From: Bacillota bacterium
GTDB taxonomy: Bacteria; Bacillota; Sulfobacillia; JAUYEG01
Assembly (NCBI GenBank): GCA_030691505.1
Contig: JAUYEG010000070.1
Span: forward strand, 23,777-87,776
Length of the DNA stretch: 64,000 nucleotides
Direction of reading: 5' to 3'
The translations under genes were made by a program, and so were the position numbers. The notes under the pieces are model-generated. The model had not been told where the DNA came from. It did no database searches and saw only the letters and a program-made list of their open reading frames with translations. Below, piece by piece: positions 1-64,000 of the stretch; within the stretch, counting starts at the first letter, position 1; every line of letters begins with the position of its first letter.

Positions 1-1
1 G

Positions 2-2683
2 ACTCTGCCGAGTGGGCTGGTCGTAATCGCCAAGGAGATGCGGCACGCCCCTGTTGCAGCTTTTTCGGTTTGGTACCGCGTCGGCGGGCGCAACGAGGTC
101 CCCGGCATCACCGGTATCTCGCACTGGGCCGAACACATGATGTTCAAGGGCACCGAACGCTTCGGCAAGGGCGCTCTTGACCGCCTCGTCACGTCGCGCG
201 GCGGCGAATGGAACGGGTTCACCACCGAGGACTTCACCGCCTACTACGAGGTGCTGCCCAGCGAGCATATCGGCATCGCGGTGGATATCGAGGCCGACCG
301 CATGGCCAACTCCCTTTTCAGCCCATCGGAGATCGACAGCGAGCGCTCGGTAATCATCTCCGAACGCGAGGGAGCGGAAAACCAGCCGGTTTTCTGGCTG
401 ACGGAGACCGCGCAGGCGGTGTGCTGGGCGGTCCATCCTTACCGTCAGGGCGTGATCGGGGCCAAATGCGACCTGCAGGCGATTACCAGGGAAGACCTGT
501 GGGCCCACTACAGGGCGTACTACAGCCCGGACAACGCCGTCGTCGTGGCAAGCGGGGACTTTGCCGCCACGGACCTGTTTTCACTTGTTGAAAGAAGCTT
601 CGGCGCCATTCCGCGTGGCTCGCCGCGGCGCCCGCTCCGGTCCGTCGAGCCTCCGCAGGAGGGACCGCGCCGGCTCACCGTGCGCCGTCCCGGCCCCGCG
701 CCGTACCTGCTGCTGCTGCACCACGTGCCGGGGGTGGCCCACCCCGATATCCCCGCGCTGCTCTGCCTGCAGGCTGCTCTGGCCGGAGCGCAGAGCCCCG
801 TCGCGTGGCTCGGCCGGAGAATGGGCAAGAGCTCCCGGCTTTACCGCAGGCTGGTCCAGAGCGGCCTTGCGGTCAGGGTCCAGACGGCGGTCGACCTGCG
901 GGCCGACCCGTCTGTCTTCGAAACGCTCGTTACGGCGTGCCCGGACACGGACGCCGGCGCGCTTGAGGAGGCCATCGGGACGGAGCTCGGGGACATCGGA
1001 GCGAACGGTATTGCGCCCGGCGAACTGACGACAGCCAAACAACAGCTTCGTGCGCAAATAGCCTACTCACGGGCCGGGGTCCTCGGCCACGCCACCTGGC
1101 TCGGAATGTTCACCATGATCGCCGACACCGGCCTTGCAGAGACTTTTGAGCAGGCCATAGCCGCCGTGGGCCGGGACGACGTCCAACGCGTGGCGCGGCA
1201 ATACCTGGTGCCCAACAACAGCACCACGGGCTGGTTTCTGCCGGCCGACCCGGGCGAGGACCGGGCCCGGACAAAGGACAGCCGCCCGCAGGCGGAGGCC
1301 CAGGCGCCCGAGCCCGACTCCAGGGACCGCCGCTCCGGTTTCAGCGGGTGGAAGGCACCCGGCGGGCCGCCACCGGAAGGGACTTCGGCTGCACCGCGCC
1401 CGGTCCGCGGCCTCCCCGGGCCATCCGACATAGCCCGGCTGCGCCTGGAAAACGGAATGGTGCTGCTCGCGTGCAGCAATTCGGCTGCAGAGCACGTGGA
1501 GTTGACCATGCATATGGCGGCGGGATCGGCCTGCGAGACGCCGGAAACAGGCGGATTGGCCAATTTCGCCGCCCGCGGTACGCTGCTCGGCACCGCGGAC
1601 CGCCCGTTCGAAGTGATCAACGAGCAGCTCGACGCGTTGGGCGCATCGCTCGCGGCGGATTGCGGCCCGGACGCGGCGCGCTGGCGCGGGAGCTGTCTTT
1701 CAGGCGATCTGCCGGCCGTGGCGGACCTGCTCGCGGAAACGCTTGACCGCCCTTCGTTCCCAGCCGAGCACGTCGAGCGGCTCCGCCTGGAACTGGCGAC
1801 CCGCATTCGCGAAAGGGATCAGGACACGCGGGAACTCGCCCAACGAACCGCGCTGGAGCTAGCATATCCTGGAGGGCACCCCTATGGCCGCCACCCGCTC
1901 GGCCTGCTCGAGTCGCTGACCCGGCTCGGCCCGCAGGACCTTCGCGACTTTCACTCCCGGTGCTACGGGCCTGAGCGGACCGTCGTGGCGGCGGTTGGCC
2001 CGCTCGCTTCGGATAGGCTCCTATACATGGTCAGCAAAGCCTTTGGCGGCTGGCGGACTCAGGCCGCGCCGGCAGGGCCGCCGCCCACGGCCGGCGATAT
2101 GGCCGCCCCGGTCCGCCGGGATCTGCATCTTCAGGGCAAGACCCAGAGCGACGTGGCCATGGCCCTTCCGGCGCTCGCGCGCGGCGATCCGGACTACGAG
2201 AACCTTGCTGTCCTTAATCTGATCCTCGGCCGTCTGGGCCTTGGCGGCCGTCTGGGCCAGCGCGTCCGGGAGGATCTCGGGCTTGCCTACTACTGCTTCA
2301 GCGGACTCGCGGAGCGGATCGGCCGCGGTCCGTGGGTTCTCTTGGCAGGCGTCAATCCGGCCAACGTGGAGTTGGCCATAACCACCATCCGCGAGGAACT
2401 TGACCGCATCAGGCGCGAACCGGTCACTCTGGAGGAGCTGGAAACCGCGCTGGGGTTTGCCCGGGGCAGCCTGTTTCTGGAGGTGGAGTCCGCCTCGGGC
2501 CTCGCCCGGCTGCTTGTGCGCATGGAGGTCCACCAGCTCGGGCTCGACTACTTGCACAGCTACACGCAAAGCCTGGCCTCCGTGACGCCTCAGGCGCTGC
2601 TCCAGGTGTCCCGGCGGTGCCTTGACCCCGGGCGCTTGGCGCTGGTTGTCGCCGGGCCGCCGCCGGGCGGGGACCTGCCGTAA
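2..2683 (+). CDS. M16 family zinc peptidase (insulinase-like), fused active+inactive halves; 5' end truncated by window edge
   Basis: HWAEHMMFKGT inverted zincin motif (HxxEH); the reading frame stays open to nt 2, so the start lies upstream of the window; two tandem M16 domains by eye. Confidence 0.85.
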   Translation, partial: TLPSGLVVIAKEMRHAPVAAFSVWYRVGGRNEVPGITGISHWAEHMMFKGTERFGKGALDRLVTSRGGEWNGFTTEDFTAYYEVLPSEHIGIAVDIEADRMANSLFSPSEIDSERSVIISEREGAENQPVFWLTETAQAVCWAVHPYRQGVIGAKCDLQAITREDLWAHYRAYYSPDNAVVVASGDFAATDLFSLVERSFGAIPRGSPRRPLRSVEPPQEGPRRLTVRRPGPAPYLLLLHHVPGVAHPDIPALLCLQAALAGAQSPVAWLGRRMGKSSRLYRRLVQSGLAVRVQTAVDLRADPSVFETLVTACPDTDAGALEEAIGTELGDIGANGIAPGELTTAKQQLRAQIAYSRAGVLGHATWLGMFTMIADTGLAETFEQAIAAVGRDDVQRVARQYLVPNNSTTGWFLPADPGEDRARTKDSRPQAEAQAPEPDSRDRRSGFSGWKAPGGPPPEGTSAAPRPVRGLPGPSDIARLRLENGMVLLACSNSAAEHVELTMHMAAGSACETPETGGLANFAARGTLLGTADRPFEVINEQLDALGASLAADCGPDAARWRGSCLSGDLPAVADLLAETLDRPSFPAEHVERLRLELATRIRERDQDTRELAQRTALELAYPGGHPYGRHPLGLLESLTRLGPQDLRDFHSRCYGPERTVVAAVGPLASDRLLYMVSKAFGGWRTQAAPAGPPPTAGDMAAPVRRDLHLQGKTQSDVAMALPALARGDPDYENLAVLNLILGRLGLGGRLGQRVREDLGLAYYCFSGLAERIGRGPWVLLAGVNPANVELAITTIREELDRIRREPVTLEELETALGFARGSLFLEVESASGLARLLVRMEVHQLGLDYLHSYTQSLASVTPQALLQVSRRCLDPGRLALVVAGPPPGGDLP

Positions 2684-2741
2684 CGTAGGTGCAGCGGCCA
2701 CACAGGCTGGGGGACGGAAACACAGGGGGAGGAACCTTTGT

Positions 2742-3713
2742 TTGTCACCTGATGTCAGCTCTGGACTGAAGATCAACCGGCTGGGGCAGACAGGATTGAA
2801 TGTAACCCAGCTGTGCTTCGGTGCGTTGCCCATCGGCCCAAATCAGCTTTCAGTGCCGGTCGCCGAAGGCGCCGAGGTCATCGGTCTTGCCCTTGACGCG
2901 GGGGTCAATTTCATCGACACGGCCCAGTCCTACCGGACCTACGCGTATATCGAGCCGGCGCTGGCGGGGCGGCGCGACAGCGTTGTCGTCGCCAGCAAAT
3001 CCGCGGCCGCCACGTACGAGGACATGCGCGCGGCGATAAAGGAAGCGCTGACGGCGCTGGGACTTGAGCGGATCAGCGTCTTTCACCTCCATGCCGCGCG
3101 GGTGACGCCCGAAGTCTTCGAGCAGCGCGCCGGGGCGCTGCGTTGTCTGGTCGAAGCCAGGCGGGCGGGGGTGATCCAGGCCGTGGCCGTCGCGACCCAC
3201 AGCGTAATCACTGCGCGTGAGGCCGCCGACCGGGACGAGATCGACGTCATCATGCCCATCATCAACGTCAGGGGCCTCGGCATCCTGCATGGGACGCGGG
3301 ATGAGATGGTCGAGGCGATCAGCTACGCGGGCAGGCAAGGCAAGGGCGTATATGCGATGAAGGTCCTTGGCGGGGGCAACCTGCTCGACGACATGCGTTC
3401 GGCGCTCGATTTTGCGCTCGGCCTGCCTGAACTTGCTTCAATGGCTGTGGGCATGGTGTCCCGGGCGGAGGTCGCGGCCAACGTCCGCATCTTCTCGGGA
3501 ATCGCGGAGGCGCCGGGCCCCGGCGCCAAGGTCTTTCAGGCCAAGACCATGAACGTGCTTTCGTTTTGCCAGGGGTGTGGAACGTGCGTCGAGGCCTGCC
3601 CCAACCTGGCCCTGGCCATCGTCGGCGGCAAGGCGGTCGTGGACCGCGAGCGGTGCCTGCTATGCGGCTACTGCGCCCCTGTTTGCCCGCAGTTCGCGAT
3701 ACGGGTGGTTTAG
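2742..3713 (+). CDS. aldo/keto reductase fused to a C-terminal 2x[4Fe-4S] ferredoxin domain
   Basis: AKR-like N-terminus (KINRLGQTGLNVTQLCFG); C-terminal CQGCGTCVEACP and CLLCGYCAPVCP motifs; TTG start 9 nt after GGAGG chosen over the ORF-track ATG at 2622, which overlaps the upstream gene. Confidence 0.75.
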   Translation: MSPDVSSGLKINRLGQTGLNVTQLCFGALPIGPNQLSVPVAEGAEVIGLALDAGVNFIDTAQSYRTYAYIEPALAGRRDSVVVASKSAAATYEDMRAAIKEALTALGLERISVFHLHAARVTPEVFEQRAGALRCLVEARRAGVIQAVAVATHSVITAREAADRDEIDVIMPIINVRGLGILHGTRDEMVEAISYAGRQGKGVYAMKVLGGGNLLDDMRSALDFALGLPELASMAVGMVSRAEVAANVRIFSGIAEAPGPGAKVFQAKTMNVLSFCQGCGTCVEACPNLALAIVGGKAVVDRERCLLCGYCAPVCPQFAIRVV

Positions 3714-3918
3714 GATCCTGTTTCCGCACCTTCACAGAGGGGATGCAGAGCCTGCTCGCCGCCATCGTGGCGAAGACCGATGAGCTTCTTGCGCAGGGTT
3801 GGAGACAGGGATTCTGTTGGCAGCACTATTGAGAGCGCAGATGTGAGAGGGCGCATCATTGAGTATCTGATCGCTGGGGGGGGAGGTCGGGGCAGCTATG
3901 CCGGCCGCATCCGTTTGG

Positions 3919-4227
3919 TCATCCACGGCTGAACGTGCCGAGGAAGACCAGGAGCACGCCGAGCGCGATCACCGCGAGCCGCCAGGCCCCGACCCTGTCC
4001 GCCAGCCCGGTAAGGCCCACGGCGCTCACGGTGATGAAAACGAGCGGACCGACCAGCCCGAGAGCGCTGTTGACCCTCAGGGCGCGCTCAATACGCGCCG
4101 AGGTCAGAATGAGGACAAGGCCCGCCACCTCGGCCAGCACGGAGAGGGCCCGGATCGCGGCCATGGCCAGCACGACGGTCCGGTCCGGGCCCAAGCCGGA
4201 AAGATCACCTGGCCGCACATTGACCAC
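3919..4227 (-). CDS. hypothetical small membrane protein
   Basis: 102 aa, mostly hydrophobic with 3 predicted TM segments; no family recognised. Confidence 0.3.
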   Translation of the reverse strand: MVNVRPGDLSGLGPDRTVVLAMAAIRALSVLAEVAGLVLILTSARIERALRVNSALGLVGPLVFITVSAVGLTGLADRVGAWRLAVIALGVLLVFLGTFSRG

Positions 4228-4281
4228 CCGCTACCAATATGCGCTAGGCCGAGCAGCAATGTGCGCCAGGGACCGCATGAC

Positions 4282-4776
4282 CTAGGCCCAGCGGTTAAAG
4301 ACAAAGACCTCTTCGGCGGGCTTGCGCGGCCGCGGGGTCCCCTCCATGTCCGGAACCCCCAGCGGGAGCAGGGCTACAACCTTGACCTCCTCGGGGATAC
4401 CCAGAAGCTGCCTTACCTGATCCGGCTCAAAGGCCCCGACCCAGCACGTGCCAAGGCCCAGCTCGTGGGCCGCGAGCGTCATGTGGTCGAGTGCGATGGC
4501 GACGTCGACCATGTGCCACTTGAGCGAAGGATCGGGGGCGCAGGCGACTATCACGGCACCGGCCTGTCCGACAAATTCCTGGTTGCGGGCTGCGGGAACA
4601 AGCCTCTTGCGCGTTTCGGGATCGGTGACGACGAGAAACCTCCAGGGCTGGCGGTTGCCCGCGGAAGGCGCAGCCCTGCCGGCCTCAAGCACCTGCGCGA
4701 GCTTGTCCTCGGGCACCGGCACATCCTTGTACTTGCGTATGCTCCGCCTGGTTTTGATGGCGGTAAGAACGTCCAT
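4282..4776 (-). CDS. nitroreductase family protein
   Basis: RRSIRKY...GNRQPWRF motifs typical of the NfsB/NfnB nitroreductase fold. Confidence 0.85.
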   Translation of the reverse strand: MDVLTAIKTRRSIRKYKDVPVPEDKLAQVLEAGRAAPSAGNRQPWRFLVVTDPETRKRLVPAARNQEFVGQAGAVIVACAPDPSLKWHMVDVAIALDHMTLAAHELGLGTCWVGAFEPDQVRQLLGIPEEVKVVALLPLGVPDMEGTPRPRKPAEEVFVFNRWA

Positions 4777-5019
4777 CGACGCACCTCCAAAGCAACGTTG
4801 GTCCCAACTTGGCAGGCCTCAGCCTCGGGCCGCCCGGGTGACCTTAGCCTCACGTACTCCCCGCCGGCTGAAACCTCCTGCCACGCAATCACCGCATATA
4901 CTGCGCATAGCATGTAGCAGCAGGTGTAGCGCGAAAAGGCGCGAATGTTAGCCAAAACTGTCGCCAGTTCCTCTTGACGACCCGCCCAACTCGTTGCCGC
5001 ATTCCTGTCCTGGCGATCA

Positions 5020-6378
5020 ATGAGGTGGCATGTGCCCCATCCAGCCTGGTATTTGGTGTTGGGCGCGGTGGCCGGCCGGCCGGACTTCTGCAAGCTCCTG
5101 AGCCGCAGAAAGGGCTTCGTTCCCGGGGGCCCCGTGTCCGCGGTCGTGGTGCTGCTCAAGGGCCTCGTCCCGGTGGGCATCGCCACCCTTTTCTCGTCCG
5201 GGCCCATGCTGCCGGTCGCCACCGCCATCGCCGGGCTGCTCGCGCACCTGCTCACCTCCGGTCGCCGGCTCCTGCTCTGGTACATTCTTGGCGCAACTCT
5301 GGGGCTGCGGCTCTGGGAACTCGCGGCCATCGTGGCCGCCATGGCCTTCGCTGCGCGCTACGTTGACCACCTGCAGCTGCTATACCTTACCGGCCCCACG
5401 ACGGCGGGCATCCTGCTGGTCGCCCCAGGCTGGTTTAGCGAGGACGCGCACACGGCATGGCTGGTCGTCGCCATGACGGGCATCCTGATCTTCCTCGCCC
5501 GCGGGGTGATCAAGCGTTACCGGGGATTTCTCAACCGGCTCGTGCCTGCCGGGCTGATCGTCGCCAGCCTCGTAGTCTTCTGGGGCCTCGGCCAGGTCAA
5601 CAGCGGACGCTCCGGTTTCGCGCGAACCGTGGTGTGCCCCCAGATCCTGAGCGGGTCGCCGACCGGCGGGTTGGTGGCGCTGACGTTCGACGACGGTCCC
5701 GACCCTCTCTACACGCCCAAGGTGCTGAGGCTCCTACGCCAGGCCGACGTGAAGGCGACCTTCTTCGTCGTAGGCAGCAAGGTCTTGGCCCATCCCGAGA
5801 TAGTAGCCCAGATCGTCGCCGACGGGCATACGATCGGAAACCACTCCCACACCCACCGTAACCTTTCGACGATGGGAACCCAGCAGCTAGCCATGGAGAT
5901 CGACCTGGCTCAGGACGCGATCGAGCAGGCGTGCGGCATCCGCCCGCACCTGATGCGGCCGCCCCGGGGTATGGGCAGCCCGGAGCTCTTCCGCCTGCTT
6001 ACGGAAAGGGGCATGACCCTCGCGCTGTGGTCCAAGTCATCTCAAGATTGGCTTCAGCCGACCCCATCCGGGATAGTGGCAAGCCTCGGCAAGGCGGTCA
6101 GGTCCGGGGACATCCTTCTCTTCCACGACAGCGGGGACTTCTTCAAGTCAAGCGGCGCCAGCCGGGCGGGAACGCTGAGCGCCCTGCCGGGGATCATCGT
6201 CGCGCTGAAAACCCGAGGTCTGCAACTGGTGACCATGGACGACATCATCGAGCAGGCGCTGGTCCTTGGGTGGGATATGGGCGTTCCTGAGCCCTCAACC
6301 AGGGCGGCCCTGGACGTCGCCGACGACCGCCAGCCCGGACGCGGAGTCTGGGCCTTGCTCAGCCAGGGGGCTCGCTAG
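5020..6378 (+). CDS. membrane-anchored polysaccharide deacetylase (NodB/CE4 domain)
   Basis: N-terminal ~200 aa multi-TM region; C-terminal TFDDGPD...HSHTH NodB motifs. Confidence 0.8.
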   Translation: MRWHVPHPAWYLVLGAVAGRPDFCKLLSRRKGFVPGGPVSAVVVLLKGLVPVGIATLFSSGPMLPVATAIAGLLAHLLTSGRRLLLWYILGATLGLRLWELAAIVAAMAFAARYVDHLQLLYLTGPTTAGILLVAPGWFSEDAHTAWLVVAMTGILIFLARGVIKRYRGFLNRLVPAGLIVASLVVFWGLGQVNSGRSGFARTVVCPQILSGSPTGGLVALTFDDGPDPLYTPKVLRLLRQADVKATFFVVGSKVLAHPEIVAQIVADGHTIGNHSHTHRNLSTMGTQQLAMEIDLAQDAIEQACGIRPHLMRPPRGMGSPELFRLLTERGMTLALWSKSSQDWLQPTPSGIVASLGKAVRSGDILLFHDSGDFFKSSGASRAGTLSALPGIIVALKTRGLQLVTMDDIIEQALVLGWDMGVPEPSTRAALDVADDRQPGRGVWALLSQGAR

Positions 6379-6380
6379 AC

Positions 6381-7439
6381 CTACCTGATGATGTCCAGGG
6401 CCGCTGCCACGATCTTGGCCCGGTCGCGCTCGAGCAACGGATGCTGCCGGTCGGGGACCTCCACTTGCTTGGTGTGCCCGCAGAGCGGGGTGCTGAAGTA
6501 GCGGAAACCGTGATCGTTAATGAACGTCACGATCCGGCGCAACTCCGTATGCCGCTCCGCGATCCTCTGCGCGGCCGCAACGTTGCACCCGCTGGAGATG
6601 CCGCAGAAGATCCCCTCTTCGCGAGCCAAGCGTCTTGCGGTGGCCACGGCTTCGCCGGTGCTGACCTGCACCACGCCGTCCAGGGTGTCGAGGTGGAGGT
6701 TGCCGGGCACAAAGCCGTCCCCGATCCCCTCGATACCGTGCGTGCCCCACTCGCCCCTCGACAGCACGGGGCATTCAGAGGGCTCGACGGCGTAGACCAG
6801 GACGCGGCGCCCGCGCCCGGCGGCCTGCTGCTTAAGGTACCTGCCGGCGCCGCTCAGCGTGCCGCCGGAGCCCTGCGCCGCGACCAGCACGTCCAACAGC
6901 CCGCCGGTCTGTTCCCAGATCTCCGGGCCGGTCGTGGCGTAGTGCGCGGCGACGTTGTCCGGGTTCTCAAACTGCCCGGCTTCCCAGTACCTGCCGGGAT
7001 CGCCCTCGACGATTTCCCGGACCGTGTCCAGCACCACATCCACATCGCTCTCGCCGCCGGCTGTGTAGCGAAGCTCCGCGCCGTACATGGTGATCGCCAG
7101 CTTGCGTTCCTCGCTCATACCCGCCGGCATGACGATAATGCAGGGATATCCCTTGACCGCGGCGACCATGGATGCGGCGATGCCCGTGTTTCCGGTCGTG
7201 CCTTCGATGATCGTCATGCCCGGACGCAGCTCGCCGCGCCGTTCGGCGGCCTCGACCATCCTGAACAGGATCCGGTCCTTGAGGCTTCCGGTCGGGCCGT
7301 AGTACTCAAGCTTGGCGAGTATCTCCGCGCCGCCGGCAGTCCCCGCCACGGAGCGGCCCAGCCGCACGAGCGGCGTCAGACCGGCCGTGTCAAAGATGCT
7401 CTCCGCGATCTTCCTGTTGCGCTGCCAGTCAAGCTCCAC
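6381..7439 (-). CDS. PLP-dependent cysteine synthase family protein (CysK/CysM-like)
   Basis: GSLKDR PLP-lysine motif and TGNTG loop typical of the fold-type II cysteine synthase family. Confidence 0.85.
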   Translation of the reverse strand: MELDWQRNRKIAESIFDTAGLTPLVRLGRSVAGTAGGAEILAKLEYYGPTGSLKDRILFRMVEAAERRGELRPGMTIIEGTTGNTGIAASMVAAVKGYPCIIVMPAGMSEERKLAITMYGAELRYTAGGESDVDVVLDTVREIVEGDPGRYWEAGQFENPDNVAAHYATTGPEIWEQTGGLLDVLVAAQGSGGTLSGAGRYLKQQAAGRGRRVLVYAVEPSECPVLSRGEWGTHGIEGIGDGFVPGNLHLDTLDGVVQVSTGEAVATARRLAREEGIFCGISSGCNVAAAQRIAERHTELRRIVTFINDHGFRYFSTPLCGHTKQVEVPDRQHPLLERDRAKIVAAALDIIR

Positions 7440-7455
7440 GGCCGTCGCTCCGGCG

Positions 7456-8091
7456 CTACGGCGACGCCGTGACTTTGGTCACGCGGGTCATCTTGTCCCC
7501 CGCCGCCAGCTGGTCCACAACGTCCATGCCCTTTACGACCTTGCCGAACAGCGCGTACTGGCCGTCAAGTGAAAGCTGGTTTTCCTTGACGATGTAGAAC
7601 TGCGACCCGGCCGAGTCGGGGTCGAGCGACCGGGCCATGCCAACCGCGCCGCGCACGTGGCTGAGCTTGCGGTATATCTCCAGCTCGATCGTCCATCCGG
7701 GGCCGCCCGTCCCGTCACCGGCCGGATCGCCGCCCTGCACGACCCAGTCCTCGACGCGGTGGAACGTCAGACCGTCATAGAAGCTGTCCGCAACAAGCTT
7801 CTCAAAGTTGGCGGCGGTCTTTGGCATGACCTTGGGATAGACGTTTAGGGTGATCTCGCCCTTGTCGGTTTCGATCTTATAGGCCACCGGCTGCCCCAGA
7901 TTGGACGGCCAGAAGATGACCGCCGCAGCCAGCACGACCATCAGCGCGATGACCCCGTACATGAGCACGGTCTGCTTGTTGCGCGGCTTGCGCTCGGGCA
8001 TATGCCTCGCGGCCTGCCGGGTCATCTTGGGCGCGGGACGTCCCTTGCCGCCCCGGGGCGCGGACTTTGTCGGTTTGTTGGCTGTCGGCAT
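7456..8091 (-). CDS. membrane-anchored cyclophilin-type peptidyl-prolyl cis-trans isomerase
   Basis: Cyclophilin core (FHRV...GGDP...QFYI); start reassigned to the ATG at 8091, which has an AGGAGTGA RBS 10 nt upstream; basic N-terminus plus one TM helix. The ORF-track 351-aa N-extension is low-complexity and unlikely to be coding. Confidence 0.85.
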   Translation of the reverse strand: MPTANKPTKSAPRGGKGRPAPKMTRQAARHMPERKPRNKQTVLMYGVIALMVVLAAAVIFWPSNLGQPVAYKIETDKGEITLNVYPKVMPKTAANFEKLVADSFYDGLTFHRVEDWVVQGGDPAGDGTGGPGWTIELEIYRKLSHVRGAVGMARSLDPDSAGSQFYIVKENQLSLDGQYALFGKVVKGMDVVDQLAAGDKMTRVTKVTASP

Positions 8092-8561
8092 CAATCGGTC
8101 ACTCCTGACGCAGCTATTCGTCGATCGCTCTGCTATTCTGCACGGTGGCGTCTTTGCCTGCCTCGGCGGCGGCGGACGACTAGCCCCTCTCGACCACTTC
8201 GAGCCGGTAGCGCTGCGCGTTGTCCGGATCGGGGCAACCGACCTCGATGTATGTGCTTGGCCCGTCGTGCTTGTGCCACGGGAAACGCCCGCCGTGGCGC
8301 AGTACCACGTAGAAAGGATACAGGCTGCTCCAGGCCCAATGACAGAGGCCCGCAGGCGGCCCGTCCGTGACATCCCACTCCTCTTGCCCGCTGTGTCCTC
8401 TCGGACACGGCGCGGCGCTCCCGACGATGCGCGCGATGATCCTCCTTGAAGCCACTCTCCGTCCCCCCGGTTGCCGACAGACGCGGTGCCGGGCAAGCCC
8501 GGCACCGGCAAGTCGTTTGTCGCGGATAGCCCGCGCCTTGCGTACTACAGCCGTCTCATTT

Positions 8562-10232
8562 TCAGAGCTTGATTCTTACCCCGTGCTTCCCCGCCTGGGC
8601 ACAGCTCGCCGTCACGACGGCCTCGGTGCCGGCGGCCGCCTTGACGACCCACTCCAGCCGGCATTCCTGCTTGGGCTGCGCCCCCGGCCCCCACGGGTTA
8701 AACGATACGGCGGAGCGGCCGTCCAGGTGGCCGACCTCCTGCTCGCGCTGCCCGACGACGTACTCCAGGGAGCCCGCCGCGGCCTCAAGCTTGACCTCGA
8801 CCGGCTTGGCGACCTTGATCGTCTTGGCCTGCTCGGTCAGGTTGGTCGCGAGGTACCCCAGGTTGCGGACGACGGCCGTGACCCGGTAGACACCCTCGCC
8901 GACCTGCTCGGCGCAGGCTTCGGAGATTCGCAGCAGCGGGGTTGTCAGCGCGTGCTTGATAGTGAAACGGCAGTTTTTCTCGCACTCATCCTCAAGCAAC
9001 TTGCCGGGAGGAGCGTTCTGCCGCACGGTCTTGGGGACCCATCCGCCGATCTCAACCTTTCCGAGCTGGGGATGGTCGTAGTGGGCCCAGTTGACGAAGC
9101 CCTTGCCGCCAAGCTCCCCGTCCTGCCACTTGAGCAGCTTGAGCTGATCTTCTTCGATGTCCTTAGGCGTCTTGTCCCGCATCTCTTTCTTCTTGTCCGC
9201 CCCGGCGCGGCCCATCATGTCCCAGAGCTCGGTGGTGAAGCCGATAATGCCGCGGTGTTCATACACCCAGTCGATGAAAATGCCCGCCCGGCTCGCGCCC
9301 AGCCCGCCGTGCGAGGCCGGGATGCAGGGATAGCTGGTGATCTCCTCGCCGCGCAGGCCGATCACCTTGAACAGCTGGAGATCCTGCGGATTCATCTTGT
9401 CGTCTGGCTTGCTGCAAAAGGCCCTGTAGATCACGCCGCCGGTCGTGTGGTAGGCCTGAAACGCGCCGATATTGGGATGCGCCAGCACGAACTCAGCCAG
9501 CGCCCGCGTCTCGGGCTCCGAAAGGGGGTATGGCCCCGCGCCGCTCTGCCCCAGAACCCAGTTCGCGGGGAAGTTGCGGTTGATGTCGAGGCCGTACTTG
9601 GTGGGCGCGACCTGAAGCGGTACTTCAGGCTCACCGTAGATCCGGCCCTCCGGATATATGCGGTAAAAGGTCCCCTCGTCATCGTCCGGCGCCCGCAGGA
9701 TCAGGAGCCGTGGATCCTTCTCGGAAGCCTTCCAGGGCCCGCTTTCGTCCTCGACTCGCATCTGCAGGATCATCCCGTCGCCGTTGACGTCCTCCGCGCG
9801 AAGGCCCTCCTTCTCCTCCTCCTCCGGGTACGCCCGTACCGAGGAACGGAGCATCGTCGGCGTGGTGAGATACAGCTCCGCACCGTCGGGGTTGACCCGC
9901 GGCATGAGATAAAACGCCCGCGAATCGAGGAGCTTGGTGACCTCGGCATCTTTGCCGTACCCGCAGAGCAGGTGGCGCACGGTGTAAAGGCAGACATGCG
10001 AACCGGTGACCTCGCCGGCATGGATGTTGCCGTCGATGTACATCGCCGGCTTGTCCTCCGCCGGCCCCGTTGCGGAGTTGGTGATCGTAAGACACCAGAT
10101 GTCGCGGCCCTCATAGCTCCGGCCGATCGACGCCAGGGAGCAGAGCGCCGGGTACTCCCGGACGGCGCTGTCCAGAAAAGCCTTGATCTCGTCATAGAGG
10201 TAGAAATGGTCGAACTTGAGGTCCAGGGACAA
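8562..10232 (-). CDS. M14 family zinc carboxypeptidase (paralog 1)
   Basis: HAGE zinc-binding motif and downstream His/Glu residues of the M14 fold; TTG start with AAGGAGG 8 nt upstream; ~250-aa C-terminal extension of unknown function. Confidence 0.8.
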   Translation of the reverse strand: MSLDLKFDHFYLYDEIKAFLDSAVREYPALCSLASIGRSYEGRDIWCLTITNSATGPAEDKPAMYIDGNIHAGEVTGSHVCLYTVRHLLCGYGKDAEVTKLLDSRAFYLMPRVNPDGAELYLTTPTMLRSSVRAYPEEEEKEGLRAEDVNGDGMILQMRVEDESGPWKASEKDPRLLILRAPDDDEGTFYRIYPEGRIYGEPEVPLQVAPTKYGLDINRNFPANWVLGQSGAGPYPLSEPETRALAEFVLAHPNIGAFQAYHTTGGVIYRAFCSKPDDKMNPQDLQLFKVIGLRGEEITSYPCIPASHGGLGASRAGIFIDWVYEHRGIIGFTTELWDMMGRAGADKKKEMRDKTPKDIEEDQLKLLKWQDGELGGKGFVNWAHYDHPQLGKVEIGGWVPKTVRQNAPPGKLLEDECEKNCRFTIKHALTTPLLRISEACAEQVGEGVYRVTAVVRNLGYLATNLTEQAKTIKVAKPVEVKLEAAAGSLEYVVGQREQEVGHLDGRSAVSFNPWGPGAQPKQECRLEWVVKAAAGTEAVVTASCAQAGKHGVRIKL

Positions 10233-10307
10233 CGGGCAAACCTCCTTCTTGACGCGCGGGTCTGCGTCGTCTATTCGGGCGGCGAAAGAGCCACTCCTGC
10301 CCCCCGG

Positions 10308-11666
10308 CTAGAGGTGATGAAGCCTGGGCGCCGCGATGAACGCCAGCCCGCTTTCGGTCAGGGCCCACGCCGTCCGGTTGACCGCATTGTGTTTGTCAAG
10401 GTAGTTGCGCGTGAGCGCATCCCAGTCGCCGCTGGCGATGATCTCGGCCTTGTCCCGGAAGTAGTCCAGGATGTCCGAGGTGTGCCCGCCCCGCGCCTCC
10501 AGGGCCTGCTCGACCTCCACGTCGCCGCCCTCGTGCTTGGCCGAGATGTTTCGCACCCTGGCGGCCACCTCGACCAGCTCCCGGCGGCGGTCGTACGGCT
10601 GGCGGACTATGCTGCGCCAGGTTTCGACGACGTGGTGCTCGAAACGGACGACATCCTCAAACCCAAGCTGCTCGCGGAAACGTGCCGCGGTCTCCAGCGT
10701 TTTGTTGTCTGTGGAGTTTGACCAGTTGAAACCGATCAGCGGGCTGGTGCCGTCGGGACGCGCGAAGAGGCCGGCCCCGATGAGGGTCCATAGCGCGGCC
10801 AGGGGGTTGTCGTTGCCCATGAACACGGAGATCTTGAACTCCAGGTCGATCCCCATCTTGTACAGCATGTAGCCCGCCAGGACCGTACCCGGGTTGACGT
10901 TGAGAACCTGCTTGACGCCGTATGTGGTGTAGTAGTAGAGCAGCTCGTCCACCCAGCGCAGCGGGTATTCGTTTGGTTGCCCGACGCCGCCGAAGTAGCC
11001 CGTGATGGTGGCCGGGCCGCCGAGATGGACGTTGGCGCCGTCGGTCCCGCGTGTGTCCAGGGTCTCCACGTAGCTGGCGCCCATGACCTCCATCGCGGCG
11101 GCGAAGGCCACAATGTCGGCAAGGTCGGCCTCTTGCTCCTTCATCTTGCGGACGCGGATGTACCTGCCGGGCATCAACTCGCCGCCGGCGATAGCCTGCT
11201 CGGCCTCGGCCCGCAGCCACGGGAAGTACTGGGCCGCGCTGATCTCCAGGGTCACGGGACGGTCTTCGGCAAAACTCATCTCGCCTGCCCGGTCGCCCAG
11301 GACTTTCCGCCGAAAGCCGGAGACGCTAATGAAAGCGCCGCGATCGCGCTGCTGGATGAGCCAACGGACGTCGTCGAGATACGCAGAACCCGCCGAATCA
11401 AGACGCGACAGAAGGTTGTCCAGACGGCGTGCTTCACGGGCCTTGCGGTTGATCTCGTCCGGCGTGCCGTATTTCGCGACGATCTTGAGCAGTCCGGAGA
11501 CGACCTCGTTGGCCGGGTCGAGGAGCACATCATTGATGGCCGATAGCTTGTCGGGCGTGATGCGCAAGAGGGCCTGCAAATCGGACTCGGACACGAGAGT
11601 CGCCACCTTTCTGAGGTTTTTGCGTGTAGCCTTTCGCGTGCGGGCATCTATTCCCCTGGAAATCAT
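10308..11666 (-). CDS. conserved hypothetical protein (452-466 aa), no family recognised by eye
   Basis: Long non-repetitive ORF with protein-like composition, immediately upstream of and co-oriented with M14 paralog 1. Start is uncertain: candidates are 11708 (GTG), 11666 (ATG), or 11594 (GTG, with an AAAGGTGG RBS). Confidence 0.55.
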   Translation of the reverse strand: MISRGIDARTRKATRKNLRKVATLVSESDLQALLRITPDKLSAINDVLLDPANEVVSGLLKIVAKYGTPDEINRKAREARRLDNLLSRLDSAGSAYLDDVRWLIQQRDRGAFISVSGFRRKVLGDRAGEMSFAEDRPVTLEISAAQYFPWLRAEAEQAIAGGELMPGRYIRVRKMKEQEADLADIVAFAAAMEVMGASYVETLDTRGTDGANVHLGGPATITGYFGGVGQPNEYPLRWVDELLYYYTTYGVKQVLNVNPGTVLAGYMLYKMGIDLEFKISVFMGNDNPLAALWTLIGAGLFARPDGTSPLIGFNWSNSTDNKTLETAARFREQLGFEDVVRFEHHVVETWRSIVRQPYDRRRELVEVAARVRNISAKHEGGDVEVEQALEARGGHTSDILDYFRDKAEIIASGDWDALTRNYLDKHNAVNRTAWALTESGLAFIAAPRLHHL

Positions 11667-11716
11667 GCCAGGGAAGGGGCGGACTCCTGCCTCGCCGGCG
11701 AGACACACGTGGCCAG

Positions 11717-11746
11717 TTGACTTGGGGCTTGTATTGGGTATATATT
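11717..11746 (+). promoter_or_regulatory. sigma-A-type promoter for the DUF134 operon (TTGACT ... TATATT)
   Basis: TTGACT at 11717-11722, a 16-18 nt spacer, then TATATA/TATATT at 11739-11746, about 40 nt upstream of the GTG start at 11784. Confidence 0.5.
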
Positions 11747-11783
11747 CACTGTTGAAAAAGAGCCGCAGGAGCGTGAGAAACCG

Positions 11784-12224
11784 GTGCCAAGGCCGCCCAA
11801 GTCCCGCTGGATATCGTTCTGGCCTGCGGTAACCTACTTCAAGCCCGCCGGCGTGCCGCTCCGCACGTTGGAGGAGGTCGTTATCCAGCTGGACGAGTTG
11901 GAGGCAATGCGCCTCAAGGACATGGAGGGACTAGACCAGACCGAATGCGCGCACAGGATGGGCGTGTCCCAGAGCACGCTGCAACGAATGCTGACGGTGG
12001 CAAGAGCCAAAGTCACCGGGGCGCTTGTCACGGGTAAGGCGCTCCGTATCCAGGGCGGGCCCGTGGCCCCAAGCGAGCTCGATCCGGTCCAAGGTGTTGG
12101 GCGGTCGTGCCGGGGCCGGGGACGCTGGGGCCGGGGACGCGGATGGGCAGAACCAGACAGCCACGAATTGGAGGGTCCGGCAGTTGAGCCAGGAGAAGCC
12201 GCACCAGAACGCAGAAACCCCTGA
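11784..12224 (+). CDS. DUF134/UPF0251 family predicted DNA-binding protein
   Basis: [21 protein letters not shown]...[29 protein letters not shown] is the characteristic DUF134 sequence; GTG start. Confidence 0.8.
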
Positions 12225-12984
12225 TCCGTTGCGAAAGATCGAACTGGCGCCGGGCAGTGCCGCCAAACACGTGATTGCCGTAATGAGCGGCAAGGGCGGA
12301 GTGGGCAAGTCCTCCGTCGCCGCGCTGCTGGCCGTAGCGTTGCGCCGGGCCGGACGTGATGTGGGCGTGCTCGACGCAGACATCACCGGGCCCAGCATCC
12401 CAAGGCTCTTCGGCCTCCGCGGGCGTCCGCGCGCCGCTCAGGGAGAAGGCATGATGCCTGTTCAAACAGCAACCGGCATTCGAGTTATGTCAATCAACTT
12501 GCTGCTGCCCGAAGAGGATCACCCTGTTATCTGGCGCGGGCCAATACTCTCCAGCGCGGCAAAGCAGTTTTTCACCGACGTGCACTGGGGACGGCTCGAC
12601 TACCTCATCGTCGATCTGCCGCCGGGCACGGGCGACGTTCCTCTTACCGTCCTGCAATCGATTCCTCTTGACGGGATCATCCTTGTCTCATCGCCTCAGG
12701 AGCTGGCCCTGATGATCGTTCGCAAAGCGGTCAAGATGGCCCAGGCCCTCCAGGTGCCCCTGATCGGCCTCGTTGAGAACATGAGCTCGCTGCGCTGCCC
12801 TCATTGCGGGCATGAGGTGGAAGTCTTCGGTCCCGGGACCGCCGCGGCTGCCGCGTCCTCGGGCGCAATCCGCTTTCTTGGCCGCTTGCCGCTGGACCCG
12901 GAGTTGTCCGCCGCCGGCGACCAGGGCGGCCTGGAGTCGTTCACGGCCCCTTGGGTGGCGGATCTCGCTCGTTGGGTTGAGTAG
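12184..12984 (+). CDS. Mrp/NBP35 (ApbC-like) P-loop ATPase involved in Fe-S cluster delivery
   Basis: Deviant Walker A GKGGVGKS; CPHCGHE motif; TTG start 8 nt after GGAGGG preferred. The ORF-track ATG at 12025 would overlap DUF134 by 200 nt. Confidence 0.8.
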
Positions 12985-12988
12985 CGCA

Positions 12989-13336
12989 ATGCCAGCTACT
13001 GAGTCCTCTGCCCCAGACAACGTTGCTGTGGTGGGTGTGCCTGCCGACGGGCAACTGGTGGCGGAGCATTTCTCGCGAGCTTCCTTCTTCGTGCTTGCGA
13101 AGGTTTCGCCGGGCAGGGTCCGGGATGTACGAATCGTCGCATTTCCCGCGCGCGGAAAAGGCAGTCCCGCAATATTCCTGGCCGGGCTTGGAGTCAATCT
13201 GGTGCTCGCCTGCGAAATCGGGGAGCGGGCGGCCCGCGCGCTCAAGGAACGCGGTATCGAGATTCAGACCGGCGTGACCGGCCCAATTGAGCTGGCCCTG
13301 CGTGGTGTGGCAAACCCCGGCCCGGCGGAAAGCTAA
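12989..13336 (+). CDS. dinitrogenase FeMo-cofactor-binding domain protein (NifX/NifB-C-terminal-like)
   Basis: ~115 aa; VAVVGVPADGQLVAEHFSRASFFVL...VNLVLACEIGERA pattern of the NifX/NafY family; ATG 5 nt after the Mrp stop. Confidence 0.75.
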   Translation: MPATESSAPDNVAVVGVPADGQLVAEHFSRASFFVLAKVSPGRVRDVRIVAFPARGKGSPAIFLAGLGVNLVLACEIGERAARALKERGIEIQTGVTGPIELALRGVANPGPAES

Positions 13337-13399
13337 ATCCGGCTGCGTCGCATTATGGTGTGGGCTTCAACCGGCTACGATGATTTGCCGTAAATGAGA

Positions 13400-13426
13400 C
13401 CGCCGCCCGGAGGCGGCGGCCTTTTT
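13400..13426 (+). terminator. rho-independent terminator (CCGCCGCC-cgga-GGCGGCGG + TTTTT), possibly bidirectional
   Basis: 8-bp GC stem and 4-nt loop followed by CCTTTTTC, immediately after the NifX-like gene; the reverse orientation also sits downstream of the SASP gene. Confidence 0.6.
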
Positions 13427-13447
13427 CGCTAGTGTCGTAGTGTTGTG

Positions 13448-13813
13448 TTACCTGGTGGTCCGACCGGTTGTACCGGCTGCGCCACCGGCGCCACCCGCGC
13501 CACCAAAGCCGACTGTGCCACCGGCTGCGCCACCCGCGCCACCAAAGCCGGCTGTGCCACCGGCTGCGCCACCCGCGCCTGTCGTCCCGACGGTGCCACC
13601 GGGCTGGCCAGAGAGACGCTGCTCAGCGAGCTGGATCATCTGCCGGACCATGTTTCCTCCGACGGCTCCGCAATCGCGGGAGGTAAGCTCACCCCAGTAA
13701 CCGCTGGCCGGGGGCTGCACGCCGATTTGGCGGGCCACCTCGTATTTGAACTGCTCGAGGGCCCTTTCGGCGCCAGGGACAAGACTTCTGTTCGAACGTT
13801 GACCTGTTGCCAT
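13448..13813 (-). CDS. alpha/beta-type small acid-soluble spore protein (SASP) with an unusual Gly/Ala-rich repetitive C-terminal tail
   Basis: LVPGAERALEQFKYEVARQIGVQ...TSRDCGAVGGNMVRQMIQLAEQ matches the alpha/beta SASP consensus; GGAGGTGA RBS 9 nt upstream; C-terminal ~50 aa of (GFGGAGGAAGGTV)n. Confidence 0.85.
   Translation of the reverse strand: MATGQRSNRSLVPGAERALEQFKYEVARQIGVQPPASGYWGELTSRDCGAVGGNMVRQMIQLAEQRLSGQPGGTVGTTGAGGAAGGTAGFGGAGGAAGGTVGFGGAGGAGGAAGTTGRTTR
13468..13575. repeat. ~2.5 copies of a 39-nt tandem repeat encoding the Gly/Ala tail of the SASP
   Basis: ctgtgccaccggctgcgccacccgcgccaccaaagccg(a/g) repeated head-to-tail. Confidence 0.7.
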
Positions 13814-14009
13814 CGTTTGATTTCACCTCCTCGCGACATAGCGTGTCTCTCGCGCCGATGACCGTATGCCAGGTAAATGTTAGTTTGGCAGGTTAAATCA
13901 AAGCGTAGTTGGCAAGGATCGGGCGCTCCTGCCAAACATGCCCGGACTGGGAAGTCGGACCTTGGAAGTGGATCGCCTGAGGTGACCCCTGCCCGGCCAA
14001 GATAACAGC

Positions 14010-14789
14010 ATGACAACAATGCAAGTACAGGCCGCCTTGATGATCGGCATCGCCGGCATCGCGACGGGAGCCGGCGCGCTGCCGTTGCTGCTGTTTACGA
14101 GCATTCCCCGACGAGTTGTCGATGGCTTGCTGGGTTTTGCGGCCGGCGTGATGCTGTCGGCGGCATCATTCAGCCTGATGGTGCCCGCCTTTCAGGGCGG
14201 CCGCGTGTTGCTTCCGATCCTTGGGCTTCTCGCGGGATCGGGCCTGCTCGCCGCGGCCGACTATGTGGTGCCCCACCTGCACCCGGGCGTCAACGAGCGG
14301 GGACGGTCTCTCGGCGGTGATGGCCGGGACCGCAACCTCGGAGGGGGCGGCCGCCGGGCGGTCTGGCTGGCGCTGGTGGCGGTGGCCCTCGACAACGTCC
14401 CCGAGGGGCTGTCGGTGGGCGTCAGCTTCGCCGCCGGCGACCATTACCGGGCTGTGGTCCTCGCGGGGGCGATAGCGCTGCAAAACATGCCTGAAGGCCT
14501 GGCCGCCGCTCTGCCCCTCATCAACGCGGGGACATCGCGCAGACGGGCGGTGCTGTATACCTTCCTGGCCGGCCTGACCGAACCGCTCGCGGCCGTTCTC
14601 GGCCTTGGTCTCGTCCGGATAGCCGCCGGGCTCCTGCCGTTTGCGCTGGCATTCGCGGCAGGCTGCATGATCTACGCCGCGGCGGACGAGATGCTGCCGG
14701 AGGCCTTCAGCCACGGTCATCTGCGCGAGGTCGTCGCCGGCCTGATCGGAGGGTACGCCCTGATGGCAATGGTCGAGCAGCTGCTGTAG
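14010..14789 (+). CDS. ZIP family divalent metal (zinc) transporter, ZupT-like
   Basis: Multi-TM protein ending in the ZIP signature region (ALQNMPEGLAAALPL); the cytoplasmic loop is Gly/Arg/Asp-rich rather than His-rich. Confidence 0.75.
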   Translation: MTTMQVQAALMIGIAGIATGAGALPLLLFTSIPRRVVDGLLGFAAGVMLSAASFSLMVPAFQGGRVLLPILGLLAGSGLLAAADYVVPHLHPGVNERGRSLGGDGRDRNLGGGGRRAVWLALVAVALDNVPEGLSVGVSFAAGDHYRAVVLAGAIALQNMPEGLAAALPLINAGTSRRRAVLYTFLAGLTEPLAAVLGLGLVRIAAGLLPFALAFAAGCMIYAAADEMLPEAFSHGHLREVVAGLIGGYALMAMVEQLL

Positions 14790-14885
14790 CGGCACTGCGG
14801 TGTGCGGGGTTTGCGGGGTTCCGGCCTCCGCGGCAGGTCTACTGGTCACCGACCAGCCTCTCCAGCCGTACCATGAGCAGCGGAG

Positions 14886-15527
14886 GTGGGCTGCGTCTTG
14901 ATCACACCACTGCTGCTGGCCCTGGCAGTCAGTTTTGACAGCCTCTTTGCCGGAATGACCTACGGCTTTCGCAACATCCGCCTCACGCCGGCGGCCTACT
15001 TGATCATCGGGATGGCGAGCGGCGTGCTCATGCTGTCGGCCGTGACCGCGGGCGAGGCACTCGGAACTCTTATGCCATCCGAACTTGCGGCCTGCCTCGG
15101 TGCCCTGACTCTGTTAGGGTTGGGAGTCTGGCACCTGGCCGGGGCCTGGCGCCTCGGCGTGCTGCGGCCGGACACAGACTCGGAGACCCCGCTGGCCAGG
15201 TTCCGCCTGCCGCCTCTGGGCATAGTGGTTGAGATCCTGCGCGACCCCCTGCAGGCGGACCTTGACCACTCCGGACGCATCGATAGCCGCGAGGCGGGCG
15301 CCCTTGGGCTCGCTCTGGGGCTTGACGCGTTCGCGGCCGGCCTGAGTGCCGGCGTCGGCGGCGTAGGGTTATCGGTGGTGCCCCCGGTACTCCTCGCCTG
15401 CCCGGGCTTCGTCGCCGCCGGACAGCTCTGCGGGCAGGCTCTGGGCAACGTACGGCCCCTTTCGCGATGGCCGTGGACCGCCGTGCCGGGGGCCCTTCTC
15501 GTATGCCTCGGCCTGGTCAGGCTATAA
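14886..15527 (+). CDS. DUF204 family membrane protein (MntP manganese efflux / sporulation YtaF-like)
   Basis: Two similar halves of 3 TM each; FDSLFAGMTYG and LDAFAAGLSAG motifs are typical of the MntP/YtaF family. Confidence 0.55.
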   Translation: MGCVLITPLLLALAVSFDSLFAGMTYGFRNIRLTPAAYLIIGMASGVLMLSAVTAGEALGTLMPSELAACLGALTLLGLGVWHLAGAWRLGVLRPDTDSETPLARFRLPPLGIVVEILRDPLQADLDHSGRIDSREAGALGLALGLDAFAAGLSAGVGGVGLSVVPPVLLACPGFVAAGQLCGQALGNVRPLSRWPWTAVPGALLVCLGLVRL

Positions 15528-15729
15528 GGGAAGCGGATACGGGCTGTGCGCACACGCTCGCCCGCTCTGGATGGACACCGCAGCCTAGAGTTTCCACCAC
15601 GTGAACGCGTCCGGCGTCGGGTGTGCGCCTGGCGGAAACCGCACCCTTCGTGGGTAGCGGACAATATGGCAAGCCCCGGCAGATGGGCAGATACCTGGCT
15701 AATTGACACCTGCCCGCCACATCCTCCAG

Positions 15730-16941
15730 CTAATCCGCTCCAGCCGCCTCCGTCGCCCGCTCCCGCGCAGGCGCCAGATCGGGCGCGCCGATGCGGCCGG
15801 GCAGGGCCAGCGCGAGGGCCAGGGCGGGCACTATGAGCCACAATAGCGAGGACAGCACCGGGACAAGCCCGGCGCGCTCGGCGACGGACCCCACAAGCCC
15901 GACCAGCAGGCCGCCGACCGACCAGCCCAGCCCCATGATCAGCCCCGCGGCCGTGCCGCGGTTCTCGGGGATCAAGTTCTGGGCCATTACGACCGTTACC
16001 GGGTTAAAGGACGAGATGGCGAAGCCGGCCCCCGCAAGCAAGAACCACAGAGCCGCCCCGTTGGCACGCAGAAGCCAGAAGAAAAGGGGCGGGATCAGCA
16101 GAAGACCGCAGAGGATAACAGTCTTGCCGCCGCGCCGGTCGGCCAGATGGCCGCCGATCATGCTGCCCACGGCACCCGTCGCCGTAAAGGTCATGAGCGC
16201 GACCCCCATGTGCATCACCGGAAAGCCGATCTCACGCAGGTGAACACCCAGGAACGCCATAAACGCGGTTCCGACGGTGCTGCGGAGGACGACGATAAGC
16301 CAGAGCGCGACAAGCGCCCCGAGGCGCCCGTTAAGGCGCAGGCCGGCCGATGCCCGCGGCGCGGTCCTGACCACCGGTTTCCCCATCCCGCGCTTGTCCA
16401 TGTACAGGCAGACGGCCAACGTAGGCAGCGCCGTCAGCCACGTAAACCCAAGGCCGAAAGTGCCTACGATCCACAGGACGAAAACCGGGCCGAGCGCGTA
16501 GCCGATGGTGCCCGCGGAAACAAACACGGCCATCGCCAGTCCGGCGCGCCCTCCCGCAACGGAGGGCACCGAACTCGTCGCATGCGGGTGAAACGCGGCG
16601 GTGCTGAGCCCGCCGGCGACAAGCAGCGGGAATATCCAGCGGTAAGAAGGCACAGACCCCACAAGGCTGAGCGAGGTCGAGGTGATCACCGGCCACATGA
16701 GGATGCTTGGCTGACGGCGTGCCTTATCGAGAAACCAGCCAAAGACGGGCTGGGCAAACGAGGTGGCCGTACTCTGGACGGCGGCGAGCAGGCCGGCGAT
16801 CGCCAGGCCGAAACCGAACCGCTCAAGCAACAGCGGCATGAGCGCCGCGAGGAAAGCGGTGTACTGGTCGTTGACCCCGTGCAACAGGGCGAATAGCGTC
16901 AGGGAACCTGCGGCCCGCTCCTGCTTCAGTTCCTGGTTCAT
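15730..16941 (-). CDS. MFS transporter
   Basis: 12 predicted TM helices, MFS-like loops; ATG at 16941 with AAGGAG 8 nt upstream, replacing the longer ORF-track start. Confidence 0.8.
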   Translation of the reverse strand: MNQELKQERAAGSLTLFALLHGVNDQYTAFLAALMPLLLERFGFGLAIAGLLAAVQSTATSFAQPVFGWFLDKARRQPSILMWPVITSTSLSLVGSVPSYRWIFPLLVAGGLSTAAFHPHATSSVPSVAGGRAGLAMAVFVSAGTIGYALGPVFVLWIVGTFGLGFTWLTALPTLAVCLYMDKRGMGKPVVRTAPRASAGLRLNGRLGALVALWLIVVLRSTVGTAFMAFLGVHLREIGFPVMHMGVALMTFTATGAVGSMIGGHLADRRGGKTVILCGLLLIPPLFFWLLRANGAALWFLLAGAGFAISSFNPVTVVMAQNLIPENRGTAAGLIMGLGWSVGGLLVGLVGSVAERAGLVPVLSSLLWLIVPALALALALPGRIGAPDLAPARERATEAAGAD

Positions 16942-17102
16942 GTTGTGGCTCCTTGTGCGTTGTGTATTTGCCTGTTTGCGGGCCGGTTTAGCCCGGCGCA
17001 TGGCGGCGGATATTAGGACAGAGAACAAAAGCCATCGCCGGCCCAAGCCGGGGGCGACCGGTGGCACAAGGCCCGTTCCGGTGGCCGTAGGACGGTGAGC
17101 TG

Positions 17103-17489
17103 TTGAGGCCAAGGCCCTTTCCGAGAACGTATTGCGGCTGCTATACAGGCACGGTTTCTTCGTCCGAGATCCAGAGGCTCCTCGACCGCGCCCTCGCCGG
17201 CCTGACCGGGGAACTGGCGCCGGACGACCTGTCCGCCGCCCGGACCGCGTTGCGTAATCTTATGGCCCCCGAACTTGTTTCAGAGATGAGCCTTTCTGCG
17301 CTGAGCGGCCTTTTTCCCGCCAGGCAAGATCAAAACCGCGGGAGGCCGGGTATGGATCTATCCGGGCTTAGGCAGGGTGCTCTGCTGGAGTATGAGGAGG
17401 CGGGCGCGAGCCCCCAGGCGTTGCTCATCGCCGCCGGCGGCTTGCTGCTAATGGCCCTGGCCGGACGGGTCAGACCCCCGGCAGGGTGA
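17103..17489 (+). CDS. hypothetical protein (questionable)
   Basis: 128-aa ORF between two minus-strand genes; composition is protein-like but there is no recognisable domain or clear RBS. Confidence 0.2.
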   Translation: MRPRPFPRTYCGCYTGTVSSSEIQRLLDRALAGLTGELAPDDLSAARTALRNLMAPELVSEMSLSALSGLFPARQDQNRGRPGMDLSGLRQGALLEYEEAGASPQALLIAAGGLLLMALAGRVRPPAG

Positions 17490-19224
17490 TCTCCCTGCTC
17501 CGGCGGCCGCACTTGTCGCTGCCGGCCTCGATCCTCAGCACCTGGCCCGGCCTGGCCTTGACAGCCCACTCAAGCCTCTTTCTGCCCTCCGGCGCGCCTG
17601 AAAGGAAACCGTGCGCGCTGAGCCCGACGGCGTGACCCGGGAGATGGTCGGGCTCTGTTCTGGCCTTGCCTGACACGAAGGCGAGCTCGCCGCCGTCCGG
17701 AGCGCTCAGCCTGACCTGCAGGGGCTTTGCCGTTTTCATCACAATAGCCTGCTGGGTAACGTTTGTCGGCAGGTACCCCTGGTTCTCGAGCACGGCCGTG
17801 ACCTTGTACAGCGTCTTGCCGTCCGCTCCGGTCCCGATGCCCTCGGCCTCGCAGGAGGTGATTCGCAGCCTGGGCGCGACCGCCGCATGGGCCAGCGTGA
17901 ACACCGTGGCCCGGTGGCATTCGCCCTCAAGCAGCCCGGGCGGCGGGTTTTGCCGCACGGTCTTTGGAAGCCATCCTCCCAGTTCCACCGGCCCAAGTTG
18001 CGGATGACGAAACTGGCGCCAGCGGACGAACCCCGTGCCGGCCAGCACGCGGTCGTTCCAGGTCAACTGGGCCAGCCCGACCGCCTCGATCTCGTCGCTG
18101 CTGAGCTCCATCATCTCCTTGGGCTTTCGCTTGGGGAGCCCGGCGTGCTGGTTCATGTCCCATAGCTCGGTCGCCAGCGGCAAGACGCCGTTGAGATCGT
18201 ACATCCAGTCCATCCAGCTCCCGACCGGCGGCCGGTCCTTGTCCACCGTGAACTCCTCGTAGATTGACCAGGTCGGGTAGCCGATCAGGCGGTCGCCGAT
18301 CTCGGACAGGGCCTTGAGCACCGCCACGTCCCCCCGCGGGAGCTTTTCGTCGGGCTTGGCGCAGTGCGGGCGCAGGACCATCCCGCCCATCGTGTGATGG
18401 CTCATGGCCCCGACGATGTTGGGATGAGCGGCGACGAACTCGATGATTGACCGGACCTCGGGCTCGCTGCCGGGGTAGGGTCCCGCCCCGGCCTGAACGT
18501 GCTCCGGCGCCCAGGTGCCCGGGTAGTTGCGGTTGAAATCGAGCCCCCATTTGGCGGGCGCCGGCCTCACGGATACGCCGTCGTAGTCGCGGATGAGGCC
18601 TTCGACGTAGAGACGGTAGTACTGACCGCCGCTCTCGCCGGGCGCCCGGCGGATCATCAGGCGGTCATCCTTAGCCGAAACCTTCCAGGAGCCGTTGGGG
18701 TCCTCCTGGCGCATCGTCAGGATGTGTCCATCGCTGTCGATGTCCGCCGCGTAGAGCCCCTCCTTCTCCTCGGCCTCAGGGTACAGCCGTACGCTCGAGC
18801 GCATCATTTCGGGGGTGGTCAGGTAGACCTCCGCTCCGTCCACCGCCACGCGCGGCACGACGTACAGGACCTGCTCGTCGAGAAGCCGCGTAACCGCCTC
18901 GTCCTGACCGTAACGCGTGAGCACATACCATATCGTGTATAGCGCCGCGGCCGATCCGGTTACCTCGCCGGCATGGTGGTTGGCATCTAGATGATAGGCG
19001 GGCTTGTCCCGGCCCGGTCCCGTGGCGCGGGCGGTCAGCTCGCAGCACAGGATATCGCGGCCCCCGTGGCTCCTGCCGATTGAGTACACCGTGCACAGCT
19101 CGGGATGCGCAGTCGCGCACTGCTCCAGGAAGCCGGCGATCTCCTGGTACACCGGATAGCCCTGCGGCCTGCGCAGCACGATGCCCACGCCCTCTGCCGC
19201 CGTTTGGTTGCCTTTGGATGTCAA
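17470..19224 (-). CDS. M14 family zinc carboxypeptidase (paralog 2)
   Basis: Collinear with paralog 1 (HAGE motif, same C-terminal domain); TTG start with GGAGGAGGAGG 7 nt upstream preferred over the ORF-track ATG at 19281. Confidence 0.8.
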   Translation of the reverse strand: MTSKGNQTAAEGVGIVLRRPQGYPVYQEIAGFLEQCATAHPELCTVYSIGRSHGGRDILCCELTARATGPGRDKPAYHLDANHHAGEVTGSAAALYTIWYVLTRYGQDEAVTRLLDEQVLYVVPRVAVDGAEVYLTTPEMMRSSVRLYPEAEEKEGLYAADIDSDGHILTMRQEDPNGSWKVSAKDDRLMIRRAPGESGGQYYRLYVEGLIRDYDGVSVRPAPAKWGLDFNRNYPGTWAPEHVQAGAGPYPGSEPEVRSIIEFVAAHPNIVGAMSHHTMGGMVLRPHCAKPDEKLPRGDVAVLKALSEIGDRLIGYPTWSIYEEFTVDKDRPPVGSWMDWMYDLNGVLPLATELWDMNQHAGLPKRKPKEMMELSSDEIEAVGLAQLTWNDRVLAGTGFVRWRQFRHPQLGPVELGGWLPKTVRQNPPPGLLEGECHRATVFTLAHAAVAPRLRITSCEAEGIGTGADGKTLYKVTAVLENQGYLPTNVTQQAIVMKTAKPLQVRLSAPDGGELAFVSGKARTEPDHLPGHAVGLSAHGFLSGAPEGRKRLEWAVKARPGQVLRIEAGSDKCGRRSREITLPGV

Positions 19225-19253
19225 GTCGTGTCCTCCTCCTCCGGCCCCGTCAA

Positions 19254-20048
19254 CTAGAACAGCGCCTCGCTCATGCACCACTGCCGGAGCGTGTCGCGCA
19301 GGGTTTCCTGCCGCCGGGACAGCATCTGTTTGATGGTGTGGGCCTCGAAGTGCGTCAGGTAGTCGTCCTCGAGCTCCCGGACCCCGTCGACTATCGCGTC
19401 CAGCTTGCTGCCAGGCAGGCTCTCGATCTCCTCCACGGCTGACTCAAGCTGCTCAAACCGTGAGATCTGCCCCTTGACCTCCGGGATGCGGATGAAGATG
19501 CCCGGGTCGTTCCATGCCGGGCTCCACCACCGGTGGGTCCGCCACTTGCCGTAGGTCCCGAACAGGGCCAGGTCGTGGTCGATCAGCGACACGTCGTGGG
19601 CGCCGTAGTAGCTGCGCTCGGTGACCAGCACGTTGCCCTCGTGCCGGTCGTGATTGTAGATGAAGAGATCAAACACAAACATGCGCTGCAGGATGTCCTG
19701 CTGGCTCAGAAAGCGCGCCGGGTCGCGCTTGATCATCTGGTCGAGAAGGCTCCAGGGCTTGGCCGTCTGGGTCACCGCCCAGGCCAGGTGCCCGCGCAGC
19801 CCGTGGTACGTGTAAAACTGGATCGGGCGTACCGGCAGGCCCAGCAGTTCGCCGATTTCGTAGGAAATTCGCTCGTTGGCTGATAGCGGACCCCGCTTGT
19901 CGGGGTCCACCCCCAGCTCAAAGCCAAACTTAAACCGTGCGACCCGCTGTTCATCCCACGGCGACTGCAGGATCATGTGCAGCTTGCCGTCCTTCATCCG
20001 TTTGTGGACCACTTCCCACGGTTCGTCGGGGTAGTATGGTACCGGCAA
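19254..20048 (-). CDS. atypical kinase-fold protein (PI3K/PI4K-like or HipA-like catalytic loop)
   Basis: FDLFIYNHDRHEGNVLV carries a D-R-H-x-x-N catalytic-loop motif as in PI3/PI4 kinases and HipA; a downstream IDHD motif sits at the DFG-equivalent position; 264 aa. Confidence 0.5.
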   Translation of the reverse strand: MPVPYYPDEPWEVVHKRMKDGKLHMILQSPWDEQRVARFKFGFELGVDPDKRGPLSANERISYEIGELLGLPVRPIQFYTYHGLRGHLAWAVTQTAKPWSLLDQMIKRDPARFLSQQDILQRMFVFDLFIYNHDRHEGNVLVTERSYYGAHDVSLIDHDLALFGTYGKWRTHRWWSPAWNDPGIFIRIPEVKGQISRFEQLESAVEEIESLPGSKLDAIVDGVRELEDDYLTHFEAHTIKQMLSRRQETLRDTLRQWCMSEALF

Positions 20049-20069
20049 CCTGCTCCCCCCTGGCCTCTG

Positions 20070-21458
20070 TCAGGGTCGAGGCCGCACCATGACCCCGTGG
20101 CCGCGCCGCCCCGTGATCCGGCCGTCACGCATGACGACCTCGCCACGGACAACGGTCAGCACCGGCCATCCGGTGACTTCCCACCCGTCATACAGCCGGG
20201 CGCTGCCGCGGGACTTGCTGTGCATCGCCTCGCGCCGGACCACGCGCGGCGCATCCGTGTCGAGCAACACAAGGTCGCCGTCGGCACCCGGCTGCAGAGC
20301 CCCCTTGCGCGGGTACAGCCCGAAGTACATCGCCGGGTTGAGGGCGCACATCCGCACCAGCAACGACAATCCCTCGTCGCTTGACCTGATGATTTCGTCC
20401 GCCAGAACGGGAATCATGGTCTCAAGGCCCGGCGCGCCCGCCGGCACCTCAAAGATGTCGCCGCCGGGCCCTTCTTTGTCGGCAACCGTAAACGGAGCGT
20501 GGTCGCTGCTGATGTAGTCCACCCAACCCTCGTCGACGCAGCGCCACAGGCCCTGCCGGTCCTCCTCGCTCCTGAGCGGCGGGTTGATTTTGCCGTATGG
20601 GCCCAGGTCGCCCATCGCCTGCTCCGTCAGCAGGAGGTAGTGCGGGCAGGTTTCCACGCGTACCTCCTGGCCCCCGAAACGGGCGCGCCTGGCCATCAGA
20701 GCGGTCTCCGGAAGGCTCACATGACAGATGCTTGCCCTGCAGCCGGCTTCCTTGGCGAGGAGAATGACGCGGCTCGCGGCCTCAAGCTCCGCGATCGCCG
20801 GCCTCGATTCGCCGTGGGCATAGGGGTCCGTCCGGCCCGCGGCCCGCATCCGGGCCACTCCTTGCCGGACCAGCGCGTCGTTCTCGGCGTGCACGCACGC
20901 CAGCAGGCCCGTCCGGGCCACCGCCCGGAACACTTCCAGCAGCGCGCCGTCGTCGAGGACGTGTACCCCGTCGTAGTCGGCCTCGCGGCCGCGCGGCGGC
21001 CCGTGCATAAATGTCTTGAACCCGACGGCGCCGGCCTCGGCCATCTCGCCGATGTGATCGACGTTGGACGCCCCGCCGCCGCCGTACAGCCCAAAGTCAA
21101 CCACCGCATCGCGTGCGGCCAGCTCAGCGCGCCGCAGCAGGATATCCGCGGTGGACACCCCCGGCGTCGACACGGGCATCTCGAGGATGGTCGTGAACCC
21201 GCCGGCCGCGGCCGCGCAGGTGCCGGAGTAGAAGTCCTCGCGGTCCTCGCGCCCCGGCGCGCGCACGTGAACGTGGGCGTCTATCAGCCCGGGCAGCAGC
21301 GCCTTGCCGTCCGCGTCGATGGTCTCGCGGGCGGATGGGAGCGATGAATCGTCACCCACCGCCGTGATGATGCCGCCGCTGATTGCCACGCCGCCGCGGA
21401 ACGAACCGTGAGGAGTGTATACCCTGGCATTAGTGACCACAAGATCGGCCTGCCGCAC
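20070..21458 (-). CDS. cyclic amidohydrolase (dihydroorotase/allantoinase/hydantoinase family)
   Basis: LPGLIDAHVHVRAPG metal-binding HxH motif and the conserved downstream His/Asp pattern of the amidohydrolase superfamily. Confidence 0.85.
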   Translation of the reverse strand: MRQADLVVTNARVYTPHGSFRGGVAISGGIITAVGDDSSLPSARETIDADGKALLPGLIDAHVHVRAPGREDREDFYSGTCAAAAGGFTTILEMPVSTPGVSTADILLRRAELAARDAVVDFGLYGGGGASNVDHIGEMAEAGAVGFKTFMHGPPRGREADYDGVHVLDDGALLEVFRAVARTGLLACVHAENDALVRQGVARMRAAGRTDPYAHGESRPAIAELEAASRVILLAKEAGCRASICHVSLPETALMARRARFGGQEVRVETCPHYLLLTEQAMGDLGPYGKINPPLRSEEDRQGLWRCVDEGWVDYISSDHAPFTVADKEGPGGDIFEVPAGAPGLETMIPVLADEIIRSSDEGLSLLVRMCALNPAMYFGLYPRKGALQPGADGDLVLLDTDAPRVVRREAMHSKSRGSARLYDGWEVTGWPVLTVVRGEVVMRDGRITGRRGHGVMVRPRP

Positions 21459-21479
21459 TGCCCCGACCCCCTTTGGGCC

Positions 21480-21929
21480 CTAGTCGTGCAGCGGCGGCCG
21501 CGTCGCCGGCGCCCGCCCGGGCACAGACGGCGAACCGGCCTGGGGATCCTGCACGTTGAGCCCGTACTCGATCACCAATTGATCATCCAGCAAGACCTGG
21601 ACACGGTACGTCCCGGGGCGCTCGAACGTCAGCCCCTCGAGACGGCAGACCACTGTGTGGCAGGCCGTCCGGTCGGCGAGAGTGAAGCTGGTCTCCGGTC
21701 CGTCGACGACCGTCGTGCGGCCGTCGGGTGACTGGATGCGTATCCGCTCCCGGTGCGGGCCGGTTGCGCCCGTCCAGCGGTTACATACATAGCAGGCGCG
21801 ATGAGTGGCCGGATAGGCGGTGCTGGCGATGGCTTCGAATACCCCATAAATAATCAGCTTGCCTTCTCCGCTGCGGCCGACGTCATCGCACAGCACGGAG
21901 AACTGAAGGACTGGCGCCACGCCGCTCAC
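21480..21929 (-). CDS. hypothetical protein
   Basis: 149 aa, non-repetitive, sits between purC and the amidohydrolase on the same strand; no family recognised. Confidence 0.45.
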   Translation of the reverse strand: MSGVAPVLQFSVLCDDVGRSGEGKLIIYGVFEAIASTAYPATHRACYVCNRWTGATGPHRERIRIQSPDGRTTVVDGPETSFTLADRTACHTVVCRLEGLTFERPGTYRVQVLLDDQLVIEYGLNVQDPQAGSPSVPGRAPATRPPLHD

Positions 21930-21945
21930 TCCTTAATCCCTCTGC

Positions 21946-22656
21946 TTAGCCTGCCGCTTTCTCCACCCGCCTGAGAACCTCCTGGTAGGCCTCCTCGACG
22001 CCGCCCATATCCCGCCGGAACCGGTCCTTGTCCAGCTTTGCGCGAGTCTCGGCATCCCACAGGCGGCAGGTGTCGGGCGAGATCTCGTCGGCCAGCAGAA
22101 TGCGACCGTCGCTCGTCACCCCGAACTCGAGTTTGAAGTCCACGAGCAGCAGACCGCATTGGGCAAAGAACCCCCGGAGCAGCCCGTTGATCTTGCGCGC
22201 CATCGCGTTGACCGCGTCCATCTGCTCTTCGGAGGCCAGGCCAAGGGCCCGGATGTGGTCGGTGTTGATAAGCGGGTCATGCAGGTCGTCGTTCTTGTAG
22301 AAATGCTCCAGCACGGGAAAGGGCAGGTCCGTGCCCTCTTCGATTCCGAGGCGCTTGCTGATGCTGCCGGCGGCGATATTGCGCATGACGACCTCGACGG
22401 GGAGGATGCGCACCCGGGTGCACAGCATATCCGTCGGGGGCCGCAGCTCACGAAAGTGCGTGGGCACGCCCGCCCTTTCGAGGTAGCAAAAGGCGTGGGC
22501 GGAGATGTGAGCGTTGCAGTAGCCCTTGCCGCCTATCGTGCCGCGCTTGGCCCCATCAAACGCCGTGGCGTCATCTTTGAAGTGCACCAGGAGCACCTCG
22601 GGCTCACCGGTCAGGTACACGATCTTGGCTTTGCCCTCGTAAAGCCGGTCCATCAA
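21946..22656 (-). CDS. purC: phosphoribosylaminoimidazole-succinocarboxamide (SAICAR) synthase
   Basis: LYEGKAKIVY...KDDATAFDG... is the typical PurC N-terminus; 236 aa; overlaps the purB stop by 4 nt. Confidence 0.9.
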   Translation of the reverse strand: MMDRLYEGKAKIVYLTGEPEVLLVHFKDDATAFDGAKRGTIGGKGYCNAHISAHAFCYLERAGVPTHFRELRPPTDMLCTRVRILPVEVVMRNIAAGSISKRLGIEEGTDLPFPVLEHFYKNDDLHDPLINTDHIRALGLASEEQMDAVNAMARKINGLLRGFFAQCGLLLVDFKLEFGVTSDGRILLADEISPDTCRLWDAETRAKLDKDRFRRDMGGVEEAYQEVLRRVEKAAG

Positions 22657-23957
22657 AGCCCCACCCTCCGGAAGATGTAATCAACCTGAGCAAGCTGACG
22701 CCCGAGGTCAAATGCCTCCTCCAGGCGCTCCGGGCTGACAGTGCCGCGGACCTCTTCGTCGGCGGCGATAAGCTCGCGAAAGCTGACCTCGCGTTCCCAT
22801 GCCTCCATCGCGCGCGCCTGAACTGTGGCGTAGGCCCGCTCGCGCTGCATCCCAGCCTCCACGAGAGCCAACATCACCTGCTGGCTGAAAACCAGCCCGC
22901 CCGTCATTTCGAGGTTTCGCCGCATCCGCGCCTGGTCGACCGTCATGCCGCGCAGCACGTAGGTGAAGCGGTCGAGGACATAGTCAAGGAGGATGCAGCT
23001 GTCCGGGATGATCACGCGCTCGACGGAGCTGTTGGTAATGTCGCGCTCGTGCCAAAGGGCGACGTTCTCCAGCGCCGCCAGCGCGTTGCCGCGCATCACC
23101 CGCGACAGGCCGGCGACCCGCTCGGAGAGCTCCGGGTTTCGCTTGTGCGGCATGGCGCTCGAGCCTTTGGTCACCGCCCCCGCCCGCCCGCCGAAAGGCT
23201 CGTGAACTTCGCGGATCTCCGTGCGCTGCAAGTTGCGGATCTCCGTCGCCATCTTCTCCAGGGACGAAGCGCATATGGCGATGGTCGTGAGGAACTGGGC
23301 GTGCCGGTCACGCTGCAGGATCTGCGTGCTCACCGGAGCGGGCTCCAGGCCCAGCTTGTCGCAGACATATCGCTCCACGAACGGATCGATGTTCGCGAAA
23401 GTCCCCACCGCGCCGCTGAGTTTTCCCACCGAGATTGCCTGCCTGGCCTGCTCCATACGCTGGACGTTGCGGCGGGTCTCGTCGAGCCAGAGGGCCAGCT
23501 TGAGCCCAAAGGTCGTCGGCTCGGCGTGCACACCGTGGGTCCGCCCGATCATCGGCGTGTGCTTAAACTCCGCGGCCCGGTCCCTCAAAACGGCCTCAAG
23601 CTCGCGTAGCCCCCGCAACAAGAGGTCCGCGGATTGGCGCATGAGCAGCGAAAGCGCGGGGTCCTCGACATCGTATGAGGTCAGGCCGTAATGCAGGTAC
23701 TTTCCGGCCTCGCCGACCGTCTCGGCTACCCCGCTGACGAAGGCGATCATGTCGTGCTTAATATCCTTCTCGATCTCCAAGATGCGCGCGGTGTCAATGC
23801 GCGCCTTGGCCCGTATCTCCTCGACCGCCTCGCGCGGGATCTTGCCGAGCTCAGCCCAGGCCTCGCATGCCAGGATCTCGATCTCCAGCCAGGTCTGGTA
23901 CTTGTTGCTGAGCTCCCAGATCGCACCCATCTCCGGACGCGTGTACCGCTGGATCAC
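22653..23957 (-). CDS. purB: adenylosuccinate lyase
   Basis: MIQRYTRPEMGAIW N-terminus and fumarate-lyase signature region; 434 aa. Confidence 0.9.
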   Translation of the reverse strand: MIQRYTRPEMGAIWELSNKYQTWLEIEILACEAWAELGKIPREAVEEIRAKARIDTARILEIEKDIKHDMIAFVSGVAETVGEAGKYLHYGLTSYDVEDPALSLLMRQSADLLLRGLRELEAVLRDRAAEFKHTPMIGRTHGVHAEPTTFGLKLALWLDETRRNVQRMEQARQAISVGKLSGAVGTFANIDPFVERYVCDKLGLEPAPVSTQILQRDRHAQFLTTIAICASSLEKMATEIRNLQRTEIREVHEPFGGRAGAVTKGSSAMPHKRNPELSERVAGLSRVMRGNALAALENVALWHERDITNSSVERVIIPDSCILLDYVLDRFTYVLRGMTVDQARMRRNLEMTGGLVFSQQVMLALVEAGMQRERAYATVQARAMEAWEREVSFRELIAADEEVRGTVSPERLEEAFDLGRQLAQVDYIFRRVGL

Positions 23958-24098
23958 CGGACATCCTCCTTCACCGCCGTGCGCGAGCCGCCGGGACGAC
24001 GGTCGCGGTCAAGGGGGAGATTATCCACCCGTCGTGCCCGCCCCTGCCCGCTCCTGCCCCTCCGCAACCCGGCGCTTGCCCGGCGGCCCCTCCGGCCC

Positions 24099-25610
24099 CT
24101 AAAGCCCGGCCGCCGCGCGCTGGGCCTCGAGCTGCGCCGACGCGGCCTGGGTGTGGCGCAGGTTGGACGCCAACAGGCTACCTATCAGGGACAACACCGC
24201 CAACATCATGAATCCGCCGAAGAATCCGGGCACTCCGCCGAAAGGAGTCACCGTGGCGCCGCTGTTCCATTGGCCGGACGTCATCTGTGCGTCAATCATC
24301 ATGCCCGTCAGTGTGGTCCCCAGAATCCCGCCGATCATGCGCAGCATGTTGAACACCCCGACAACCACGCCGCCGCGTTCCTGTGGGTTTTCGGCCAGAA
24401 CGAAGCTGAGCAGCGGCGACCAGGTTGCGCTGCCGCCGAAGGCGAGGACGAAACGCAGGGAGATTATCGCCCAGATCTGCGACGCCGAGGTCATCAGGGC
24501 GAACATCGCGTTGGCGACCGAGCGGGCGAGCATACCCGCGATGACCGGGCGGCGGCTTCCGAAGCGGTCCGCCAGCCCGCCGCTTATGGGGCTGCCGATC
24601 ACGCCTACGAGAGAGCCGGGGAAAAGGATGAGGCCCATGATCGCCGGGCTGAACTTCTTCACTTCGGTCAAAAACAGGGGCATCATGAAGGTCGAGCCCT
24701 GCCCGCAAAACATGTGTATTGCCCCGAGCGTAAGCGCCAGGATCATCGCGGGGTTTGCGAACATCGCCAGATCAACCATGGGAGTGCTGCTTCGCTGCTC
24801 GATCCGGACAAACGAGTACACGGCCGCGGCGCAAGCGCCGATGAGCACCGGCGCGCGCCAGGTGCCCCGGCCCCACTCCTGGATGCCCGTGAGGTACAGC
24901 AGCACACAGAGCACCGCCACGCCCAGCGTCAGCGCGCCACCGACGTCAAATGGCTCGCCCTTGCTCCCTCTCTTGGTCTCGCGCAGCTGGAAGTAGCCGG
25001 CAACCACGGCTATCACGCCAATGGGGATGTTGACGAAGAAAATCGATTGCCAGGAGAAGAACTGCGCAAGGAAACCGCCGACCGTAGGGCCGATCATGCT
25101 CCCGAGCGATGACGATGCGGCCCAGATGCCGAGCACCCGCCCGCGCCGCTCCGGCCCGAATAGATCCGTGGCCATGATCAGAGCGTTGGGATAGACGGCC
25201 GCCGCGCCCAGGGCCTGCACGCATCGGAATACGACGAGCGACTGGAAACCCCACGCGATGCTGCACATGGCTGAGCCCGCCGCGAAAACCGTCAGGCCCC
25301 CCACAAACAGGCGCTTGCGCCCGTACATGTCCCCGACGCGGCCAAAGATCGGCATCAGGATCGCATAGACCAGCGTGTAACTGGTGAAAACCCAGGTGAG
25401 GCGGGTGACGCTGATGTCGAACGCCCGAAGCAGCTCGCCGACGGCGACTCTGATCATGTTGGTGTTGAGCACAGTCATGAACGAGGCCAGCATGAGGTTG
25501 GCCAGGATCAGGTAGGTGCCGCGGGTGGGGGCCGGGGGCCTCGCGCTCGCGTCGTTCGTCGCCTGATCAACGGCCGGCCGGGCGGCCGTGCCGGCGTCTG
25601 CCTCAGCCAC
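24099..25610 (-). CDS. MFS transporter, DHA2 (14-TM drug:H+ antiporter) family
   Basis: 503 aa, 14 TM, GRVGDMYGRKR motif; GTG start with GGGAG RBS. Confidence 0.85.
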   Translation of the reverse strand: MAEADAGTAARPAVDQATNDASARPPAPTRGTYLILANLMLASFMTVLNTNMIRVAVGELLRAFDISVTRLTWVFTSYTLVYAILMPIFGRVGDMYGRKRLFVGGLTVFAAGSAMCSIAWGFQSLVVFRCVQALGAAAVYPNALIMATDLFGPERRGRVLGIWAASSSLGSMIGPTVGGFLAQFFSWQSIFFVNIPIGVIAVVAGYFQLRETKRGSKGEPFDVGGALTLGVAVLCVLLYLTGIQEWGRGTWRAPVLIGACAAAVYSFVRIEQRSSTPMVDLAMFANPAMILALTLGAIHMFCGQGSTFMMPLFLTEVKKFSPAIMGLILFPGSLVGVIGSPISGGLADRFGSRRPVIAGMLARSVANAMFALMTSASQIWAIISLRFVLAFGGSATWSPLLSFVLAENPQERGGVVVGVFNMLRMIGGILGTTLTGMMIDAQMTSGQWNSGATVTPFGGVPGFFGGFMMLAVLSLIGSLLASNLRHTQAASAQLEAQRAAAGL

Positions 25611-25750
25611 AGGAGTCTCCCTTTCGGATGCCAGGCGGTTACCCGCCCCCGCAAGACACAGTTAGAGCCCTATAGAGCCCTAGTACTTTGACGGCCAGTG
25701 TGAGCCTTCCTTCGGGAAGCGTTCAAAACGCCGGGAGCCCTGGCGCTTTC

Positions 25751-25790
25751 GAAAAGAAAAACAGACGGCCCCGTGGTCGTCTGTTTGCGG
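25751..25790 (-). terminator. rho-independent terminator downstream of the small acidic protein gene
   Basis: On the minus strand: AAACAGACG-loop-CGTCTGTTT hairpin followed by TTCTTTTC. Confidence 0.5.
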
Positions 25791-25830
25791 GACGCTGACC
25801 GATAGTCAGCTTCCGGTCCCTGTCCTGGGA

Positions 25831-26040
25831 CTAGCGAAGCGCGCTGTAATAGCTGTTGGGTGCCTCAGTGGCGCCAACCATCGGGTCGGCGTCGATGCTG
25901 ACCCGGATGATGCCCGCATCTTCGGATACGACGGAGGCTGCGGCCGCGGTCGCGTCGGCGGCGAAAGTCTCGTCCTCCACCAAGCACTGCGGCCCGAGGC
26001 CCGGCTCGAGTTCAACGATGCCCATGATGTCGCTGATCAT
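25831..26040 (-). CDS. small acidic hypothetical protein (69 aa)
   Basis: ATG at 26040 with GGTGGA 7 nt upstream; own terminator 45 nt downstream; very acidic (many D/E); no family recognised. Confidence 0.4.
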   Translation of the reverse strand: MISDIMGIVELEPGLGPQCLVEDETFAADATAAAASVVSEDAGIIRVSIDADPMVGATEAPNSYYSALR

Positions 26041-26168
26041 TTGGTGATCCACCCTTCTCGCTCTGGACTTATGGATTGGTGGACTGCTTATGCGCTCCAC
26101 TTCAATCACGCCTTGTATAACGAAGCTGTCGGATGAAAGGTTTCACCATCTGGAAGATGTGGTTTAAT

Positions 26169-26591
26169 TCAGAACACTCGTACCAGCAGTACTCCGAGGG
26201 CGATGAAGGCCACGCCGGCGATCCGGCCCGGCGTCAGTTGCTCTCGCAGCAAGAGTGCCGCGAGCAGCACCCCGAGGACAGGGTAGGCGGCGCTGACCGG
26301 CACCACTTTTGATGCCGGGCCAAGACGAAGGGCGTAGTAGTAGGCCAGATGCGCAAGAAGAGACCCGGTCAGCCCATCAGCGAGCAAGTACATTGCGGCC
26401 CTGGGCTCGATAGCTCGCAGCTCGCCGAGGGCGCCGCGCAGGATGGCCACGGCCAGCAGGGTTATCGCCACCCCGACGCTGCGGATCGTCAGTGCGGGAA
26501 CCGGCGGGACCGTTGCCAGCCCGATCTTGGCGAGCACGGGACCCAAGCCCCAAAACAAGACGGCGACCAAAACCCACGCGAACCAGCCCAC
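26169..26591 (-). CDS. EamA-domain (DMT superfamily) small membrane transporter
   Basis: 140 aa, 4-5 TM, single EamA-like domain. Confidence 0.7.
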   Translation of the reverse strand: MGWFAWVLVAVLFWGLGPVLAKIGLATVPPVPALTIRSVGVAITLLAVAILRGALGELRAIEPRAAMYLLADGLTGSLLAHLAYYYALRLGPASKVVPVSAAYPVLGVLLAALLLREQLTPGRIAGVAFIALGVLLVRVF

Positions 26592-26719
26592 AGAGGTAAC
26601 CTCCCTTGCCGATTCTCTTGCCTATCATTTCAACAAACGGCTCCGGCGGCACAACACTTCTGGTCCCCAATGTGTAGCATGAGAGGAATTTCGGAATACG
26701 AAGAGAATAACTTGACCCC

Positions 26720-28018
26720 ATGAATCGTGGCGCCTTCTATGCCCTTTTGCTGGCCATGCTTACGACATCGCTCGGTGTGGGCCTCATCGTGCCCCTGCTT
26801 CCGATCTACGCGAGCAACCTGGGTGCGGGGGGCATCTGGATCGGCCTGATCTTCGGTGCAAACCCGTTGGTCCGTGGGGCATTCACTCTCGTCGTCGGCG
26901 GCCTGGCCGACCGGCGCGAAAAGAAGAGCCTCATGAGCTGGGGGCTCTTGGGCTACGCCGCGGTTTCGCTCGCCTTTCTCTTCTCCCGGACCCCCATGCA
27001 CCTGTTCCTGGCCAGGATGGCCCAGGGGGCCTTCTCGGCGATGATCATGCCGGTCGCCCGCGCGTATGCCGGGGAACTGGCCCCCAAGGGCCGGGAGGGC
27101 GTCACCATGGGCCAGTTCGCGCTCGCGTTCACGGTTGGGTTCGCCATCGGGCCGCTTGCGGGCGGCATCTTGAACGACAATTTCGGCATGGCCGCTCCGT
27201 TCCTGGGAATGACCGGGCTCTCGGTCCTGGCATGGCTTTTTGTCCGCCTCTCAGTGCCGCCGCGCTTCCCGACCGCGGAGGGTTTGGCCCGCCACGGGGG
27301 ACTTGACGTTCGTCCTCTCAAGGACCGCCAGGTGGTCGGCCTTATCGCGGGCCGGACCCTCGGAGAGCTGGGTCGCGGCATTTTCACCGCGCTGATGCCG
27401 GTGTACGGCAGCGAGCAACTGCTCCTGTCAACCTCTCAGACCGGGCTGATCGTGACCATGCGGTCAGGAGCGGAGTCCCTGATGCAGCCGGTGAGCGGCA
27501 AAGCCTCCGATCGCCTCAACCGTCGGACGGTCTGCATGGTGGGTTTTGTGTTGATGCCGATCGCGCTGTTCCTGGCCCCTACGGCCCGTTCGTTCTATTC
27601 GCTTGCCCTGGTCGGTCTGTTCCTGGGCTCGAGCTCCGGCGTCTCGGTTCCCGCGGCGGGCGCAATCTCGGTAGAAAAGGGCCGCCAATACGGAATGGGC
27701 TCGATGATGGGCCTTGAGGCGGCGGCGCAGGCGTTGGGCATGGCGGCCGGGTCGACCATCGGCGGCACGTTGATGCAGCTGTTTTCGGTTACCGTGGCCT
27801 TTTGGGCGGCCGCGGCCGCGGCCTTAGCCGGGGCCGTGATATTTGGATCTCTTACTCGCGGCTACGTCAACGGACAGGCCGACGCAGTGTTGGTCACCGC
27901 GTCCCCCGGCGCCCGGGTGAGCAGCAGAGGCCGGCACCCTGCGGCGCCGGCCTGCAATCGCTTCCTTGACGCTCCAGAGCCTACTCCCGCTCCGGCACCG
28001 TCCTCCACAGCTCAATAA
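26720..28018 (+). CDS. MFS transporter
   Basis: 12 TM; GGLADRREKK motif between TM2 and TM3. Confidence 0.8.
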   Translation: MNRGAFYALLLAMLTTSLGVGLIVPLLPIYASNLGAGGIWIGLIFGANPLVRGAFTLVVGGLADRREKKSLMSWGLLGYAAVSLAFLFSRTPMHLFLARMAQGAFSAMIMPVARAYAGELAPKGREGVTMGQFALAFTVGFAIGPLAGGILNDNFGMAAPFLGMTGLSVLAWLFVRLSVPPRFPTAEGLARHGGLDVRPLKDRQVVGLIAGRTLGELGRGIFTALMPVYGSEQLLLSTSQTGLIVTMRSGAESLMQPVSGKASDRLNRRTVCMVGFVLMPIALFLAPTARSFYSLALVGLFLGSSSGVSVPAAGAISVEKGRQYGMGSMMGLEAAAQALGMAAGSTIGGTLMQLFSVTVAFWAAAAAALAGAVIFGSLTRGYVNGQADAVLVTASPGARVSSRGRHPAAPACNRFLDAPEPTPAPAPSSTAQ

Positions 28019-28799
28019 GCTTGACGCAGCGGCTAACCATTTCCTCGAAGCGAGCCTTGGCCTGCCCCACGTCCGCGTCGTTGGGGTCGGTCCAGCCGTA
28101 GACCCCCGAGGCGGTGTGCTCATGAGTGTCGCCCAGGTAGGCCATCGCTATCTGGGCGGCAAGCGGCAGGTCCTCGCGGTCGAGATCGGCCACCAGATGC
28201 TGCACCCCTGAATACCACTCGCCCGTCGGCTTGAATCCCTTGACGCGCTCCATTTCGACCAGCTCTGGGAACAGGGCGAGGGCGAAGCCCGTCTCACCCT
28301 TGCCCGAGTGCACGTCGAGGGTCCGGAGGTGCTCACGGAGCCGCTCCTTGGGGTCGCCTGCGGGCGCCGGGCCCTCGGGAACCAGCACCGTCGCGCCGTA
28401 CCGCCGCCGGGCCATTCGGGCGGTGTACGCGACTATTTGTGCGTTGCCGCCGTGGGCGTTGATGAGCATGATCTTGTCGATCCCGTGGTCCACAAGGCTC
28501 TCAATTGTGTCGTAGAGCACCGCCACAAGGGTGTCCTCGCTGTAGGTGATCGTGCCCCTAAACTCCATGTGGTGCGGTGAATACCCGGGCAGGCAGGTCT
28601 GAACGACGACGCAGTCAGCCCGCTCGGCGATGGCCTTGCAGATGGCCAGCGCGCCCAGCGAGTCCGTCCCGAGCGGCAGGTGGGGCCCGTGCTGCTCTAT
28701 CGAGCCCACCGGGATCAGGGCCACCGGGACCGGTGTGTCACGCAGATACTCCTCGAACGCCGAGCGGGTCATCTCGTGCAGGATCACACGTTTGCCCAA
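27981..28799 (-). CDS. creatininase-family amidohydrolase (paralog 1)
   Basis: PVGSIEQHGPHLPLGTD and INAHGGN motifs; TTG start with AAGGAGG 9 nt upstream, replacing the longer ORF-track start. Confidence 0.8.
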   Translation of the reverse strand: MGKRVILHEMTRSAFEEYLRDTPVPVALIPVGSIEQHGPHLPLGTDSLGALAICKAIAERADCVVVQTCLPGYSPHHMEFRGTITYSEDTLVAVLYDTIESLVDHGIDKIMLINAHGGNAQIVAYTARMARRRYGATVLVPEGPAPAGDPKERLREHLRTLDVHSGKGETGFALALFPELVEMERVKGFKPTGEWYSGVQHLVADLDREDLPLAAQIAMAYLGDTHEHTASGVYGWTDPNDADVGQAKARFEEMVSRCVKLIELWRTVPERE

Positions 28800-28972
28800 A
28801 ATACCTGTGCCTCCTTGTGCACCTCGGATTGTACATGTTGTTTCCTCCTCTGGGCTCAAACCCCTGTCGGGGGCAACTGCCGGTCGTGCCTCGAAGGAGC
28901 GGGACGGTGGGCCAAGAAGAACAGCCCACATGCCGCGCGCCGGCAAGTCCCGTACGCGAGGAGGCCAACGCC

Positions 28973-31222
28973 GTGCCCGTCAGCCGCAGGATCCTCACCA
29001 CCGCCCTGCACAATATGGGTTTGCCCGCCGATGCCCGGCTATCTCCGGACGGCAGGCAGGTGGCCTACGTCGTGACACGGGCCGACCTGCAAGCCAACAG
29101 CTACAGCTCCGCAATCTGGCTGGCAGCCGCCGACGGAGCCATGTGCCCGCGCCGGATTACCGGGGCGGGCGCTGCACGAGGTTCTGGACGGGATCACTCC
29201 CCGCGATGGGCGCCCGACAGCCGCCGCCTGGCCTTCATCTCCGACCGGTCCGCTCACCCCGGGATCTGGATTCTCGACCTGGCTTCGGGCGGCGAGGCGC
29301 AGCCGGTGGGCGCCGGCTGCCTTGAGGTGACGGACATGGCCTGGTCCCCGGACGGGGCCTACATTGCCTGCGTTGCGCGCGAACCAAAACCGGAGCCCGC
29401 AAAGCCCTCGGACTGGTCCGAGTCCGGCTGGCGTCCGGGGGAAAACCCCGACGTGACTGTGGTCACGAGGCTCCGTTACAAGTTCAACGGCCGCGGGATT
29501 CTCGATGAGCGGTATCAAAAGATTCACCTTGTGGAGATGACGACCGGCCGCACCCGGCAGATCACGTCCGGATCGTACGACGATGTCTCGCCCTGCTGGT
29601 CACCCGACTGCCGCTGGCTTCTGTTTTCCTCCTCCCGGCACCCCGAGCGTGAGCTGCGGCCACGCACCGACATATGGGGGGTCGAGGTCAGTTCGGTGAC
29701 CTCCTCTCCGGATTCTCCTACCGCGGCGCCGACGGCAGTAAGGCTATCTGCCACGCATACGGGCTCGCTCGGTTCTCCTACCGTCTCCCCCGATGGTCAT
29801 TGGCTGTTGTGCCTGGGGACAGCCGAGGAGACCGGCGGCGCCGCGAACACGCACCTGTGGCTCATCCCGCTGCGCCACGCGATCAATGCCGGTCGCACCG
29901 CCGCCGCCGGGACGACGGGCGAGGATCCCTGGACCCGCCCGGCAATGTCCGCCTGGCTCGACATCCTGGCCGGCCTTGACCGCAGCCTCGGCAATTCCAT
30001 CGGCGCCGACGTCCGTACGGATGCGGGGCTTGACAGGGCTCTCTGGTCGGGCGACGGCGCCTGGGTGTACTTCACCGCCACTGACGGCGGCTACTGCAGG
30101 CTGTACCGTGCGCGATTGCCGGAAGGTGTCCCGCTCGAGGGATACGTCCCGGTGATCGAGCAGTTGACCACCGATGAGCAGCCGGTCGTTGGCTCCGTGT
30201 CCTCGGCCCACCCCGAAGCAGGCAAGGAGCTGCTGGCGCTGTTCGCCGCCGGACCGACGTCGCCCGGGGACATCTACCTGGCTGAGCCGGCACAGGGCGC
30301 GGCGCCGCCACGCGCGCCGGCGCAGACGGAGCCGCTCACCCCGCTGGGCTGCCCTCTGAGGTTGCGTCCGCTCAACTTCCGGCGCCTTACCCGTCATAGC
30401 GCCTGGGCTGAGGAGGCCGACCTGTCGCGGCCGGAGCGCGTCATCTTCCCCAGCGTTGAGGACGGCCGCATCGAGGGCTGGCTGATGCAGCCGGCCGGTT
30501 TCGACGAGAGCGCCCGGTATCCTGCCGTCCTGGAGATTCACGGCGGCCCGCACGTGACCTACGGCCTGGCGTTCATGCACGAGTTCCAGGTGCTGTGCGC
30601 CCGGGGCTTCGCGGTGTTCTTCACCAACCCGCGCGGCAGCAAGGGATACGGGGAGGCTTTTGCCGCGCGCGTCGTGGGGGATTGGGCCGGCATCGACTAT
30701 CAAGACCTGATGGCCGCGGCGGACTGGCTTGAGAAGGTCCCCTGGGTCGACCCGCAGCGCGTCGGCGTGACGGGAGGGAGCCAGGGCGGATACCTGACCA
30801 ACTTCCTCATCGGCCACACGACCCGCTTCGCCGCAGCCGTGACCCAGCGGAGCATGTCCAACCTTTACAGCAAGTACGGCGTCAGCGACATCGGCTGGAC
30901 GGGCGACAGGTGGGGCATGGGCGGCAAAGACCTGTGGGACAGCGAGGACTTCATCATGGAACGGTCTCCGATCAGGTACGCTCCGCACGTGAGGACACCC
31001 GTGCTGATCATCCACTCCGAGCAGGATCTGAGGTGCCCCATGGAGCAGGGCGAACAATGGTACGTTGCCCTGAGGCGCCTTGGGGTGCAGACGGAATTCG
31101 TCCGTTTCGCGGGCGAAAACCACGAGCTGTCGCGCAGCGGCAAGCCCCGCAACCGCGTCGAGCGGCTCGAGCGAATCGCGGGCTGGTTCGAGCGGTTTCT
31201 CCCTCCTAGCGCTGCCACCTAG
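28973..31222 (+). CDS. S9 family serine peptidase (acylaminoacyl-peptidase/prolyl-oligopeptidase-like) with N-terminal beta-propeller
   Basis: Beta-propeller repeats (SPDG...WSPDG) plus C-terminal GGSQGG nucleophile elbow and D/H triad region; GTG start with GAGGAGG 8 nt upstream. The ORF-track N-extension overlaps the divergent gene. Confidence 0.85.
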   Translation: MPVSRRILTTALHNMGLPADARLSPDGRQVAYVVTRADLQANSYSSAIWLAAADGAMCPRRITGAGAARGSGRDHSPRWAPDSRRLAFISDRSAHPGIWILDLASGGEAQPVGAGCLEVTDMAWSPDGAYIACVAREPKPEPAKPSDWSESGWRPGENPDVTVVTRLRYKFNGRGILDERYQKIHLVEMTTGRTRQITSGSYDDVSPCWSPDCRWLLFSSSRHPERELRPRTDIWGVEVSSVTSSPDSPTAAPTAVRLSATHTGSLGSPTVSPDGHWLLCLGTAEETGGAANTHLWLIPLRHAINAGRTAAAGTTGEDPWTRPAMSAWLDILAGLDRSLGNSIGADVRTDAGLDRALWSGDGAWVYFTATDGGYCRLYRARLPEGVPLEGYVPVIEQLTTDEQPVVGSVSSAHPEAGKELLALFAAGPTSPGDIYLAEPAQGAAPPRAPAQTEPLTPLGCPLRLRPLNFRRLTRHSAWAEEADLSRPERVIFPSVEDGRIEGWLMQPAGFDESARYPAVLEIHGGPHVTYGLAFMHEFQVLCARGFAVFFTNPRGSKGYGEAFAARVVGDWAGIDYQDLMAAADWLEKVPWVDPQRVGVTGGSQGGYLTNFLIGHTTRFAAAVTQRSMSNLYSKYGVSDIGWTGDRWGMGGKDLWDSEDFIMERSPIRYAPHVRTPVLIIHSEQDLRCPMEQGEQWYVALRRLGVQTEFVRFAGENHELSRSGKPRNRVERLERIAGWFERFLPPSAAT

Positions 31223-31617
31223 GTCTTATCGCTCTTGGCAAACGCGAATTGCTGCTGTCCGCGCCTGTTGCGCCGCGGCTCCTCCCGCGCCCGGGGCTGC
31301 CAGTCCGGACAAGCCACGGTCACACCTAGCGGCTGAACGCAATCCCAGAGGCATCCGCGGCATAGGCCGCCTTCGGCTGCCTCCCGCCGCTTTCTCGCGT
31401 CTCGTCTGTCTTGGGTCACGGCGCCGGTCATCTTACGGCCTCCCCTCCTGCAGGTGCAGATGTGGACAGGGCCGTCGAGCCGCCAAGGGCTCAAACGGGT
31501 ACCTTCTTTACCCCATCAGGCCTCAGTTCCTCCAACCGGCGCCCGCGCAAATGAGGCTGGCTGCCTCAAGGGGTCGCTCGCCAGTGTAAACCCGATGTAA
31601 TGGCCATATACCACATC

Positions 31618-31929
31618 TCACACAACACGGTCTGTTCTTTGTGTCCTTATCAGGCCATAGGCCTTGGCGACCTCGTATTCGCCCATTGCGGCCAGGGCGA
31701 CTATGCCGCCGTTAAGCAAGTTGATGACCAGCACTGGAGCCGTCAAGTTGCCGCTGGCCAACGCCGCCGTGCTGAGAATCGCCCAGGCCAGGATCCAGGC
31801 ATAGATGCGCACCGGGATCACCGGCGGGATGAGGTCCTTGGTCAGGCTGACGACCAGGAAAACGGCCGACGACGCTCCGGCCAGCGTGGCCAGTACTTCC
31901 CATGAGAAAAAGCTCGCGGGTATGCTCAC
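31618..31929 (-). CDS. holin-like small membrane protein
   Basis: 103 aa, 2-3 TM, GTG start with GGAGGTGA 7 nt upstream; immediately downstream of the Amidase_2 gene. Confidence 0.5.
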   Translation of the reverse strand: MSIPASFFSWEVLATLAGASSAVFLVVSLTKDLIPPVIPVRIYAWILAWAILSTAALASGNLTAPVLVINLLNGGIVALAAMGEYEVAKAYGLIRTQRTDRVV

Positions 31930-31933
31930 CAGA

Positions 31934-32530
31934 TCACCTCCTTCCCGCCATTATGGCGGAAACCTCCGCCGCCCGGGTGGCGACGACGACATCCCTGCGG
32001 AATTGCTGCCACGCGTGGGCCGCGCCCGCCGTGAACCCCAGACGCTCCGCCCAACGATTGTCAATGAAGAACGCGGGGCAGATCTTGCCGGTGACGTCAA
32101 AGTGCCGGAGGAGGGTTGCCTGACCCCAGCCGTAGCGGGCCATGATCTCGCCGCACAGGCCCACGACGTTGCGGTAGGTCTCGGCGCCGTTGGAGCCCTG
32201 GTTGACGCACCACTCGATGCCGATGGCGTGATTGTTTGGGGATCGCCCAAACAGGGCTAAAGCATCCGGCTTAGTTGCCGTGCCGGCGTGGTAGGCAATC
32301 TCGTTTTCCGGCACGCACAGCACAACGCGGGTATCGTCGACCACGTAGTGGGCTGAGACCTTGTAGCCCCGGAATGTCTCGAACCAGTTGCGGTTGGCCA
32401 CCGCATTCGCCCCGGGGTTGAGGTTCGCGGTCCAGTGGACGACGATTCCTCGGGGGTCGGCCATCGGTTTGCCGGGGCGGCCCCAACCCGGGGTGAGCAG
32501 TTTGGGCAGCAGTTTAACCACGGGGTGCAT
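31934..32530 (-). CDS. N-acetylmuramoyl-L-alanine amidase, Amidase_2/PGRP (phage endolysin-type)
   Basis: IVVHWTAN...SAHYVVD...AYHAG...NNHAIGIE...ICPAFFI motifs of the T7-lysozyme/PGRP amidase fold. Confidence 0.85.
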   Translation of the reverse strand: MHPVVKLLPKLLTPGWGRPGKPMADPRGIVVHWTANLNPGANAVANRNWFETFRGYKVSAHYVVDDTRVVLCVPENEIAYHAGTATKPDALALFGRSPNNHAIGIEWCVNQGSNGAETYRNVVGLCGEIMARYGWGQATLLRHFDVTGKICPAFFIDNRWAERLGFTAGAAHAWQQFRRDVVVATRAAEVSAIMAGRR

Positions 32531-32930
32531 CCCCCATATCCTCCGGGGTCAGCTCCCCGATCGTCTCGACCGCACCGGGCCAGCGGGACGGATCGATCGG
32601 CAGCCGGGGGTCGAGCAGCAGCAGAGGACCGCGGCCAGTTCCGTCGTATGCCGGGAACGCGTCAGGGCCCAAGGGAATCTGACTGGGGTAGACGGTGTTG
32701 GGCGAGCCCTTGCCCAACCGGCCGAGCATCTGTCCCCCGAAGTACCCGCCCAGAATCGTGAGCGTGGGCCAGGTAACGACCTGCAGGAAGTCGATGTCGG
32801 TCGGCTCAAGCTTTCCCGCGATCATCCGCCACAGGGTTAGCGCGAGCAGAACCATATACGCCAGGCTGAACCCCAGTGCGAGGAAATCGGTGATGCTGAT
32901 CCCATCCGGGTCGTTCCAAAACCCCTGCAT
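32514..32930 (-). CDS. putative holin (2 TM)
   Basis: 138 aa with two hydrophobic helices and a charged C-terminus; overlaps the amidase start, as is typical for holin-endolysin pairs. Confidence 0.5.
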   Translation of the reverse strand: MQGFWNDPDGISITDFLALGFSLAYMVLLALTLWRMIAGKLEPTDIDFLQVVTWPTLTILGGYFGGQMLGRLGKGSPNTVYPSQIPLGPDAFPAYDGTGRGPLLLLDPRLPIDPSRWPGAVETIGELTPEDMGDAPRG

Positions 32931-32991
32931 TTCCAGCCTCCTAACCAGACACCAGCCTCCCCCGCCGGGCCAGCCGGTGACCGCGTGACAG

Positions 32992-33255
32992 TCACATGCC
33001 GCTGTGGGTTAGCAGGTAGACAATCAGCCCCGTGCAGATGGTCGACAGACCGCCGATCGCCCAGGGCACCCACTCGGGCATCCGCCAGTCCTGCCCGCGC
33101 ACGAGCCGGACCCGCTCGTCGATCCGCCGGTCCATCGCCTCCCCGCATACCTGCGTTTTGAGCTGCCTGAGCTCATCGGTCAAGCGGTCGACCCCTTGGG
33201 CGAGAAAATCCACGGTCGCGGCAAGGGTGGCAAGCTTGCCGGTGACATCATCCAC
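32992..33255 (-). CDS. XhlA-like hemolysin/lysis-associated membrane protein
   Basis: 87 aa: N-terminal coiled-coil (LTDELRQLKTQV) plus a single C-terminal TM, the same architecture as PBSX XhlA, which precedes the xhlB-xlyA lysis genes. Confidence 0.55.
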   Translation of the reverse strand: MDDVTGKLATLAATVDFLAQGVDRLTDELRQLKTQVCGEAMDRRIDERVRLVRGQDWRMPEWVPWAIGGLSTICTGLIVYLLTHSGM

Positions 33256-33397
33256 TCGGAACCCACCTCGTCAGAGGATATTAGCCGATAGCAGAATAGG
33301 CGAAGAAGGCGGGGGCAGAAACCAGGTACCGAGGATAGGATGATAGTTGGGCCTCTACACGTGGCTTGGGGGGCGAGGGAACGAAAACCGGCCCGAT

Positions 33398-34585
33398 CTA
33401 GATTGCGCCGGCCCGCGCAAGCTCCTCGATTTCGATTTCGCTGAGCCCGAGCCGCCCGCTGAGAACCTCGCGGGTATGCTGGCCGAGCAGCGGGGCTGGC
33501 TCCGGCTGGTCGCAAGGGGCCGCTGAGAGCCGGACCGGGCTGCCGGGCATGAAGATCCTGCCTGCCCGGGGATGGTCGGTGTACACGATCATATTTCGCG
33601 CAACCACCTGCGGGTCGTTTATCACCCGGTCGACGGTGTTGATCGGCCCGCAGGGTATGCCCTCAGCCTCAAGGACCTCGATCCACTCATCCAGCGTGCG
33701 TTGGTTGATGATGCCGCTCAGTACTGGCTCGAGTTCGGGCCAGTTGCAAACCCGGTCATCGTTGGTTGCGAAACGCCGGTCATTTGCGAGTTCCGGCCGC
33801 CCGACGAGCCGGCAAAACCTGCTCCATAGCCCATCGTTGCCGATGGCCAAGATCAGGTGACCGTCGCAAGTGGCGAATGAACTGAAGGGCGATATCGAGG
33901 GGTGGCGGTTGCCGAGCCGTCCCGGGACCTCCCCGGACACCGCATAGCGCGCGATGGCATTCTCCAGGATGGCCACCTGGGAATCGAGCATCGAGACGTC
34001 GATCTTTTGTCCTTCCCCGGTAAGATGGCGGGCCTGGAGCGCCGCGAGCACCCCGATGACCGTGAACAGCCCCGCCGTGATGTCCCCGATTGACGCCCCA
34101 ACCCGGGTCGGCGGCCCGTCGGGCTGGCCGGTTATGCTCATCACCCCGCCCATCGCCTGTGCCACAATGTCGTAGCAGGGCTTATCTGCATACGGGCCGG
34201 TATGGCCGAAACCCGACGTCGCGGCGTAAATAAGCCGCGGGTTGATCCCCCGGAGAACTTCACATCCAATCCCCAGCCGGTCCATGGTCGTTGCCCGGTA
34301 GTTCTCGAGGATGACGTCCACCCCGGCGGCAAGCCTCAGTACGATGTCCCTGCCCTTGGGGTGCTTCAGGTTGACCGTGACGCTCTTCTTGCGGCGGTTG
34401 AGGCTCATGAAGTACGCGCTCTCCCCGTTGATAAACGGCCCGAACGCGCGAGCGTCGTCGCCGGTGCCCGGCGCCTCGATCTTGATGACCTCGGCGCCCA
34501 GGTCCGCCAGCACCATGGAGCAGTACGGCCCAGCCAGCACACGGGTCAAATCGAGCACGACGACGCCGGAAAGGGACTTGGGCAC
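33398..34585 (-). CDS. family III CoA-transferase (CaiB/BaiF/Frc type)
   Basis: LSGVVVLDLTRVLAGPYCSMVLADLGAEVIKIE N-terminus is typical of the family. Confidence 0.85.
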   Translation of the reverse strand: MPKSLSGVVVLDLTRVLAGPYCSMVLADLGAEVIKIEAPGTGDDARAFGPFINGESAYFMSLNRRKKSVTVNLKHPKGRDIVLRLAAGVDVILENYRATTMDRLGIGCEVLRGINPRLIYAATSGFGHTGPYADKPCYDIVAQAMGGVMSITGQPDGPPTRVGASIGDITAGLFTVIGVLAALQARHLTGEGQKIDVSMLDSQVAILENAIARYAVSGEVPGRLGNRHPSISPFSSFATCDGHLILAIGNDGLWSRFCRLVGRPELANDRRFATNDDRVCNWPELEPVLSGIINQRTLDEWIEVLEAEGIPCGPINTVDRVINDPQVVARNMIVYTDHPRAGRIFMPGSPVRLSAAPCDQPEPAPLLGQHTREVLSGRLGLSEIEIEELARAGAI

Positions 34586-34612
34586 GGCTAATGACCTCCA
34601 TCGGTGTCTATG

Positions 34613-35479
34613 CTAGATTGGTGGCGCGAAGCTCTTGAGCCTTACCTTGACTTCGCGGAGCTGCTGTATGAGCCCCACGAGATCGTCGACCATCCGCCGG
34701 TGGTACGCGCTGCCCTTCTCGGCGCTGGCCGGCAGCGGATCGCCGCTCACACCGCTCGGCGTCGTGCGCGAACGGAAGTCCTCAATGGAGGCCGCCCCGA
34801 AGGCCCGGTCCCCCGGCACGTACGGATCGCCGACGAACCATCTGGCCTGCGGCGGCATGTTGCGTACCGCGCGCTCCATCCTCACGAGCTGAGGATGCAG
34901 GTGCATCATGTGGCCTGTCTCAAGTTCGTCGGCATGCCCTATGCCGCCCGGCGCCGAGCCGCGCTGCGCGATCGCGGTAGTGGCCCCGAAGTAGTAGGGG
35001 TCGACAATCACCACCGACTGCCCGGTCTCATTGACCAGCCTGGTCTGGGCTATCTTGAGGGGGGCCAGGTTTGCCTCGCGGTGCCCGTTGACGATGACCA
35101 GATGGCCGAAACCGCTGTATGCCAGGGACTTCCCCACATCGACGACTATGGCCGCAAGGTGCTCGGGCACGAGCGTGATGGTCCCGGGGTAGGCCAGATG
35201 ATGAGGTGACCACCCGTACCAGAGTGGCGGCGCGACGAGCGCCACGGCGGCCTGGGCCGCATCCTGCGCGAGACCGATGGCGGTCATGCTGTCCGTGCCG
35301 GTGGGAAGATGCTGCCCGTGCTGCTCGGTGCTGCCGACCGGCAGCAAGATGAGATCGTCACGGTCCAGGTAGTCGCGCACCTGGTCCCACGAAAGCTCCT
35401 GGAGCCAGACGCTCGGCGGCCGCCACCGGCCGTCGCCGGCTGCGCCAGCCGGACCCGGACGTGCCTCGGTGCGTTCCAT
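34613..35479 (-). CDS. creatininase-family amidohydrolase (paralog 2)
   Basis: LPVGSTEQHGQHLPTGTD and VIVNGHREAN motifs. Confidence 0.8.
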   Translation of the reverse strand: MERTEARPGPAGAAGDGRWRPPSVWLQELSWDQVRDYLDRDDLILLPVGSTEQHGQHLPTGTDSMTAIGLAQDAAQAAVALVAPPLWYGWSPHHLAYPGTITLVPEHLAAIVVDVGKSLAYSGFGHLVIVNGHREANLAPLKIAQTRLVNETGQSVVIVDPYYFGATTAIAQRGSAPGGIGHADELETGHMMHLHPQLVRMERAVRNMPPQARWFVGDPYVPGDRAFGAASIEDFRSRTTPSGVSGDPLPASAEKGSAYHRRMVDDLVGLIQQLREVKVRLKSFAPPI

Positions 35480-35515
35480 GAAAACGCTCCCTCCTCACGG
35501 TTGCCCTCCTGCGGG

Positions 35516-36046
35516 CTAGTACTCGATGCCCGCGCGGGCGGTGACCCCCTCGTGGAAGTGGTGCTTTATGTCGAGGATCTCACTGACCATGTCGGCCCGC
35601 TTGACGAGCTCGGGGTGCGCGCCGCGTCCCGTGACGACAACGTCGACCTCCGGCCGGCGCCGCTCAAGCGTCGCCAGCATCTCATCGGGGGAGACCAGCC
35701 CGTACTCCACGGCGACGTTAAGCTCGTCGAGGACTATCAGGTCCTGGTCGCCTTGAGCCAGAGCGCGGCCCGCCAGCCGCAGGCCCTCCTGCGCCAGCCG
35801 GAGATCCTCCGCGCCGGGATTGGACTGATCAACGAAACTCGGCTGCCCCTGCTGGACGATCTCGAATCCCGGCAAGAACTTGGCCGCCTTGATCTCTCCG
35901 TAGTTGGGATCGCCCTTCATAAACTGGATCATCAGCACCTTCTTGCCGTGGCCGACCGCCCGGAGCGCCAGACCCAGCGCTGCGGTGGTCTTCCCCTTTC
36001 CCTGCCCGGAGTAGACCATCAACAGCCCGCGTTGTCCCTTGTCCAT
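35516..36046 (-). CDS. cobA: cob(I)yrinic acid a,c-diamide / cob(I)alamin adenosyltransferase (CobA/CobO/BtuR type)
   Basis: GLLMVYSGQGKGKTTAALG P-loop and LVLDELN motif; ATG at 36046 with GGAGGGG 8 nt upstream. Confidence 0.85.
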   Translation of the reverse strand: MDKGQRGLLMVYSGQGKGKTTAALGLALRAVGHGKKVLMIQFMKGDPNYGEIKAAKFLPGFEIVQQGQPSFVDQSNPGAEDLRLAQEGLRLAGRALAQGDQDLIVLDELNVAVEYGLVSPDEMLATLERRRPEVDVVVTGRGAHPELVKRADMVSEILDIKHHFHEGVTARAGIEY

Positions 36047-36160
36047 CTCGAAATCCCCTCCATCGGCCCTGGTGGCCCGCCCTGCCGGCCTTCGCCCGAG
36101 CCGTTCCCTTCGGTAAGGGAGGCGCCTGTCCCTCCGGCGATGATTGTTTCCATTTGGAGC

Positions 36161-36204
36161 AAAACAAAGGCGGGCCGGCTCCATTCACTTGTCGCCGGCC
36201 CGCC
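36161..36204 (-). terminator. rho-independent terminator after the Cys-rich peptide gene
   Basis: On the minus strand: GGCGGGCCGGC-15 nt loop-GCCGGCCCGCC followed by TTTGTTTT. Confidence 0.6.
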
Positions 36205-36214
36205 TGATGACTGT

Positions 36215-36334
36215 CTAGCAGCAGCCCTTTTTCTCACCGTGGCAGGTCTTAACCTGTTCCGGCGTGCATTCCTCCACTTTCTTGCCCTTGTCGCAGCACT
36301 TCTTGTCATCCTTGTCAAAGCAGCCGCACTTCAT
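36215..36334 (-). CDS. 39-aa cysteine-rich, lysine-rich peptide (metallothionein-like); not in the ORF track
   Basis: Own translation: MKCGCFDKDDKKCCDKGKKVEECTPEQVKTCHGEKKGCC, with 9 Cys and 1 His. GGGAGGAGGG RBS 7 nt upstream; the start is 3 nt after the PadR stop; terminator 10 nt downstream. Confidence 0.55.
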   Translation of the reverse strand: MKCGCFDKDDKKCCDKGKKVEECTPEQVKTCHGEKKGCC

Positions 36335-36337
36335 TGA

Positions 36338-36727
36338 TCAGCCCTCCTCCCTCGCCAGGATCTCGCCGCACACCCTGAGGAACTCGCTGAGGTGGGAGCG
36401 CATGCCCTCCACGGCGGCCTGCCACGAGCGCAGGAAGTCGAGCCCCTCCGGAGTTACACGGTACACGCGGCGAGCTGCCCCGCTCCCCTCGGTGCGCCAC
36501 TCTGAGGCCAGGATCCCCTCACCCTCCAGCCGGCGCAGTATGCGGTACAGCGTGCCGGCGTCGAAGCCCTCCGCCTGCAGCCCAAACCTCGCGAGCCGGC
36601 TCAAGAGCTCGTAGCCGTGGGCGGGCTCATCGGCCAGCAGCAGGACCGAACACGCTTCCATGAAGCCTTTGAGCCTGCCCATCTCGCAGTTGCACGTGGT
36701 TCCGTGAGCGCAATGACGCTCCGTCAA
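36338..36727 (-). CDS. PadR-family transcriptional regulator with Cys/His-rich N-terminal extension
   Basis: Core PadR wHTH (LLLADEPAHGYELLSRL...GTLYRILRRLEGEGIL...RRVYRVTPEG) preceded by MTERHCAHGTTCNCEM; TTG start with a GAGGG RBS. Confidence 0.75.
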   Translation of the reverse strand: MTERHCAHGTTCNCEMGRLKGFMEACSVLLLADEPAHGYELLSRLARFGLQAEGFDAGTLYRILRRLEGEGILASEWRTEGSGAARRVYRVTPEGLDFLRSWQAAVEGMRSHLSEFLRVCGEILAREEG

Positions 36728-36748
36728 CTTCTCACGCCCTCACTACAG

Positions 36749-36764
36749 ATATGTGCCTCGCACA
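36749..36764. promoter_or_regulatory. candidate PadR operator (TGTGC-ctc-GCACA palindrome inside an ATATGTGC box; second ATATGTGC copy at 36898-36905)
   Basis: Palindrome ~25 nt upstream of the padR start, in the divergent intergenic region; the 8-nt box is repeated on the permease side. Confidence 0.3.
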
Positions 36765-36939
36765 CTTATTGGCTCCTACCCATCAAAGCACGATCCCGGC
36801 TGGTTGTCAACACCGGGAAACGACCCCAATGTGGGCCTGCGGCCCTTGCGCAGCAGGCGTCCGGTGCGGTATTGTCCTGTACATGGACGGCAAGCCTATA
36901 TGTGCAGCCGACCGATATATACTCAGGGGTGATACGCGC

Positions 36940-37422
36940 TTGACCACCGCTATCCTCTATCTCCTGGCCGCCGCGGCCACGGCGGCATCTTATTTCGCGG
37001 ACCGCGCGCGCACGGTCCAGGCGTTGCGCAAGGCCAAGGCGTCCCTGCTCAACATCCTGCCCGAGTTCTCCGTGGTTCTGGGCTTGGTGGGCATTATGCT
37101 CACGTTTCTTTCGCCGGCGTTGATCCAACGATACATCGGCGCCGGTTCCGGCGTGCCGGGACTCCTGGCGGCATCGGTCGTCGGGTCCATCACGTTGATC
37201 CCGGGGTTCGTGGCCTTTCCTCTGGCGGCGTCGCTGCTGGCCAGGGGTGCAGGCCCGACACACATCGCGCTCTTCGTTTCAACCCTGATGATGGTCGGCG
37301 TGCTCACTTTCCCGCTCGAGCGAAGGTACTTTGGACGGCGCGAGGCGATCCTGCGCAACGGGCTGGCCTATGTCTTCTCGTTCGTCGTAGCGTTGATCGT
37401 CGGGGCGGTGGTGGGACGGTGA
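36940..37422 (+). CDS. DUF318-family permease, half-size subunit A
   Basis: NILPEFSVVLGLVGIML and GPL..AFPLA.SLLARGA motifs of DUF318/ArsP-type permeases; TTG start with an AGGGGTGA RBS (alternative ATG at 36883); no Cys motif. Confidence 0.65.
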   Translation: MTTAILYLLAAAATAASYFADRARTVQALRKAKASLLNILPEFSVVLGLVGIMLTFLSPALIQRYIGAGSGVPGLLAASVVGSITLIPGFVAFPLAASLLARGAGPTHIALFVSTLMMVGVLTFPLERRYFGRREAILRNGLAYVFSFVVALIVGAVVGR

Positions 37423-37973
37423 GAGGCCTGCTGAGATACCGGCTGTTTCTCGCCATAGTCGCATTTGACCTGCTCGTGCTGGCTTTCAGGCCTGCGACCG
37501 GAATCACGCTTTTCGGGCACTCCTGGCGCGTGCTGGCACAAATGCTCGGGCTCCTGCCTCCGGTGTTTTTGTTTCTCGGTCTGCTTGATGTATGGGTCCC
37601 GCGGGAGACCGTCATGCGCTTCGTCGGCGAGCGTTCGGGGGTGCTGGGCATGGCCCTGAGCATTGTGCTTGGGGCGGCGGCCGCGGGCCCGCTGTATGGA
37701 GCGTTCCCGATTGCCGAGGCCATGGCGCGCAAGGGCGCCCGCTACCTGAACATACTGATATTCCTCGGCGCCTGGTCCACCCTCAAAGTGCCGATGTTTC
37801 TTTTCGAGTTCTCAGCGCTCGGCCCGCGCTTCGCAGTCACCCGCTGGGCGGTCAACGTCGTCGGGATCATCGGCATGGCCTACCTTATCGACAGGCTGAT
37901 GTCGCCGGCCGAAAAGGCGATCCTGGGGTCGGGTACCGCGGGCGGCGGCAGGGCCGAGAGGACCCGGAGTTAG
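37419..37973 (+). CDS. DUF318-family permease, half-size subunit B
   Basis: Homologous to subunit A (LLPPVFLFLGLLDVWVP, GPLYGAFPIAEAMARKGA); the ATGA start/stop overlap suggests translational coupling. Confidence 0.7.
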   Translation: MRGLLRYRLFLAIVAFDLLVLAFRPATGITLFGHSWRVLAQMLGLLPPVFLFLGLLDVWVPRETVMRFVGERSGVLGMALSIVLGAAAAGPLYGAFPIAEAMARKGARYLNILIFLGAWSTLKVPMFLFEFSALGPRFAVTRWAVNVVGIIGMAYLIDRLMSPAEKAILGSGTAGGGRAERTRS

Positions 37974-37976
37974 CCG

Positions 37977-39320
37977 CTACGGCGCCTTGTCGTAGAGCAG
38001 CCGGCCGACGCGGCTGAGCAGGAAACCGCCGGTCAGGCAGGCCAGCCCGGCCAAAACGGCGGCCACGCGGAGCCCCGCATCGCAGTCGGGGCCGGCGCCG
38101 AGGAGCGCAAAGAGCGAGCCGGCCATCCAGGCAGCCACGGCAAGAGCCCCTTTGAGCACCATACCCTGCGCCCCAAAGTGCAGGGCCTCCTGTCCGTTCC
38201 CGGTCGCCAGGCGCCGGCTGTCGGTGATCTCGGCCAGTATCGGATGTGGCAAGGTGTACACGCAGGCCAGCATCGGCCCGCTCAGTGCCGCCAGCATCCA
38301 GACGCCCGCTGGCCCAATCGCAGCCAGCGGCAGGACCAACCCCAGACCTGCCGCGGCGACACTCAGCACGCCGACCTTGCCAAACCGAAGCGCCAGCCGG
38401 CCCACAATGGGGATCGTGGCAGCCGTGCCCGCCACGTTGATGAGCCCGAGCCGGCCGACCCCCCAGGGGGGCAGCCTCAGGACAGCGGTCACCAGGTAGG
38501 GAAGCGAGATGGAGAACATGTTGAGGCCGATCCAGAGAGCGGCGGCACCCATGAGATAGAGCCGGAAGGCAGGTTCCTCGGCGACAAGGCTCCATGCCGC
38601 GCGCAAAGGTCCTCCTTCGGGCCGGTCATCAGGTGGCGCGGGCTCCCGCGCCGGGCGAACGGTCACCGGCTCGCGGGCAAACACGACCCCCACCACGAGA
38701 AAGCAGACTGCCGCCAGCGCTGCGACAAGCGTTCCTCCCGCGGGGAAACCGTACTCATCAAACAGGCGCCCTGAGAGCAGCACGATGGTGCCTCCGCCGG
38801 CGATCGAACCGGCGGCCTGCCACGAGGCCATCTGCATCCGGGTCTTCGGCGACGGTACCTCCGCGAGCATCGCCAGGTACGGGATGACGACGACGGTGTA
38901 CAGTGCGAAGAAAGCTGACAGGGTCACTCCGATCCGCAACGCCCGGATAGGCGGTGGGTCAGACGAATACGGCGCCCACAGCAGGGCGAAAATCAGGCCC
39001 ATGGGTATCGCGGCCCCGAGGACGAAGGGGAGGCGCCTTCCCAGACGGGTGTCGGTGCGGTCGCTCCAGCGGCCAACATATGGGTCCGCGAGCGCATCCA
39101 CAACCCTGCCCGCGGCCATCGCCAGGCCAAAATATCCATGGCCCACGCCGCCCGCCACCGTATCTCGTGCGCCGGTTGCGTAGAAAAGCAGCCACGTCAC
39201 AATGGTGGTGGTCATCATGCTCGAGGCAAAAGACCCGAGACCGTAGACCATGTGCTTCCATGCGGGGAGAGTTCTCCGCCTTCGAGTCCACCCCAGCCCC
39301 ACCGCCGCACCCCAGTTCAC
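37977..39320 (-). CDS. MFS transporter (GPH/sugar:cation symporter-like)
   Basis: 12 TM; GRWSDRTDTRLGRRLPF motif typical of the GPH family. Confidence 0.8.
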   Translation of the reverse strand: MNWGAAVGLGWTRRRRTLPAWKHMVYGLGSFASSMMTTTIVTWLLFYATGARDTVAGGVGHGYFGLAMAAGRVVDALADPYVGRWSDRTDTRLGRRLPFVLGAAIPMGLIFALLWAPYSSDPPPIRALRIGVTLSAFFALYTVVVIPYLAMLAEVPSPKTRMQMASWQAAGSIAGGGTIVLLSGRLFDEYGFPAGGTLVAALAAVCFLVVGVVFAREPVTVRPAREPAPPDDRPEGGPLRAAWSLVAEEPAFRLYLMGAAALWIGLNMFSISLPYLVTAVLRLPPWGVGRLGLINVAGTAATIPIVGRLALRFGKVGVLSVAAAGLGLVLPLAAIGPAGVWMLAALSGPMLACVYTLPHPILAEITDSRRLATGNGQEALHFGAQGMVLKGALAVAAWMAGSLFALLGAGPDCDAGLRVAAVLAGLACLTGGFLLSRVGRLLYDKAP

Positions 39321-39427
39321 GCCGCTGCCAGGTCATTCGTTCGGTAACCGGGACCACAGTTCCTGCGGTGAGCGCGGTAGAGGCCCGGAAGCTGGAGCCG
39401 TTCGCGTACTCCGTACGTAAGGGGCTC

Positions 39428-39712
39428 TCAGAGGATCCTGGGTGGGGATGCCGGACCGGCTGTCTCCTCGGGTGTGCCTTCGGATGATGTGAGCGAAGGA
39501 TGGCCTCCGTCACCGGGCAGGCCTGCGGGTGTTTGAGCCGCCCGGCGCTTGGGGTGCCTGCGTGACGCCTCGTCGCGCTCAAATAGGACCCAGGCCAGGT
39601 TGAGGAGAAACACCACCGTCGCCACCAGGCGCGACAGGCTACTCGGCGAGAAAATGTATACCCACACGGCGAGCACCGTTACGACCCCAACCTCGATCAA
39701 CTGCAGGACCAT
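39428..39712 (-). CDS. hypothetical small membrane protein
   Basis: 94 aa, two N-terminal TM helices, upstream of and co-oriented with the MFS gene. Confidence 0.3.
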   Translation of the reverse strand: MVLQLIEVGVVTVLAVWVYIFSPSSLSRLVATVVFLLNLAWVLFERDEASRRHPKRRAAQTPAGLPGDGGHPSLTSSEGTPEETAGPASPPRIL

Positions 39713-39882
39713 GGCCTGACCCCCTCCCAGTACCCGTTGGCTTCAGTTTACCGTTATCCTTCCATAGACCAGTATCTCGAAGGTTCCTGCTTCAATGACG
39801 GGCACCGGCACATGGCCTGAACTCCCATCTCCACAGGCGTGAGTTCCCGCCGAACTGGCACTGGTGACCTGTTCAAGAACCT

Positions 39883-41280
39883 CTACCCCACGAGAGGTAT
39901 GCCGTAAGGTCCATCGGCAAGAAAGGCCACCCGGGGGTGGGCGTTGCCCTCCGCGGTCCAAGCCCTGACGGCATCATCCAGTGCGGCCTCGACCATGGCG
40001 GCCAGAAAAGCGGCCGGGTTTGTTATGTCCGCGCAGCCAGCCAGTAAGCTCCGGCCCCCGATTCCAGGCAGGATTGCATAATCCGACCTGCTCAGGCCGG
40101 TTGCGCAATAGTACAGGTTTTCCGGCGGGATGCGCCTCAGAACCTTGGCCCACATCTGCGGCTCCCACTGGTCGTGGACAAACGACCAATCCGGCGAAAG
40201 GATAAGCCGGTCAAAGGAGTCCGCGCCGATCAGCTTTAGCAGGTGCAACACCGTGCGGTACTGCAGGCTGCCGACGGGGTCGATGTCGGTATGGTGCGCG
40301 CCTATGATCAGGCGCCCCCTGTCCCTGAGCGCCGACGCACCCACTACCGCCGCCTTGGCTGCCTGATAGTGGTTGATTCCCACCCTGCCGCCGTGGATGA
40401 CCACGATGTCGTACGGCACGGCAACCGGTATGCCCACATAGCCGGTCAGCGCCTCCACTGCGCGCGCGTGAGCGTGCTCGAGATGCCCGGCAAATACGCC
40501 GGTCAGCCTGAACTCCCGGTCGAGAGTGACGTTGACCGTGAAATCCGCGCCGGCCATCCTGGCGCCCTCGAGAGCCTCCTCGTGGCAGGGGTTGCCGTCA
40601 AGCACCAGGTCCCGCGCCAGCGGCGAAGCGAGCATCTGCGCGCCATGGAAGATGCGCGTGCTCTCCTCCCCGACAAGGCCGGGAACGATGGCCTTGCGGC
40701 CGCCTGACGCCCCGGCCATGAAATGGCTTTCGACCAGGCCGGTGACCACCTTTAGCTGGGCCTCAAGATAGATCCGGCTGACACGGAGCCGGGTGCCCCG
40801 GGAGGTCGTGCCGAGATAGCGCAGCCCGCCGCGGTCGCGGCAGTCGTGGTTGACTACCGAAACGCCGGCTGCCAGAACACGCTCATCGAGCATGGTGCCC
40901 AGCTCTGCTTCGGTCACTGGCCTGTGCGTGCCGGTTGCGACGAGCACTGTCACCCGTTCGGGAGAAAACCCCGCTTGCAGCAGTACTTCGACAACCGGCC
41001 AGAGGATGCCGCTCTCGCTTCGATACGGCACGGGGCGGGTGTTGTCGGATATGACGACGCAGGCCTGTGCGAGGGCGTCGCGGGCAATCGCGCCCCGGGC
41101 GATGTGTGCCAGGGGCGGCGTGCCGATGGGCGAGGCCAGGGCGGCCCGCACAGCTGCACCCGGGTCTGCCAGCGGCCGCGACGGAGCCATAGTGAGAATG
41201 TCTGCGTCTTGCCGCAACTGAAAAGCAACCTTGAACGAACCAAGGTCCATCGTTACCTGCCGGGTTTCGCGGCCGGCCAT
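39883..41280 (-). CDS. LarA-family (nickel-pincer-dependent lactate racemase-like, DUF2088) protein
   Basis: VLVATGTHRP motif and conserved His residues of LarA homologs; 465 aa. Confidence 0.75.
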   Translation of the reverse strand: MAGRETRQVTMDLGSFKVAFQLRQDADILTMAPSRPLADPGAAVRAALASPIGTPPLAHIARGAIARDALAQACVVISDNTRPVPYRSESGILWPVVEVLLQAGFSPERVTVLVATGTHRPVTEAELGTMLDERVLAAGVSVVNHDCRDRGGLRYLGTTSRGTRLRVSRIYLEAQLKVVTGLVESHFMAGASGGRKAIVPGLVGEESTRIFHGAQMLASPLARDLVLDGNPCHEEALEGARMAGADFTVNVTLDREFRLTGVFAGHLEHAHARAVEALTGYVGIPVAVPYDIVVIHGGRVGINHYQAAKAAVVGASALRDRGRLIIGAHHTDIDPVGSLQYRTVLHLLKLIGADSFDRLILSPDWSFVHDQWEPQMWAKVLRRIPPENLYYCATGLSRSDYAILPGIGGRSLLAGCADITNPAAFLAAMVEAALDDAVRAWTAEGNAHPRVAFLADGPYGIPLVG

Positions 41281-41281
41281 T

Positions 41282-42595
41282 CTACGCGCTCCCCTGTACT
41301 GACGGTATCAAGTCCAGATCACCGGCGACCGCGGACTCAAGCAGAGGGCCTAAGTACTTTTCAACCTGATCGGCCTCAACGGGCACCGGCATGTTACGCA
41401 GTTTCATAGCAAGCTGCGGGTTCTTGGCGGCCGCCAAGGTCCGGTCGATGTGCGAGCGCGCGAACCCCGGGAGCTCTCCCAGCGTCGTCGGGTAGCCGAG
41501 TGACCGGCTCAGTTTGAGCATCCCGCGGGCGACAGCCAACCCCAGTTCCCGGCCATGCAGGGTATCGAGGCCGGCATCGACGTAGCCATACCTTGCGTAA
41601 ATCTCCCCCGCCGCACGTACGCGGTCCTCCATCGCCGGGGCAAAAAACACGGCGTAGTAGGGGTTCAGGATGGCGCAGGCACGCCCGTGCGAGGCCACAT
41701 CAACCAGCGAAAAGCTGTTCAGGTGCGGGCCGCTGGTGCCGCCCACCATGATCGCGTAACCCCCGATGTCGGTGCCAAGGGCCAGAGCCTCGCGGGCCTC
41801 CCGATCGTAGAGATCACGGATCGCCACAGGCAGATATTTGACGATGAGTTCAAGTCCGGTGAGTATCGCCGCCTGCGGGCCCTCACCGGTTCCCACGCCG
41901 GGGCCTGCCCCCAGGCTCCAGAAAACCTCCAAGCAGTGGGCTGCCCCGTCAAACGCCCCGTCGAGCGTCAATGCAGCTGGGGCCCCACAGGTCAGCTCGT
42001 GGTCAAAGACGGCACGGGGAGGCACTATCGCGTCGTCGACGATAAGCTTTTTCTGGGCGGCGGCGGGGTCGGTGATGTTGGAGTACTTGGTGAGATGAGC
42101 AGCCGAGCTCGCAGCTGTCTGCACGGCAACCAAAGGGGTCAGCCGTGCACCGGCGGCGCCGAGCGCCCGGGAAACCTCACCCATGCCGAAAAAGGCTTCG
42201 AGCAAGCCGTCCTGCTGCGGCAAGGCCGCGAGTACAAGCGCTGCCTTGGCCGCATCGATGGTGCTGCCGCCGCCGACAGCCACGACTACGTCCGGCTGGT
42301 GATCGAGCATCGCCGCATGCAGGCGGTAGACATCCGCACGGGGCGCGTTGGGCGCGGCGCCGACAACCGGGCCGTCCCCGGCGACCGCCACCCCGGCGGA
42401 GGCGAGAGAGGCTAGGAGTGCCGTGACACCGGGCCCCAACCACGCCGATTGATTCGCGATAACTAGCGCCTTGTGGCCCACACTCGCGGCGTGCCTGCCC
42501 GTCTCCCCTATGGCGCCCCATCCAAAGGTGTAAGTCTCTCCGCGCCATGCCTCCAGCAGGTGGCCGGCCCTTTCCAGCAACGACACGGAAGTCAC
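41282..42595 (-). CDS. iron-containing (group III) alcohol dehydrogenase family protein
   Basis: GGGSTIDAAKA NAD-binding motif and His-rich metal site. Confidence 0.85.
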   Translation of the reverse strand: MTSVSLLERAGHLLEAWRGETYTFGWGAIGETGRHAASVGHKALVIANQSAWLGPGVTALLASLASAGVAVAGDGPVVGAAPNAPRADVYRLHAAMLDHQPDVVVAVGGGSTIDAAKAALVLAALPQQDGLLEAFFGMGEVSRALGAAGARLTPLVAVQTAASSAAHLTKYSNITDPAAAQKKLIVDDAIVPPRAVFDHELTCGAPAALTLDGAFDGAAHCLEVFWSLGAGPGVGTGEGPQAAILTGLELIVKYLPVAIRDLYDREAREALALGTDIGGYAIMVGGTSGPHLNSFSLVDVASHGRACAILNPYYAVFFAPAMEDRVRAAGEIYARYGYVDAGLDTLHGRELGLAVARGMLKLSRSLGYPTTLGELPGFARSHIDRTLAAAKNPQLAMKLRNMPVPVEADQVEKYLGPLLESAVAGDLDLIPSVQGSA

Positions 42596-42777
42596 CGTCC
42601 CTCTACGGTTTCACGCGCAGACGCGCTGACAGATTCCGGTCCTGGCACTCAGGATTCCCGGTTGCGGCTACATGCCCGCTTCGCCCCGCCAATTCGTCCT
42701 CCTGCACCCGTAATCGGGAGCGAGGCCTGAGCCGACGCGGGAACAGGGACAGGACGGTTTTGGTGGAAGTCCGACGC

Positions 42778-43737
42778 ATGGGAGGCATGAACAAGATGAA
42801 AAATTCTGGGTCGCTAAGCGATGGCGGGGCCCGAACCCGGCCACGGTGTTTCGCGGTTGTGACCGGCAGTGCGCAGGACGGGGGAGTGCCCCACATGGGG
42901 TGTAACTGCGCACACTGCCGTGCGTCCCGCCAAAGCCGACGCCACCGGCTCGCGGCCTCATTGGCTCTTGTCATGCGTACTGCGAAGGGGCAGTCGGTGG
43001 TACTGGTCGACGCCGGACCTGACCTGCGCAGGCAAGTAAGGTTAATCCCTCAGCCGCCGGGGCATGCCGGCCCCCGCCGGATGCCCTTTGACGCCGTCAT
43101 GCTGACCCACCTGCACATGGGGCACTGCGCCGGGCTGCTCGAACTTGGTCCGGAGGTTCTCGACGCCAGAGAAGTCCCGGTTTTCTGTACTGCGGCCGTT
43201 GCGGAGGTGCTTGCCAGCAACGCCCCGTGGTCGCTCCTCGTTACAAGGGGGAACATACTTCTCAAGCGGGTGGCGCCGGGCGAACGTTTCGAGCCCCTGC
43301 CCGGTCTGTGGGCCGAGGCATTCTCCGTGCCGCATAGAGATGAGTTCGGCGATACGGTCGGGTACGTTGCCGGATTGTCCGGTGGCAAGAGTGTCCTGTA
43401 CATTCCCGATGCTGACAACTGGCGCGGTCTTGCGACCCCGCTGGCAGAGATGGTGCGAAAGTCGGATTGGGCTTTGCTTGACGGCACGTTTTTTGATCAG
43501 CGAGAACTTGCCAGCGTCACCGGCCGCGATCTCTCCGACGTGCCTCACCCACCGGTCACAGACACGCTAGGACTGCTGAATGGACTGCTCAACCGGGTCA
43601 TCTTCACGCATCTCAACCACACCAACCCGTTGGTCCGACCGGACTCGCCGCAGACTGCTCAATTGGCCTTGCGCGGAGCCGCTGTCGCCGCGGAAGGCAT
43701 GCGCCTAGACCTCTGTCGGAGAGACGGAGAAGATTGA
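42778..43737 (+). CDS. PqqB-like metallo-beta-lactamase-fold protein
   Basis: VVTGSAQDGGVPHMGCNCAHCRASR matches the PqqB N-terminus (GSAAGGGFPQWNCNCPNC); start chosen at the ATG with a GGTGGAAG RBS. No other pqq genes are nearby. Confidence 0.7.
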   Translation: MGGMNKMKNSGSLSDGGARTRPRCFAVVTGSAQDGGVPHMGCNCAHCRASRQSRRHRLAASLALVMRTAKGQSVVLVDAGPDLRRQVRLIPQPPGHAGPRRMPFDAVMLTHLHMGHCAGLLELGPEVLDAREVPVFCTAAVAEVLASNAPWSLLVTRGNILLKRVAPGERFEPLPGLWAEAFSVPHRDEFGDTVGYVAGLSGGKSVLYIPDADNWRGLATPLAEMVRKSDWALLDGTFFDQRELASVTGRDLSDVPHPPVTDTLGLLNGLLNRVIFTHLNHTNPLVRPDSPQTAQLALRGAAVAAEGMRLDLCRRDGED

Positions 43738-44115
43738 CGGCCGGCAGAATCCACGCCGTCGGCCCGCCAGATCCCAAGCACAATCCAGGCCGCCATGCAG
43801 GCGAGCAGGCTGCCAGCCGCATCTGGCCACATGGGTTTAGCTGCAACACGATATAGCGCGTTGCATTCGCTCTATTTTCATACACTCCCGCAAAGTAAAG
43901 CCTTGCATATGGGCCTTTTGGTGGACGAAAGGCCACTCAGTGTAAGCTTTCGGCGCTCTCTTGCGGGTGGTGACGGCAACACGGTCGTCACCTAGGCGGC
44001 CGGACCTCAAGGGGTGCTAACATATTCCTGACCGCCGCGTGCTAGATTGGCTGCAGGGACGTCAGACTGCCGGAAAAGCGTGGTCCGGCCAGGTACAGCG
44101 GGGAGGTGGTCTGTG

Positions 44116-44868
44116 GTGCGCGTGCTCGTCGTCGAGGACGAGGAAGGTATCCGCGAGGTGCTTCGCCAGTATCTGACTGCCGAGGGACACACCGTGCTGG
44201 AGGCGCCGGACGGAACCTCGGGCCTCGCACTTATCCGCCTGGGCAATCCGGAGTTTGTGATCCTCGACCTGATGCTGCCGGGCATCGACGGCTTCACCCT
44301 GTGCGGCGAGCTCCGGCGGCTGCGGCCTGAGGTGCCGGTCATCATGCTCACGGCGAGGGACCACGAGACCGACAAGATCGCCGGCCTGCGGCTCGGAGCC
44401 GATGACTACGTCACCAAACCTTTCAGCCCACGCGAGCTGATGGCGCGCATCGCCGCCGTGGCCCGGCGGTCGCGCAGGCCGGCGGCCACAGTCGGCGACG
44501 ACGCCAAGCGGCCCGCCGCCGCCGAGTCCCCGCCGGCCGACGGGCTGTGGGTCGACCTGGCCGACCGCCGCGCCTTTTACTTTGGCCAGGAGCTATCGCT
44601 GACCCGCTCCGAACTCGCCCTGATCAGCACGCTGGGCGCACGGGCCATGCGTACCTACACAAGGCCCGAACTGCTCGAGCGCCTGCGGGGCGACGACGCG
44701 GAGGTCACGGAGCGGGCGGTGGACGTTCACATCGCCAACCTGCGGAAAAAGCTCGACGAGGCCGCCGCGGCCGCCGGGTTCGGGGCCGGCAATCCCATTG
44801 AAACGGTGTGGGGTCTCGGCTACCGCTGGCGCGAGGAGGTGGCCTCCCGTGTCCGCGCATCCGGCTGA
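44116..44868 (+). CDS. OmpR-family two-component response regulator
   Basis: Receiver-domain D/D/K pattern (VLVVEDEE...ILDLMLPGIDG...YVTKPF) plus a winged-helix C-terminus; GTG start with GGGAGGTGG 6 nt upstream. Confidence 0.85.
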   Translation: MRVLVVEDEEGIREVLRQYLTAEGHTVLEAPDGTSGLALIRLGNPEFVILDLMLPGIDGFTLCGELRRLRPEVPVIMLTARDHETDKIAGLRLGADDYVTKPFSPRELMARIAAVARRSRRPAATVGDDAKRPAAAESPPADGLWVDLADRRAFYFGQELSLTRSELALISTLGARAMRTYTRPELLERLRGDDAEVTERAVDVHIANLRKKLDEAAAAAGFGAGNPIETVWGLGYRWREEVASRVRASG

Positions 44869-46090
44869 CCGCGCCGCGGCCGCAAGGTCGCGGCCGAGCC
44901 TGCGCCTGGTGATTGCGCTGACCCTGATGGGTGTGGCGCTGCTGGCGACGGCTGTCGCGGCTCTGGTCGCCCGGTGGCTTGTCGCCAGGGATATCGGCGC
45001 GCTGCTCGAGGGTATCGGGTGGCGCCCCCCCGGCGGCATCGGCCACGGCATGATGCGCAGCCGGATGCTGCAGGAGCTCTTTGACCGCACCGGCTACGGC
45101 GCCCAGCTGACAAGCAGTATTGTCTACGCCGGCCTTGCGGGGGCCGTCATCGCGGGCGTCGTCGGATACCTGGGCGCAGGTCTCATCGCCCGGCCGCTCT
45201 CCATGCTTTCCGACCGCGTCCGCCGCCTCGCCGCCGGCGACTACGATAGATCACGGAGCACTGACCCGGGCGGCAGAGCGGGGAGCATGGCACCGGGAGC
45301 CAGGTCCAACCCTCCCGCCAGCCACGCGATCGCCGAGGTCAGCGAGATGCGCCAGGCGATCGATACCCTTGCCGGCCAACTGTCCGCGGCTGAAAGCCTC
45401 CGCCGCCGCCTGGTGGAAGACCTGGCGCACGAACTACGCAGTCCGCTTACGGCGGTCCGGGGCTACGCGGAAGGACTGCGTGACGGGGTCTTTCCCGACC
45501 CGGCCCACGCCGTCGCCGGTCTGCAACGCGAGCTTGGGCGGATCGAGAGGCTGATCACCGACCTGCGCAATTCCGCTCTGCCGGGTTCCCCGGCCGAGTT
45601 CTGGCCGGTTGACCTGGGCGAGCTGGCTTCGTCGGTCGCCGCGGGGTACCTCCCCGCGGCCCGCGCAAAAGGCATCGACCTCCAGCTCCAGATCGGTACG
45701 GGCGGCCCGCACGTGGTCCTCGGGGATACCGACCGGCTGGGACAGGTGCTCGCCAACCTGCTCGATAACGCCATCAAGTTCACGCCCGCGGCCGGGGAGG
45801 TGAAGGTCAGCATCGGGCACTTGCCAGGAGATGAGCCGGGGCACATCAGCCTTGCCGTGCGCGACAGCGGCCCCGGCATTCCGGCGCGGGACCTGCCCCA
45901 CATCTTCCAGCGTCTCTACCGGGCCGAAAGGTCGCGGGCCAGAACCACGGGCGGGAGCGGCATCGGCCTGGCAATCGTAAAGCAGATCGTCCTCGGACAC
46001 GGCGGAACCGTTGAGGCCAGCAACGCCGACGGCGGCGGGGCCCTCTTTGTGGTCCGCCTGCCGCAAACAGGGCGGCCCGTTCGAGCCTAG
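44849..46090 (+). CDS. sensor histidine kinase (TM-HAMP-HisKA-HATPase)
   Basis: H-box LAHELRSPLTAV; N, G1 and G2 boxes in the C-terminal half; GTG start with a GGAGGTGG RBS; overlaps the response-regulator gene end. Confidence 0.85.
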   Translation: MSAHPADRAAAARSRPSLRLVIALTLMGVALLATAVAALVARWLVARDIGALLEGIGWRPPGGIGHGMMRSRMLQELFDRTGYGAQLTSSIVYAGLAGAVIAGVVGYLGAGLIARPLSMLSDRVRRLAAGDYDRSRSTDPGGRAGSMAPGARSNPPASHAIAEVSEMRQAIDTLAGQLSAAESLRRRLVEDLAHELRSPLTAVRGYAEGLRDGVFPDPAHAVAGLQRELGRIERLITDLRNSALPGSPAEFWPVDLGELASSVAAGYLPAARAKGIDLQLQIGTGGPHVVLGDTDRLGQVLANLLDNAIKFTPAAGEVKVSIGHLPGDEPGHISLAVRDSGPGIPARDLPHIFQRLYRAERSRARTTGGSGIGLAIVKQIVLGHGGTVEASNADGGGALFVVRLPQTGRPVRA

Positions 46091-47472
46091 CGGCGCGGGG
46101 CCTTGTCGCTGCTGAGGCTGCGGACGCTCTTGACCGTGTTGACCGCGTCCGTCGCCGCCTTGTCTCGGCTGCGCCGGGCGTGCTCGGCCAGCTTCCCAAT
46201 CTCCTCCTGACTAAGAGCGGTGCGGATGAAGCCAGAATCGCCGAGGGCCGCGTTGGGGTCCAGTTGAAGCGCCGCGTGCCACGATGCCGCGGCCTCTTTG
46301 TAGTCGCCCTCACGGAGTTTGACCGCGCCGGCCAGGAGTTTAGGCCGCCCGCTGGCCGGGTCGAGCGCGCTGGCCTGCTCGGCTTTGGCGAGCGCCAGGG
46401 CCAGTTCGCCGCGCCGGAAGCGCAGCTGTCCAAGCTGCACATGGATGTCCGCGCTGGCCGGGTCGAGCTCGGCCACGCGCTGCCAATCCGCCAGCGCCCC
46501 GTCAAAATCCTCACGCATGATCTTTACCGCGCCCAGGTTGACCAGCGCGCGCTTATACTCCGGATCGACCTGCAAGGCCTGTTGCCAGCGCGACATAGCC
46601 CCGTCGAGGTCACCGGTGTCGGCCAGCAGCACGCCCAGGTCAAAAATGGCGTCAGTTTGCTTGGGATCGAGCTCAAGGGACTTCTCCCAGGCGGACCTGG
46701 CCTTGTCCGTCTCGCCCTGCAGGGCGTAGGCCTCGCCGAGGTTGACGTATGTGCGGGGGTCGCCCGGCTCCAGCTCCGCGCAACGCTCGAGCTCCTTGGC
46801 AGCCTCAGGCAGACGCCTGAGGCCCAAAAAAGCCAATCCGAGGTTGTAGTGGACGGTTGGGGTATCCTCTCCTGCCTCTATCGCCCGCATGCACTGCTCA
46901 ATCGCCTTGGGGTAGTCGCGGGAGTCGAGATAGGCCCCGCCGAGGTTGGCGCGCAGCCGGCCGTTGGCGGGATCGATGCGCAACGCCTCTTGCCAGGCCT
47001 CAGCCGCCTTGTCCCGTTCGCCTTTGGCCAGGTAGACCTCGCCAAGGTAGATGTGTCCGAGCGGGTAGCGCGGCTCGGGCTGGATCTCGACATTCTTGCG
47101 CAGGTGGAACACCGCGGCGTCGAGCATGCCCTTGAGCGCGTATACCTTGCCCAGGAAATGGTGCGCCCCGGCGTGCCGCGGATTGAGCTTCACCGTTTGC
47201 TTCCACAGGTCAATTGCCTTGTCAAGGTCGAGCTTCTCGGCGTGCGCGATCCCCAGCAGGTACCACGCGCCCGGGTTGCGCGGATCCACCTGCGTCGCGG
47301 CGCCGAGGTTTTCTATCGCCGCGTCGAAATCCCGCAGCTCAAGAAAGGCCACCCCGAGATCGTGCCGGGCGGCGAAGTTGCGCGGATTTTTCTTCAGGTC
47401 AGCCTGGCACTTGGCGATGATCTTTTCGAGTTCCTCACGTGGCATGTGCATCGGGGGCTGCCCCTCCGTCAT
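46087..47472 (-). CDS. TPR-repeat protein
   Basis: About ten tandem TPR motifs (A..Y.LG.AY...G....A...Y..AL..DP). Confidence 0.8.
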   Translation of the reverse strand: MTEGQPPMHMPREELEKIIAKCQADLKKNPRNFAARHDLGVAFLELRDFDAAIENLGAATQVDPRNPGAWYLLGIAHAEKLDLDKAIDLWKQTVKLNPRHAGAHHFLGKVYALKGMLDAAVFHLRKNVEIQPEPRYPLGHIYLGEVYLAKGERDKAAEAWQEALRIDPANGRLRANLGGAYLDSRDYPKAIEQCMRAIEAGEDTPTVHYNLGLAFLGLRRLPEAAKELERCAELEPGDPRTYVNLGEAYALQGETDKARSAWEKSLELDPKQTDAIFDLGVLLADTGDLDGAMSRWQQALQVDPEYKRALVNLGAVKIMREDFDGALADWQRVAELDPASADIHVQLGQLRFRRGELALALAKAEQASALDPASGRPKLLAGAVKLREGDYKEAAASWHAALQLDPNAALGDSGFIRTALSQEEIGKLAEHARRSRDKAATDAVNTVKSVRSLSSDKAPRR

Positions 47473-47476
47473 GCCA

Positions 47477-47713
47477 TCACCCCCGCTCTCTTTTTTCCTG
47501 TTCTAGCCTTTCCATCAACCTTTTGGTGAAGTCCTGGCGCGGAGTCAGTTGGCCGGCCTTCTGGATCTGGTTGATGGTCTGGGACAGCTCCACGAGGCGG
47601 CGCCGGCAGTGCACGCAACCGCGGATATGCTTCTCGACCATCCGCTCTTCCTCGGCGGTGACCTCGGTGTCAAGGTACGCCTGGAGCCATTGGTAGACCT
47701 CTTCGCACTTCAT
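47477..47713 (-). CDS. zinc-finger anti-sigma factor (ZAS-like)
   Basis: 78 aa, HxxxCxxC motif (HIRGCVHCRRRL), directly downstream of the ECF sigma gene. Confidence 0.65.
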   Translation of the reverse strand: MKCEEVYQWLQAYLDTEVTAEEERMVEKHIRGCVHCRRRLVELSQTINQIQKAGQLTPRQDFTKRLMERLEQEKRERG

Positions 47714-48324
47714 CTGGCCGCACTCCCCTCCACACCGGTGGCGACCGGATACAGCTTACCAAGTTTCCGGCGGAGAATCTCCCGCGCCCTGAAGAGCCGG
47801 GTCTTGACCGTGCCCTGCGGGATGCCCAGCACCCTGGCGATTTCGTCGTAAGACAGGTCCTGCAGGTGGCGCAGGACCACCACCACCTTGTACTTGGGCG
47901 GCAAACCGTTGATGGCCTCTTGCGTGTCGGCCCTCATCTCGCTGAGCTCGTAAATCTTTTCCGGTGCATGGCTCCAATCGGCGACCTGCTGCGGGATGTC
48001 CCCGTCGGGCCCGACGGGTGCATCGAGCGAAGCGACCGTGTGCTTCATCTTGCGAAGCCGGTCAAGACATAGATTTGTGGCAATCCGGTAGATCCAGGGC
48101 GAGAACCGCTCCTCGACGCGGAACGACTCCAGTGACCGGAAGATGTGCAGAAACGTTTCCTGTGCGATGTCTTCCGCCTCTTCGCGGCTGCCGAACATGC
48201 GGTAGGCCAGGTTGTAGATGCGATCCTTGTAACGCAAAACAATCTCGGCGAATGCCTCGGTTTCCCCCCGGCGGCCCGCGCGCACCAGTTCTTCATCCGT
48301 GACCTGCCGCCGGCCCGACCGCAC
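47710..48324 (-). CDS. ECF-type RNA polymerase sigma-70 factor
   Basis: Region 2 (YNLAYRMFGSREEAEDIAQETFL) and region 4 (LSYDEIARVLGIPQGTVKTRL). Confidence 0.85.
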   Translation of the reverse strand: MRSGRRQVTDEELVRAGRRGETEAFAEIVLRYKDRIYNLAYRMFGSREEAEDIAQETFLHIFRSLESFRVEERFSPWIYRIATNLCLDRLRKMKHTVASLDAPVGPDGDIPQQVADWSHAPEKIYELSEMRADTQEAINGLPPKYKVVVVLRHLQDLSYDEIARVLGIPQGTVKTRLFRAREILRRKLGKLYPVATGVEGSAAR

Positions 48325-48326
48325 AG

Positions 48327-48599
48327 CTAGAACCTTCCCGACACAAGCAAAATCCCGATCAGGATAAACAACACCCCGGCGCCGCCCCGGATGAGATGCG
48401 GCGGGGCGTACCGGCTTATCACGCCGCCAAGCAAAACACCGAGCAGTGAGGCGAGCACGAGGGCGGCCGCGGCGCCGACAAAGACGGAGCCGGGCGCCCT
48501 GCTATCGGCCGACAATGCCATGGTGGTCAGTTGCGTCTTGTCGCCAAGCTCGGCCAGGAAGACCAGGCCGAACGTGGTCCACAGAATCCGCCAGTTCAA
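48327..48599 (-). CDS. UPF0016/GDT1-family (TMEM165-like) half-size cation transporter
   Basis: ELGDKTQ signature (E-x-G-D-K-T), 3 TM, 90 aa. Confidence 0.6.
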   Translation of the reverse strand: MNWRILWTTFGLVFLAELGDKTQLTTMALSADSRAPGSVFVGAAAALVLASLLGVLLGGVISRYAPPHLIRGGAGVLFILIGILLVSGRF

Positions 48600-48658
48600 G
48601 GTGCGTTCCCTCCGGGAGATTAGCTGGCGCCATCTGGAGGTGATGCGGAGCCGCTCTC

Positions 48659-49753
48659 TCAGTTTACCACATCGCCGCGGGACATGGCCTGTGGCTCAAC
48701 TGCCCTCACGATTCGGCGCCCGCAGGAGGCGCAGGCCCCCTCCCGCAGCCCCTCCATGGAGACCCCGTAGCCGTCGCGGCGGATGACCGCAGCCCCGCAG
48801 CCCGGGCAGATCGTGTCCGCCGCCTCCACCTCGAACGCGTTGCCGATGTACACATACTGGAGGTGCCGTCGGGCGATGTCCCGGGCCCGCTGGAGCGACG
48901 CCGCCGGGGTCGGGCCCGGCTCGCGCATACGGTAGTTGGGGAAATACCGCGAGAAGTGCAGGGGGATGCCGGGGTTCACCCCCGCCAACCAGCTCGCAAG
49001 CCGCTCGACCTCCTCGGGCGCGTCGTTGAGCCCCGGCACCAGCAGCGTGGTGACCTCGACGTGCGTGCCGGCGGCGTTGGCCATCTCGACGGTCCGGAGC
49101 ACCGGAGCCAGCTGGCCCCGGCAGATATCGCGGTAGAAATCGTCCGTGAAGGCCTTGACGTCCACGTTCATGGCGTCAACCAGCGGCAGTAGCGCCCGGA
49201 GAGGCTCCTCGGCCACGTAGCCGTTGGTCACCAGGACATTGGCCAGGCCGCTTTGGCGCACCAGCAGGGCCGTGTCGTACACGTACTCCCACCATACCAG
49301 GGGCTCGGAGTAGGTGTAGGCAAGTCCAACGGAGCGGCGGCAGCCGCCTGCCTCGATCCCGGCCAACCTGGCCGCGTCGTGGGGGGACAGGTACTCGGTT
49401 TCGGCCTCCTCCTGGGAGATTTGCCAGTTCTGGCAGAAACCGCAGGCAAGGTTGCATCCCACGGTGCCCACCGAAAAGATGACGCTTCCCGGCATGAAGT
49501 GGTAAAGCGGCTTCTTCTCGATCGGGTCAAGGCCGTGGGCCGAGATGCGGCCATAGCTGGTAGCGTGCAGCTGCCCTGCGAAGTTGCGGCGATACCGGCA
49601 CTTGCCGCGGCCGCCCGGGCGGATGTGGCACTCCTGTGGGCACAGCAGGCACAGGACCCCGCCCCGGTCCCCCTCCTCTCCCTCCAGCGGCCGCCACCAC
49701 CGGGCGACGGGGCTCCGCGAGTCATGGCCCTTGTCTCCTGCCGCTCCGGTCAA
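48659..49753 (-). CDS. AmmeMemoRadiSam-system radical SAM enzyme (PflA-like)
   Basis: CLLCPQEC N-terminal cysteine knot plus [11 protein letters not shown] radical-SAM CxxxCxxC; the TTG start overlaps the upstream gene stop (TTGA) and has a GAGGTGGTGAGG RBS. Confidence 0.75.
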
Positions 49754-51198
49754 CGATACCTCACCACCTCGAACCGGTACATGCGGATCCCCGGCTCGCG
49801 CAGCGTCAGCCCGGCTTTGCGGCACGCGATGGCAACCTGCTGGGCCGGCGTGTCGACCCCTTCGAGGTCCGGCAGCAGGAGCCCCCGGCGGGTCTCTTTC
49901 TCAACTATGACCCCGTACCGCTTCGGGTCGAGGTCCAGGAACCCCGAAACGGGCTCCGCCGGCCCGAGCACGTCTACGGAGATCTCCAGCGCGGCGAGCT
50001 CAGCGGCGTCAACGGGATCAAACCGCGGATCGTCGGCCGCGGCGGCAATGGCGTTGTGGATAACCTCTTCGCCAAGGGTTGGGCGCGTTGGGGCGATGGT
50101 CCCGATGCACCCGCGCAGCTCCCCGCGTTTCCTAAGCGACACAAACGCGCCTGCGCGTTCGGGCAGGGACGCCTCGGGCGCAACTCCGGCCGGCGGCTCC
50201 ACCACGCGGCCCTCGCGGACGTAGGCATCAATAGCAGATCGCGCCAGCTCAACCAGCGGGTGGGCTTTGGCCCCGGCGGACGCCACGCCTGCTGTGCCGT
50301 CGCTTGCGTCAGGTAGGCCTTCCCCACGCGCACCGGCCGCGCCGTCCGCCCCCCCGGAGCCGTCCGGGCGGCGGAAAGCGACGACGGCATAGCCGACACC
50401 AAACGGCCCCTCATACGAGAGGACCTGGGGTTGGAGGCCCGCCTCGACGACGCCGCCGAGCATGATGAGCAGCGGGCGCAGACCGCACTCCCCGGCCCGC
50501 CTTATCAGCTCACGGTCCATGTCGAGCAGCTTCGAAGCGTCGCCAGCGGCCAGCGCGTCGACGACCGTGCGATCGAAGACGCCCGCCTTTTCGTCGAAAC
50601 CCGCCGGAGCGCCGGGCTTCAGGCGATGCGAGAGATCACCGCTGGCGACCAGCGCGACCAGCCTGCCGGAGCGGGCGGCGGCGGCGGCGATGGACTGCCC
50701 AAAGCGATAGCAGGTCCGGTAGTCAAGGACCGCCATGCTGAGCGGGACCACCCGGCCGGAATACCCTGCCGCGTGCAGGTAGTAGAGCGGGACGAGAGTG
50801 GCGTAGTCCAGTACACCCTGCCACTTCGCGCTGCCCCCAGCCCCCCCGACTTCCGCCACCTCGAGCCCCGCCTCCCCCGCGGCGAGCTTGATGTCGCGAA
50901 GGAGCCCAACGTCGCCCTGCCACCTTAGCCTGACCTGAGGCGCCCCGAAGTCCGCGAAATCGCCCTCTAAAGTGGCGCCGCCGACCGCTGCGAACGCCCG
51001 GCTCATCACAGGACCGTGCGGGCCGACGATGATAACGGTCTGCGGGGCAGCCCGCACAAGCTCAGCCGCAAACCGGCGCATGCCCTCAACCGTCCGGGCG
51101 GCGCGCCCGATATCCCCCCCGCCGACCTCAGGGATGATGATCGGGGGGTGCGGGACAAGCCCGCCGAATACCAGCCCCCGCTGATGTGCAGTCAACAA
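49750..51198 (-). CDS. LigB/Memo-superfamily (class III extradiol dioxygenase-like) domain fused to a C-terminal AMMECR1 domain
   Basis: N-terminal half: [18 protein letters not shown] motifs of the LigB/Memo fold. C-terminal half: [24 protein letters not shown]1 signature. TTG start after GGAGGGGG chosen. The ORF-track 5' extension overlaps the neighbouring gene. Confidence 0.7.
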
Positions 51199-51305
51199 TG
51201 CCAGCCCCCTCCAGAGCACGTGCCGAACATGTCGGCAATTCGGGATCAAGGCCAAAACTTTCCTGCACACGAGTTTTCCCGCGGGCCGTTGGTTTGATGT
51301 CGCGG

Positions 51306-52055
51306 CTATTGCGGCCGCCAAGCGGGCTGAGGGGCGTGCCTGAAGTACTTCGCCAACCCGCGGCACAGCGCCCAGGCGATGGCCCGCTGCCCGTCCGGCG
51401 TGACCATCAGCGAGAGATCCTGCGGGTTGGTCATGAATCCTATTTCCGCGCATGCCGCGGGAACCGTGAGGTTCTTGAGGATGTACTGGCGCTGGTCCAC
51501 AACCATCACACGGTTGGTCCCGAATGACGCCGACAGTTCCTCCTGGAGGAAAGAGGCCAGCACCCGGTTGGACGGGTCCACGACGTTGTTGTAGAAAACC
51601 TGCGGCCCCCGCCACTTGGGCGCTGGAAAGCTGTTGGCGTGGATGCTCAGATACACGTCGGGCATGACCTCGCCCGCCATCTGCAGGCGGCGCGATAGGT
51701 CCGTGAGCTTCATCTTCCCCGGAATGGGCTCCGACAGGTCGACGTCCGTCTCGCGGACCATCACTACGACCGCTCCCGCTTCCTGGAGCAGTTCACGCAG
51801 CGTCAAGGCGACGGCGAGAACGACGTCCTTCTCCTCATGCCCACCGGCGGCCGCGCCGGGGTCGCGGCCCCCATGCCCGGGGTCCAGCATGACGAGCTTG
51901 CCGGCAAGCCCGGCGGCAGGTTGGACCAGCGGGCCGGGGGCCGGGTCGCCGCCCAACACCGCACTCACAAGTTTGGGCGCAGCCCAGTATGCCGTCAGCA
52001 CTGCACACAGCAGTGCCAGAAGCTTTGTTCGACGCGCGGTGAATACTCGACGCAT
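51306..52055 (-). CDS. cwlD: germination-specific N-acetylmuramoyl-L-alanine amidase (Amidase_3)
   Basis: Signal anchor plus [13 protein letters not shown]...SIHANS motifs; ~240 aa; the conserved position near rplM-rpsI, as in Bacillus, supports cwlD. Confidence 0.75.
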
Positions 52056-52148
52056 GCTAATCCGTATGTATCACCAGACTGACGCAGACCCGGCTGCCGC
52101 GATTGGCCACGCAAGCCTCTGAGCGGCCCTGCCGGTGCGCGCAGAGGC

Positions 52149-53597
52149 TTGGACGAAGGGGGACCCCCACTGGCCGAGCAAGCCGCAACTGACGGTCCGG
52201 TTGGGGACCGGATTCGCCGGCGCCGCCGTGAGCTAGGCATGACCCAGACCCAGCTCGCGGGAAATCGCTATTCCAAGAGCTACGTAAGCATCATCGAATC
52301 CGGCCGGGCAAGGCCGTCGGCCCAGGCGCTCGATTTCTTCGCCGCGCAACTGGACAAACCGGTCGAGTATTTTCGCCGTGACCAATCCACCCAGGCGTCG
52401 ACCCTGCGCTCTCTCCTCGCCGCGGCGCAGGCGTGCATCCGGCGGCGTGACTTCGCGGCAGCCGAGGAGAGACTGCGCCAGACGGCCGTGCTGGCCATGG
52501 CCCTCGACGATCCGGCGCATCTCGGTCGGGTCCACGACATTGCCGGCCACCTGTTCGTTGCGACCGGGGATCTACAGTCCGCGATCATGGCCTTCCGCGA
52601 AGCGATCACGGTCTACGCCGCCGCCGGGGCAATGGATTCAGTCGCGGCGGCCCGGTGCTCGCTGGCCAACGCCTTTTTCTTGAGCGGCGACATGAAGGCG
52701 GCGCTGGCCGAGACCAAGGCCGCCCAGGACGTCTACGCCGGTCTTGAGCCCAACCACCTGGTCCTCGGTCGCAGCTACCTTCTGGGAGGCAACGTCGCCA
52801 GCGCGACCGGCTGTCATGAAGCCGCAAGGCGTTGCTTTGAACAGGCCCTGTCCCTCATGGCCGGACGCGACGTGCTGGGCCTTGGCGAGACCCACGCCGC
52901 GCTCGGTTTTCACGCCCTCCGCCGCGGCGAGTGGGAAGAAGCCCGGGGCGGCTTCCAGGAGGCACTAAGAATCCTTGAGGGAGTCGGCGACTTCCACTTC
53001 CTGTCCGTCATCACAAGACACCTGTCTGAGGCTCTTTTCCGCTGCGGGGACCTGCAGCACGCGGCGGACATGACGCGGCGTTCCGGCAGCCTGAGCGCAT
53101 CGATCGGCGATCAGCACGGGGTCGTATGGGCCACGGTGCGTCTGGCCGAGCTGTCCTTGCCTGCCGGCGACCTGCCCACGGCGCGGGCCGCCGTCGCGGA
53201 GGCTCGCAACCTGCTGAAACAGCCCGCCCAAGCGAGCGAAGGATCGGGGCCGGAGTCGGAGGTGGAGGCGGAGGCGACGCAGAGGCTGCTGGGGGCAAGA
53301 GTGTGCCGCGCCGCGGCAGGCCTTTCGCACAGGGATGGCGATGTGGACTCGGCGATGCGTCACCTGCGGACCGCAATCGACCTTCTGGCGGGATGGCAAG
53401 CCGGCGTGGGCATGCACATTGGGCTGTGCCGGCAGCTGGCAGCCCTTCTGTGGGGGGCTGGACGGCACGATGACGCGGTCTTGTACTACGAACTCGGGCT
53501 GACGACCGCGGAGAACGCACAGCCTCGGGAGGCAGCAGGGCCGGACCCGGTGCGCGAACTGGCCCGGATGCCGTCGCCGCTGTGGTTTAGGAGCTAG
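52149..53597 (+). CDS. XRE-family HTH + TPR-like domain transcriptional regulator
   Basis: N-terminal HTH (RRRRELGMTQTQLAGNRYSKSYVSIIESG) followed by ~400 aa of alpha-helical TPR-like repeats. Confidence 0.75.
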   Translation: MDEGGPPLAEQAATDGPVGDRIRRRRRELGMTQTQLAGNRYSKSYVSIIESGRARPSAQALDFFAAQLDKPVEYFRRDQSTQASTLRSLLAAAQACIRRRDFAAAEERLRQTAVLAMALDDPAHLGRVHDIAGHLFVATGDLQSAIMAFREAITVYAAAGAMDSVAAARCSLANAFFLSGDMKAALAETKAAQDVYAGLEPNHLVLGRSYLLGGNVASATGCHEAARRCFEQALSLMAGRDVLGLGETHAALGFHALRRGEWEEARGGFQEALRILEGVGDFHFLSVITRHLSEALFRCGDLQHAADMTRRSGSLSASIGDQHGVVWATVRLAELSLPAGDLPTARAAVAEARNLLKQPAQASEGSGPESEVEAEATQRLLGARVCRAAAGLSHRDGDVDSAMRHLRTAIDLLAGWQAGVGMHIGLCRQLAALLWGAGRHDDAVLYYELGLTTAENAQPREAAGPDPVRELARMPSPLWFRS

Positions 53598-53720
53598 TCG
53601 GTGCTCCCCGCGGGGGACGCGCCGCCGGAACCGCGGCCGGCGTCCAACCTGCCTGGAATAGCGCAGGTGTTAAGCCGGACCTGCGGGTTTTAAGGGCAGG
53701 TTCCGTGGCGGCATAGCACC

Positions 53721-53752
53721 AAACAAACGGCGGCCCCGTCGCTGGGACGGGG
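53721..53752 (-). terminator. rho-independent terminator of the rplM-rpsI operon
   Basis: On the minus strand: CCCCGTC-ccagc-GACGGGG followed by CCGCCGTTTGTTTGG. Confidence 0.6.
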
Positions 53753-53822
53753 TCGCCGTAGCTGTACGCGTGCCGCTGACCTGCTCCCGGCGATTGCGCC
53801 GGGCTCGAGGCTCCAGCTCTCT

Positions 53823-54218
53823 CTAGCGCTTCGAGAACTGAGGCGCCTTGCGGGCCTTCTTGAGTCCGTACTTGCGCCGCTCCTTTACCCGAGGGTCTCG
53901 GGTGAGCAGTCCAGCCTTCTTGAGCACGTGTCTGAACTCACCGTCGGCGCGTGTCAGTGCCCGCGATATTCCGTGCCTGACCGCACCCGCCTGCCCATGA
54001 AGGCCGCCGCCGTGGACCTTAGCCGCGACGCCGAAGCGGCCCTCGGTTTCCGTCAGCCGGAACGGCAGCGAGAGTTGTGACATCATCGACTCTCCCGGGA
54101 AGTAGACCTCCGCGGGCTTCCCGTTGACCTGCATCTCGCCGAGGCCACCGGGGATCAACCTCACGCGCGCGACAGCCGTCTTGCGCCTGCCGGTCGCGCT
54201 CACATCTGGCTCCGCCAA
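53823..54218 (-). CDS. rpsI: 30S ribosomal protein S9
   Basis: [10 protein letters not shown]...[19 protein letters not shown]...[15 protein letters not shown]. Confidence 0.95.
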
Positions 54219-54243
54219 ATCCTCTGCACCTCTTTTTTGGCCC

Positions 54244-54678
54244 TTACTCCTCGATGACGAGTGCTTCCGGTCTTTGCGCCTGGTGGGGGTGCACGGGACC
54301 GCGATATACCTTTAGCTTACGGTAGAGCTTGCGGCCCAGCCTGTTGTGCGGCAACATCCCCTTGACCGCAGCCTCAACCGCCCGCTCGGGATGCGTCTTG
54401 ATCAACGTCTCAAAGGTGGTCTTCCTCAGCCCTCCGGGGTAGTTGGAGTGACGGAAGTAGAGCTTGTCCTTTGCCTTGTTGCCGGTCACCATGACCCGCT
54501 CCGCGTTGACCACGATCACGAAGTCCCCGGTATCCATATGGGGGGTGAAGATCGGTTTGTGTTTGCCCCGCAGAACCTTGGCTACCTCACTGGCCAGGCG
54601 CCCGAGTACCTTGCCGTCGGCGTCGACCACGAACCATTTCCGATTGATATCCTGTGGTTTGGCCGTATAGGTCGACAA
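54244..54678 (-). CDS. rplM: 50S ribosomal protein L13
   Basis: [19 protein letters not shown]...; TTG start with GAGGAGG 9 nt upstream. The ORF-track N-extension is not L13-like. Confidence 0.9.
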
Positions 54679-54739
54679 TTGGACTATCCTCCTCGCGCGC
54701 ACGACATGCCCTTTTCCTGGCCTGAAGACATACGCATAT

Positions 54740-54768
54740 ATCTTAGGACACGGTGCCAAGCGTGTCAA
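54740..54768 (-). promoter_or_regulatory. sigma-A promoter of rplM-rpsI (TTGACA-17 nt-TAAGAT on the minus strand)
   Basis: rc of 54763-54768 is TTGACA and rc of 54740-54745 is TAAGAT, with a 17-nt spacer, about 55 nt upstream of rplM. Confidence 0.55.
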
Positions 54769-54850
54769 TCAAACCAGGCCTGACATCAAACCAGGCTGAC
54801 ATCGACCGGCTCAACACCAACCCGGCTTGACATCACTGGCCACAACCGCT
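54769..54850. repeat. three imperfect direct repeats (GATGTCA[A/G]GCC[T]GGTTTGA) immediately upstream of the rplM promoter
   Basis: tcaaaccaggcctgacatc / aaaccaggctgacatc / caacccggcttgacatc in tandem. Confidence 0.4.
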
Positions 54851-54882
54851 AAAGCGAAACATACCAGTCTGCAATGCGGCAG

Positions 54883-55311
54883 TCAACTGCGGCGACCCGC
54901 GGCCGGCGCTGCCAGCGCTGCCAGCGCGGCGAGCGGCACCGGACGAACCGCCGGAGGCGAGTCAAACTCGTGCCGGGAGGTCTTGGGAGGGTATGGCTGC
55001 CGCAAGCGGCCCGCGCGGACCACATCCTCCTTGGTCACCGGAAGGTCGGGGCGCCGCGGCCTGACGTTGATGCGCGGGTCGCGGTAGTCCACGAGATACG
55101 CCGGCACTAGCTGGCAGCCCAGGCTCTTAAGCGCGGACACCCGATGATGGCCGTCGAGTATGACGAGCGACCCGCCGTCCACGATCACCGGCTCCCGCAG
55201 CTCGCCGTCCCGCTCGATCTCCGACTCCAGCGCCCGAAGCCTGGCGGGGTCAACCTCCTCATGCTCAAGAAGCCCCTCCACCTGTATCAGGCAGAATGTG
55301 AACTGCACCAC
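54883..55311 (-). CDS. ParB/Srx-fold domain protein (possible small nucleotide-dependent kinase, SerK-like?)
   Basis: PVIVDGGSLVILDGHHRVSAL is the ParB/sulfiredoxin-fold DGHHR motif; 142 aa; GTG start 36 nt after the trpB2 stop. Confidence 0.55.
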   Translation of the reverse strand: MVQFTFCLIQVEGLLEHEEVDPARLRALESEIERDGELREPVIVDGGSLVILDGHHRVSALKSLGCQLVPAYLVDYRDPRINVRPRRPDLPVTKEDVVRAGRLRQPYPPKTSRHEFDSPPAVRPVPLAALAALAAPAAGRRS

Positions 55312-55347
55312 GGCTCGCCCGCACCCCCTTCCGGCGGCTGCCCCCGG

Positions 55348-56763
55348 TCACGCCTTTGGGAGGCTGGCCAGCGCCCGGTCGATCTCCGCTTGCGGATGAT
55401 CATAGTCCTTGAGTTGACCGGCGAAGTAGGACTCATAGGCCCCGAGATCGAAATGCCCGTGCCCGCTCAGCCCGAAGAGGATGGCAGGTGACGCTCCTGT
55501 CTCACGTGCCTCAAGGGCCAGGTCAACCGCAACACGCACGGCGTGGGCGGATTCCGGCGCCGGAAGGATGCCTTCGCTGCGCGCAAACGTCACCGCCGAT
55601 TCAAACACCTCAAGCTGCCTTACGGCACGCGCCTCCACGAAACCGTGTCGGACCAGTGCGCTGAGTATCGGGGCCGCGCCGTGGTAGCGGAGTCCGCCGG
55701 CGTGGATGCCGGCAGGAACGAAGCCATGGCCAAGTGTGTACATCTTTGCCACGGGGGCAAGGCAGGCCGTGTCGCCATAGTCATAGCCAAACGTGCCGCG
55801 TGTCAGGGTCGGGCACGCCGTGGGCTCGACCGCGATCACTCTCGGACCCTGCGGTGTGCTTTGCCCGGCGCGTTGAGCGGTCCCCGAATGCCGGCGGCGG
55901 GCAGCCGCGAGGGCGGGTTTCAGGAAGGGAAAGGCCAGACCGGCGAAGTTGCTCCCGCCGCCGACGCAGCCGACGAGCACGTCGGGACGATCACCGGCCA
56001 TCTCCATCTGCATTTGGGCCTCCAGGCCAATGACCGTCTGGTGCAGGAGCACGTGGTTGAGGACGCTGCCGAGCGAGTACTTTGTGTCTTCATGAGCGAC
56101 GGCATCCTCAACCGCCTCGCTGATGGCGATGCCGAGGCTGCCCGGCGACTCCGGATCACTGGCGAGGATGGCGCGCCCGGCCGCGGTCTTTGGGCTTGGA
56201 CTGGGGGTGACGTCCGCGCCGTATACCCGCATCATGGCCTTGCGATACGGCTTTTGGTCATAGCTGACCCGGACCATGTACACGGAGCACTCAAGCCCGA
56301 ACATCGCGCAGGCCATCGCCAGGGCAGAACCCCACTGTCCGGCTCCGGTTTCGGTCGCCAGACGCCGGACCCCTTCGCAATGGTTGTAGTAGGCCTGAGC
56401 GATGGAGGTATTGGCCTTATGGCTGCCGACCGGGCTCAGCCCCTCGTATTTGTAGTAAATCCTGGCGGGCGTGTTCAGGACCTGCTCCAGACGCCTGGCG
56501 CGAAATAGGGGAGCCGGCCGGTACTGGCGGTACAGGTCCAGGACCCGCCCCGGCACATCCACGGCCGGGGCCCTGGACACTTCCTGCTCGATCAGCGCCA
56601 TGGGGAACAGCGGCAGCAGGTCCTCCGGCCCAAGGGGCTGGAGCGTCCGCGGGTGCAACGGCGGATCGAGGTCAAACGGCAGGTCAGGGACGATGTTGTA
56701 CCAGGCCGTCGGGATGTCGTTCTCTCGTAACAGAAACTTCACGGCATCGTGTCCTTCGGGCAT
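55348..56763 (-). CDS. trpB: TrpB2-type tryptophan synthase beta-like PLP enzyme
   Basis: NIVPDLP...[17 protein letters not shown] (PLP lysine)...GGGSNFAG motifs of TrpB2; ATG at 56763 with GAGGAG 8 nt upstream; preceded by a Trp T-box leader. Confidence 0.85.
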
Positions 56764-56815
56764 CGATCTCGCTCCTCTCTTTGTCCGGCGCCGGTCGGCC
56801 GGCTGTACCGGAACG

Positions 56816-57215
56816 CAAAAACCCGCCCCCCTGGTTGGGGACGGGTTAAGACGGTCTCCGCGGTGCCACCCCTGTTGGCCCTGAGCTACGACGAAGCCGC
56901 ATGCCTGACCGGATCTATACGGCAGCAGCGTGGCGCCGTCGCCGTACGTGCTCGCTGGGCCCACTCATTGCGGGTACGAGGAGCGTCGCGGGGTAACAAG
57001 TCAACATACCCGGGCTCCGAATACCCTCTCCCTTTATCGGCGGATCTCCGGTGGGCCCTACTCGGCCGGCACGCCTAAGCGGCCAGGTTCCTTTCGGGCT
57101 CACGGCTCACGGGTCCATTCAACCGCTGCCGCCAGTGCCGGGCTCGCACCCTCCCCGGCTCGCTTTGACCGCTGACACGCGCTTACTAGCCCCGTTCATC
57201 GCCTTGACGCTATTA
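56816..57215 (-). promoter_or_regulatory. T-box riboswitch leader, specifier codon UGG (tRNA-Trp)
   Basis: On the minus strand: stem I GCGATGA/AGTA motifs near 57196-57202; specifier loop GAAUGGA (rc of 57114-57120); T-box sequence AGGGGTGGCACCGCGGAGAC (rc of 56858-56873); terminator CCCGTCCCC-aacca-GGGGGGCGGG+TTTTTG (56816-56846), 50 nt before the trpB2 start. Confidence 0.6.
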
Positions 57216-57275
57216 GGTTATGGTCGAGAGAAAGCTGCCTCTCGGGTTTCAGCTAGCATAGCATCGGTCGCTGGC

Positions 57276-58115
57276 TCAGTCAATGGCGTGACAACACAAG
57301 GTTTCAGCGGCGGTGATCCCCGCGTGGGGAGCCGGCTCGGAGGAGTATTTCACGTTTAGCAGGCACAACCCATGCGCGGGCACAGTTGGCCCGGCCCCGC
57401 GGCGGGCGCCGGACGTAAGCAAGGCCGCAACGGCGTCCGCGTCCATCCTGCCCCTGCCCACCTCAAACAGCGTGCCGGCAATAATTCGGACCATGTGGTA
57501 CAGAAAGCCATCGGCCTCAACCAGCACGAAACCAACCCGGGACCCCGACCAGGGCGGGAGGCAATGCTGTCCCGAACCAACCTCGCAGCGAAAGACCGTT
57601 CTGGCCGCGTCCCTTACCGGCCGCCCGACGTCCTGAAACGCCGAGAAATCGTGCCGGCCGACGAGGCGGCGGGCCGCCAGGTCCATCGCCGCCAGGTCTA
57701 TCGCCCTGCGCACTTCGTAGGCATGCCTGGCGAGCAAAGGTTGCCGGACGTCGCCCTGCCAGCCGTAAAAGGTGTAGGCATAGGTTTTGGACTGGGCGTG
57801 GAACCGGGGGTGAAAAGCAAAGGGAACCTCCTCGGCCGCGAGAGCGCTCACATCGCCGGGCAGGTTGGCGTTAAGGGCGAGGGGAACGCGCTCAGCAGGC
57901 ACAGTCCCCTCGGTATCGAACGCGATGACCTGCCCGAGGGCGTGAACGCCGGAATCCGTGCGTCCGGCCGCGGCGAACCGGGCCGGCGGACCCAGCGTGG
58001 CCTCGATCGCCCTGTACAGCACATCCTGAACCGAGGTCAGCCCGCGGCCCTGCCGCTGAAACCCGCAGTAAGCCCCGCCGTCGTAGCTGACGGTGATCTT
58101 CAGGCGGCGTGTCAT
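57276..58115 (-). CDS. truA: tRNA pseudouridine(38-40) synthase
   Basis: KITVSYDGGAYCGFQRQ...RTDSGVHALGQV is the TruA catalytic-Asp region; ATG with GGAGG 9 nt upstream, ATGA overlap with the ecfT stop. Confidence 0.9.
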   Translation of the reverse strand: MTRRLKITVSYDGGAYCGFQRQGRGLTSVQDVLYRAIEATLGPPARFAAAGRTDSGVHALGQVIAFDTEGTVPAERVPLALNANLPGDVSALAAEEVPFAFHPRFHAQSKTYAYTFYGWQGDVRQPLLARHAYEVRRAIDLAAMDLAARRLVGRHDFSAFQDVGRPVRDAARTVFRCEVGSGQHCLPPWSGSRVGFVLVEADGFLYHMVRIIAGTLFEVGRGRMDADAVAALLTSGARRGAGPTVPAHGLCLLNVKYSSEPAPHAGITAAETLCCHAID

Positions 58116-58921
58116 CCGCGCGGGCCTCCGAAACGCATCCACAGGACCGATCCGCAGACTGCCGCCAACACCACGCCGGCGGCGGCATCCAGAACCGAGT
58201 AACGGAGCTCGCGCAGCCGGGTACGGCCCTCGCCCCCCCGGTAGCAGCGGGCCTCCATCGCCGTGGCCAGCTCGTCGGCGCGCCGGAAGGAGCTCACGAA
58301 CAGCGGCACAAGGAGCGGCAAAAGGCTCCTCGCCCGCTGTACCAGGCCGCCGTGGGCAAAGTCGGCCCCCCTGGCCATCTGGGCCTTCATGATCTTGTCG
58401 GCCTCGTCAACAAGCGTCGGGATAAAGCGCAGGGCGATCGTCAACATAAGTGCCAGTTCGTGCGACGGAATGCCGATGCGCTTGCCCGGCGCCAAGAGAT
58501 GTTCAAGACCGTCCGTAAGGGCAATGGGCGATGTCGTCAAGGTCAATAGGGCGGCGCTGGTCACCAGCAGTATGAGGCGGGTGCTCATCGTCGCAGCCAT
58601 ATGAAGCCCTTCACGCGTTACAGCCAGTCGCCAAAACCGCCAGACAACCTCGCCGCGGGTCCAGAGCAGGTTGATCGTCACAGTGAAAAACAGGATGAAG
58701 AGCACGGGGCGCAGGGCGCGCCACATGTATCGGGGCGATATGCCCGCGAGCAAGTACGCCAGGACCACGAGTCCGGCCAACACCAGGTAAGCCAGCCATC
58801 CCTTGGCGACGAAGAGCGTGACCATCAGGAACAGAACGGCCAGGATCTTGCTCCGCGGGTCCAGGCGGTGTAAGAGCGAATTGCCCACCACGTACTGCCC
58901 GATGGCGACTGTCCTCAGCAA
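58112..58921 (-). CDS. ecfT: ECF transporter transmembrane (T) component
   Basis: CbiQ-like 5-TM protein directly after the two ECF ATPases. Confidence 0.9.
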   Translation of the reverse strand: MLRTVAIGQYVVGNSLLHRLDPRSKILAVLFLMVTLFVAKGWLAYLVLAGLVVLAYLLAGISPRYMWRALRPVLFILFFTVTINLLWTRGEVVWRFWRLAVTREGLHMAATMSTRLILLVTSAALLTLTTSPIALTDGLEHLLAPGKRIGIPSHELALMLTIALRFIPTLVDEADKIMKAQMARGADFAHGGLVQRARSLLPLLVPLFVSSFRRADELATAMEARCYRGGEGRTRLRELRYSVLDAAAGVVLAAVCGSVLWMRFGGPRG

Positions 58922-59796
58922 GTCCCGTCGCCCGCCTTTGCGCCAAGCGCCGCCGCAATCGCGGAAGCGGCATGATCGATGCCGGCGGCCGCGGATGGAA
59001 GGTCCCAGCCGAGTGCGCGCAGGGAGTCAAGAACGCGCACGGTGACCGGCACGTCAAGGCCCAGGCGGCGGAGTTCCTCGCCGCGGCCAAATACCTCCGC
59101 GGTGGCGCCGAGCATCACGGGCTTGCCGTCGGCCAACACCAGGAGCCGGTCCGCAAGACGGGCAACCTCGTCCATGTTGTGGGAGATCACCACAACGGTC
59201 AGGCCCCGCTCGCGGTGCAAGGATCTGACCCTGCCGAGTATATCCTCGCGCCCCCGTGGGTCCAGGCCGGCAGCAGGCTCGTCCAGGACCAGCGCTTCGG
59301 GTTCCATTGCCAGCACGCCGGCAATCGCCACCCGCCGCATTTGCCCGCCGCTGAGCGCAAAGGGAGAGCGCTCGGCCAGCTGCTCGCCGCCCATGCCCAC
59401 CGCGTCGAGCGCCCGGCGCGCCCTGGCGAGGGCCTCTGCCGCGGTCAGCCCCAGGTTGCGCGGGCCGAACGCGACGTCCTGGAGCACGGTTTCGTCAAAC
59501 AACTGGTGTTCGGGGAACTGAAAGACGAGCCCTACGCGACGGCGCAGCCCCTTGAGGCCGCCCCGGCCGACCGCCGCGATGTCCTGCCCATCAATCACGA
59601 TCCGCCCGTGAGTTGGCTTCAGGAGGCCGTTGAGGCACTGCGCCAGAGTGGACTTGCCGCTCCCCGTGGGCCCGATTACGCCGATGCATTCGCCCTTCTC
59701 GATCACGAGGTCCAGACCTTCGAGGGCGCGCACCTCGTGCGGAGTTCCTGGGAAATACGTGTGGCCCACGCCTTCAAGCTCGATGCGCACTGCCAC
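58915..59796 (-). CDS. ecfA2: ECF transporter ATPase component A'
   Basis: Walker A GPTGSGKST, LSGGQ, Walker B LVLDEP; GTG start with GGAGGAGG 9 nt upstream. Confidence 0.85.
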   Translation of the reverse strand: MAVRIELEGVGHTYFPGTPHEVRALEGLDLVIEKGECIGVIGPTGSGKSTLAQCLNGLLKPTHGRIVIDGQDIAAVGRGGLKGLRRRVGLVFQFPEHQLFDETVLQDVAFGPRNLGLTAAEALARARRALDAVGMGGEQLAERSPFALSGGQMRRVAIAGVLAMEPEALVLDEPAAGLDPRGREDILGRVRSLHRERGLTVVVISHNMDEVARLADRLLVLADGKPVMLGATAEVFGRGEELRRLGLDVPVTVRVLDSLRALGWDLPSAAAGIDHAASAIAAALGAKAGDGTC

Positions 59797-60631
59797 GGGA
59801 GCGCACCTCCTCCAGCGAACGCACCAGAGCCTCGACGGAAATGATGCCTGCGGGCAGCGGGACCCCACGCCTGCGCAACTCGTCAACCAGCCGTACGATC
59901 GTCGGGCGGTCCAACCCGGCCGACTGCAGTATCTCCCCGGCCTCAAAGACCTCGCCCGCGGGACCGTCCAGGATAATCCGGCCCTGGTCCATCACCACAA
60001 CCCTGCGGGACAGCAACGCCTCGTCCATATGGTGCGTGATCTGAATGACGGCGAGACCAAGAGACTGGGTCAGCTCGGAGATCACCGACATCAGCTCGGC
60101 CCGGCCGGAAGGGTCGAGCATGGACGTCGCCTCATCCAGAACGATGCACCGGGGGCGCATCGCCAGGACTCCCGCGACCCCGACGCGCTGCTTTTGGCCG
60201 CCGGACAGCAGGTGAGGCTCCCGCCTGGCATGGGCCAGCATTCCCACGCGCCAAAGCGCGTCGTCGACCCTGCGGCGGATCTCCGCTGCGGGCACGCCGA
60301 GGTTCTCAGGACCGAAGGCCACGTCTTCCTCAACGACAGTGGCAACGATCTGGTTGTCCGGGTTTTGGAAGACCATCCCCACGCGACGCCTGATCTCCCA
60401 CAGGTTGGCCTGGTCCTTGGTGTCCATTCCGTCGACCAGCACACGCCCCGCGGTCGGCAGGAGCAGGGCGTTAAGATGCTTGGCCAGTGTGGATTTGCCG
60501 GAGCCGTTGGGGCCGATGATCGCGACCCATTCGCCGGCCTCAATGACCAGGTCAACATGATCCAGGGCCGGGGGCCCCGTGCCCGCATAGCGGTGCACCA
60601 GACCCTCGGCCCTGATAAGATCGCTCATCAC
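59774..60631 (-). CDS. ecfA1: ECF transporter ATPase component A
   Basis: Walker A GPNGSGKST, LSGGQKQR, Walker B IVLDEATS. Confidence 0.9.
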   Translation of the reverse strand: MMSDLIRAEGLVHRYAGTGPPALDHVDLVIEAGEWVAIIGPNGSGKSTLAKHLNALLLPTAGRVLVDGMDTKDQANLWEIRRRVGMVFQNPDNQIVATVVEEDVAFGPENLGVPAAEIRRRVDDALWRVGMLAHARREPHLLSGGQKQRVGVAGVLAMRPRCIVLDEATSMLDPSGRAELMSVISELTQSLGLAVIQITHHMDEALLSRRVVVMDQGRIILDGPAGEVFEAGEILQSAGLDRPTIVRLVDELRRRGVPLPAGIISVEALVRSLEEVRSRGSAHRA

Positions 60632-60667
60632 GCTACCCCATCCGCCGGATGCCGCTGCCGGCCGGCC

Positions 60668-61015
60668 CTAGACCAGTTCGAGGTATACCATCGGCGCCGC
60701 GTCGCCGCGGCGGTTTTCTGCCTGGATGATCCGGGTGTACCCGCCGGCCCGCTCGGCATAGCGCGGACCTATCTTGTCGAAGAGCTTCTTGAGAACGTCC
60801 TCGTCAAAGAGAAAGCTGGCAGCCTGGCGGCGAGCGTGCAAATCGTTGCGCTTGGCCAAGGTTATGAGCTTTTCTACGATCGCGTCGACCTCGGTCGCCT
60901 TGCCGTGCGTGGTCACGATCCGCTCATTGGCCAACAGCGACGTGGCCAGGCTGCGGAAAAGAGCCTTGCGCGCGCTCTGGGTTCTTCCCAGCTTAGCGTA
61001 TGCCACCGCACTCAC
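60668..61015 (-). CDS. rplQ: 50S ribosomal protein L17
   Basis: [29 protein letters not shown]...[12 protein letters not shown]. Confidence 0.95.
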
Positions 61016-61959
61016 TCCTCAGGTTCGGCCAGCGCAAGCCCGAGCGCCCCGAGTTTTTGCTTGACTTCCTCGAGGGACTTCTTGCCCAGGTTGCGCACCT
61101 TGACCATGTCGTTCTCCGTACGGGAGCTGAGATCGCCGATCGTGTTGATCCCCGCCCGCTTGAGGCAATTGAAGGAGCGCACGGACAACTCGAGCTCCTC
61201 AATCGGCATGTCCAGCAGCCTTTGCTCGGAGTCCGGCTCACGCTCTTGAAGGAGGGATTCCTCCTGAGCGGCGCCGCCGAGGCCCAGGAACAACGTTAGA
61301 TGCTCCACAAGAATCTTCGCCGCAAGGCTGGTGGCCTCGTCGGGGGTCATGCTGCCGTCGGTGGTGACCTCCAGCGTCAGCTTGTCGTAGTCCGTCCGAT
61401 GCCCGACGCGCGTCGCGTCGATGCTGTAGTTGACCCGCCGCACCGGCGTGAAAATGGAGTCAATAGCCACGACCCCGATCGGTTGGTCCGGCTGCTTGTT
61501 GCGCTCAGCTCGCATGTAGCCCCGGCCCCGAGCGACGGCCATTTCCATCGTCAGCCGGCCGCCGTCGGCCAGAGTTGCGATGTGCAGGTCAGGAGTCAGA
61601 ATCTCGACATCGGCGTCGGCGACGATCGCGTCGGCGGTGACGACACCGGGTCCGATCGCGTCTATGCGCAAGATCTTTTCCTCGTCGCTATGCACCTTAA
61701 GCCTGAGCTGCTTGAGGTTCAGGATTATGTCCGTGGTGTCCTCAACCACTCCCGGAACCGTTGAGAACTCGTGCAACACACCGTCAATCCGCACACTGGT
61801 GACCGCTGCTCCGGGCAAAGAGGACAACAGGATGCGCCGCAGGGAGTTACCCAGGGTCATCCCGTATCCCCGCTCCAGCGGCTCCACCTCGTATACTGCG
61901 GTCCTGCCGTCCGGTGACAGGTGAACGCACTCAATGCGTGGTTTCTCCATGCCCAGCAT
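61012..61959 (-). CDS. rpoA: DNA-directed RNA polymerase alpha subunit
   Basis: N-terminal assembly domain plus C-terminal alphaCTD ([20 protein letters not shown]). Confidence 0.95.
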
Positions 61960-61974
61960 GAGTCGTCCGACCTC

Positions 61975-62601
61975 CTATCTCGAGTACAACTCGATAATCA
62001 GCCGCTCGGAAACGGGGATGTCGATCTCTTCGCGAGTCGGCAGGCGAAGTACCTTGCCGCGCAGGTTGGTGAAATCAACATCCAACCAGCCGGTTGTGGT
62101 GCGCTGGTTGCCGGCTTCAGCGGCCCGTTGGATCACGGGGATGCCCCGGCTCTTCTCGCGAACGGCGATTGCGTCGCCCTCACGGACAAGAAACGACGGG
62201 ATATCCGTCTTCCGTCCGTTGACCTCGAAATGACCGTGCCCGACCAGCTGCCGCGCCTCGGGCCGGGAATCAGCCAGGCCCATGCGGTATACCACGTTGT
62301 CCAGCCGGCGCTCCAGCAACTGGAGCAACAGCGTCCCGGTGACTCCTTTGGAGCGCGCAGCGTCGACGTAGTACCGCCTGAACTGCCCCTCCATGACGCC
62401 GTACACCCGGCGGGCCCGCTGCTTCTCGCGAAGCTGAGCGCCGTATCCCGACTGCTTGCGCCGTGACGTGCCGTGCTGCCCGGGTGGTTCCCCGCGCCGG
62501 TCAACCGCGCACTTCTCTGTGTAACACCGCTCTCCCTTGAGAAAGAGCTTCATGCCCTCCCGCCGGCACAGCCGACAGACCGGACCGGTGTATCTGCCCA
62601 A
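61975..62601 (-). CDS. rpsD: 30S ribosomal protein S4
   Basis: [31 protein letters not shown] zinc ribbon plus S4 domain. Confidence 0.95.
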
Positions 62602-62623
62602 ACGCTTGCACCTCCAGCTGGTC

Positions 62624-63013
62624 CTAGACCCGACGCCTCTTCGGTGGCCGGCAGCCGTTGTGTGGGATGGGGGTCACGTCCTTGATTGAGTTGACCTCCA
62701 AACCGGCGGCCTGCAGCGAGCGGATAGCGGCTTCACGCCCTGAGCCGGGGCCCTTGACGAATACCTCAACCTCGCGCATTCCATGCTCCATCGCAGCCCG
62801 TGCGGCCTTCTCGGCGGCCATCTGGGCCGCGAACGGCGTGCTCTTCTTGCTGCCCTTGAAGCCCATGCCCCCTGAGGAGGCCCACGAAAGGGCGTTGCCC
62901 TGGGGGTCGGTTATGGTGACGATGGTGTTGTTAAAACTTGACTTGATGTGCGCCATGCCGCGGTCCACCATCCTGCGCTCGCGGCGCTTGGGCGCCCGTC
63001 CCCTGCGTGCCAA
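62624..63013 (-). CDS. rpsK: 30S ribosomal protein S11
   Basis: [18 protein letters not shown]...[11 protein letters not shown]. Confidence 0.95.
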
Positions 63014-63046
63014 ATGCTAAGCCTCCCGTCTTGCGGCGGCCGGCGC

Positions 63047-63418
63047 CTACTTCTTACGCCGTACTCCGACAGTACGCTTGGGTCCCTTGCGTGTGCGGGC
63101 ATTGGTCTTGGTACGCTGGCCCCGCACAGGCAGGCCACGGCGGTGCCGGATGCCGCGGTAAGCCCCGATATCGATAAGCCGCTTGATGTTCATCTGGATC
63201 TCGCGCTGAAGATCGCCCTCGACCTTGTGGTCCCGGTCGATGGTCTCGCGCAGCCGGCTTACCTCTTCCTCCGTCAGATCCCTGACCCGCGTTTCCGCGC
63301 TGACCCCGGTCTTGGCCAGGATCTGCTGCGCGCGCGTGTCTCCAATGCCAAAGATGTATGTAAGCGCAACCACAACCCGCTTATCACGCGGCAAGTCAAC
63401 GCCCGCGATACGTGCCAA
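63047..63418 (-). CDS. rpsM: 30S ribosomal protein S13
   Basis: [26 protein letters not shown]. Confidence 0.95.
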
Positions 63419-63445
63419 AACCCGCCACCCCCTGGCTTATGCCGG

Positions 63446-63559
63446 CTAGCCCTGCCGCTGCTTGTGCCTTGGATTTGTGCAGATGACGCGCACGACGCCT
63501 TCCCGGCGCACGATCTTGCACTTCTCACACATCTTCTTTACCGAAGGGCGCACTTTCAT
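63446..63559 (-). CDS. rpmJ: 50S ribosomal protein L36; not in the ORF track
   Basis: Own translation: [37 protein letters not shown], 37 aa, with the CxxC...C...H zinc ribbon, between rpsM and infA. Confidence 0.85.
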
Positions 63560-63656
63560 GGATTATTCCCTCCATCACACCTGCTAGACCCCACGTCATC
63601 ACCGGCCCCGCCGGGCCCGCCGGGGTTACCCCTCAGCCTCGGGGTCGGCCCCGAAG

Positions 63657-63875
63657 CTAACGATAGCGGTACACGATCCGCCCCCGCGTGAGGTCGTAGG
63701 GCGAAAGCTCGAGGAGCACCCTGTCGCCCGGCAAAATCCGAATGAAATTGAGCCGGATCTTGCCGGAAACATGCGCCAACACCCGATGTCCGTTTTCAAG
63801 CTCCACCCGGAACATGGCGTTGGGCAACGGCTCGATGACCTTGCCCTCTACGTCAATCGCGTCGCTTTTAGGCAC
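63657..63875 (-). CDS. infA: translation initiation factor IF-1
   Basis: [52 protein letters not shown]1-like fold; GTG start. Confidence 0.95.
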
Positions 63876-63893
63876 AGGCGGGCATAGCCTCCC

Positions 63894-64000
63894 TCACTCT
63901 TGGCCGTCGCGGCGCGGGTCCCGCTGGCCGGCGGCATCGTTCTCAGGCTCGGGCTCGGGGGCAAGCTGCGCGCTCAACGCATCGAGCGAGGCGCGTACCT
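63894..64000 (-). CDS. 3' end of an upstream minus-strand CDS (partial, unknown; map/adk position in canonical clusters)
   Basis: Open frame ending ...LAPEPEPENDAAGQRDPRRDGQE* at 63894; only 35 codons are visible. Confidence 0.2.
   Translation of the reverse strand, partial: VRASLDALSAQLAPEPEPENDAAGQRDPRRDGQE

Follow-up and report, generated by a model that had tools for sequence, protein, structure and literature searches.

The locus lies at positions 36161 to 37973 of the window, by which we mean the whole 64,000-nt stretch of DNA that was analysed. It consists of two divergent transcription units, a padR-peptide pair on the minus strand and a pair of half-size permease genes on the plus strand, separated by an intergenic region of 212 nt. 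The following features can be distinguished:

36161..36205, minus strand: rho-independent terminator of the padR-peptide transcript, with a 12-bp G+C stem, a 14-nt loop and a UUUGUUUU tail
36215..36334, minus strand: gene of a 39-aa Cys/Lys-rich peptide, supported by orthologues in six contigs, by dN/dS and by the module alignments A3 and A4
36338..36727, minus strand: PadR-family repressor of 129 aa with a TTG start at 36727 and subfamily-2 architecture (Pfam PadR, 1.2e-16)
36342..36351, minus strand: Shine-Dalgarno sequence GGGAGGAGGG of the peptide gene, 7 nt 5′ of its ATG and within the final PadR codons
36680..36727, minus strand: N-terminal Cys/His extension of PadR, M-T-E-R-H-C-A-H-G-T-T-C-N-C-E-M, conserved in frame and presumed to be a ligand-sensing tail
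36749..36768, no strand assigned: PadR-proximal operator-like box, ATATGTGC with an imperfect dyad AAGTG-N9-CACAT (read on the minus strand), between the -10 element and the PadR RBS
36782..36810, minus strand: likely padR promoter, TTGACA (36810-36805), 17 nt, TTTGAT (36787-36782), its position kept in relatives
36898..36905, no strand assigned: permease-proximal ATATGTGC box, 35 nt 5′ of the permease start
36940..37422, plus strand: first half-size DUF318/ArsP_1-like permease subunit, 160 aa, TTG start, no Cys (Pfam ArsP_1, E = 2.8e-5)
37419..37973, plus strand: second half-size DUF318/ArsP_1-like permease subunit, 184 aa, GTG start, no Cys (Pfam ArsP_1, 33.0 bits)

The translation of 36215-36334 on the minus strand, MKCGCFDKDDKKCCDKGKKVEECTPEQVKTCHGEKKGCC, contains 8 Cys (positions 3, 5, 13, 14, 23, 31, 38 and 39), 10 Lys, 1 His and one Phe; the earlier note, which had drawn attention to this 120-nt ORF, gave the Lys and His numbers correctly and counted nine Cys. 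The ATG stands 3 nt past the PadR stop codon (36338-36340), and the terminator hairpin (36168-36205) begins ten nt past the TAG of the peptide gene, so that the strong RBS, the short gap and the clean terminator described earlier can all be read directly from the DNA. The hairpin folds with -38.6 kcal/mol (z = -4.2), a value equalled by none of 200 shuffled sequences, and its stem GGCGGGCCGG...CCGGCCCGCC is kept together with TTTG in the related loci L001, L002, L004, L005, L006 and L007; the 14-nt length of the loop is the sole reason why a consensus terminator scan did not report it.

An ORF of only 120 nt that is absent from the NCBI annotation might have arisen by chance in a non-coding spacer between PadR and the terminator, a view already refuted by the conservation data and to which we give virtually no credence. 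The ORF had been called unannotated, which holds for the NCBI record, while the Logan and JGI gene callers both list the peptide. In each of six related metagenome contigs, a PadR with the N-terminal Cys/His extension is directly followed by an orthologue of the peptide gene, and the ORF, the RBS (with a GGAGGAGGGCTGA Shine-Dalgarno element common to all orthologous loci), a PadR-peptide spacing of 3-6 nt and the terminator are retained. Orthologue comparison gives a dN/dS of 0.02-0.27 at a dS of 0.4 to >1, and the peptide varies in length with its reading frame kept. Homologues also extend to loci with PadR identities of 40-70% and across hundreds of metagenome contigs. More distant ones include P0137 at locus L092, which overlaps the stop codon of a 62%-identical, His-rich PadR of the same N-terminally Cys-bearing (N-Cys) kind, the peptide MSLKGCGCQPKDAGCCEKGKKPAECTPEQIKTCHGDQK that follows a 70%-identical PadR at L096, and a peptide encoded immediately 5′ of a PadR-perm1-perm2 array at L076. 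Since ORF, RBS, spacing and terminator are all conserved and dN/dS is low, the 39-aa ORF is a genuine gene under purifying selection and tightly coupled to PadR, in keeping with the co-transcription that had been proposed, and from its signals its product reads as a real protein, predicted to be made right after PadR from a strong RBS.

The upstream gene encodes a PadR-family protein (Pfam PF03551) with 41 PadR relatives in the PDB, among them 2esh, 4ejo and Rv3488 (5zhc and related codes). In the AlphaFold2 model (pLDDT 84) the helices of the winged helix-turn-helix (wHTH) span residues 22-33, 38-47 and 57-69, followed by strands at 73-78 and 86-91 and a long C-terminal helix at 93-128, as expected of the dimerisation helix of subfamily 2, whose members have about 110 aa. 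NCBI likewise calls the 129-aa form (MDP2871918.1). The N-terminal extension, of which HCAHGTTCNCEM represents residues 5-16 counted from the TTG at 36727, is predicted to be disordered. That it is translated, as the earlier note had supposed, is supported by the orthologues, which have an ATG at the equivalent start and keep M-T-E/Q-H-R-C-x2-3-H-x3-4-C-x-C-E-M in frame; in-frame conservation of the extension is seen in P0004-P0007, L092 and L096. A scan of genome contigs revealed no close PadR orthologue, the best match being 47% identical, and the lineage of the window is therefore met only in metagenome contigs and one NCBI MAG.

The tail pattern MC..H..CxC occurs in 32 distant PadRs. In a set of 80 PadR loci taken from genomes, 14 of the 32 N-Cys proteins and none of the 48 others are followed by the gene of a Cys/His-rich partner (p = 3e-7). 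The distant N-Cys PadRs pair either with a split DUF318 pair, which adjoins them in eight distant loci, or with a second type of Cys/His-rich partner protein; His-rich tails and partner proteins occur among L092, L011 and L014. An identity of the coiled-coil partners with DUF5320 was considered and dropped for lack of a Pfam match, and one coiled-coil partner homologue has a precomputed match to Pfam PF12749, which we take to be a metallothionein family. The DUF318-linked PadRs nearest to that of the window (L008, L009, L013 and L024) have no peptide, so the peptide is an accessory rather than a core part.

The divergent region carries several conserved elements. The padR promoter was missed by a consensus scan because its -10 element is weak; TTGACA-17-TATATA/TATATC stands at the equivalent position in L001, L002, L092 and L096. 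The two features pointed out earlier in this region, a TGTGC-CTC-GCACA palindrome (36752-36764) and a repeated box, are both present: ATATGTGC occurs exactly twice in the 64 kb (36749 and 36898), each time within the 212-nt region, at a chance expectation of ~0.62 copies per whole window. Both copies fall within blocks shared by the orthologues: at the permease-proximal box a TATTGGCGT-N3-GCACATAT block is kept in all orthologous intergenic regions, an imperfect dyad AAGTG-N5-9-CACAT lies 3′ of the -10 element with a second GCACATAT box near the permease start, and at the PadR-proximal box the TAAGTGC...CACATAT block is kept in L001, L002, L005, L006, L007 and L092. The classical PadR operator is a palindromic ATGT-N8-ACAT in the regulator's own promoter region, and the conserved dyad observed here differs from it in spacing. 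An Rfam scan of the whole window found no riboswitch and no RNA family, which rules out a cobalamin or NiCo riboswitch tie to the adjacent cobA.

On the opposite side, the two permease genes overlap in GTGA (37419-37422), the start of the second lying over the stop of the first; the earlier description of two half-size homologous DUF318 genes thus stands, with GTGA in place of the ATGA that it gave. Both align with one and the same half of ArsP_1/PF03773, each spanning a single repeat of the model (positions 10-133 and 15-139 of 294), the first with 23.9 bits, below the gathering score of 32.3, and the second above it, and they match each other at 26-30% identity. The first half, which on the basis of homology most likely starts at TTG 36940, has orthologues of 77-79% identity, and homologues at 40-56% are found beside distant N-Cys PadRs and an ArsR-module gene. 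The link with the split pair recurs in distant genomes, at L076 and, with an ArsR replacing PadR, at L112 and L115. The window also holds a ZIP gene (14010-14789) and an MntP-like gene (14886-15527), both noticed previously at a similar distance (21 kb); a role for them was dropped, as no related locus ties either to the module.

The family has a record in metal(loid) efflux: SO_0444 and its relatives are described as Cu/Zn exporters (10.1101/2022.07.06.499078), and Shew_3410, a DUF318 relative beside ZntR, is important under Zn stress (10.1101/072470). The halves match the PF03773 repeat of ArsP, SO_0444 and SaoE and differ from these in being two half-size genes without any Cys, hence without the conserved CSC / TPFCSCS motif (10.1101/2022.07.06.499078). 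Being Cys-free, they are not classifiable as ArsP-type thiolate transporters and, unlike the metal(loid)-exporting members of DUF318, they do not themselves indicate a soft-metal substrate.

These properties bear on the possibility that the peptide is a metalloid chaperone, binding As(III), Sb(III) or methylarsenite via three thiolates and feeding an ArsP-like exporter much as ArsD feeds ArsA. DUF318 is the family of ArsP, the vicinal CC pairs of the peptide resemble those of ArsD and of the C-terminal As site of AfArsR, the regulators associated with the core module of the peptide are of the ArsR type, and class-I methyltransferases adjoin about seven of the related loci, L092 and L096 included. 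We nevertheless consider it very unlikely, as the halves lack the Cys pair that ArsP requires for its function (motif per 10.1101/2022.07.06.499078), an invariant His would be unexpected at an As(III) site, the methyltransferases score far under the ArsM cut-offs, which led to their rejection as ArsM, and neither arsC, acr3 nor arsM was found in any locus looked at.

The conserved part of the peptide can be defined as a module with the motif C-x7-10-C-[ST]-P-[ED]-Q-[IV]-[KR]-x-C-H-G-x4-6-C. The window peptide conforms to it, its core reading C-x7-10-C-[ST]PEQ[IV][KR]xCHG-x4-6-C, and corresponds to a free module copy with an additional N-terminal CxC and a CC pair. In alignment A3, C14, C23, P25, Q27, C31, H32 and G33 (numbering of the window peptide) are invariant and C39 is present in at least 90% of the rows, and in alignment A4 C3 takes the place of C39; the conserved core thus amounts to one Cys4-His unit of ~30 residues. 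Neither Pfam nor NCBIfam yielded a significant match for the peptide, its homologues or the coiled-coil partner, and for the peptide and its homologues there was none even at E ≤ 10; a PDB sequence search with a two-unit homologue as query found no match, and the AlphaFold2 model of the peptide (pLDDT 63) is of low confidence and too poor for a fold search. SaoC, a CysCys-COOH protein found beside the DUF318 exporter SaoE, was considered since the peptide ends in CC and rejected because it is a ~158-aa secreted lipoprotein with an NCBIfam model of its own, which the peptide does not match.

A motif scan of metagenomes returned >600 raw matches, from which 64 loci were confirmed, and the module profile search found seven representative clusters. 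Of the 64 loci, 49 have an ArsR-type HTH either in the same ORF or immediately upstream, and a further two have a PadR nearby, adjacent in L096 and ~1.7 kb upstream in L141; the module stands beside PadR in L092-L096 and L076. Its contexts are of three kinds: a free gene beside PadR or ArsR, the C-terminal portion of ArsR/SmtB ORFs, and the N-terminus of four chromate-efflux-family transporters (L098-L101). Neighbouring genes encode DrrAB-like ABC-2 exporters (26 loci), CHR transporters and the split DUF318 pair (L112, L115), with MOT1 also nearby, and a P-type ATPase is linked to the module and N-Cys PadRs. Within the fused ORFs, a canonical Shine-Dalgarno sequence precedes the module Met in 27 of 31 cases and other internal ATGs in 5 of 51 (p = 1e-12), so that these ORFs usually carry an internal Shine-Dalgarno and ATG of their own for the module, which suggests that a free form is general.

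The distribution is relevant to whether the peptide acts as a metallothionein-like buffer that sequesters excess metal in a thiolate cluster, with PadR only regulating, as SmtB does for SmtA, and no contact between the two. Metallothioneins are small and Cys-rich, lack aromatic residues and form polynuclear metal-thiolate clusters. The peptide has a suitable composition, being 21% Cys with CxC and CC motifs and containing one Phe, its RBS is strong whereas PadR has a TTG start, some homologues comprise two units in tandem (P0136, P0138-P0141), the PF12749 match of one coiled-coil partner homologue would fit if the family is what we assume, and an ArsR-type gene beside a small Cys-rich gene recalls the SmtB/SmtA layout. 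Membership in a known metallothionein family is, however, not supported for this peptide, which the earlier note had likened to a bacterial metallothionein, as no metallothionein family is matched at E ≤ 10 and the 8 Cys in 39 residues reduce to a conserved core of only 4 Cys and 1 His, a single unit and not a cluster-forming array. The tight PadR coupling further suggests expression tied to the repressor, and the module is found in the C-termini of repressor ORFs and the N-termini of transporters, where a sensing or hand-over unit appears more likely than a bulk buffer. Its fusion to repressors is a further indication that module and regulator are partners, physically or functionally. Buffering as the main function therefore seems somewhat unlikely. 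The tandem versions by themselves look more like capacity-scaling buffers.

The diversity of the exporters raises the further question of the signal. Zinc-thiolate switches of the RsrA and Hsp33 type are established, and a Cys cluster, Zn-loaded or free, might control the wHTH repressor when oxidised or alkylated, as a thiol/redox or electrophile switch and not in response to metal excess. Both the module and the N-Cys PadRs are tied to DrrAB-like ABC-2, chromate-efflux, DUF318 and P-type ATPase exporters, chromate is a thiol oxidant, and the permease halves are Cys-free; the mixture of ABC-2, CHR, DUF318 and MOT1 transporters means that a general thiol/redox signal fits as well as a specific metal. 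Several features are, on the other hand, typical of metal ligands, namely the His-Gly that invariably follows Cys31, the second His in HPC and the abundance of His in PadR tails and partner proteins (L092, L011, L014). Regulators that share an ORF with the module, moreover, receive scores of ArsR/SmtB metalloregulators. A pure redox switch is accordingly rated as improbable.

Among known systems, a close functional parallel appears to be the copper operon CopY/CopZ(CupA)/CopA of Firmicutes. A CopY/CopZ-type pair comprises a BlaI/MecI-type repressor with a C-terminal CxCx4CxC and an HMA-fold chaperone with MxCxxC. Both systems combine a winged-helix repressor bearing a terminal CxC-type motif, an adjacent small Cys-containing protein (metal-binding in cop) and a co-controlled exporter. 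The parts differ throughout, as the repressor here is a PadR with an N-terminal motif, the peptide has neither the HMA fold nor a Pfam match, and the exporter is a split DUF318 permease and not a P1B-ATPase, which places the locus outside the CopY/CopZ pairs and limits the resemblance, an analogy, to function. In the cop systems, the repressor leaves the DNA on receiving metal from the small protein (PMC12648655, PMC5646241).

Further comparisons are partial. As in SmtB-SmtA and BxmR-BmtA, a small Cys/His-rich gene lies beside a wHTH regulator, which in the wider module family is of the ArsR/SmtB type, but the peptide matches neither Metallothio_Pro nor another metallothionein family, has a Cys4-His unit where SmtA forms a Zn4Cys9His2 cluster, and belongs to a module that is built into regulator ORFs and the N-termini of transporters and runs in the direction of the regulator instead of diverging from it. 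Like the HMA domain, the module is a small unit found free, at exporter N-termini and attached to proteins of the same pathway; the HMA domain has ~70 residues, a ferredoxin-like fold and MxCxxC, whereas the module has ~30 residues with C...CxPEQ..CHG...C and is attached mainly to repressors. As in AfArsR-type ArsRs, with a C-terminal Cys site, the presumed sensing Cys are placed on a terminal tail outside the wHTH core; here the tail would be a defined, transferable mini-domain also made as a free peptide. Rv3488, a PadR-family member reported to bind Cd, has no such tail or partner.

The reading we prefer, with about an even chance of being correct, is a compact sensor-exporter module in which PadR and a detachable Cys/His ligand-binding module control a Cys-free, two-subunit DUF318 exporter by CopY/CopZ-like logic. 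PadR would bind both ATATGTGC boxes of the divergent region and thereby repress its own padR-peptide transcript as well as the two-gene permease operon, the product of which would be a heterodimeric Cys-free permease. The peptide would bind a thiophilic ligand, for which a metal ion of soft or borderline character (Zn, Cd, Cu(I), Ni or Co) is the likeliest candidate and a metalloid a less likely one, and pass it to, or share it with, the H-C-x-H-x3-C-x-C tail of PadR. Occupation of the tail would free the repressor and switch on the exporter and more peptide, a logic equal to that of CopY/CopZ/CopA with unrelated parts. Here we infer ligand binding and the identity of the ligand, the peptide-PadR interaction, the direction of transport and the repression.

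A bolder proposal is possible and is put forward tentatively. The peptide may represent a Cys4-His mini-domain for sensing or trafficking that is widespread, mobile and so far unrecognised, is analogous to the HMA domain, plugs into PadR and ArsR repressors and exporters and is routinely made both tethered and free by way of an internal Shine-Dalgarno and ATG. It would then define a new class of two-piece metalloregulator and the first dedicated metal- or thiol-sensing PadR subfamily, and the accompanying split DUF318 exporter, free of Cys, would have a substrate not previously associated with that family. Literature searches retrieved nothing relevant on the motif, on PadR with metal or metallothionein, or on ArsR with a Cys-rich C-terminus and ABC-2, and no description of the PadR-peptide-split-permease arrangement was found in Pfam, NCBIfam, the PDB or the literature searched, in agreement with the novelty suggested beforehand.

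The signals known for PadR regulators are mainly phenolic acids, drugs and envelope stress, and a branch with a conserved Cys/His tail and a Cys-rich partner of its own would extend the family by a new mode of sensing. With its 39 residues the peptide is short enough for metal binding to be tested directly on synthetic material, and the module provides a handle on the substrate of the Cys-free split DUF318 permeases. The fused ORFs would offer a natural example of nested in-frame initiation that yields a free copy of a sensor domain. The module itself, mostly beside or within ArsR/SmtB ORFs, is without a record in Pfam, NCBIfam, the PDB or the literature searched, and because its >600 raw motif matches (64 loci confirmed) are mostly associated with ArsR/SmtB metalloregulators, it is probably the sign of a common but overlooked way in which anaerobic Bacillota, Chloroflexota and sediment bacteria sense metal or thiol stress.

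On the grounds of sequence comparison, the small open reading frame that directly follows the PadR repressor gene is itself a gene.

36338-36727, minus strand: PadR gene (Pfam PadR, 1.2e-16)
36215-36334, minus strand: 39-codon peptide ORF, read from the sequence, beginning 3 nt after the PadR gene

As the earlier note had described, the ORF has a strong ribosome-binding site (GGGAGGAGGG, spacing 7 nt) and a clean terminator 10 nt past its stop, a 12-bp G+C hairpin with a U-tract (fold -38.6 kcal/mol, z = -4.2). The encoded peptide, MKCGCFDKDDKKCCDKGKKVEECTPEQVKTCHGEKKGCC, contains 10 Lys, 1 His and 8 Cys, not 9 Cys as first counted. The exact peptide is recorded from Logan gene calls only, with no NCBI source; two homologues come from a collection of 5.8 billion proteins, and four further contigs were reached via PadR orthologues. 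The conservation and synteny that the earlier note had proposed to look for are both found: in 6/6 contigs the ORF directly follows PadR with the same ribosome-binding site and a conserved terminator stem, the order MFS, permease halves, PadR, peptide and CobA is common to all six, and seven Cys/His positions are kept among the orthologues. Pairwise dN/dS of the peptide in these contigs is 0.02-0.27, with synonymous sites near saturation. In every close orthologue, the cobA gene comes next after the terminator. Its longest ORF (222 aa, 35516-36184, minus strand) extends through the terminator; the true start is the ATG at 36046 (176 aa), as given by the Logan gene call and a Pfam match beginning at residue 51. 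No cobalamin riboswitch was found at cobA in an Rfam scan of the whole window.

The peptide is a free-standing member of a wider, undescribed family of modules, for which no match was found in Pfam, NCBIfam, PDB or the literature searched. Among 1.84 billion representative proteins, a profile of the peptide retrieved seven clusters. One member, P0137 (MTKCGCKCEPVKAQETEKCCDKGKKPMDCTPEQVKACHGESKPS), is encoded by a gene overlapping the stop codon of a PadR gene (locus L092) whose product is 62% identical to the window PadR and has a His-rich Cys tail, while the other new matches (P0136, P0138-P0141) are two-unit tandem repeats of the form C-x7-10-C-[ST]PEQ[IV][KR]xCHG-x4-6-(H)xC. Directly past the L092 peptide gene lie ACC-CAG-ACC-GCG-like repeats (5108-5269), which can be read as a 53-aa TQTA/TETE repeat ORF overlapping the end of that gene. 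In the Bacillota-like MAG locus L076, a homologous peptide, MAGKCSCEHPEKLKGKPGECSPEQIKECHGGKEHPCEKKKQ, is encoded just upstream of PadR and the two permease halves; its gene closes an ABC-2 exporter operon and has a ribosome-binding site and a terminator of its own.

A metagenome scan with the pattern PEQ[IV][KR]xCHG gave at least 600 raw matches, with 64 confirmed loci among the matches listed. In 49/64 of these, the module is either joined in frame to an ArsR-type HTH or directly preceded by one, a representative fusion scoring 82.9 bits on NF033788 (metalloregulator ArsR/SmtB; cut-off 55). PadR is near the module in two loci, L096 (adjacent) and L141 (about 1.7 kb upstream). The module also forms the N-terminus of a chromate-efflux-family (TIGR00937) transporter in L098-L101 (e.g. 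L099:3986-5326), and in L102 (3096-3635) and L104 (5-529) it is the C-terminal part of a small membrane protein without a Pfam match. DrrAB-like ABC-2 exporters lie beside it in 26 of the 64 loci, and further neighbours are CHR transporters, class-I methyltransferases, MinD/ferredoxin ATPases, ModE with MOT1, and the split DUF318 pair (L112, L115). Genes for a ModE-like repressor domain and a MOT1-family molybdate transporter, with CHR, recur at ArsR-module loci (L135:2660-4146, L136, L149, L155), a recurrence that suggests a possible link to oxyanions of Mo, W or Cr.

In the apparently fused ORFs, the module begins with its own Met-Cys, and a canonical AAGGAGG Shine-Dalgarno sequence precedes this in-frame ATG by 6-9 nt in 27/31 distinct cases, compared with 5/51 other internal ATGs of the same ArsR-module ORFs (p = 1e-12).

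ArsR-module ORFs with internal ATG: L105, L117, L125, L128, L131-L137, L140, L142, L143, L146, L148-L151, L154, L155

The site is kept although the encoded residues vary among lineages. This suggests nested internal initiation yielding a free sensor-domain peptide; those organisms therefore probably make a separate copy of the module too, and the window's split arrangement of PadR plus peptide would be the normal case and no oddity.

The N-terminal Cys/His extension of PadR, which had been singled out as unusual, is borne out by its in-frame conservation among relatives (M-T-E/Q-H-R-C-x2-3-H-x3-4-C-x-C-E-M). NCBI annotates a 129-aa form with a TTG start; relatives open the extension with ATG, and it is therefore translated. 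The AF2 model is a standard subfamily-2 PadR (pLDDT 84) with residues 1-13 disordered, which would suit a tail that becomes ordered on ligand binding. When a genome collection was scanned with the PadR alignment, 80 loci came up at 35-50% identity, of which 32 carry an N-terminal MC..H..CxC or CC extension. Eight of these extended PadRs accompany a split DUF318 pair 40-56% identical to that of the window, and others stand next to ABC-2 exporters, to a P-type ATPase or to a CHR transporter, the last also in L088/L089. No Cys-rich peptide is encoded at L008, L009, L013 and L024, the four DUF318-linked loci that are closest; hence the core is the Cys/His-tailed PadR with an exporter and the peptide is an accessory.

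A second partner, apparently unrelated to the peptide family, is 63-103 aa long, rich in Cys and His at its N-terminus (MCxxCGC, CCC or His-rich), and ends in a conserved coiled-coil tail (RRYQTKAEQI..LE.YL.ELK); it is encoded directly after extended PadRs, mostly in Chloroflexota.

Coiled-coil partner: L003:6388-6609; L088:6001-6210; L010-L012, L014-L018, L020-L023, L028, L030, L031, L035, L037

By a strict test it follows 14/32 PadRs with the extension, more qualifying by eye, versus 0/48 without it (p = 3e-7). The family comprises more than 260 clusters, every one labelled hypothetical, and has no Pfam or NCBIfam model; its N-terminus recalls the N-terminal nickel site of HypB.

In the 212-nt spacer between padR and the permease genes, both the TGTGC-N3-GCACA palindrome and the repeated ATATGTGC box pointed out earlier are present, the latter in only two copies in the 64-kb window, both in the spacer. 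Orthologous spacers share TTGACA-17-TATATA-like padR promoters and, downstream of the -10, a TAAGTGC...CACATAT block, which in the window is AAGTGTGCGAGGCACATAT and includes the palindrome; a second block, TATTGGCGT-N3-GCACATAT, sits 35 nt before the permease start. As putative operators, these blocks would fit autorepression together with repression of the divergent permease operon. Ahead of PadR in L076 (3930-3975) lies another operator candidate, a perfect 14-bp inverted repeat (TTTTGCCACTAATG-N9-CATTAGTGGCAAAA) unlike the ATATGTGC boxes found in the window's lineage.

The split DUF318 pair stands as two half-size genes with a coupled overlap, which is GTGA and not the reported ATGA; both match the same ArsP_1/PF03773 repeat, with 26-30% mutual identity. 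An ArsP-type permease reading was judged not plausible, and DUF318 relatives show Zn/Cu efflux phenotypes (10.1101/072470; 10.1101/2022.07.06.499078). A divalent metal or Cu(I) is favoured over As(III) as the predicted ligand: Cys-His-Gly is invariant, a second His is frequent, and the PadR tails and the partners are rich in His. Since both permease halves lack Cys and the associated exporters vary, redox or thiol stress may instead be the signal.

The surroundings of the window genes hold further observations. MFS_2 transporter (37977-39320), LarA-like (Lar_N; 39883-41280) and Fe-ADH (41282-42595) genes, all on the minus strand, adjoin the module, and L002 and L004 show the same synteny; the cofactor of LarA-type enzymes is a nickel pincer, and this neighbour could hint at nickel or merely reflect local synteny. 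Two creatininase-family paralogues lie less than 7 kb apart (27981-28946 and 34613-35479, minus strand), one beside an MFS transporter and the other beside a CoA-transferase.

The pattern of fusions and neighbourhoods is that of a ligand-binding unit which would partner a repressor and, in some cases, a transporter. Its nearest functional parallel is CopY/CopZ/CopA (PMC12648655, PMC5646241), or the way in which HMA domains are distributed. The earlier observation holds apart from small corrections, and its interpretation is supported in part. The metal(loid) sensing-export module proposed earlier is plausible, but a classical metallothionein is not. The peptide matches none of the known metallothionein families; a metallothionein-like buffering role is still conceivable, especially for the tandem-repeat forms. 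Since the sequence comes from a MAG of an uncultured member of the Bacillota, everything said on function is inferred. A repressor with a small metal-binding partner and an exporter is a known kind of system, which here would be built from undescribed families.

Follow-up and report, generated by a model that had tools for sequence, protein, structure and literature searches.

An intact AmmeMemoRadiSam locus with fused LigB-type and AMMECR1 domains in a Bacillota genome

Introduction

Conservation of AMMECR1 and MEMO1 extends from archaea to humans, and both are tied to human disease without an established biochemical function. The bacterial three-component AmmeMemoRadiSam system, defined by TIGR04335 (component A), TIGR04336 (component B), and TIGR04337 (radical SAM enzyme), is the most promising route to that function. 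The fusion of AMMECR1 with a dioxygenase and its radical SAM gene neighborhood were published in 2007 by Balaji and Aravind (PMC2034487), where RGChG and DxRa are given as predicted active-site cleft signatures of AMMECR1 and where the pathway proposed below, including its cysteine relay, had already been inferred. In archaea, the genes linked to AMMECR1 are those for PIN/zinc-ribbon and NFACT proteins, not LigB (PMC2034487, PMC4075521). Literature searches found no functional characterization of the AmmeMemoRadiSam system, in agreement with an earlier sequence-only reading of the DNA studied here, which had called its function still unknown.

Here, a copy of this system is described in a 64-kb stretch of Bacillota DNA (64,000 nt; hereafter, the window). 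The locus is already known: NCBI names its products ‘AmmeMemoRadiSam system protein A’ (MDP2871933.1) and the system radical SAM enzyme (MDP2871932.1). Because of these names and of the fusion reported in 2007, the locus adds little by itself and is a correct but routine example. The survey of its relatives contributes a modest extra: a LigB/TK2203-like B part with intact His-His-Glu(+Cys), naturally split pairs, a lineage-dependent radical SAM partner, and a link to anaerobes.

Results and Discussion

Organization of the locus

The sequence of the locus originates from a MAG. Both AmmeMemoRadiSam genes lie on the minus strand, with the fusion gene upstream and the radical SAM gene downstream, and they share the four-nucleotide TTGA overlap that had been noticed earlier. 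The features are as follows.

51306-52055: Amidase_3 neighbor gene; best NCBIfam match CwlD, 167 bits, under the model cut-off of 221.55
51205..51212, minus strand: GGAGGGGG, a putative Shine-Dalgarno-like run, read from the sequence, upstream of the fusion TTG 51198/51195
49750..51195, minus strand: fusion gene (LigB-type domain, linker, and AMMECR1 domain), 481 aa plus stop; exact match to NCBI MDP2871933.1
49750..49753, minus strand: TTGA overlap, 4 nt, between the radical SAM TTG start (49753-49751) and the fusion TGA stop (49752-49750)
48659..49753, minus strand: radical SAM gene, 364 aa plus stop; TIGR04337, PF04055; NCBI MDP2871932.1
48327-48599: GDT1/UPF0016 neighbor gene, 90 aa; PF01169, 86.7 bits

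The start of the fusion gene differs between NCBI (TTG 51195, 481 aa) and the Logan gene call (TTG 51198, 482 aa). From either codon, the reading frame is free of stops down to 49753, so that no in-frame stop separates the two domains, a separation that the sequence-only reading had named among the results that would refute it; the same fusion recurs in thousands of homologues. For the radical SAM gene, the 364-aa product from TTG 49753 is the one annotated by NCBI, although the longest ORF would begin at GTG 49825. A Shine-Dalgarno-like GGTGAGG run is present at 49759-49765, near the TTG start. Judged from the sequence, the fusion and radical SAM genes are predicted to be translationally coupled. 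The pair is located, as had been stated, between the UPF0016 gene and the cwlD-like gene.

No second stand-alone Memo/LigB or AMMECR1 gene was detected in the 64-kb window with family HMMs built from the fusion protein. An Rfam scan around the operon gave no credible match, the single sub-threshold hit being a mammalian lncRNA family (16.8 bits vs 90), and at the gathering threshold no riboswitch or other RNA element was found in the whole window. Promoter and terminator scans were uninformative, as they gave about as many matches as shuffled controls did.

N-terminal LigB-type half

The N-terminal half of the fusion protein is a predicted metal-binding domain with the following conserved residues.

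50359..51177, minus strand: predicted LigB/TK2203-type metal-binding domain, approximately residues 7-279
51148-51150, minus strand: H16, conserved in at least 90% of 114 homologues
51016-51018, minus strand: H60, invariant in 114 homologues
50626-50637, minus strand: D187 and H190 in SGDLSH, both invariant in 114 homologues
50485-50490, minus strand: E236-C237; C237 invariant and E236 conserved in at least 90% of 114 homologues

The sequence-only reading had described this half as Memo/LigB-like; it is better described as LigB-type than as Memo proper. Pfam LigB (PF02900) matches the fusion protein with 128 bits (E 4.6e-37; cut-off 26.3), whereas Pfam Memo (PF01875) reaches 25.8, below its gathering score of 27, and the MEMO1-family model NF001987 reaches 26.5 against a cut-off of 295. 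TIGR04336 does pass its cut-off of 26, with 35.4 bits for the fusion protein and 38.6 bits for the isolated half; of the 270 profile positions, this match takes in only ~142-250 and is thereby confined to the C-terminal 40%. The weak and partial TIGR04336 match and the sub-gathering Pfam Memo score count against regarding the locus as an ordinary copy of the system. In the AF2 model (pLDDT 90.9), the closest PDB fold to this half is TK2203 (5hee; target TM-score 0.86), and target TM-scores are 0.70-0.86 for TK2203/LigB folds compared with ~0.55 for MEMO1. The N-terminal half is nearer to TK2203 and the classical LigB dioxygenases than to MEMO1.

Inspection of the histidines and cysteines, which had been suggested as a check for a metal site, shows that H16, H60, and C237 are conserved and that E236 aligns with the LigB-type Glu ligand. 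In a profile alignment, H16, H60, and E236 fall onto H13, H62, and E251 of the aminophenol dioxygenase beta subunit, and H190 falls onto the His of its LSH motif. At the sequence level, the half carries the hallmarks of class III extradiol enzymes: the PF02900 domain contains both the 2-His-1-carboxylate triad and the catalytic-type His. Ring-cleavage equivalog HMMs score far under their cut-offs (HpaD, 30.8 vs 315.95; PRK13365, 24.2 vs 299). All six residues (H16, H60, D187, H190, E236, and C237) are identical in 25 Acidobacteriota; in 53 other loci, H16, H60, D187, and H190 are kept, while E236 and C237 each vary in three.

Linker and AMMECR1 domain

The two halves are joined by a disordered segment, and the C-terminal half is an AMMECR1 domain, as had been recognized from its motifs.

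50275..50358, minus strand: low-complexity Gly/Ala/Asp-rich interdomain linker, residues 280-307; pLDDT <50
49753..50274, minus strand: AMMECR1 domain, residues 308-481; PF01871, 152.5 bits (1e-44) vs 25; TIGR04335, 135.9 vs 99
50107-50109, minus strand: C363 of the LRGCIG motif (residues 360-365), which has an invariant core
Residues 389-392: DPRF motif of the AMMECR1 domain

The linker varies widely in length and composition across homologues and reaches ~170 aa in the longest. Extra domains were considered for the long homologues (535-634 aa) and rejected, as these proteins just have longer low-complexity linkers or tails. With a pTM of 0.62 and a disordered linker, the AF2 model of the fusion gives an unreliable interdomain geometry. 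LRGCIG and DPRF correspond to the RGChG and DxRa signatures, and none of the residues R361, G362, C363, G365, D389, R391, and F392 varies among 114 homologues or among 78 loci.

Radical SAM enzyme

The product of the downstream gene matches TIGR04337 with 332.2 bits (cut-off 220) and PF04055 Radical_SAM with 73.8 bits. It carries three cysteine motifs, including the CLLCPQEC sequence and the CX3CX2C cluster motif reported earlier, both of which are present.

49598..49651, minus strand: N-terminal four-Cys motif C35-x2-C38-x3-C42-x9-C52 (CLLCPQEC...C)
49433..49456, minus strand: radical SAM cluster motif C100-x3-C104-x2-C107 (CNLACGFC), invariant across homologues
48722..48808, minus strand: C-terminal zinc-ribbon-like CPGC...CASC (C316, C319, C341, C344)

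Among 48 orthologues, the four-Cys motif (C35/C38/C42/C52) is 98% kept, and among 117 homologues it does not vary; it may bind an auxiliary metal or Fe-S cluster. CPGC...CASC is invariant in 117 close homologues and kept in ~70% of a broader ORF set that includes truncated ORFs. The AF2 model is confident (pLDDT 92.4, pTM 0.91), and its closest PDB structure is PflA, with a target TM-score of 0.77. Outside its own family, the best HMMs are PflA (60.5 bits), YjjW activase, and NrdG; the cut-off of the glycyl-radical activase model TIGR02493 is 231.75, far above the 60.5 bits obtained. A Pfam scan of the flanking genes gave no glycyl-radical enzyme that could be its partner.

Distribution and gene neighborhoods

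That the system is widely conserved, as previously claimed, is borne out by the fused LigB-AMMECR1 architecture, which occurs in no fewer than 593 species genomes and 931 clusters (50% identity). Homologues sharing 77% and 74% identity have it as well; each of the 8000 candidates scored was significant, and the best 120 listed all show the architecture. Next to the fusion gene, the radical SAM gene is found in 33 of the 36 loci from Bacillota and in 7 of the 10 from Chloroflexota. Natural split pairs of LigB-type and AMMECR1 genes occur in three loci (L016, L027, and L036), one of which, L016, is a three-gene array of radical SAM, LigB, and AMMECR1. Across 84 related loci, no further LigB-type ORF was detected, and the sole extra AMMECR1 match is a 77-aa fragment in L008.

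A different arrangement is seen in 26 Acidobacteriota loci and a few others, where the radical SAM gene is absent within ~8 kb and all catalytic residues are kept. Since the Acidobacteriota loci retain these residues without that neighbor, their sequences suggest that the fused domains can apparently function without an adjacent radical SAM partner. In 25 of the 26 Acidobacteriota loci, a gene of the geranylgeranyl reductase family (TIGR02032, 168.8 bits; cut-off 158.8) adjoins the fusion gene in divergent orientation. The other conserved neighbors in Bacillota are ecfA, truA, rplM, rpsI, a cwlD-like gene, and arg genes, which, by their gene order, appear as housekeeping synteny; the neighbors in Chloroflexota and Symbiobacteriaceae are unrelated. 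The adjacency of cwlD was considered as a functional link and set aside as being of low probability: 14 of the 36 Bacillota loci show it, but it agrees with a conserved gene order along the chromosome, and the system is also frequent in lineages that lack this neighbor.

The hosts bear on the chemistry of the N-terminal half. AMMECR1 is found in 50.7% of anaerobic and 3.4% of aerobic bacteria (PMC13386939), and because it marks anaerobes so strongly, the LigB-type “dioxygenase” half probably works without O2.

Probable joint action of the components and alternative explanations

The identity of the locus as an AmmeMemoRadiSam system is practically certain, and it is very likely that the three components act jointly in one pathway. 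As a whole, we consider it likely, with good confidence, that the locus is an ordinary intact copy in the common two-gene form whose components act in this joint manner. In favor are the three family HMMs above their cut-offs, the agreeing Pfam domains, the matching NCBI names, the TTGA overlap, the radical SAM adjacency, the split pairs, the conserved catalytic residues, the alignment of the His-His-Glu triad with that of aminophenol dioxygenase, the two confident AF2 models with TK2203, PH0010, and PflA as their best PDB matches, the enrichment of AMMECR1 in anaerobes, and the pathway inference of 2007.

Alongside the component identities, intact catalytic motifs, gene coupling, and conserved co-occurrence documented here, a course of reaction can be proposed. 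The LigB-type B component would provide a predicted metal site (His16/His60/Glu236), catalytic-type Asp187/His190, and the invariant Cys237, and the flexible linker would tether it to the AMMECR1 A component, whose cleft would contain Cys363 of RGCIG. The three activities may form one complex working on one substrate, to which the fusion and fission of A and B and the coupled genes point indirectly. In this scheme, SAM would be converted by the radical SAM enzyme to the 5'-deoxyadenosyl radical, which would take a hydrogen atom from the substrate in the AMMECR1 cleft; Cys363 might then act as a covalent or radical relay, and the LigB-type metal center could perform a step on the same molecule, proposed as O2-independent because the system is typical of anaerobes. 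This specific chemistry (hydrogen abstraction by the radical SAM enzyme, Cys363 relay, and O2-independent metal step) is tentative and rather doubtful. For the substrate, an RNA base and an isoprenoid chain have been predicted in print.

Other roles can be envisaged for the same proteins. The radical SAM enzyme might have the fusion protein as its target and modify it post-translationally, for instance at Gly362/Cys363 in the RGCIG loop, yielding a radical or modified-residue cofactor. Its nearest characterized relatives, the glycyl-radical activases PflA, NrdG, and YjjW, do act on protein; the top PDB fold is PflA, with the peptide-bound form 3cb8 included; both genes are tightly coupled; and G362-C363-x-G365 is invariant. 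Against this, every activase model falls far under its cut-off, glycyl-radical enzymes have a fold unrelated to that of AMMECR1, and RGCIG is equally invariant in the 25 Acidobacteriota homologues without a radical SAM gene nearby. RGCIG is also kept in eukaryotic AMMECR1, and eukaryotes are not known to have the AmmeMemoRadiSam radical SAM enzyme. Modification of the fusion protein is considered quite unlikely. A transfer reaction on RNA, as put forward by Balaji and Aravind in 2007, appears unlikely as well: the radical SAM and dioxygenase-like enzymes would make a group that AMMECR1, bound to RNA through its RAGNYA sheets, passes on to a base by way of the conserved cysteine. In favor of such a reaction are the RAGNYA fold, the cysteine cleft, and the archaeal neighborhoods with NFACT and PIN RNase (PMC2034487, PMC4075521), together with the C-terminal zinc ribbon of the radical SAM enzyme, a common nucleic-acid-binding module. 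However, the proposal is purely context-based, RNA-processing genes show no consistent linkage across the bacterial loci examined, and both HMM and fold place the radical SAM enzyme with PflA, not with MiaB or RlmN.

The Acidobacteriota loci suggest yet another substrate. The system might modify a polyprenyl or isoprenoid chain, using the radical SAM enzyme in anaerobes and a flavin-dependent partner of the geranylgeranyl reductase family in aerobic Acidobacteriota, where none of the 25 loci with the adjoining reductase gene has a radical SAM gene nearby. Memo-clade gene contexts have also reportedly been tied to isoprenoid modification. Nevertheless, a single lineage (Pyrinomonadaceae/Blastocatellia) accounts for all 25 loci, and gyrB, recF, dnaN, and dnaA are conserved neighbors there too, so the adjacency may be plain synteny; moreover, the reductase gene is divergent rather than operonic, and the surroundings of the system contain no isoprenoid gene, be it in the window, in Bacillota, or in Chloroflexota. 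An isoprenoid substrate is considered distinctly improbable. Very improbable is the broader proposal that the fused B component, instead of being Memo, is a separate LigB/TK2203-like lineage whose third metal-ligand position is taken by a Glu-Cys dyad, that it serves anaerobes as an O2-independent metalloenzyme next to a radical SAM enzyme, and that aerobic Acidobacteriota swap the radical SAM enzyme for a flavoenzyme of the geranylgeranyl reductase family. If true, it would point to a polyprenyl/isoprenoid substrate for the whole AMMECR1/Memo system, human disease proteins included. Finally, the MAG origin and the strong match to Pfam LigB only could be taken to mean that the fusion is an assembly or sequencing error, or that its LigB half is an unrelated aromatic-catabolic dioxygenase merely adjacent to AMMECR1. 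The ORF is continuous, the same architecture recurs across the species genomes and clusters counted above, equivalog dioxygenase models fail widely, and the system is enriched in anaerobes; this explanation is effectively refuted and retains almost no probability.

Comparison with known systems

The top sequence match to the N-terminal half is the stand-alone LigB-type protein TK2203 from Thermococcus kodakarensis (88 bits with the profile). The two share 21% identity, and TK2203 lacks the AMMECR1 fusion and has Asp-Ser in place of Glu236-Cys237. Class III extradiol dioxygenases (LigB, DesB, HpaD/DHPAO, and aminophenol 1,6-dioxygenase) align in fold, His-His-Glu triad, and catalytic His. Yet, the fused family differs from them by the additional invariant Cys237, the AMMECR1 fusion, and its mostly anaerobic hosts; because of these hosts, O2-dependent ring cleavage is implausible. 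Human MEMO1 (3bcz, 7kq8, 7l5c) is a member of the same superfamily with a His/His + Cys metal site, and the weak TIGR04336 and MEMO1-family matches also connect it to the protein described here. However, its identity is 12% and its target TM-score ~0.55, and it was not retrieved by the fusion-family profile at E <= 10.

The C-terminal half shares its motifs and 32-38% identity with the AMMECR1 proteins PH0010 (1vaj) and MM0484 (1zq7), although these are stand-alone archaeal proteins; PH0010 shows 38% identity in the Foldseek structural alignment and is matched by phmmer too. For the radical SAM enzyme, PflA (3c8f, 3cb8, 8fo0) is both the nearest solved structure and the nearest characterized HMM match, but with 17% identity, and the enzyme here adds the N-terminal four-Cys motif and the C-terminal zinc ribbon.

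In comparison with the fusions of Balaji and Aravind (PMC2034487), the neighborhood, the fusion, and the RGChG and DxRa motifs are the same and nothing substantive differs; the radical SAM enzyme was termed MiaB-related there, whereas here it is closest to PflA. The locus agrees with the AmmeMemoRadiSam system in that the cut-offs of all three component models are passed and that A, B, and the radical SAM enzyme are co-located in one cluster of adjacent, coupled genes. It differs in having A and B in a single polypeptide, a common variant, and in a B part that is LigB-like rather than Memo-like.

Gene organization and family assignment

The fusion gene and the radical SAM gene both lie on the minus strand of the window, in the following setting:

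46087–47472 (−), 461-aa protein with TPR repeats throughout, following the anti-sigma gene
47477–48324 (−), SigW-like ECF sigma factor gene (47710–48324; NF007223, 195 bits, cut-off 209), then an overlapping 78-aa zf-HC2 anti-sigma gene
48327–48599 (−), single-domain GDT1/UPF0016 gene, 90 aa (PF01169, 86.7 bits)
48659–49753 (−), radical SAM enzyme gene, 364 aa, with the 3′ end of the ORF at 48659
49750–51195 (−), LigB-type/AMMECR1 fusion gene, 481 aa
51306–52055 (−), Amidase_3 gene (best model CwlD, 167 bits against an equivalog cut-off of 221.55)
52149–53597 (+), XRE-type HTH plus TPR/MalT-like regulator, 482 aa, between the cwlD-like gene and rpsI/rplM
53823–54768, rpsI/rplM

The placement between a UPF0016 gene and cwlD proposed in the sequence-only reading thus holds, with GDT1/UPF0016 downstream and the amidase gene, scoring below the CwlD cut-off, upstream. 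The stop region of the GDT1 gene abuts the start of the sigma factor gene, and no second GDT1 half-gene lies beside it. Among the related loci, just two (L005 and L007) have a GDT1 gene after the radical SAM gene.

The only plausible starts of the radical SAM ORF are GTG 49825 and TTG 49753. Since the latter has GGTGAGG upstream of it and overlaps the TGA stop (49752–49750) of the fusion gene, the TTGA overlap said to couple the two genes is genuine. The fusion-gene frame is open from 51615 (−), but the first stretch overlaps the preceding amidase gene; the actual start is therefore TTG 51198 or 51195, just downstream of a GGAGGGGG run. No stop codon interrupts the frame between this start and 49753, so the two domains are encoded in one polypeptide, and the LigB/Memo-type and AMMECR1 motifs quoted for it are present. 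Long ORFs antisense to both genes, e.g., 49253–50224 (+), of up to 323 aa, were rejected as genes; they seem conserved across loci only as the shadow of conserved genes in GC-rich DNA.

Family models matched by the two products (score/cut-off, bits)
Fusion gene, Pfam LigB: 128/26.3
Fusion gene, Pfam AMMECR1: 152.5/25
Fusion gene, TIGR04335 (protein A): 135.9/99
Fusion gene, TIGR04336 (protein B): 35.4/26, profile positions 142–249 of 270 only
Radical SAM gene, Pfam Radical_SAM: 73.8/29.5
Radical SAM gene, TIGR04337: 332.2/220

All three TIGR models proposed as a check scored above cut-off, TIGR04336 over part of its length. With these matches and the uninterrupted frame, neither failed matches nor a break between the domains, the two grounds for rejecting the reading, was found.

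Structure of the fusion protein

An AlphaFold2 model built from 114 homologues is confident in both domains (mean pLDDT 90.9), which are joined by a disordered linker (residues 280–307); a pTM of 0.62 leaves their mutual orientation undefined. Linker length and composition differ widely among homologues, with up to ~170 low-complexity residues in the longest. The N-terminal half most resembles TK2203 (PDB 5hee; target TM-score 0.86), followed by aminophenol, dihydroxyphenylacetate, gallate, and protocatechuate dioxygenases, whereas MEMO1 is clearly more distant (target TM-score ~0.55, 12% identity). Likewise, the profile of this half matched TK2203 (88 bits) and classical dioxygenases in the PDB but did not find MEMO1 at E ≤ 10. 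The earlier observation and interpretation are correct, except that this half, described as LigB/Memo-type, is better named LigB/TK2203-type than Memo proper.

Inspection of the proposed metal site showed that the counterparts of H16, H60, and E236 in aminophenol dioxygenase beta are H13, H62, and E251, the iron ligands of that enzyme, and that H190 of SGDLSH aligns on a catalytic-type His. E236 is now and then replaced by Gln, and the adjacent C237 is invariant in the 114 homologues. From this alignment, the putative site resembles a LigB triad to which a Memo-like Cys has been added. The AMMECR1 domain that makes up the C-terminal half is of the standard kind: it shares 38% identity with PH0010, and its RGCIG and DPRF motifs are invariant.

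Structure of the radical SAM enzyme

The radical SAM enzyme was modeled with very high confidence (pLDDT 92.4, pTM 0.91). Among solved structures, PflA comes nearest (target TM-score 0.77, 17% identity); none from the enzyme's own family was found. The quoted motifs are present, and three Cys elements were located:

C35-x2-C38-x3-C42-x9-C52, N-terminal four-Cys motif (CLLCPQEC...C), conserved
C100-x3-C104-x2-C107, SAM cluster motif
CxxC...CxxC, C-terminal ribbon, conserved

The protein carries an N-terminal extension of ~30 aa (49654–49753, −) absent from most homologues (330–350 aa); it is mostly modeled at pLDDT 87–96, with residues 1–6 alone below 50.

Genomic context and split versions

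The context of 82 related loci was surveyed:

Bacillota, 36 loci: radical SAM gene adjacent in 33, nearly always directly downstream of the fusion gene
Chloroflexota, 10 loci: adjacent in 7, directly upstream
Acidobacteriota, 26 loci: adjacent in 0; divergent geranylgeranyl-reductase-family gene in 25

In 14 of the 36 Bacillota loci, the fusion gene is preceded on its own strand by a cwlD-like gene, often only ~100–360 bp away, as part of a conserved ecfA-truA-rplM-rpsI...arg neighborhood. Neither the window nor any related locus contains a second LigB/Memo gene. The sole extra AMMECR1 match is a 77-aa ORF fragment (L008:10759–10989) from a Dehalococcoidia MAG, located ~1.4 kb downstream of the fusion gene there.

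Natural split pairs of LigB-type and AMMECR1 genes occur in three loci (L016:7995–9338, L027:7857–9416, and L036:7905–9347), where the linker contains a stop codon (TGA, TAA, and TAA, respectively), after which the AMMECR1 gene begins anew behind its own ribosome-binding site, e.g., AAAGGAGGGGTAATGAATG in L036. The halves retain their TIGR04336 and TIGR04335 matches, and L016 is an array of three genes: radical SAM, LigB-type, and AMMECR1. Because the downstream gene restarts in the same frame in all three, the pairs suggest recent fission by nonsense mutation or fusion by stop-codon loss. These versions point to the LigB-type protein as the B partner within this branch and show that the pair can both fuse and split, a classical, if indirect, argument that A and B may form a physical or functional complex.

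Proposed function

The three catalytic modules of the locus are intact, are inherited and translated together, and are often fused; we infer that they act on one substrate. The radical SAM enzyme would supply a 5′-deoxyadenosyl radical for hydrogen abstraction from a substrate bound in the AMMECR1 cleft, where Cys363 might serve as nucleophile or radical relay, as proposed for the cleft cysteine (PMC2034487), and the LigB-type metal center could perform a further step. PF01871 occurs in 50.66% of 1,293 anaerobic but 3.38% of 4,227 aerobic bacteria, with the top feature-importance score among seven anaerobe-indicator Pfams (PMC13386939); O2-dependent ring cleavage by the "dioxygenase" half is therefore unlikely in most hosts.

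An RNA base and an isoprenoid chain are about equally weak candidates for the substrate. The isoprenoid reading draws on the Acidobacteriota loci, where the reductase-family gene adjoins the fusion gene in L080 (1303–2538; TIGR02032, 168.8 bits against a cut-off of 158.8) and 24 others. No radical SAM gene lies within ~8 kb in these loci, yet all catalytic residues of the fusion protein are kept. The neighbor could reflect a partner swap or plain synteny, since the loci belong to one lineage whose conserved neighbors also include gyrB, recF, dnaN, and dnaA. Work by Burroughs from 2019 reportedly supports the isoprenoid reading as well. For the RNA base, cysteine-mediated modification has been predicted (PMC2034487). 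A third candidate is self-modification of the system, an activase model in which the radical SAM enzyme would act on the fusion protein.

Comparison with known systems

Exact-sequence look-up at NCBI showed both products already deposited, from a single 100-kb contig of a "Bacillota bacterium" MAG. The fusion protein (481 aa) is entered there as MDP2871933.1, "AmmeMemoRadiSam system protein A", and the 364-aa product starting at TTG 49753 as MDP2871932.1, "AmmeMemoRadiSam system radical SAM enzyme". The AMMECR1-dioxygenase fusion and its radical SAM neighborhood were described by Balaji and Aravind in 2007 (PMC2034487). The fused architecture is very widespread. In a 90%-identity database, each of the 8000 candidates scored was significant, and the top 120 were all two-domain proteins of 434–588 aa. 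When clusters at 50% identity were searched exhaustively with HMMER, 931 representatives had E ≤ 1e-30, the best 150 all two-domain, and a pattern scan covering one genome for each species confirmed at least 593 encoding loci, with Bacillota, Chloroflexota, and Acidobacteriota among the phyla represented. The literature searched yielded no reported biochemical function for AmmeMemoRadiSam proteins. What AMMECR1/Memo systems do is a genuine and important question, but the window offers no better means of testing it than do thousands of other genomes. Collectively, the locus is an ordinary, previously annotated member of a published system.

Follow-up and report, generated by a model that had tools for sequence, protein, structure and literature searches.

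In the 64,000-nucleotide stretch of Bacillota DNA analysed here (the window), a gene for a TrpB2-type tryptophan synthase beta chain (trpB2) and a gene for a 142-aa protein resembling free serine kinases (mini-SerK) stand behind a T-box leader with a tryptophan specifier codon. The pair is interpreted as an operon that is complete in itself and is switched on by tryptophan starvation, in which serine would be converted to O-phosphoserine and the latter, together with indole, to tryptophan; this interpretation is given a somewhat better than even chance of being right. Its computational basis consists of the anatomy and covariation of the T-box, the family assignments, the architecture of mini-SerK, and the linkage and fusions of the genes. 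As a T-box, the leader belongs to a well-known class and its regulation is ordinary, the novelty lying in the enzyme pairing: in the literature searched on TrpB2 and on SerK, no prior description that links TrpB2 to a SerK-type kinase was found. Each of the sequence features described in the initial annotation of the window was found where it had been placed (Table 1).

Locus and gene order

The cassette lies between truA and rplM, as had been proposed: on the minus strand, truA is located directly upstream of the leader, and rplM and rpsI directly downstream of the 142-aa gene. This placement is lineage-specific, being common to the syntenic relative L083 and absent from 80 other loci. Even the closest genome locus found shows no more than 60% identity. 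GC content of the cassette is the same as that of the flanks, and base composition therefore gives no hint of a recent transfer; the source DNA is GC-rich (~66%). As for the promoter-like site at the end of truA, which is defined by consensus match alone, it has 9 of 12 hexamer matches, with 3 such sites in the region versus 0.3 expected from shuffles, and is the probable start of the leader transcript.

Table 1. Features of the trpB2/mini-SerK cassette (positions in the window)
Feature	Position	Strand	Details
Promoter-like site	57255..57283	-	TTGACT-17 nt-TATGCT with TG extension; overlaps truA stop codon
T-box leader	56834..57208	-	Rfam RF00230; Stem I, Stem II region, Stem III, antiterminator
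Specifier codon UGG (Trp)	57115..57117	-	Specifier-loop context GAA-UGG-A; purine after codon
T-box sequence AGGGGUGGCACCGCGGAGAC	56853-56872	-	Within antiterminator
T-box sequence and antiterminator	56837..56872	-	GGGG/CCCC and GCGG/CCGU pairing around UGGCACC bulge
Intrinsic terminator AACCCGUCCCC-AACCAG-GGGGGCGGGUU and U-run	56813..56847	-	Hairpin 56847..56820, then UUUUU
trpB2 (TrpB2-type tryptophan synthase beta chain, 471 aa)	55348..56763	-	ATG 56763; ribosome-binding site GAGGAG
mini-SerK gene (142 aa)	54883..55311	-	GTG start, 36 nt past trpB2 stop

T-box leader

According to the covariance model RF00230, the leader is matched over the full model length (positions 1-219) with 60.3 bits and an E-value of 1.3e-12, which bears out the T-box assignment of the initial annotation, although the score stays below the Rfam gathering score of 93 bits, a curation threshold that involves no structural criterion. 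For this reason a whole-window Rfam scan at the gathering threshold reports no T-box match. The shortfall is explained by three large insertions of 24, 58, and 71 nt (the last replacing 5 nt), owing to which the match spans 375 nt versus the 219-position consensus and the leader is unusually long, an architecture shared by L083. Two orthologous leaders lie above the curated threshold (114.7 bits for L013 and 100 bits for L011).

In the RF00230 alignment, Stem I carries the GA/K-turn motif as GAUGA...UGA and AGUA in the specifier loop, and the specifier is the tryptophan codon UGG, as originally read. The terminator hairpin has 11 pairs, 8 of them G-C, and ends 57 nt upstream of the trpB2 start codon, the U-run ending ~50 nt upstream, in agreement with the competing terminator that had been described about 50 nt before the start. 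Since one and the same segment serves as 5' arm in the terminator and as 3' arm in the antiterminator, the two structures are mutually exclusive. Minimum free energy folding of the whole leader gives an uninformative z of -0.89. Elements of the Trp-specifier T-boxes known from Firmicutes trp biosynthesis genes and trpS (RF00230), namely Stem I, UGG followed by a purine, the UGGN bulge, and the switch, are shared by the window leader, which differs from them in its three large insertions and in the genes it would regulate, trpB2 and mini-SerK.

The T-box core and terminator are present in 23 orthologous trpB2 leaders, 22 of which contain GAAUGG(A/G)CC and hence the UGG specifier; the GAAUGG bases are invariant in alignment A2 (23 sequences), as is the UGGCACC bulge in 24 leaders. 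Pairing of Stem I was assessed by projecting the canonical Rfam pairing onto the leader alignment, the RNAalifold fold of this stem having been set aside because the specifier bases are paired in it. Across the 23 leaders, 79.8% of Stem I cells are paired, with compensatory change at 15 of 21 pairs. The paired fraction reaches 88.9% for the antiterminator (44-65% in slid controls) and 92.9% for the terminator, while slid controls across all three elements give 14-65%. Antiterminator columns 15 and 48 show 9 changes from G-C to A-U, and column 48 covaries both with column 15 (antiterminator) and with column 71 (terminator), i.e., in both competing structures. Stem I, antiterminator, and terminator are thereby confirmed to covary, and the leader match exceeds chance.

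TrpB2 enzyme

The identification of the trpB2 product as a TrpB2 enzyme, also made earlier, holds against curated families: it scores 689.6 bits with NF009057 (cut-off 366) and 627.9 bits with TIGR01415 (cut-off 518.85), whereas the canonical trpB model TIGR00263 yields 147.8 bits versus a cut-off of 392.45. Characterised TrpB2 enzymes include those of Thermotoga maritima and Sulfolobus solfataricus, and the Sulfolobus enzymes (6HUL, 4QYS, and 6HTE) are the closest solved structures; E-values range from 1e-116 to 1e-127 for solved TrpB2 structures compared with ~1e-38 for TrpB1. To our knowledge, no dedicated O-phosphoserine supplier has been described for the characterised TrpB2 enzymes, from which the window trpB2 differs in its predicted co-transcription with a SerK-like gene and in having a Trp T-box upstream.

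The enzyme carries a GGLRYHG motif, with Arg359 at the position where TrpB1 has Asp (AGLDYPG), and an Arg-containing motif of this type is present in 30 of 31 strong TrpB2 matches. Arg359 is an indirect hint, at the level of sequence, that the window TrpB2 may prefer O-phospho-L-serine over L-serine. TrpB2 enzymes have been reported as O-phospho-L-serine-dependent (Busch et al. 2014, as cited in PMC11917138), and the window enzyme would use the same substrate.

The 142-aa protein

Foldseek reports SerK and SbnI as the top matches of the AF2 model of mini-SerK (a single domain with pLDDT 95.3), with TM-scores of 0.75-0.79 (0.76-0.79 for SerK), versus ~0.4 for ParB, Noc, and Srx. The sequence motifs of the protein are H17-E18, I51-LDGHHR57, K94, and K110-TSRH114. 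Among NCBIfam models, the SerK model (the NF053625/NF033589 pair was tested) gives 63 bits and an E-value of 2.2e-17, and the SbnI model 42.9 bits and 3.8e-11; both scores fall below the equivalog cut-offs of 380 and 350, respectively. The SerK likeness suggested in the initial annotation, including the DGHHR motif (here within ILDGHHR), is thus upheld and extends to SbnI, but mini-SerK, with 63 versus 380 bits and without the middle subdomain of SerK, is no SerK orthologue. Taking predicted structure and sequence together, the 142-aa protein is no ParB and stands closest to the free serine kinases.

SerK of Thermococcus kodakarensis (TK0378, ADP-dependent; PDB 5X0B and related entries, 1VK1 being PF0380) shares the ParB/Srx-like core with mini-SerK and is its best structural match, yet when structurally aligned the two have only ~15-16% of residues in common. 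All of the main motifs align: the PHE motif, in which E18 corresponds to Glu30, exchanged for Ala or Gln in the E30A and E30Q crystal structures; DGHHR (D53-G-H-H-R57); and the C-terminal TKEEV...PKT(T/S)RH, whose K...PKT(S/T)RH is common to both proteins. The Glu30 equivalent and DGHHR are invariant in 36 members of the short family to which mini-SerK belongs. The profile of this family aligns to SerK residues 15-116 and 202-241 with an E-value of 4.8e-26, leaving a gap between the two stretches, and on this alignment mini-SerK (142 aa versus 242 aa) is SerK minus its middle subdomain (SerK ~117-201, ~85 residues). It therefore lacks the full two-part architecture of SerK and SbnI (~240-255 aa, with the middle subdomain). 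Unlike SerK, mini-SerK has TrpB2 under T-box control as its partner.

SbnI and SbnA, encoded in the staphyloferrin B operon of Staphylococcus aureus, combine a serine kinase with an O-phosphoserine-consuming fold-type-II PLP enzyme, an operon logic that is the same as for mini-SerK and trpB2, except that the pathway product is a siderophore precursor for SbnI and would be tryptophan for the window pair. SbnI is also a heme-responsive regulator, a name that appears in PDB and NCBIfam entries as well. Its catalytic residues are Glu20 and Asp58, and the HE and DGxHR motifs are common to SbnI and mini-SerK. The N-terminal 70-90 residues of SbnI (5UJE, 5UJD, 6NR6) align with the mini-SerK sequence alone at an E-value of 1e-8 and with the short-family profile at 1e-13, while the C-terminal region of SbnI (~254 aa in total) is unmatched by the short family, and the profile detects no KT(S/T)RH segment match in SbnI. 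SerK had been presented in the initial annotation as the only characterised free serine kinase, which does not hold, SbnI being another (PDB titles; PMC12704722, reference 52).

As for the activity, sequence and model point to mini-SerK as a putative kinase of free L-serine that would yield O-phospho-L-serine, with the linkage and fusions to PLP enzymes of the type that uses O-phosphoserine as indirect support. SerK supplies O-phosphoserine to CysK, a fold-type-II PLP enzyme (PMC5120207). One archaeal SerK-like protein, however, bound CTP and not ATP (survey, PMC12704722), so the nucleotide chemistry of a SerK-like fold is not predictable.

Short family and gene neighbourhoods

The short family is large and so far undescribed: a cut-off of E<=1e-10 yields 1,902 cluster representatives, with members of ~120-165 aa found in both Bacteria and Archaea, whereas SerK was reported as restricted to four genera of hyperthermophiles (Makino et al.). 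Neighbourhoods were counted for the best 80 genome loci of the family. Directly adjacent trpB2 is found at 32 of these loci, including all of L001-L022, and the pair occurs in every member of the window clade for which upstream sequence is available. The linkage recurs on at least 4 branches of the short-family tree, and the adjacency is kept across phyla and both prokaryotic domains. A cysK/M-like gene overlaps or abuts the family member at 9 of the 80 loci, and trpA-trpB1 is next door at 3. At approximately 36 of the 80, no PLP partner is found close by, and genes such as PCMT, TrkAH, and those for glycine cleavage are among the neighbours; the role of the family may thus be a different or a wider one.

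The only genuine PLP fusions are P0128 and P0078, in which the mini-SerK module is joined to CysK/M-type enzymes. Several other long top matches of the exhaustive search (P0075, P0076, P0077, P0079, P0082, and P0086) were considered as TrpB2 fusions and rejected, none having a PALP domain; P0076 consists of two mini-SerK modules in tandem. A 467-aa ORF in L054 was likewise discarded as an ORF-calling artefact that overlaps trpB2 in another frame. Recurrent neighbours of 488, 212, 237, 436, and 323 aa at loci without trpB2 were tried as a trp operon and rejected by Pfam and sequence; they are TrkH/TrkA, an RNA methyltransferase, PCMT, and others. Overall, comparative genomics strengthens the hypothesis of a trpB2/mini-SerK pairing.

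Proposed mechanism and alternative explanations

A separate promoter, located where truA ends, would drive the operon, and its ~485-nt leader would act as a T-box riboswitch specific for tRNA-Trp. With charged tRNA-Trp the terminator (56847-56820) is expected to form and transcription to stop. With uncharged tRNA-Trp the anticodon would pair with the UGG specifier and the free GCCA 3' end of the tRNA with UGGC of the bulge, two contacts that would stabilise the antiterminator and allow trpB2 and the 142-aa gene to be transcribed. Mini-SerK, as a minimal relative of SerK and SbnI, may then convert L-serine to O-phospho-L-serine, which TrpB2 would condense with indole to give tryptophan. Since the standard serine pathway through SerA and SerC already passes through O-phosphoserine, a dedicated serine kinase is not strictly required.

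Given that the short family keeps residues tied to kinase catalysis (the Glu30 equivalent, the Asp of DGHHR, and KT(S/T)RH), for which a pure scaffold would have no need, it is unlikely that the 142-aa protein is a non-catalytic nucleotide- or ligand-binding accessory of TrpB2 (elsewhere of CysK/M) whose binding would activate, stabilise, or regulate the PLP partner, somewhat as TrpA activates TrpB1. Under that explanation no O-phosphoserine would be made and the role of the T-box would be the same; operon linkage and fusions are equally expected of a physical partner, other proteins use the ParB/Srx fold for switching or as a scaffold (PMC12704722), and the middle subdomain of SerK is missing, but the many loci that have no PLP partner nearby also speak against it. 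A SerK-type small-molecule kinase or phosphotransferase with another substrate or direction (for instance, a different hydroxy-amino acid as substrate, or O-phosphoserine as phosphate donor to a nucleotide) would tune the pools of serine and O-phosphoserine and not feed TrpB2 directly. Contexts other than trpB2 and cysK, which include glycine-cleavage genes, threonine aldolase, and class-V aminotransferases, suggest such a link to general serine/glycine metabolism, and SerK has also been proposed to serve serine assimilation (Makino et al.). However, by far the commonest partners are TrpB2 and CysK/M-like enzymes, which are users of O-phosphoserine in beta-replacement or their relatives, and co-regulation by a Trp T-box is sensible only if the product aids tryptophan synthesis, which makes this possibility a rather improbable one.

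An ordinary ParB-like DNA-binding protein or nuclease, placed beside trpB2 by chance and leaving the T-box relevant to trpB2 only, is considered highly improbable. It would be in line with a weak Pfam match to ParBc_2, "putative ParB-like nuclease" (E-value 0.26), an earlier report of the PF0380 homologue as a nuclease (Makino et al.), and the database label "ParB N-terminal domain-containing protein" carried by some short-family members. In contrast, Pfam ParB_N has no match in mini-SerK at E<=10, the noc model gives an E-value of 0.22, the HTH and C-terminal dimerisation domains of ParB/Noc clamps are absent from the single-domain protein of only 142 aa, and structures of ParB, Noc, and KorB match no more than a core of ~80 residues (ParB and Noc align over ~80-110 residues) with TM ~0.4. 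Chance adjacency cannot account for the retention of the trpB2 linkage across phyla and both domains of life, together with the CysK fusions.

Beyond the window, there is about an even chance that the short family consists of widespread minimal free serine kinases that supply O-phosphoserine to TrpB2, to CysK/M-type sulfhydrylases, and occasionally to TrpAB, with trpB2 and mini-SerK forming a portable module for tryptophan synthesis from serine and indole that in Bacillota is switched by uncharged tRNA-Trp.

Significance

Many Bacteria and Archaea have TrpB2 enzymes, the role of which is usually given as indole salvage. A conserved, co-regulated, and sometimes fused SerK-like partner offers a testable answer regarding the O-phosphoserine preference of TrpB2, namely a dedicated route from serine via O-phosphoserine to tryptophan (or cysteine), and the T-box would supply the physiological signal, tryptophan starvation, that ties the gene pair to tryptophan supply. 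If true, this would explain where the unusual substrate of TrpB2 comes from in vivo and would extend free serine kinases from a few hyperthermophilic archaea and staphylococci to a family with ~1,900 cluster representatives in both prokaryotic domains. It would also define the minimal catalytic core of SerK-type kinases and correct many annotations that currently read "ParB N-terminal domain protein" or "hypothetical".

Gene layout and location of the cassette

The minus strand of the window carries, in order, ecfT, truA, trpB2, an ORF of 142 aa, rplM, and rpsI. The ORF encodes a short relative of the serine kinases SerK and SbnI, here called mini-SerK, and forms a cassette with trpB2. As for the trpB2 start, a 538-aa ORF call was rejected as an upstream over-extension running through the leader; the adopted ATG is preceded by GAGGAG, and the NCBIfam profile alignment begins at residue 7 of the resulting protein.

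Coordinates of the cassette, its leader, and neighbouring features in the window
Feature	Coordinates	Strand	Length
truA	58142-57276	-	
Promoter-like site, truA 3' end	57255-57283	-	
Spacer truA-trpB2		-	512 nt
T-box leader (RF00230 match)	57208..56834	-	
UGG specifier	57117-57115		
T-box sequence	56872 onward		
Terminator	56847-56820		
GC-rich hairpin	~56780-56812		
trpB2	ATG 56763, stop 55348	-	471 aa
Gap trpB2 to mini-SerK		-	36 nt
mini-SerK	GTG 55311, stop 54883	-	142 aa
Promoter-like site, mini-SerK 3' end	54858-54886		
Spacer mini-SerK stop to rplM		-	~200 nt
Direct repeats	54772-54835	-	~17-21 nt each
Promoter-like site after repeats	54768..54740		
MalT-like regulator gene	52149-53597	+	482 aa

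A promoter-like TTGACT-17-TATGCT overlaps the truA stop codon. A similar site overlaps the mini-SerK stop codon, the common pattern being TTGACTG-17 nt-TATG(C/T)T; the resemblance may be fortuitous, or it may go back to insertion of the cassette ahead of the original rplM promoter. The mini-SerK-rplM spacer also contains three imperfect direct repeats, GATGTCA(A/G)GCC(T/G)GGTTTG..., with a strong promoter-like site (TTGACA-17-TAAGAT) directly downstream. The repeats may serve as an array for regulator binding or belong to a leader of rplM-rpsI; Rfam gave no L13-leader match. Divergent after rpsI lies an HTH + TPR (MalT-like) regulator gene, whose position is kept in the closest syntenic relative, L083.

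Scanning GTDB by pattern, with one genome for each species, confirmed at least 576 loci with mini-SerK relatives, the best 80 of which were analysed; none of these 80 has truA, rplM, rpsI, or ecfT within 6 kb. L083 (protein 74% identical) reproduces the synteny of the window exactly (rplQ-ecfA-ecfA'-ecfT-truA-trpB2-miniSerK-rplM-rpsI-HTH/TPR-amidase), while at L081 (75% identity) the pair is flanked by a Mu-type transposase region on one side and the pyr operon on the other. These differing sites indicate that the pair behaves as a relocatable cassette and that the truA/rplM site is specific to the window's lineage. Cassette and flanks have equal GC content.

A T-box leader specific for tRNA-Trp

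At gathering thresholds, Rfam reports no match (tRNA, rRNA, or riboswitch) in the whole 64-kb window. With permissive filters and the spacer alone, RF00230 aligns over the full model (1-219) with 60.3 bits (E 1.3e-12). This falls under the gathering score of 93 because of 24-nt and 58-nt insertions in the Stem II/post-Stem-II region and a Stem III of 71 nt where the model expects 5 nt. The leader is complete in canonical elements: the GA motif (GAUGA ... UGA), AGUA on the 5' side and GAA-UGG-A on the 3' side of the specifier loop, the AGCGA bulge and distal loop, the T-box sequence GGGGUGGCACCGCGG, and a terminator of 11 pairs with U5 after it; the 3' arm of the antiterminator doubles as the 5' arm of this terminator. 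The T-box is real and atypical in length, and the leader, Trp specifier, and competing terminator proposed in the initial annotation are all recovered. It is the sole structured RNA recovered in the window and needed permissive filters; default scans of this high-GC lineage may likewise miss other leaders.

Between the terminator and the trpB2 ribosome-binding site lies a GC-rich hairpin, CCGGUACAGCCGGCCGACCGGCGCCGG, kept in L083, whose role might lie in stability or in a further layer of control.

For comparison, trpB2 loci were gathered via their downstream mini-SerK gene. T-box core, terminator, and U-run precede the gene pair at 23 collected loci, with GAAUGG(A/G)CC in 22 of these 23 orthologous leaders; the leaders of L013 (114.7 bits) and L011 (100 bits) exceed the Rfam curated threshold. 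According to canonical pairing projected onto MAFFT alignments, Stem I has 79.8% of cells paired (14-47% in slid controls) and changes on both sides in 15 of 21 pairs, with corresponding paired fractions of 88.9% for the antiterminator (44-65%) and 92.9% for the terminator (43-63%). Column 48 (C or U) covaries both with antiterminator column 15 (9 G-C to A-U changes) and with terminator column 71 (8 changes), as a switch between mutually exclusive structures would be expected to show. The bulge reads UGGC in 24/24 leaders, which would fit a tRNA with a GCCA end; the discriminator base of bacterial tRNA-Trp is typically G73. L083 has the same ~500-nt leader, with cores kept and inserts more variable, so the long leader is a lineage trait. 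Regulation is almost certainly by a tRNA-Trp-specific T-box with terminator/antiterminator switching, which adds one more ordinary example to a known class.

A T-box core, UGG specifier, and terminator also precede the pair in a Saccharibacteria (CPR) MAG (L049:4859-5046), where mini-SerK comes before trpB2. T-boxes being chiefly a Bacillota feature, the regulated cassette may have been transferred horizontally as a whole, or the contig may be mis-binned. At L007, from a related Bacillota MAG, a match to the Moco riboswitch (RF01055, 61.3 bits; L007:1192-1313) lies ~3 kb ahead of the cassette and is unrelated to it.

The two proteins

The 471-aa protein scores above the cut-offs of both curated NCBIfam TrpB2 models and below that of canonical trpB. 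Among solved structures it is closest to Sulfolobus TrpB2 (6HUL, 4QYS, and 6HTE; E 1e-116 to 1e-127), compared with E ~1e-38 for TrpB1. The motif (A)GGLRYHG is found in the window protein (R359) and in 30 of 31 strong TrpB2 matches from the collected loci, and the two TrpB1-like matches in which the motif can be recognised show AGLDYPG there; we infer that such an Asp-to-Arg change would suit phosphate binding. TrpB2 enzymes are reported to depend on O-phospho-L-serine (OPS) (Busch et al. 2014, as quoted in PMC11917138).

Regarding mini-SerK, no Pfam match is significant (ParBc_2 reaches E 0.26), NCBIfam gives SerK (E 2.2e-17) and SbnI (E 3.8e-11), both far below equivalog cut-offs, and a PDB sequence search leads to SbnI and SerK. 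A search of 5.8 billion proteins yielded 74 relatives of 104-201 aa, in whose alignment L14, H17, E18, P41, I51-L-D-G-H-H-R57, Y76, K94, T111, and H114 are invariant. The AF2 model built from it is of very high confidence (pLDDT 95.3, pTM 0.88) and has PF0380/SerK and SbnI as top Foldseek matches (query-normalised TM 0.75-0.79). The profile of the family aligns with SerK (5X0B) in two segments at E 4.8e-26, profile 11-108 to SerK 15-116 and 99-138 to SerK 202-241, implying that mini-SerK is SerK minus a middle subdomain of ~85 residues. The earlier suggestion of SerK similarity for this ParB/Srx-fold protein is thereby borne out. In the long-form relative P0147 (252 aa), an insert lies between '...VESW' and '...TKEKV...PPKTTRH'.

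Mini-SerK keeps the PHE motif, the DGHHR motif, and the C-terminal TKEEV...PKT(T/S)RH segment of SerK. The PHE glutamate is SerK Glu30, and the E30A and E30Q mutant chains have A or Q at exactly this column. SbnI requires Glu20 and Asp58 for activity, which, counted on the PDB-search alignment, we take to be the HE glutamate and the DGxHR aspartate. Mini-SerK is predicted to resemble the SerK core in function and is placed outside the SerK and SbnI equivalogs. Some JGI records auto-label family members 'L-serine kinase (ADP)'; annotation pipelines thus partly capture a similarity of which the literature searches found no description.

Neighbourhoods, fusions, and the proposed mechanism

Short proteins are encoded at all 80 best loci. 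Fold-type-II PLP beta-replacement enzymes stand beside 44 of them: trpB2 is directly adjacent at 32, a CysK/M-like gene overlaps or abuts at 9 (7 Caldisericota or Cryosericum-type, 2 Thermoproteota archaea), and trpA-trpB1 is next to mini-SerK at 3 archaeal loci. PALP is the commonest neighbour family even at the loci that lack trpB2. Throughout L001-L022, trpB2 is upstream on the same strand, with gaps of -3 to ~120 nt (over-called starts discounted). Adjacency extends to an unclassified archaeon (L028), Micrarchaeota (L036, L064), the Saccharibacteria MAG, and a gammaproteobacterial MAG (L065). In a rough NJ tree, the window falls within one large trpB2-linked clade, in whose sole exception, L027, the gene sits 110 nt from the end of the contig; linkage to trpB2 recurs on at least 3 further branches, and cysK-linked members group apart.

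Searched exhaustively with HMMER, 1.84 billion cluster representatives yielded 4,836 matching proteins at E<=1e-3, 1,902 at E<=1e-10, and 334 at E<=1e-30. The long matches include 2 genuine PLP fusions. P0128 has mini-SerK at residues 5-140, then a cysteine synthase (cysKM 395.7 bits, cut-off 344; cysK 358.4, cut-off 351); P0078 has mini-SerK, a second degenerate copy, and an archaeal-type CysK/M-like enzyme. When genes share operons across many phyla and are also found fused, their products classically act in consecutive steps or in a physical complex. Some members, at least, of both partner types are known to use OPS: TrpB2 (Busch et al. 2014) and archaeal CysK/OPSS (Makino et al. 2016).

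Other architectures suggest roles beyond TrpB2 and CysK: two tandem modules inside a low-complexity protein (P0076, 610 aa), and fusions to a gamma-carbonic-anhydrase/PaaY-like hexapeptide domain (P0137) or a nucleotidyltransferase (P0188). Glycine-cleavage P and H proteins neighbour mini-SerK in deltaproteobacterial MAGs (L051, L057, L066-L068, L075, L077), and PCMT, RNA methyltransferase, TrkA/TrkH, and threonine aldolase do so in Fraserbacteria, Bipolaricaulota, and related MAGs (L023, L026, L033, L038, L040, L058, L060, L072); those with glycine cleavage and threonine aldolase point tentatively towards serine and glycine metabolism in general.

Makino et al. placed clear-cut SerK homologues in Thermococcus, Pyrococcus, Desulfurococcus, and Staphylothermus and nowhere else. 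The 2025 ParB-CTPase fold survey (PMC12704722) mentions SerK, SbnI, and Srx, is silent on tryptophan or TrpB, and describes one archaeal SerK-like protein that bound CTP and not ATP. Full-text literature searches found no paper tying TrpB2 to a serine kinase or ParB-like partner.

A DNA-binding ParB role for mini-SerK is highly unlikely; ParB, Noc, KorB, and sulfiredoxin match the core only (TM ~0.4). The main weak points of a kinase/OPS mechanism include the missing SerK middle subdomain and the roughly 45% of sampled loci with no PLP partner nearby, where family members have conserved contexts of their own. Two main rival readings are rated alike, as rather improbable. In one, mini-SerK would be a similar kinase that acts on a different substrate or has a different role; in the other, it would be a non-catalytic partner subunit, which a physical complex would also accommodate, and against which stands that the SerK motifs are kept.

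The best-supported mechanism, which we regard as probable, is that Trp starvation would induce the cassette, the minimal serine kinase would make OPS, and TrpB2 would condense OPS with indole to give Trp. The interest lies in this enzyme pair rather than in its T-box regulation.
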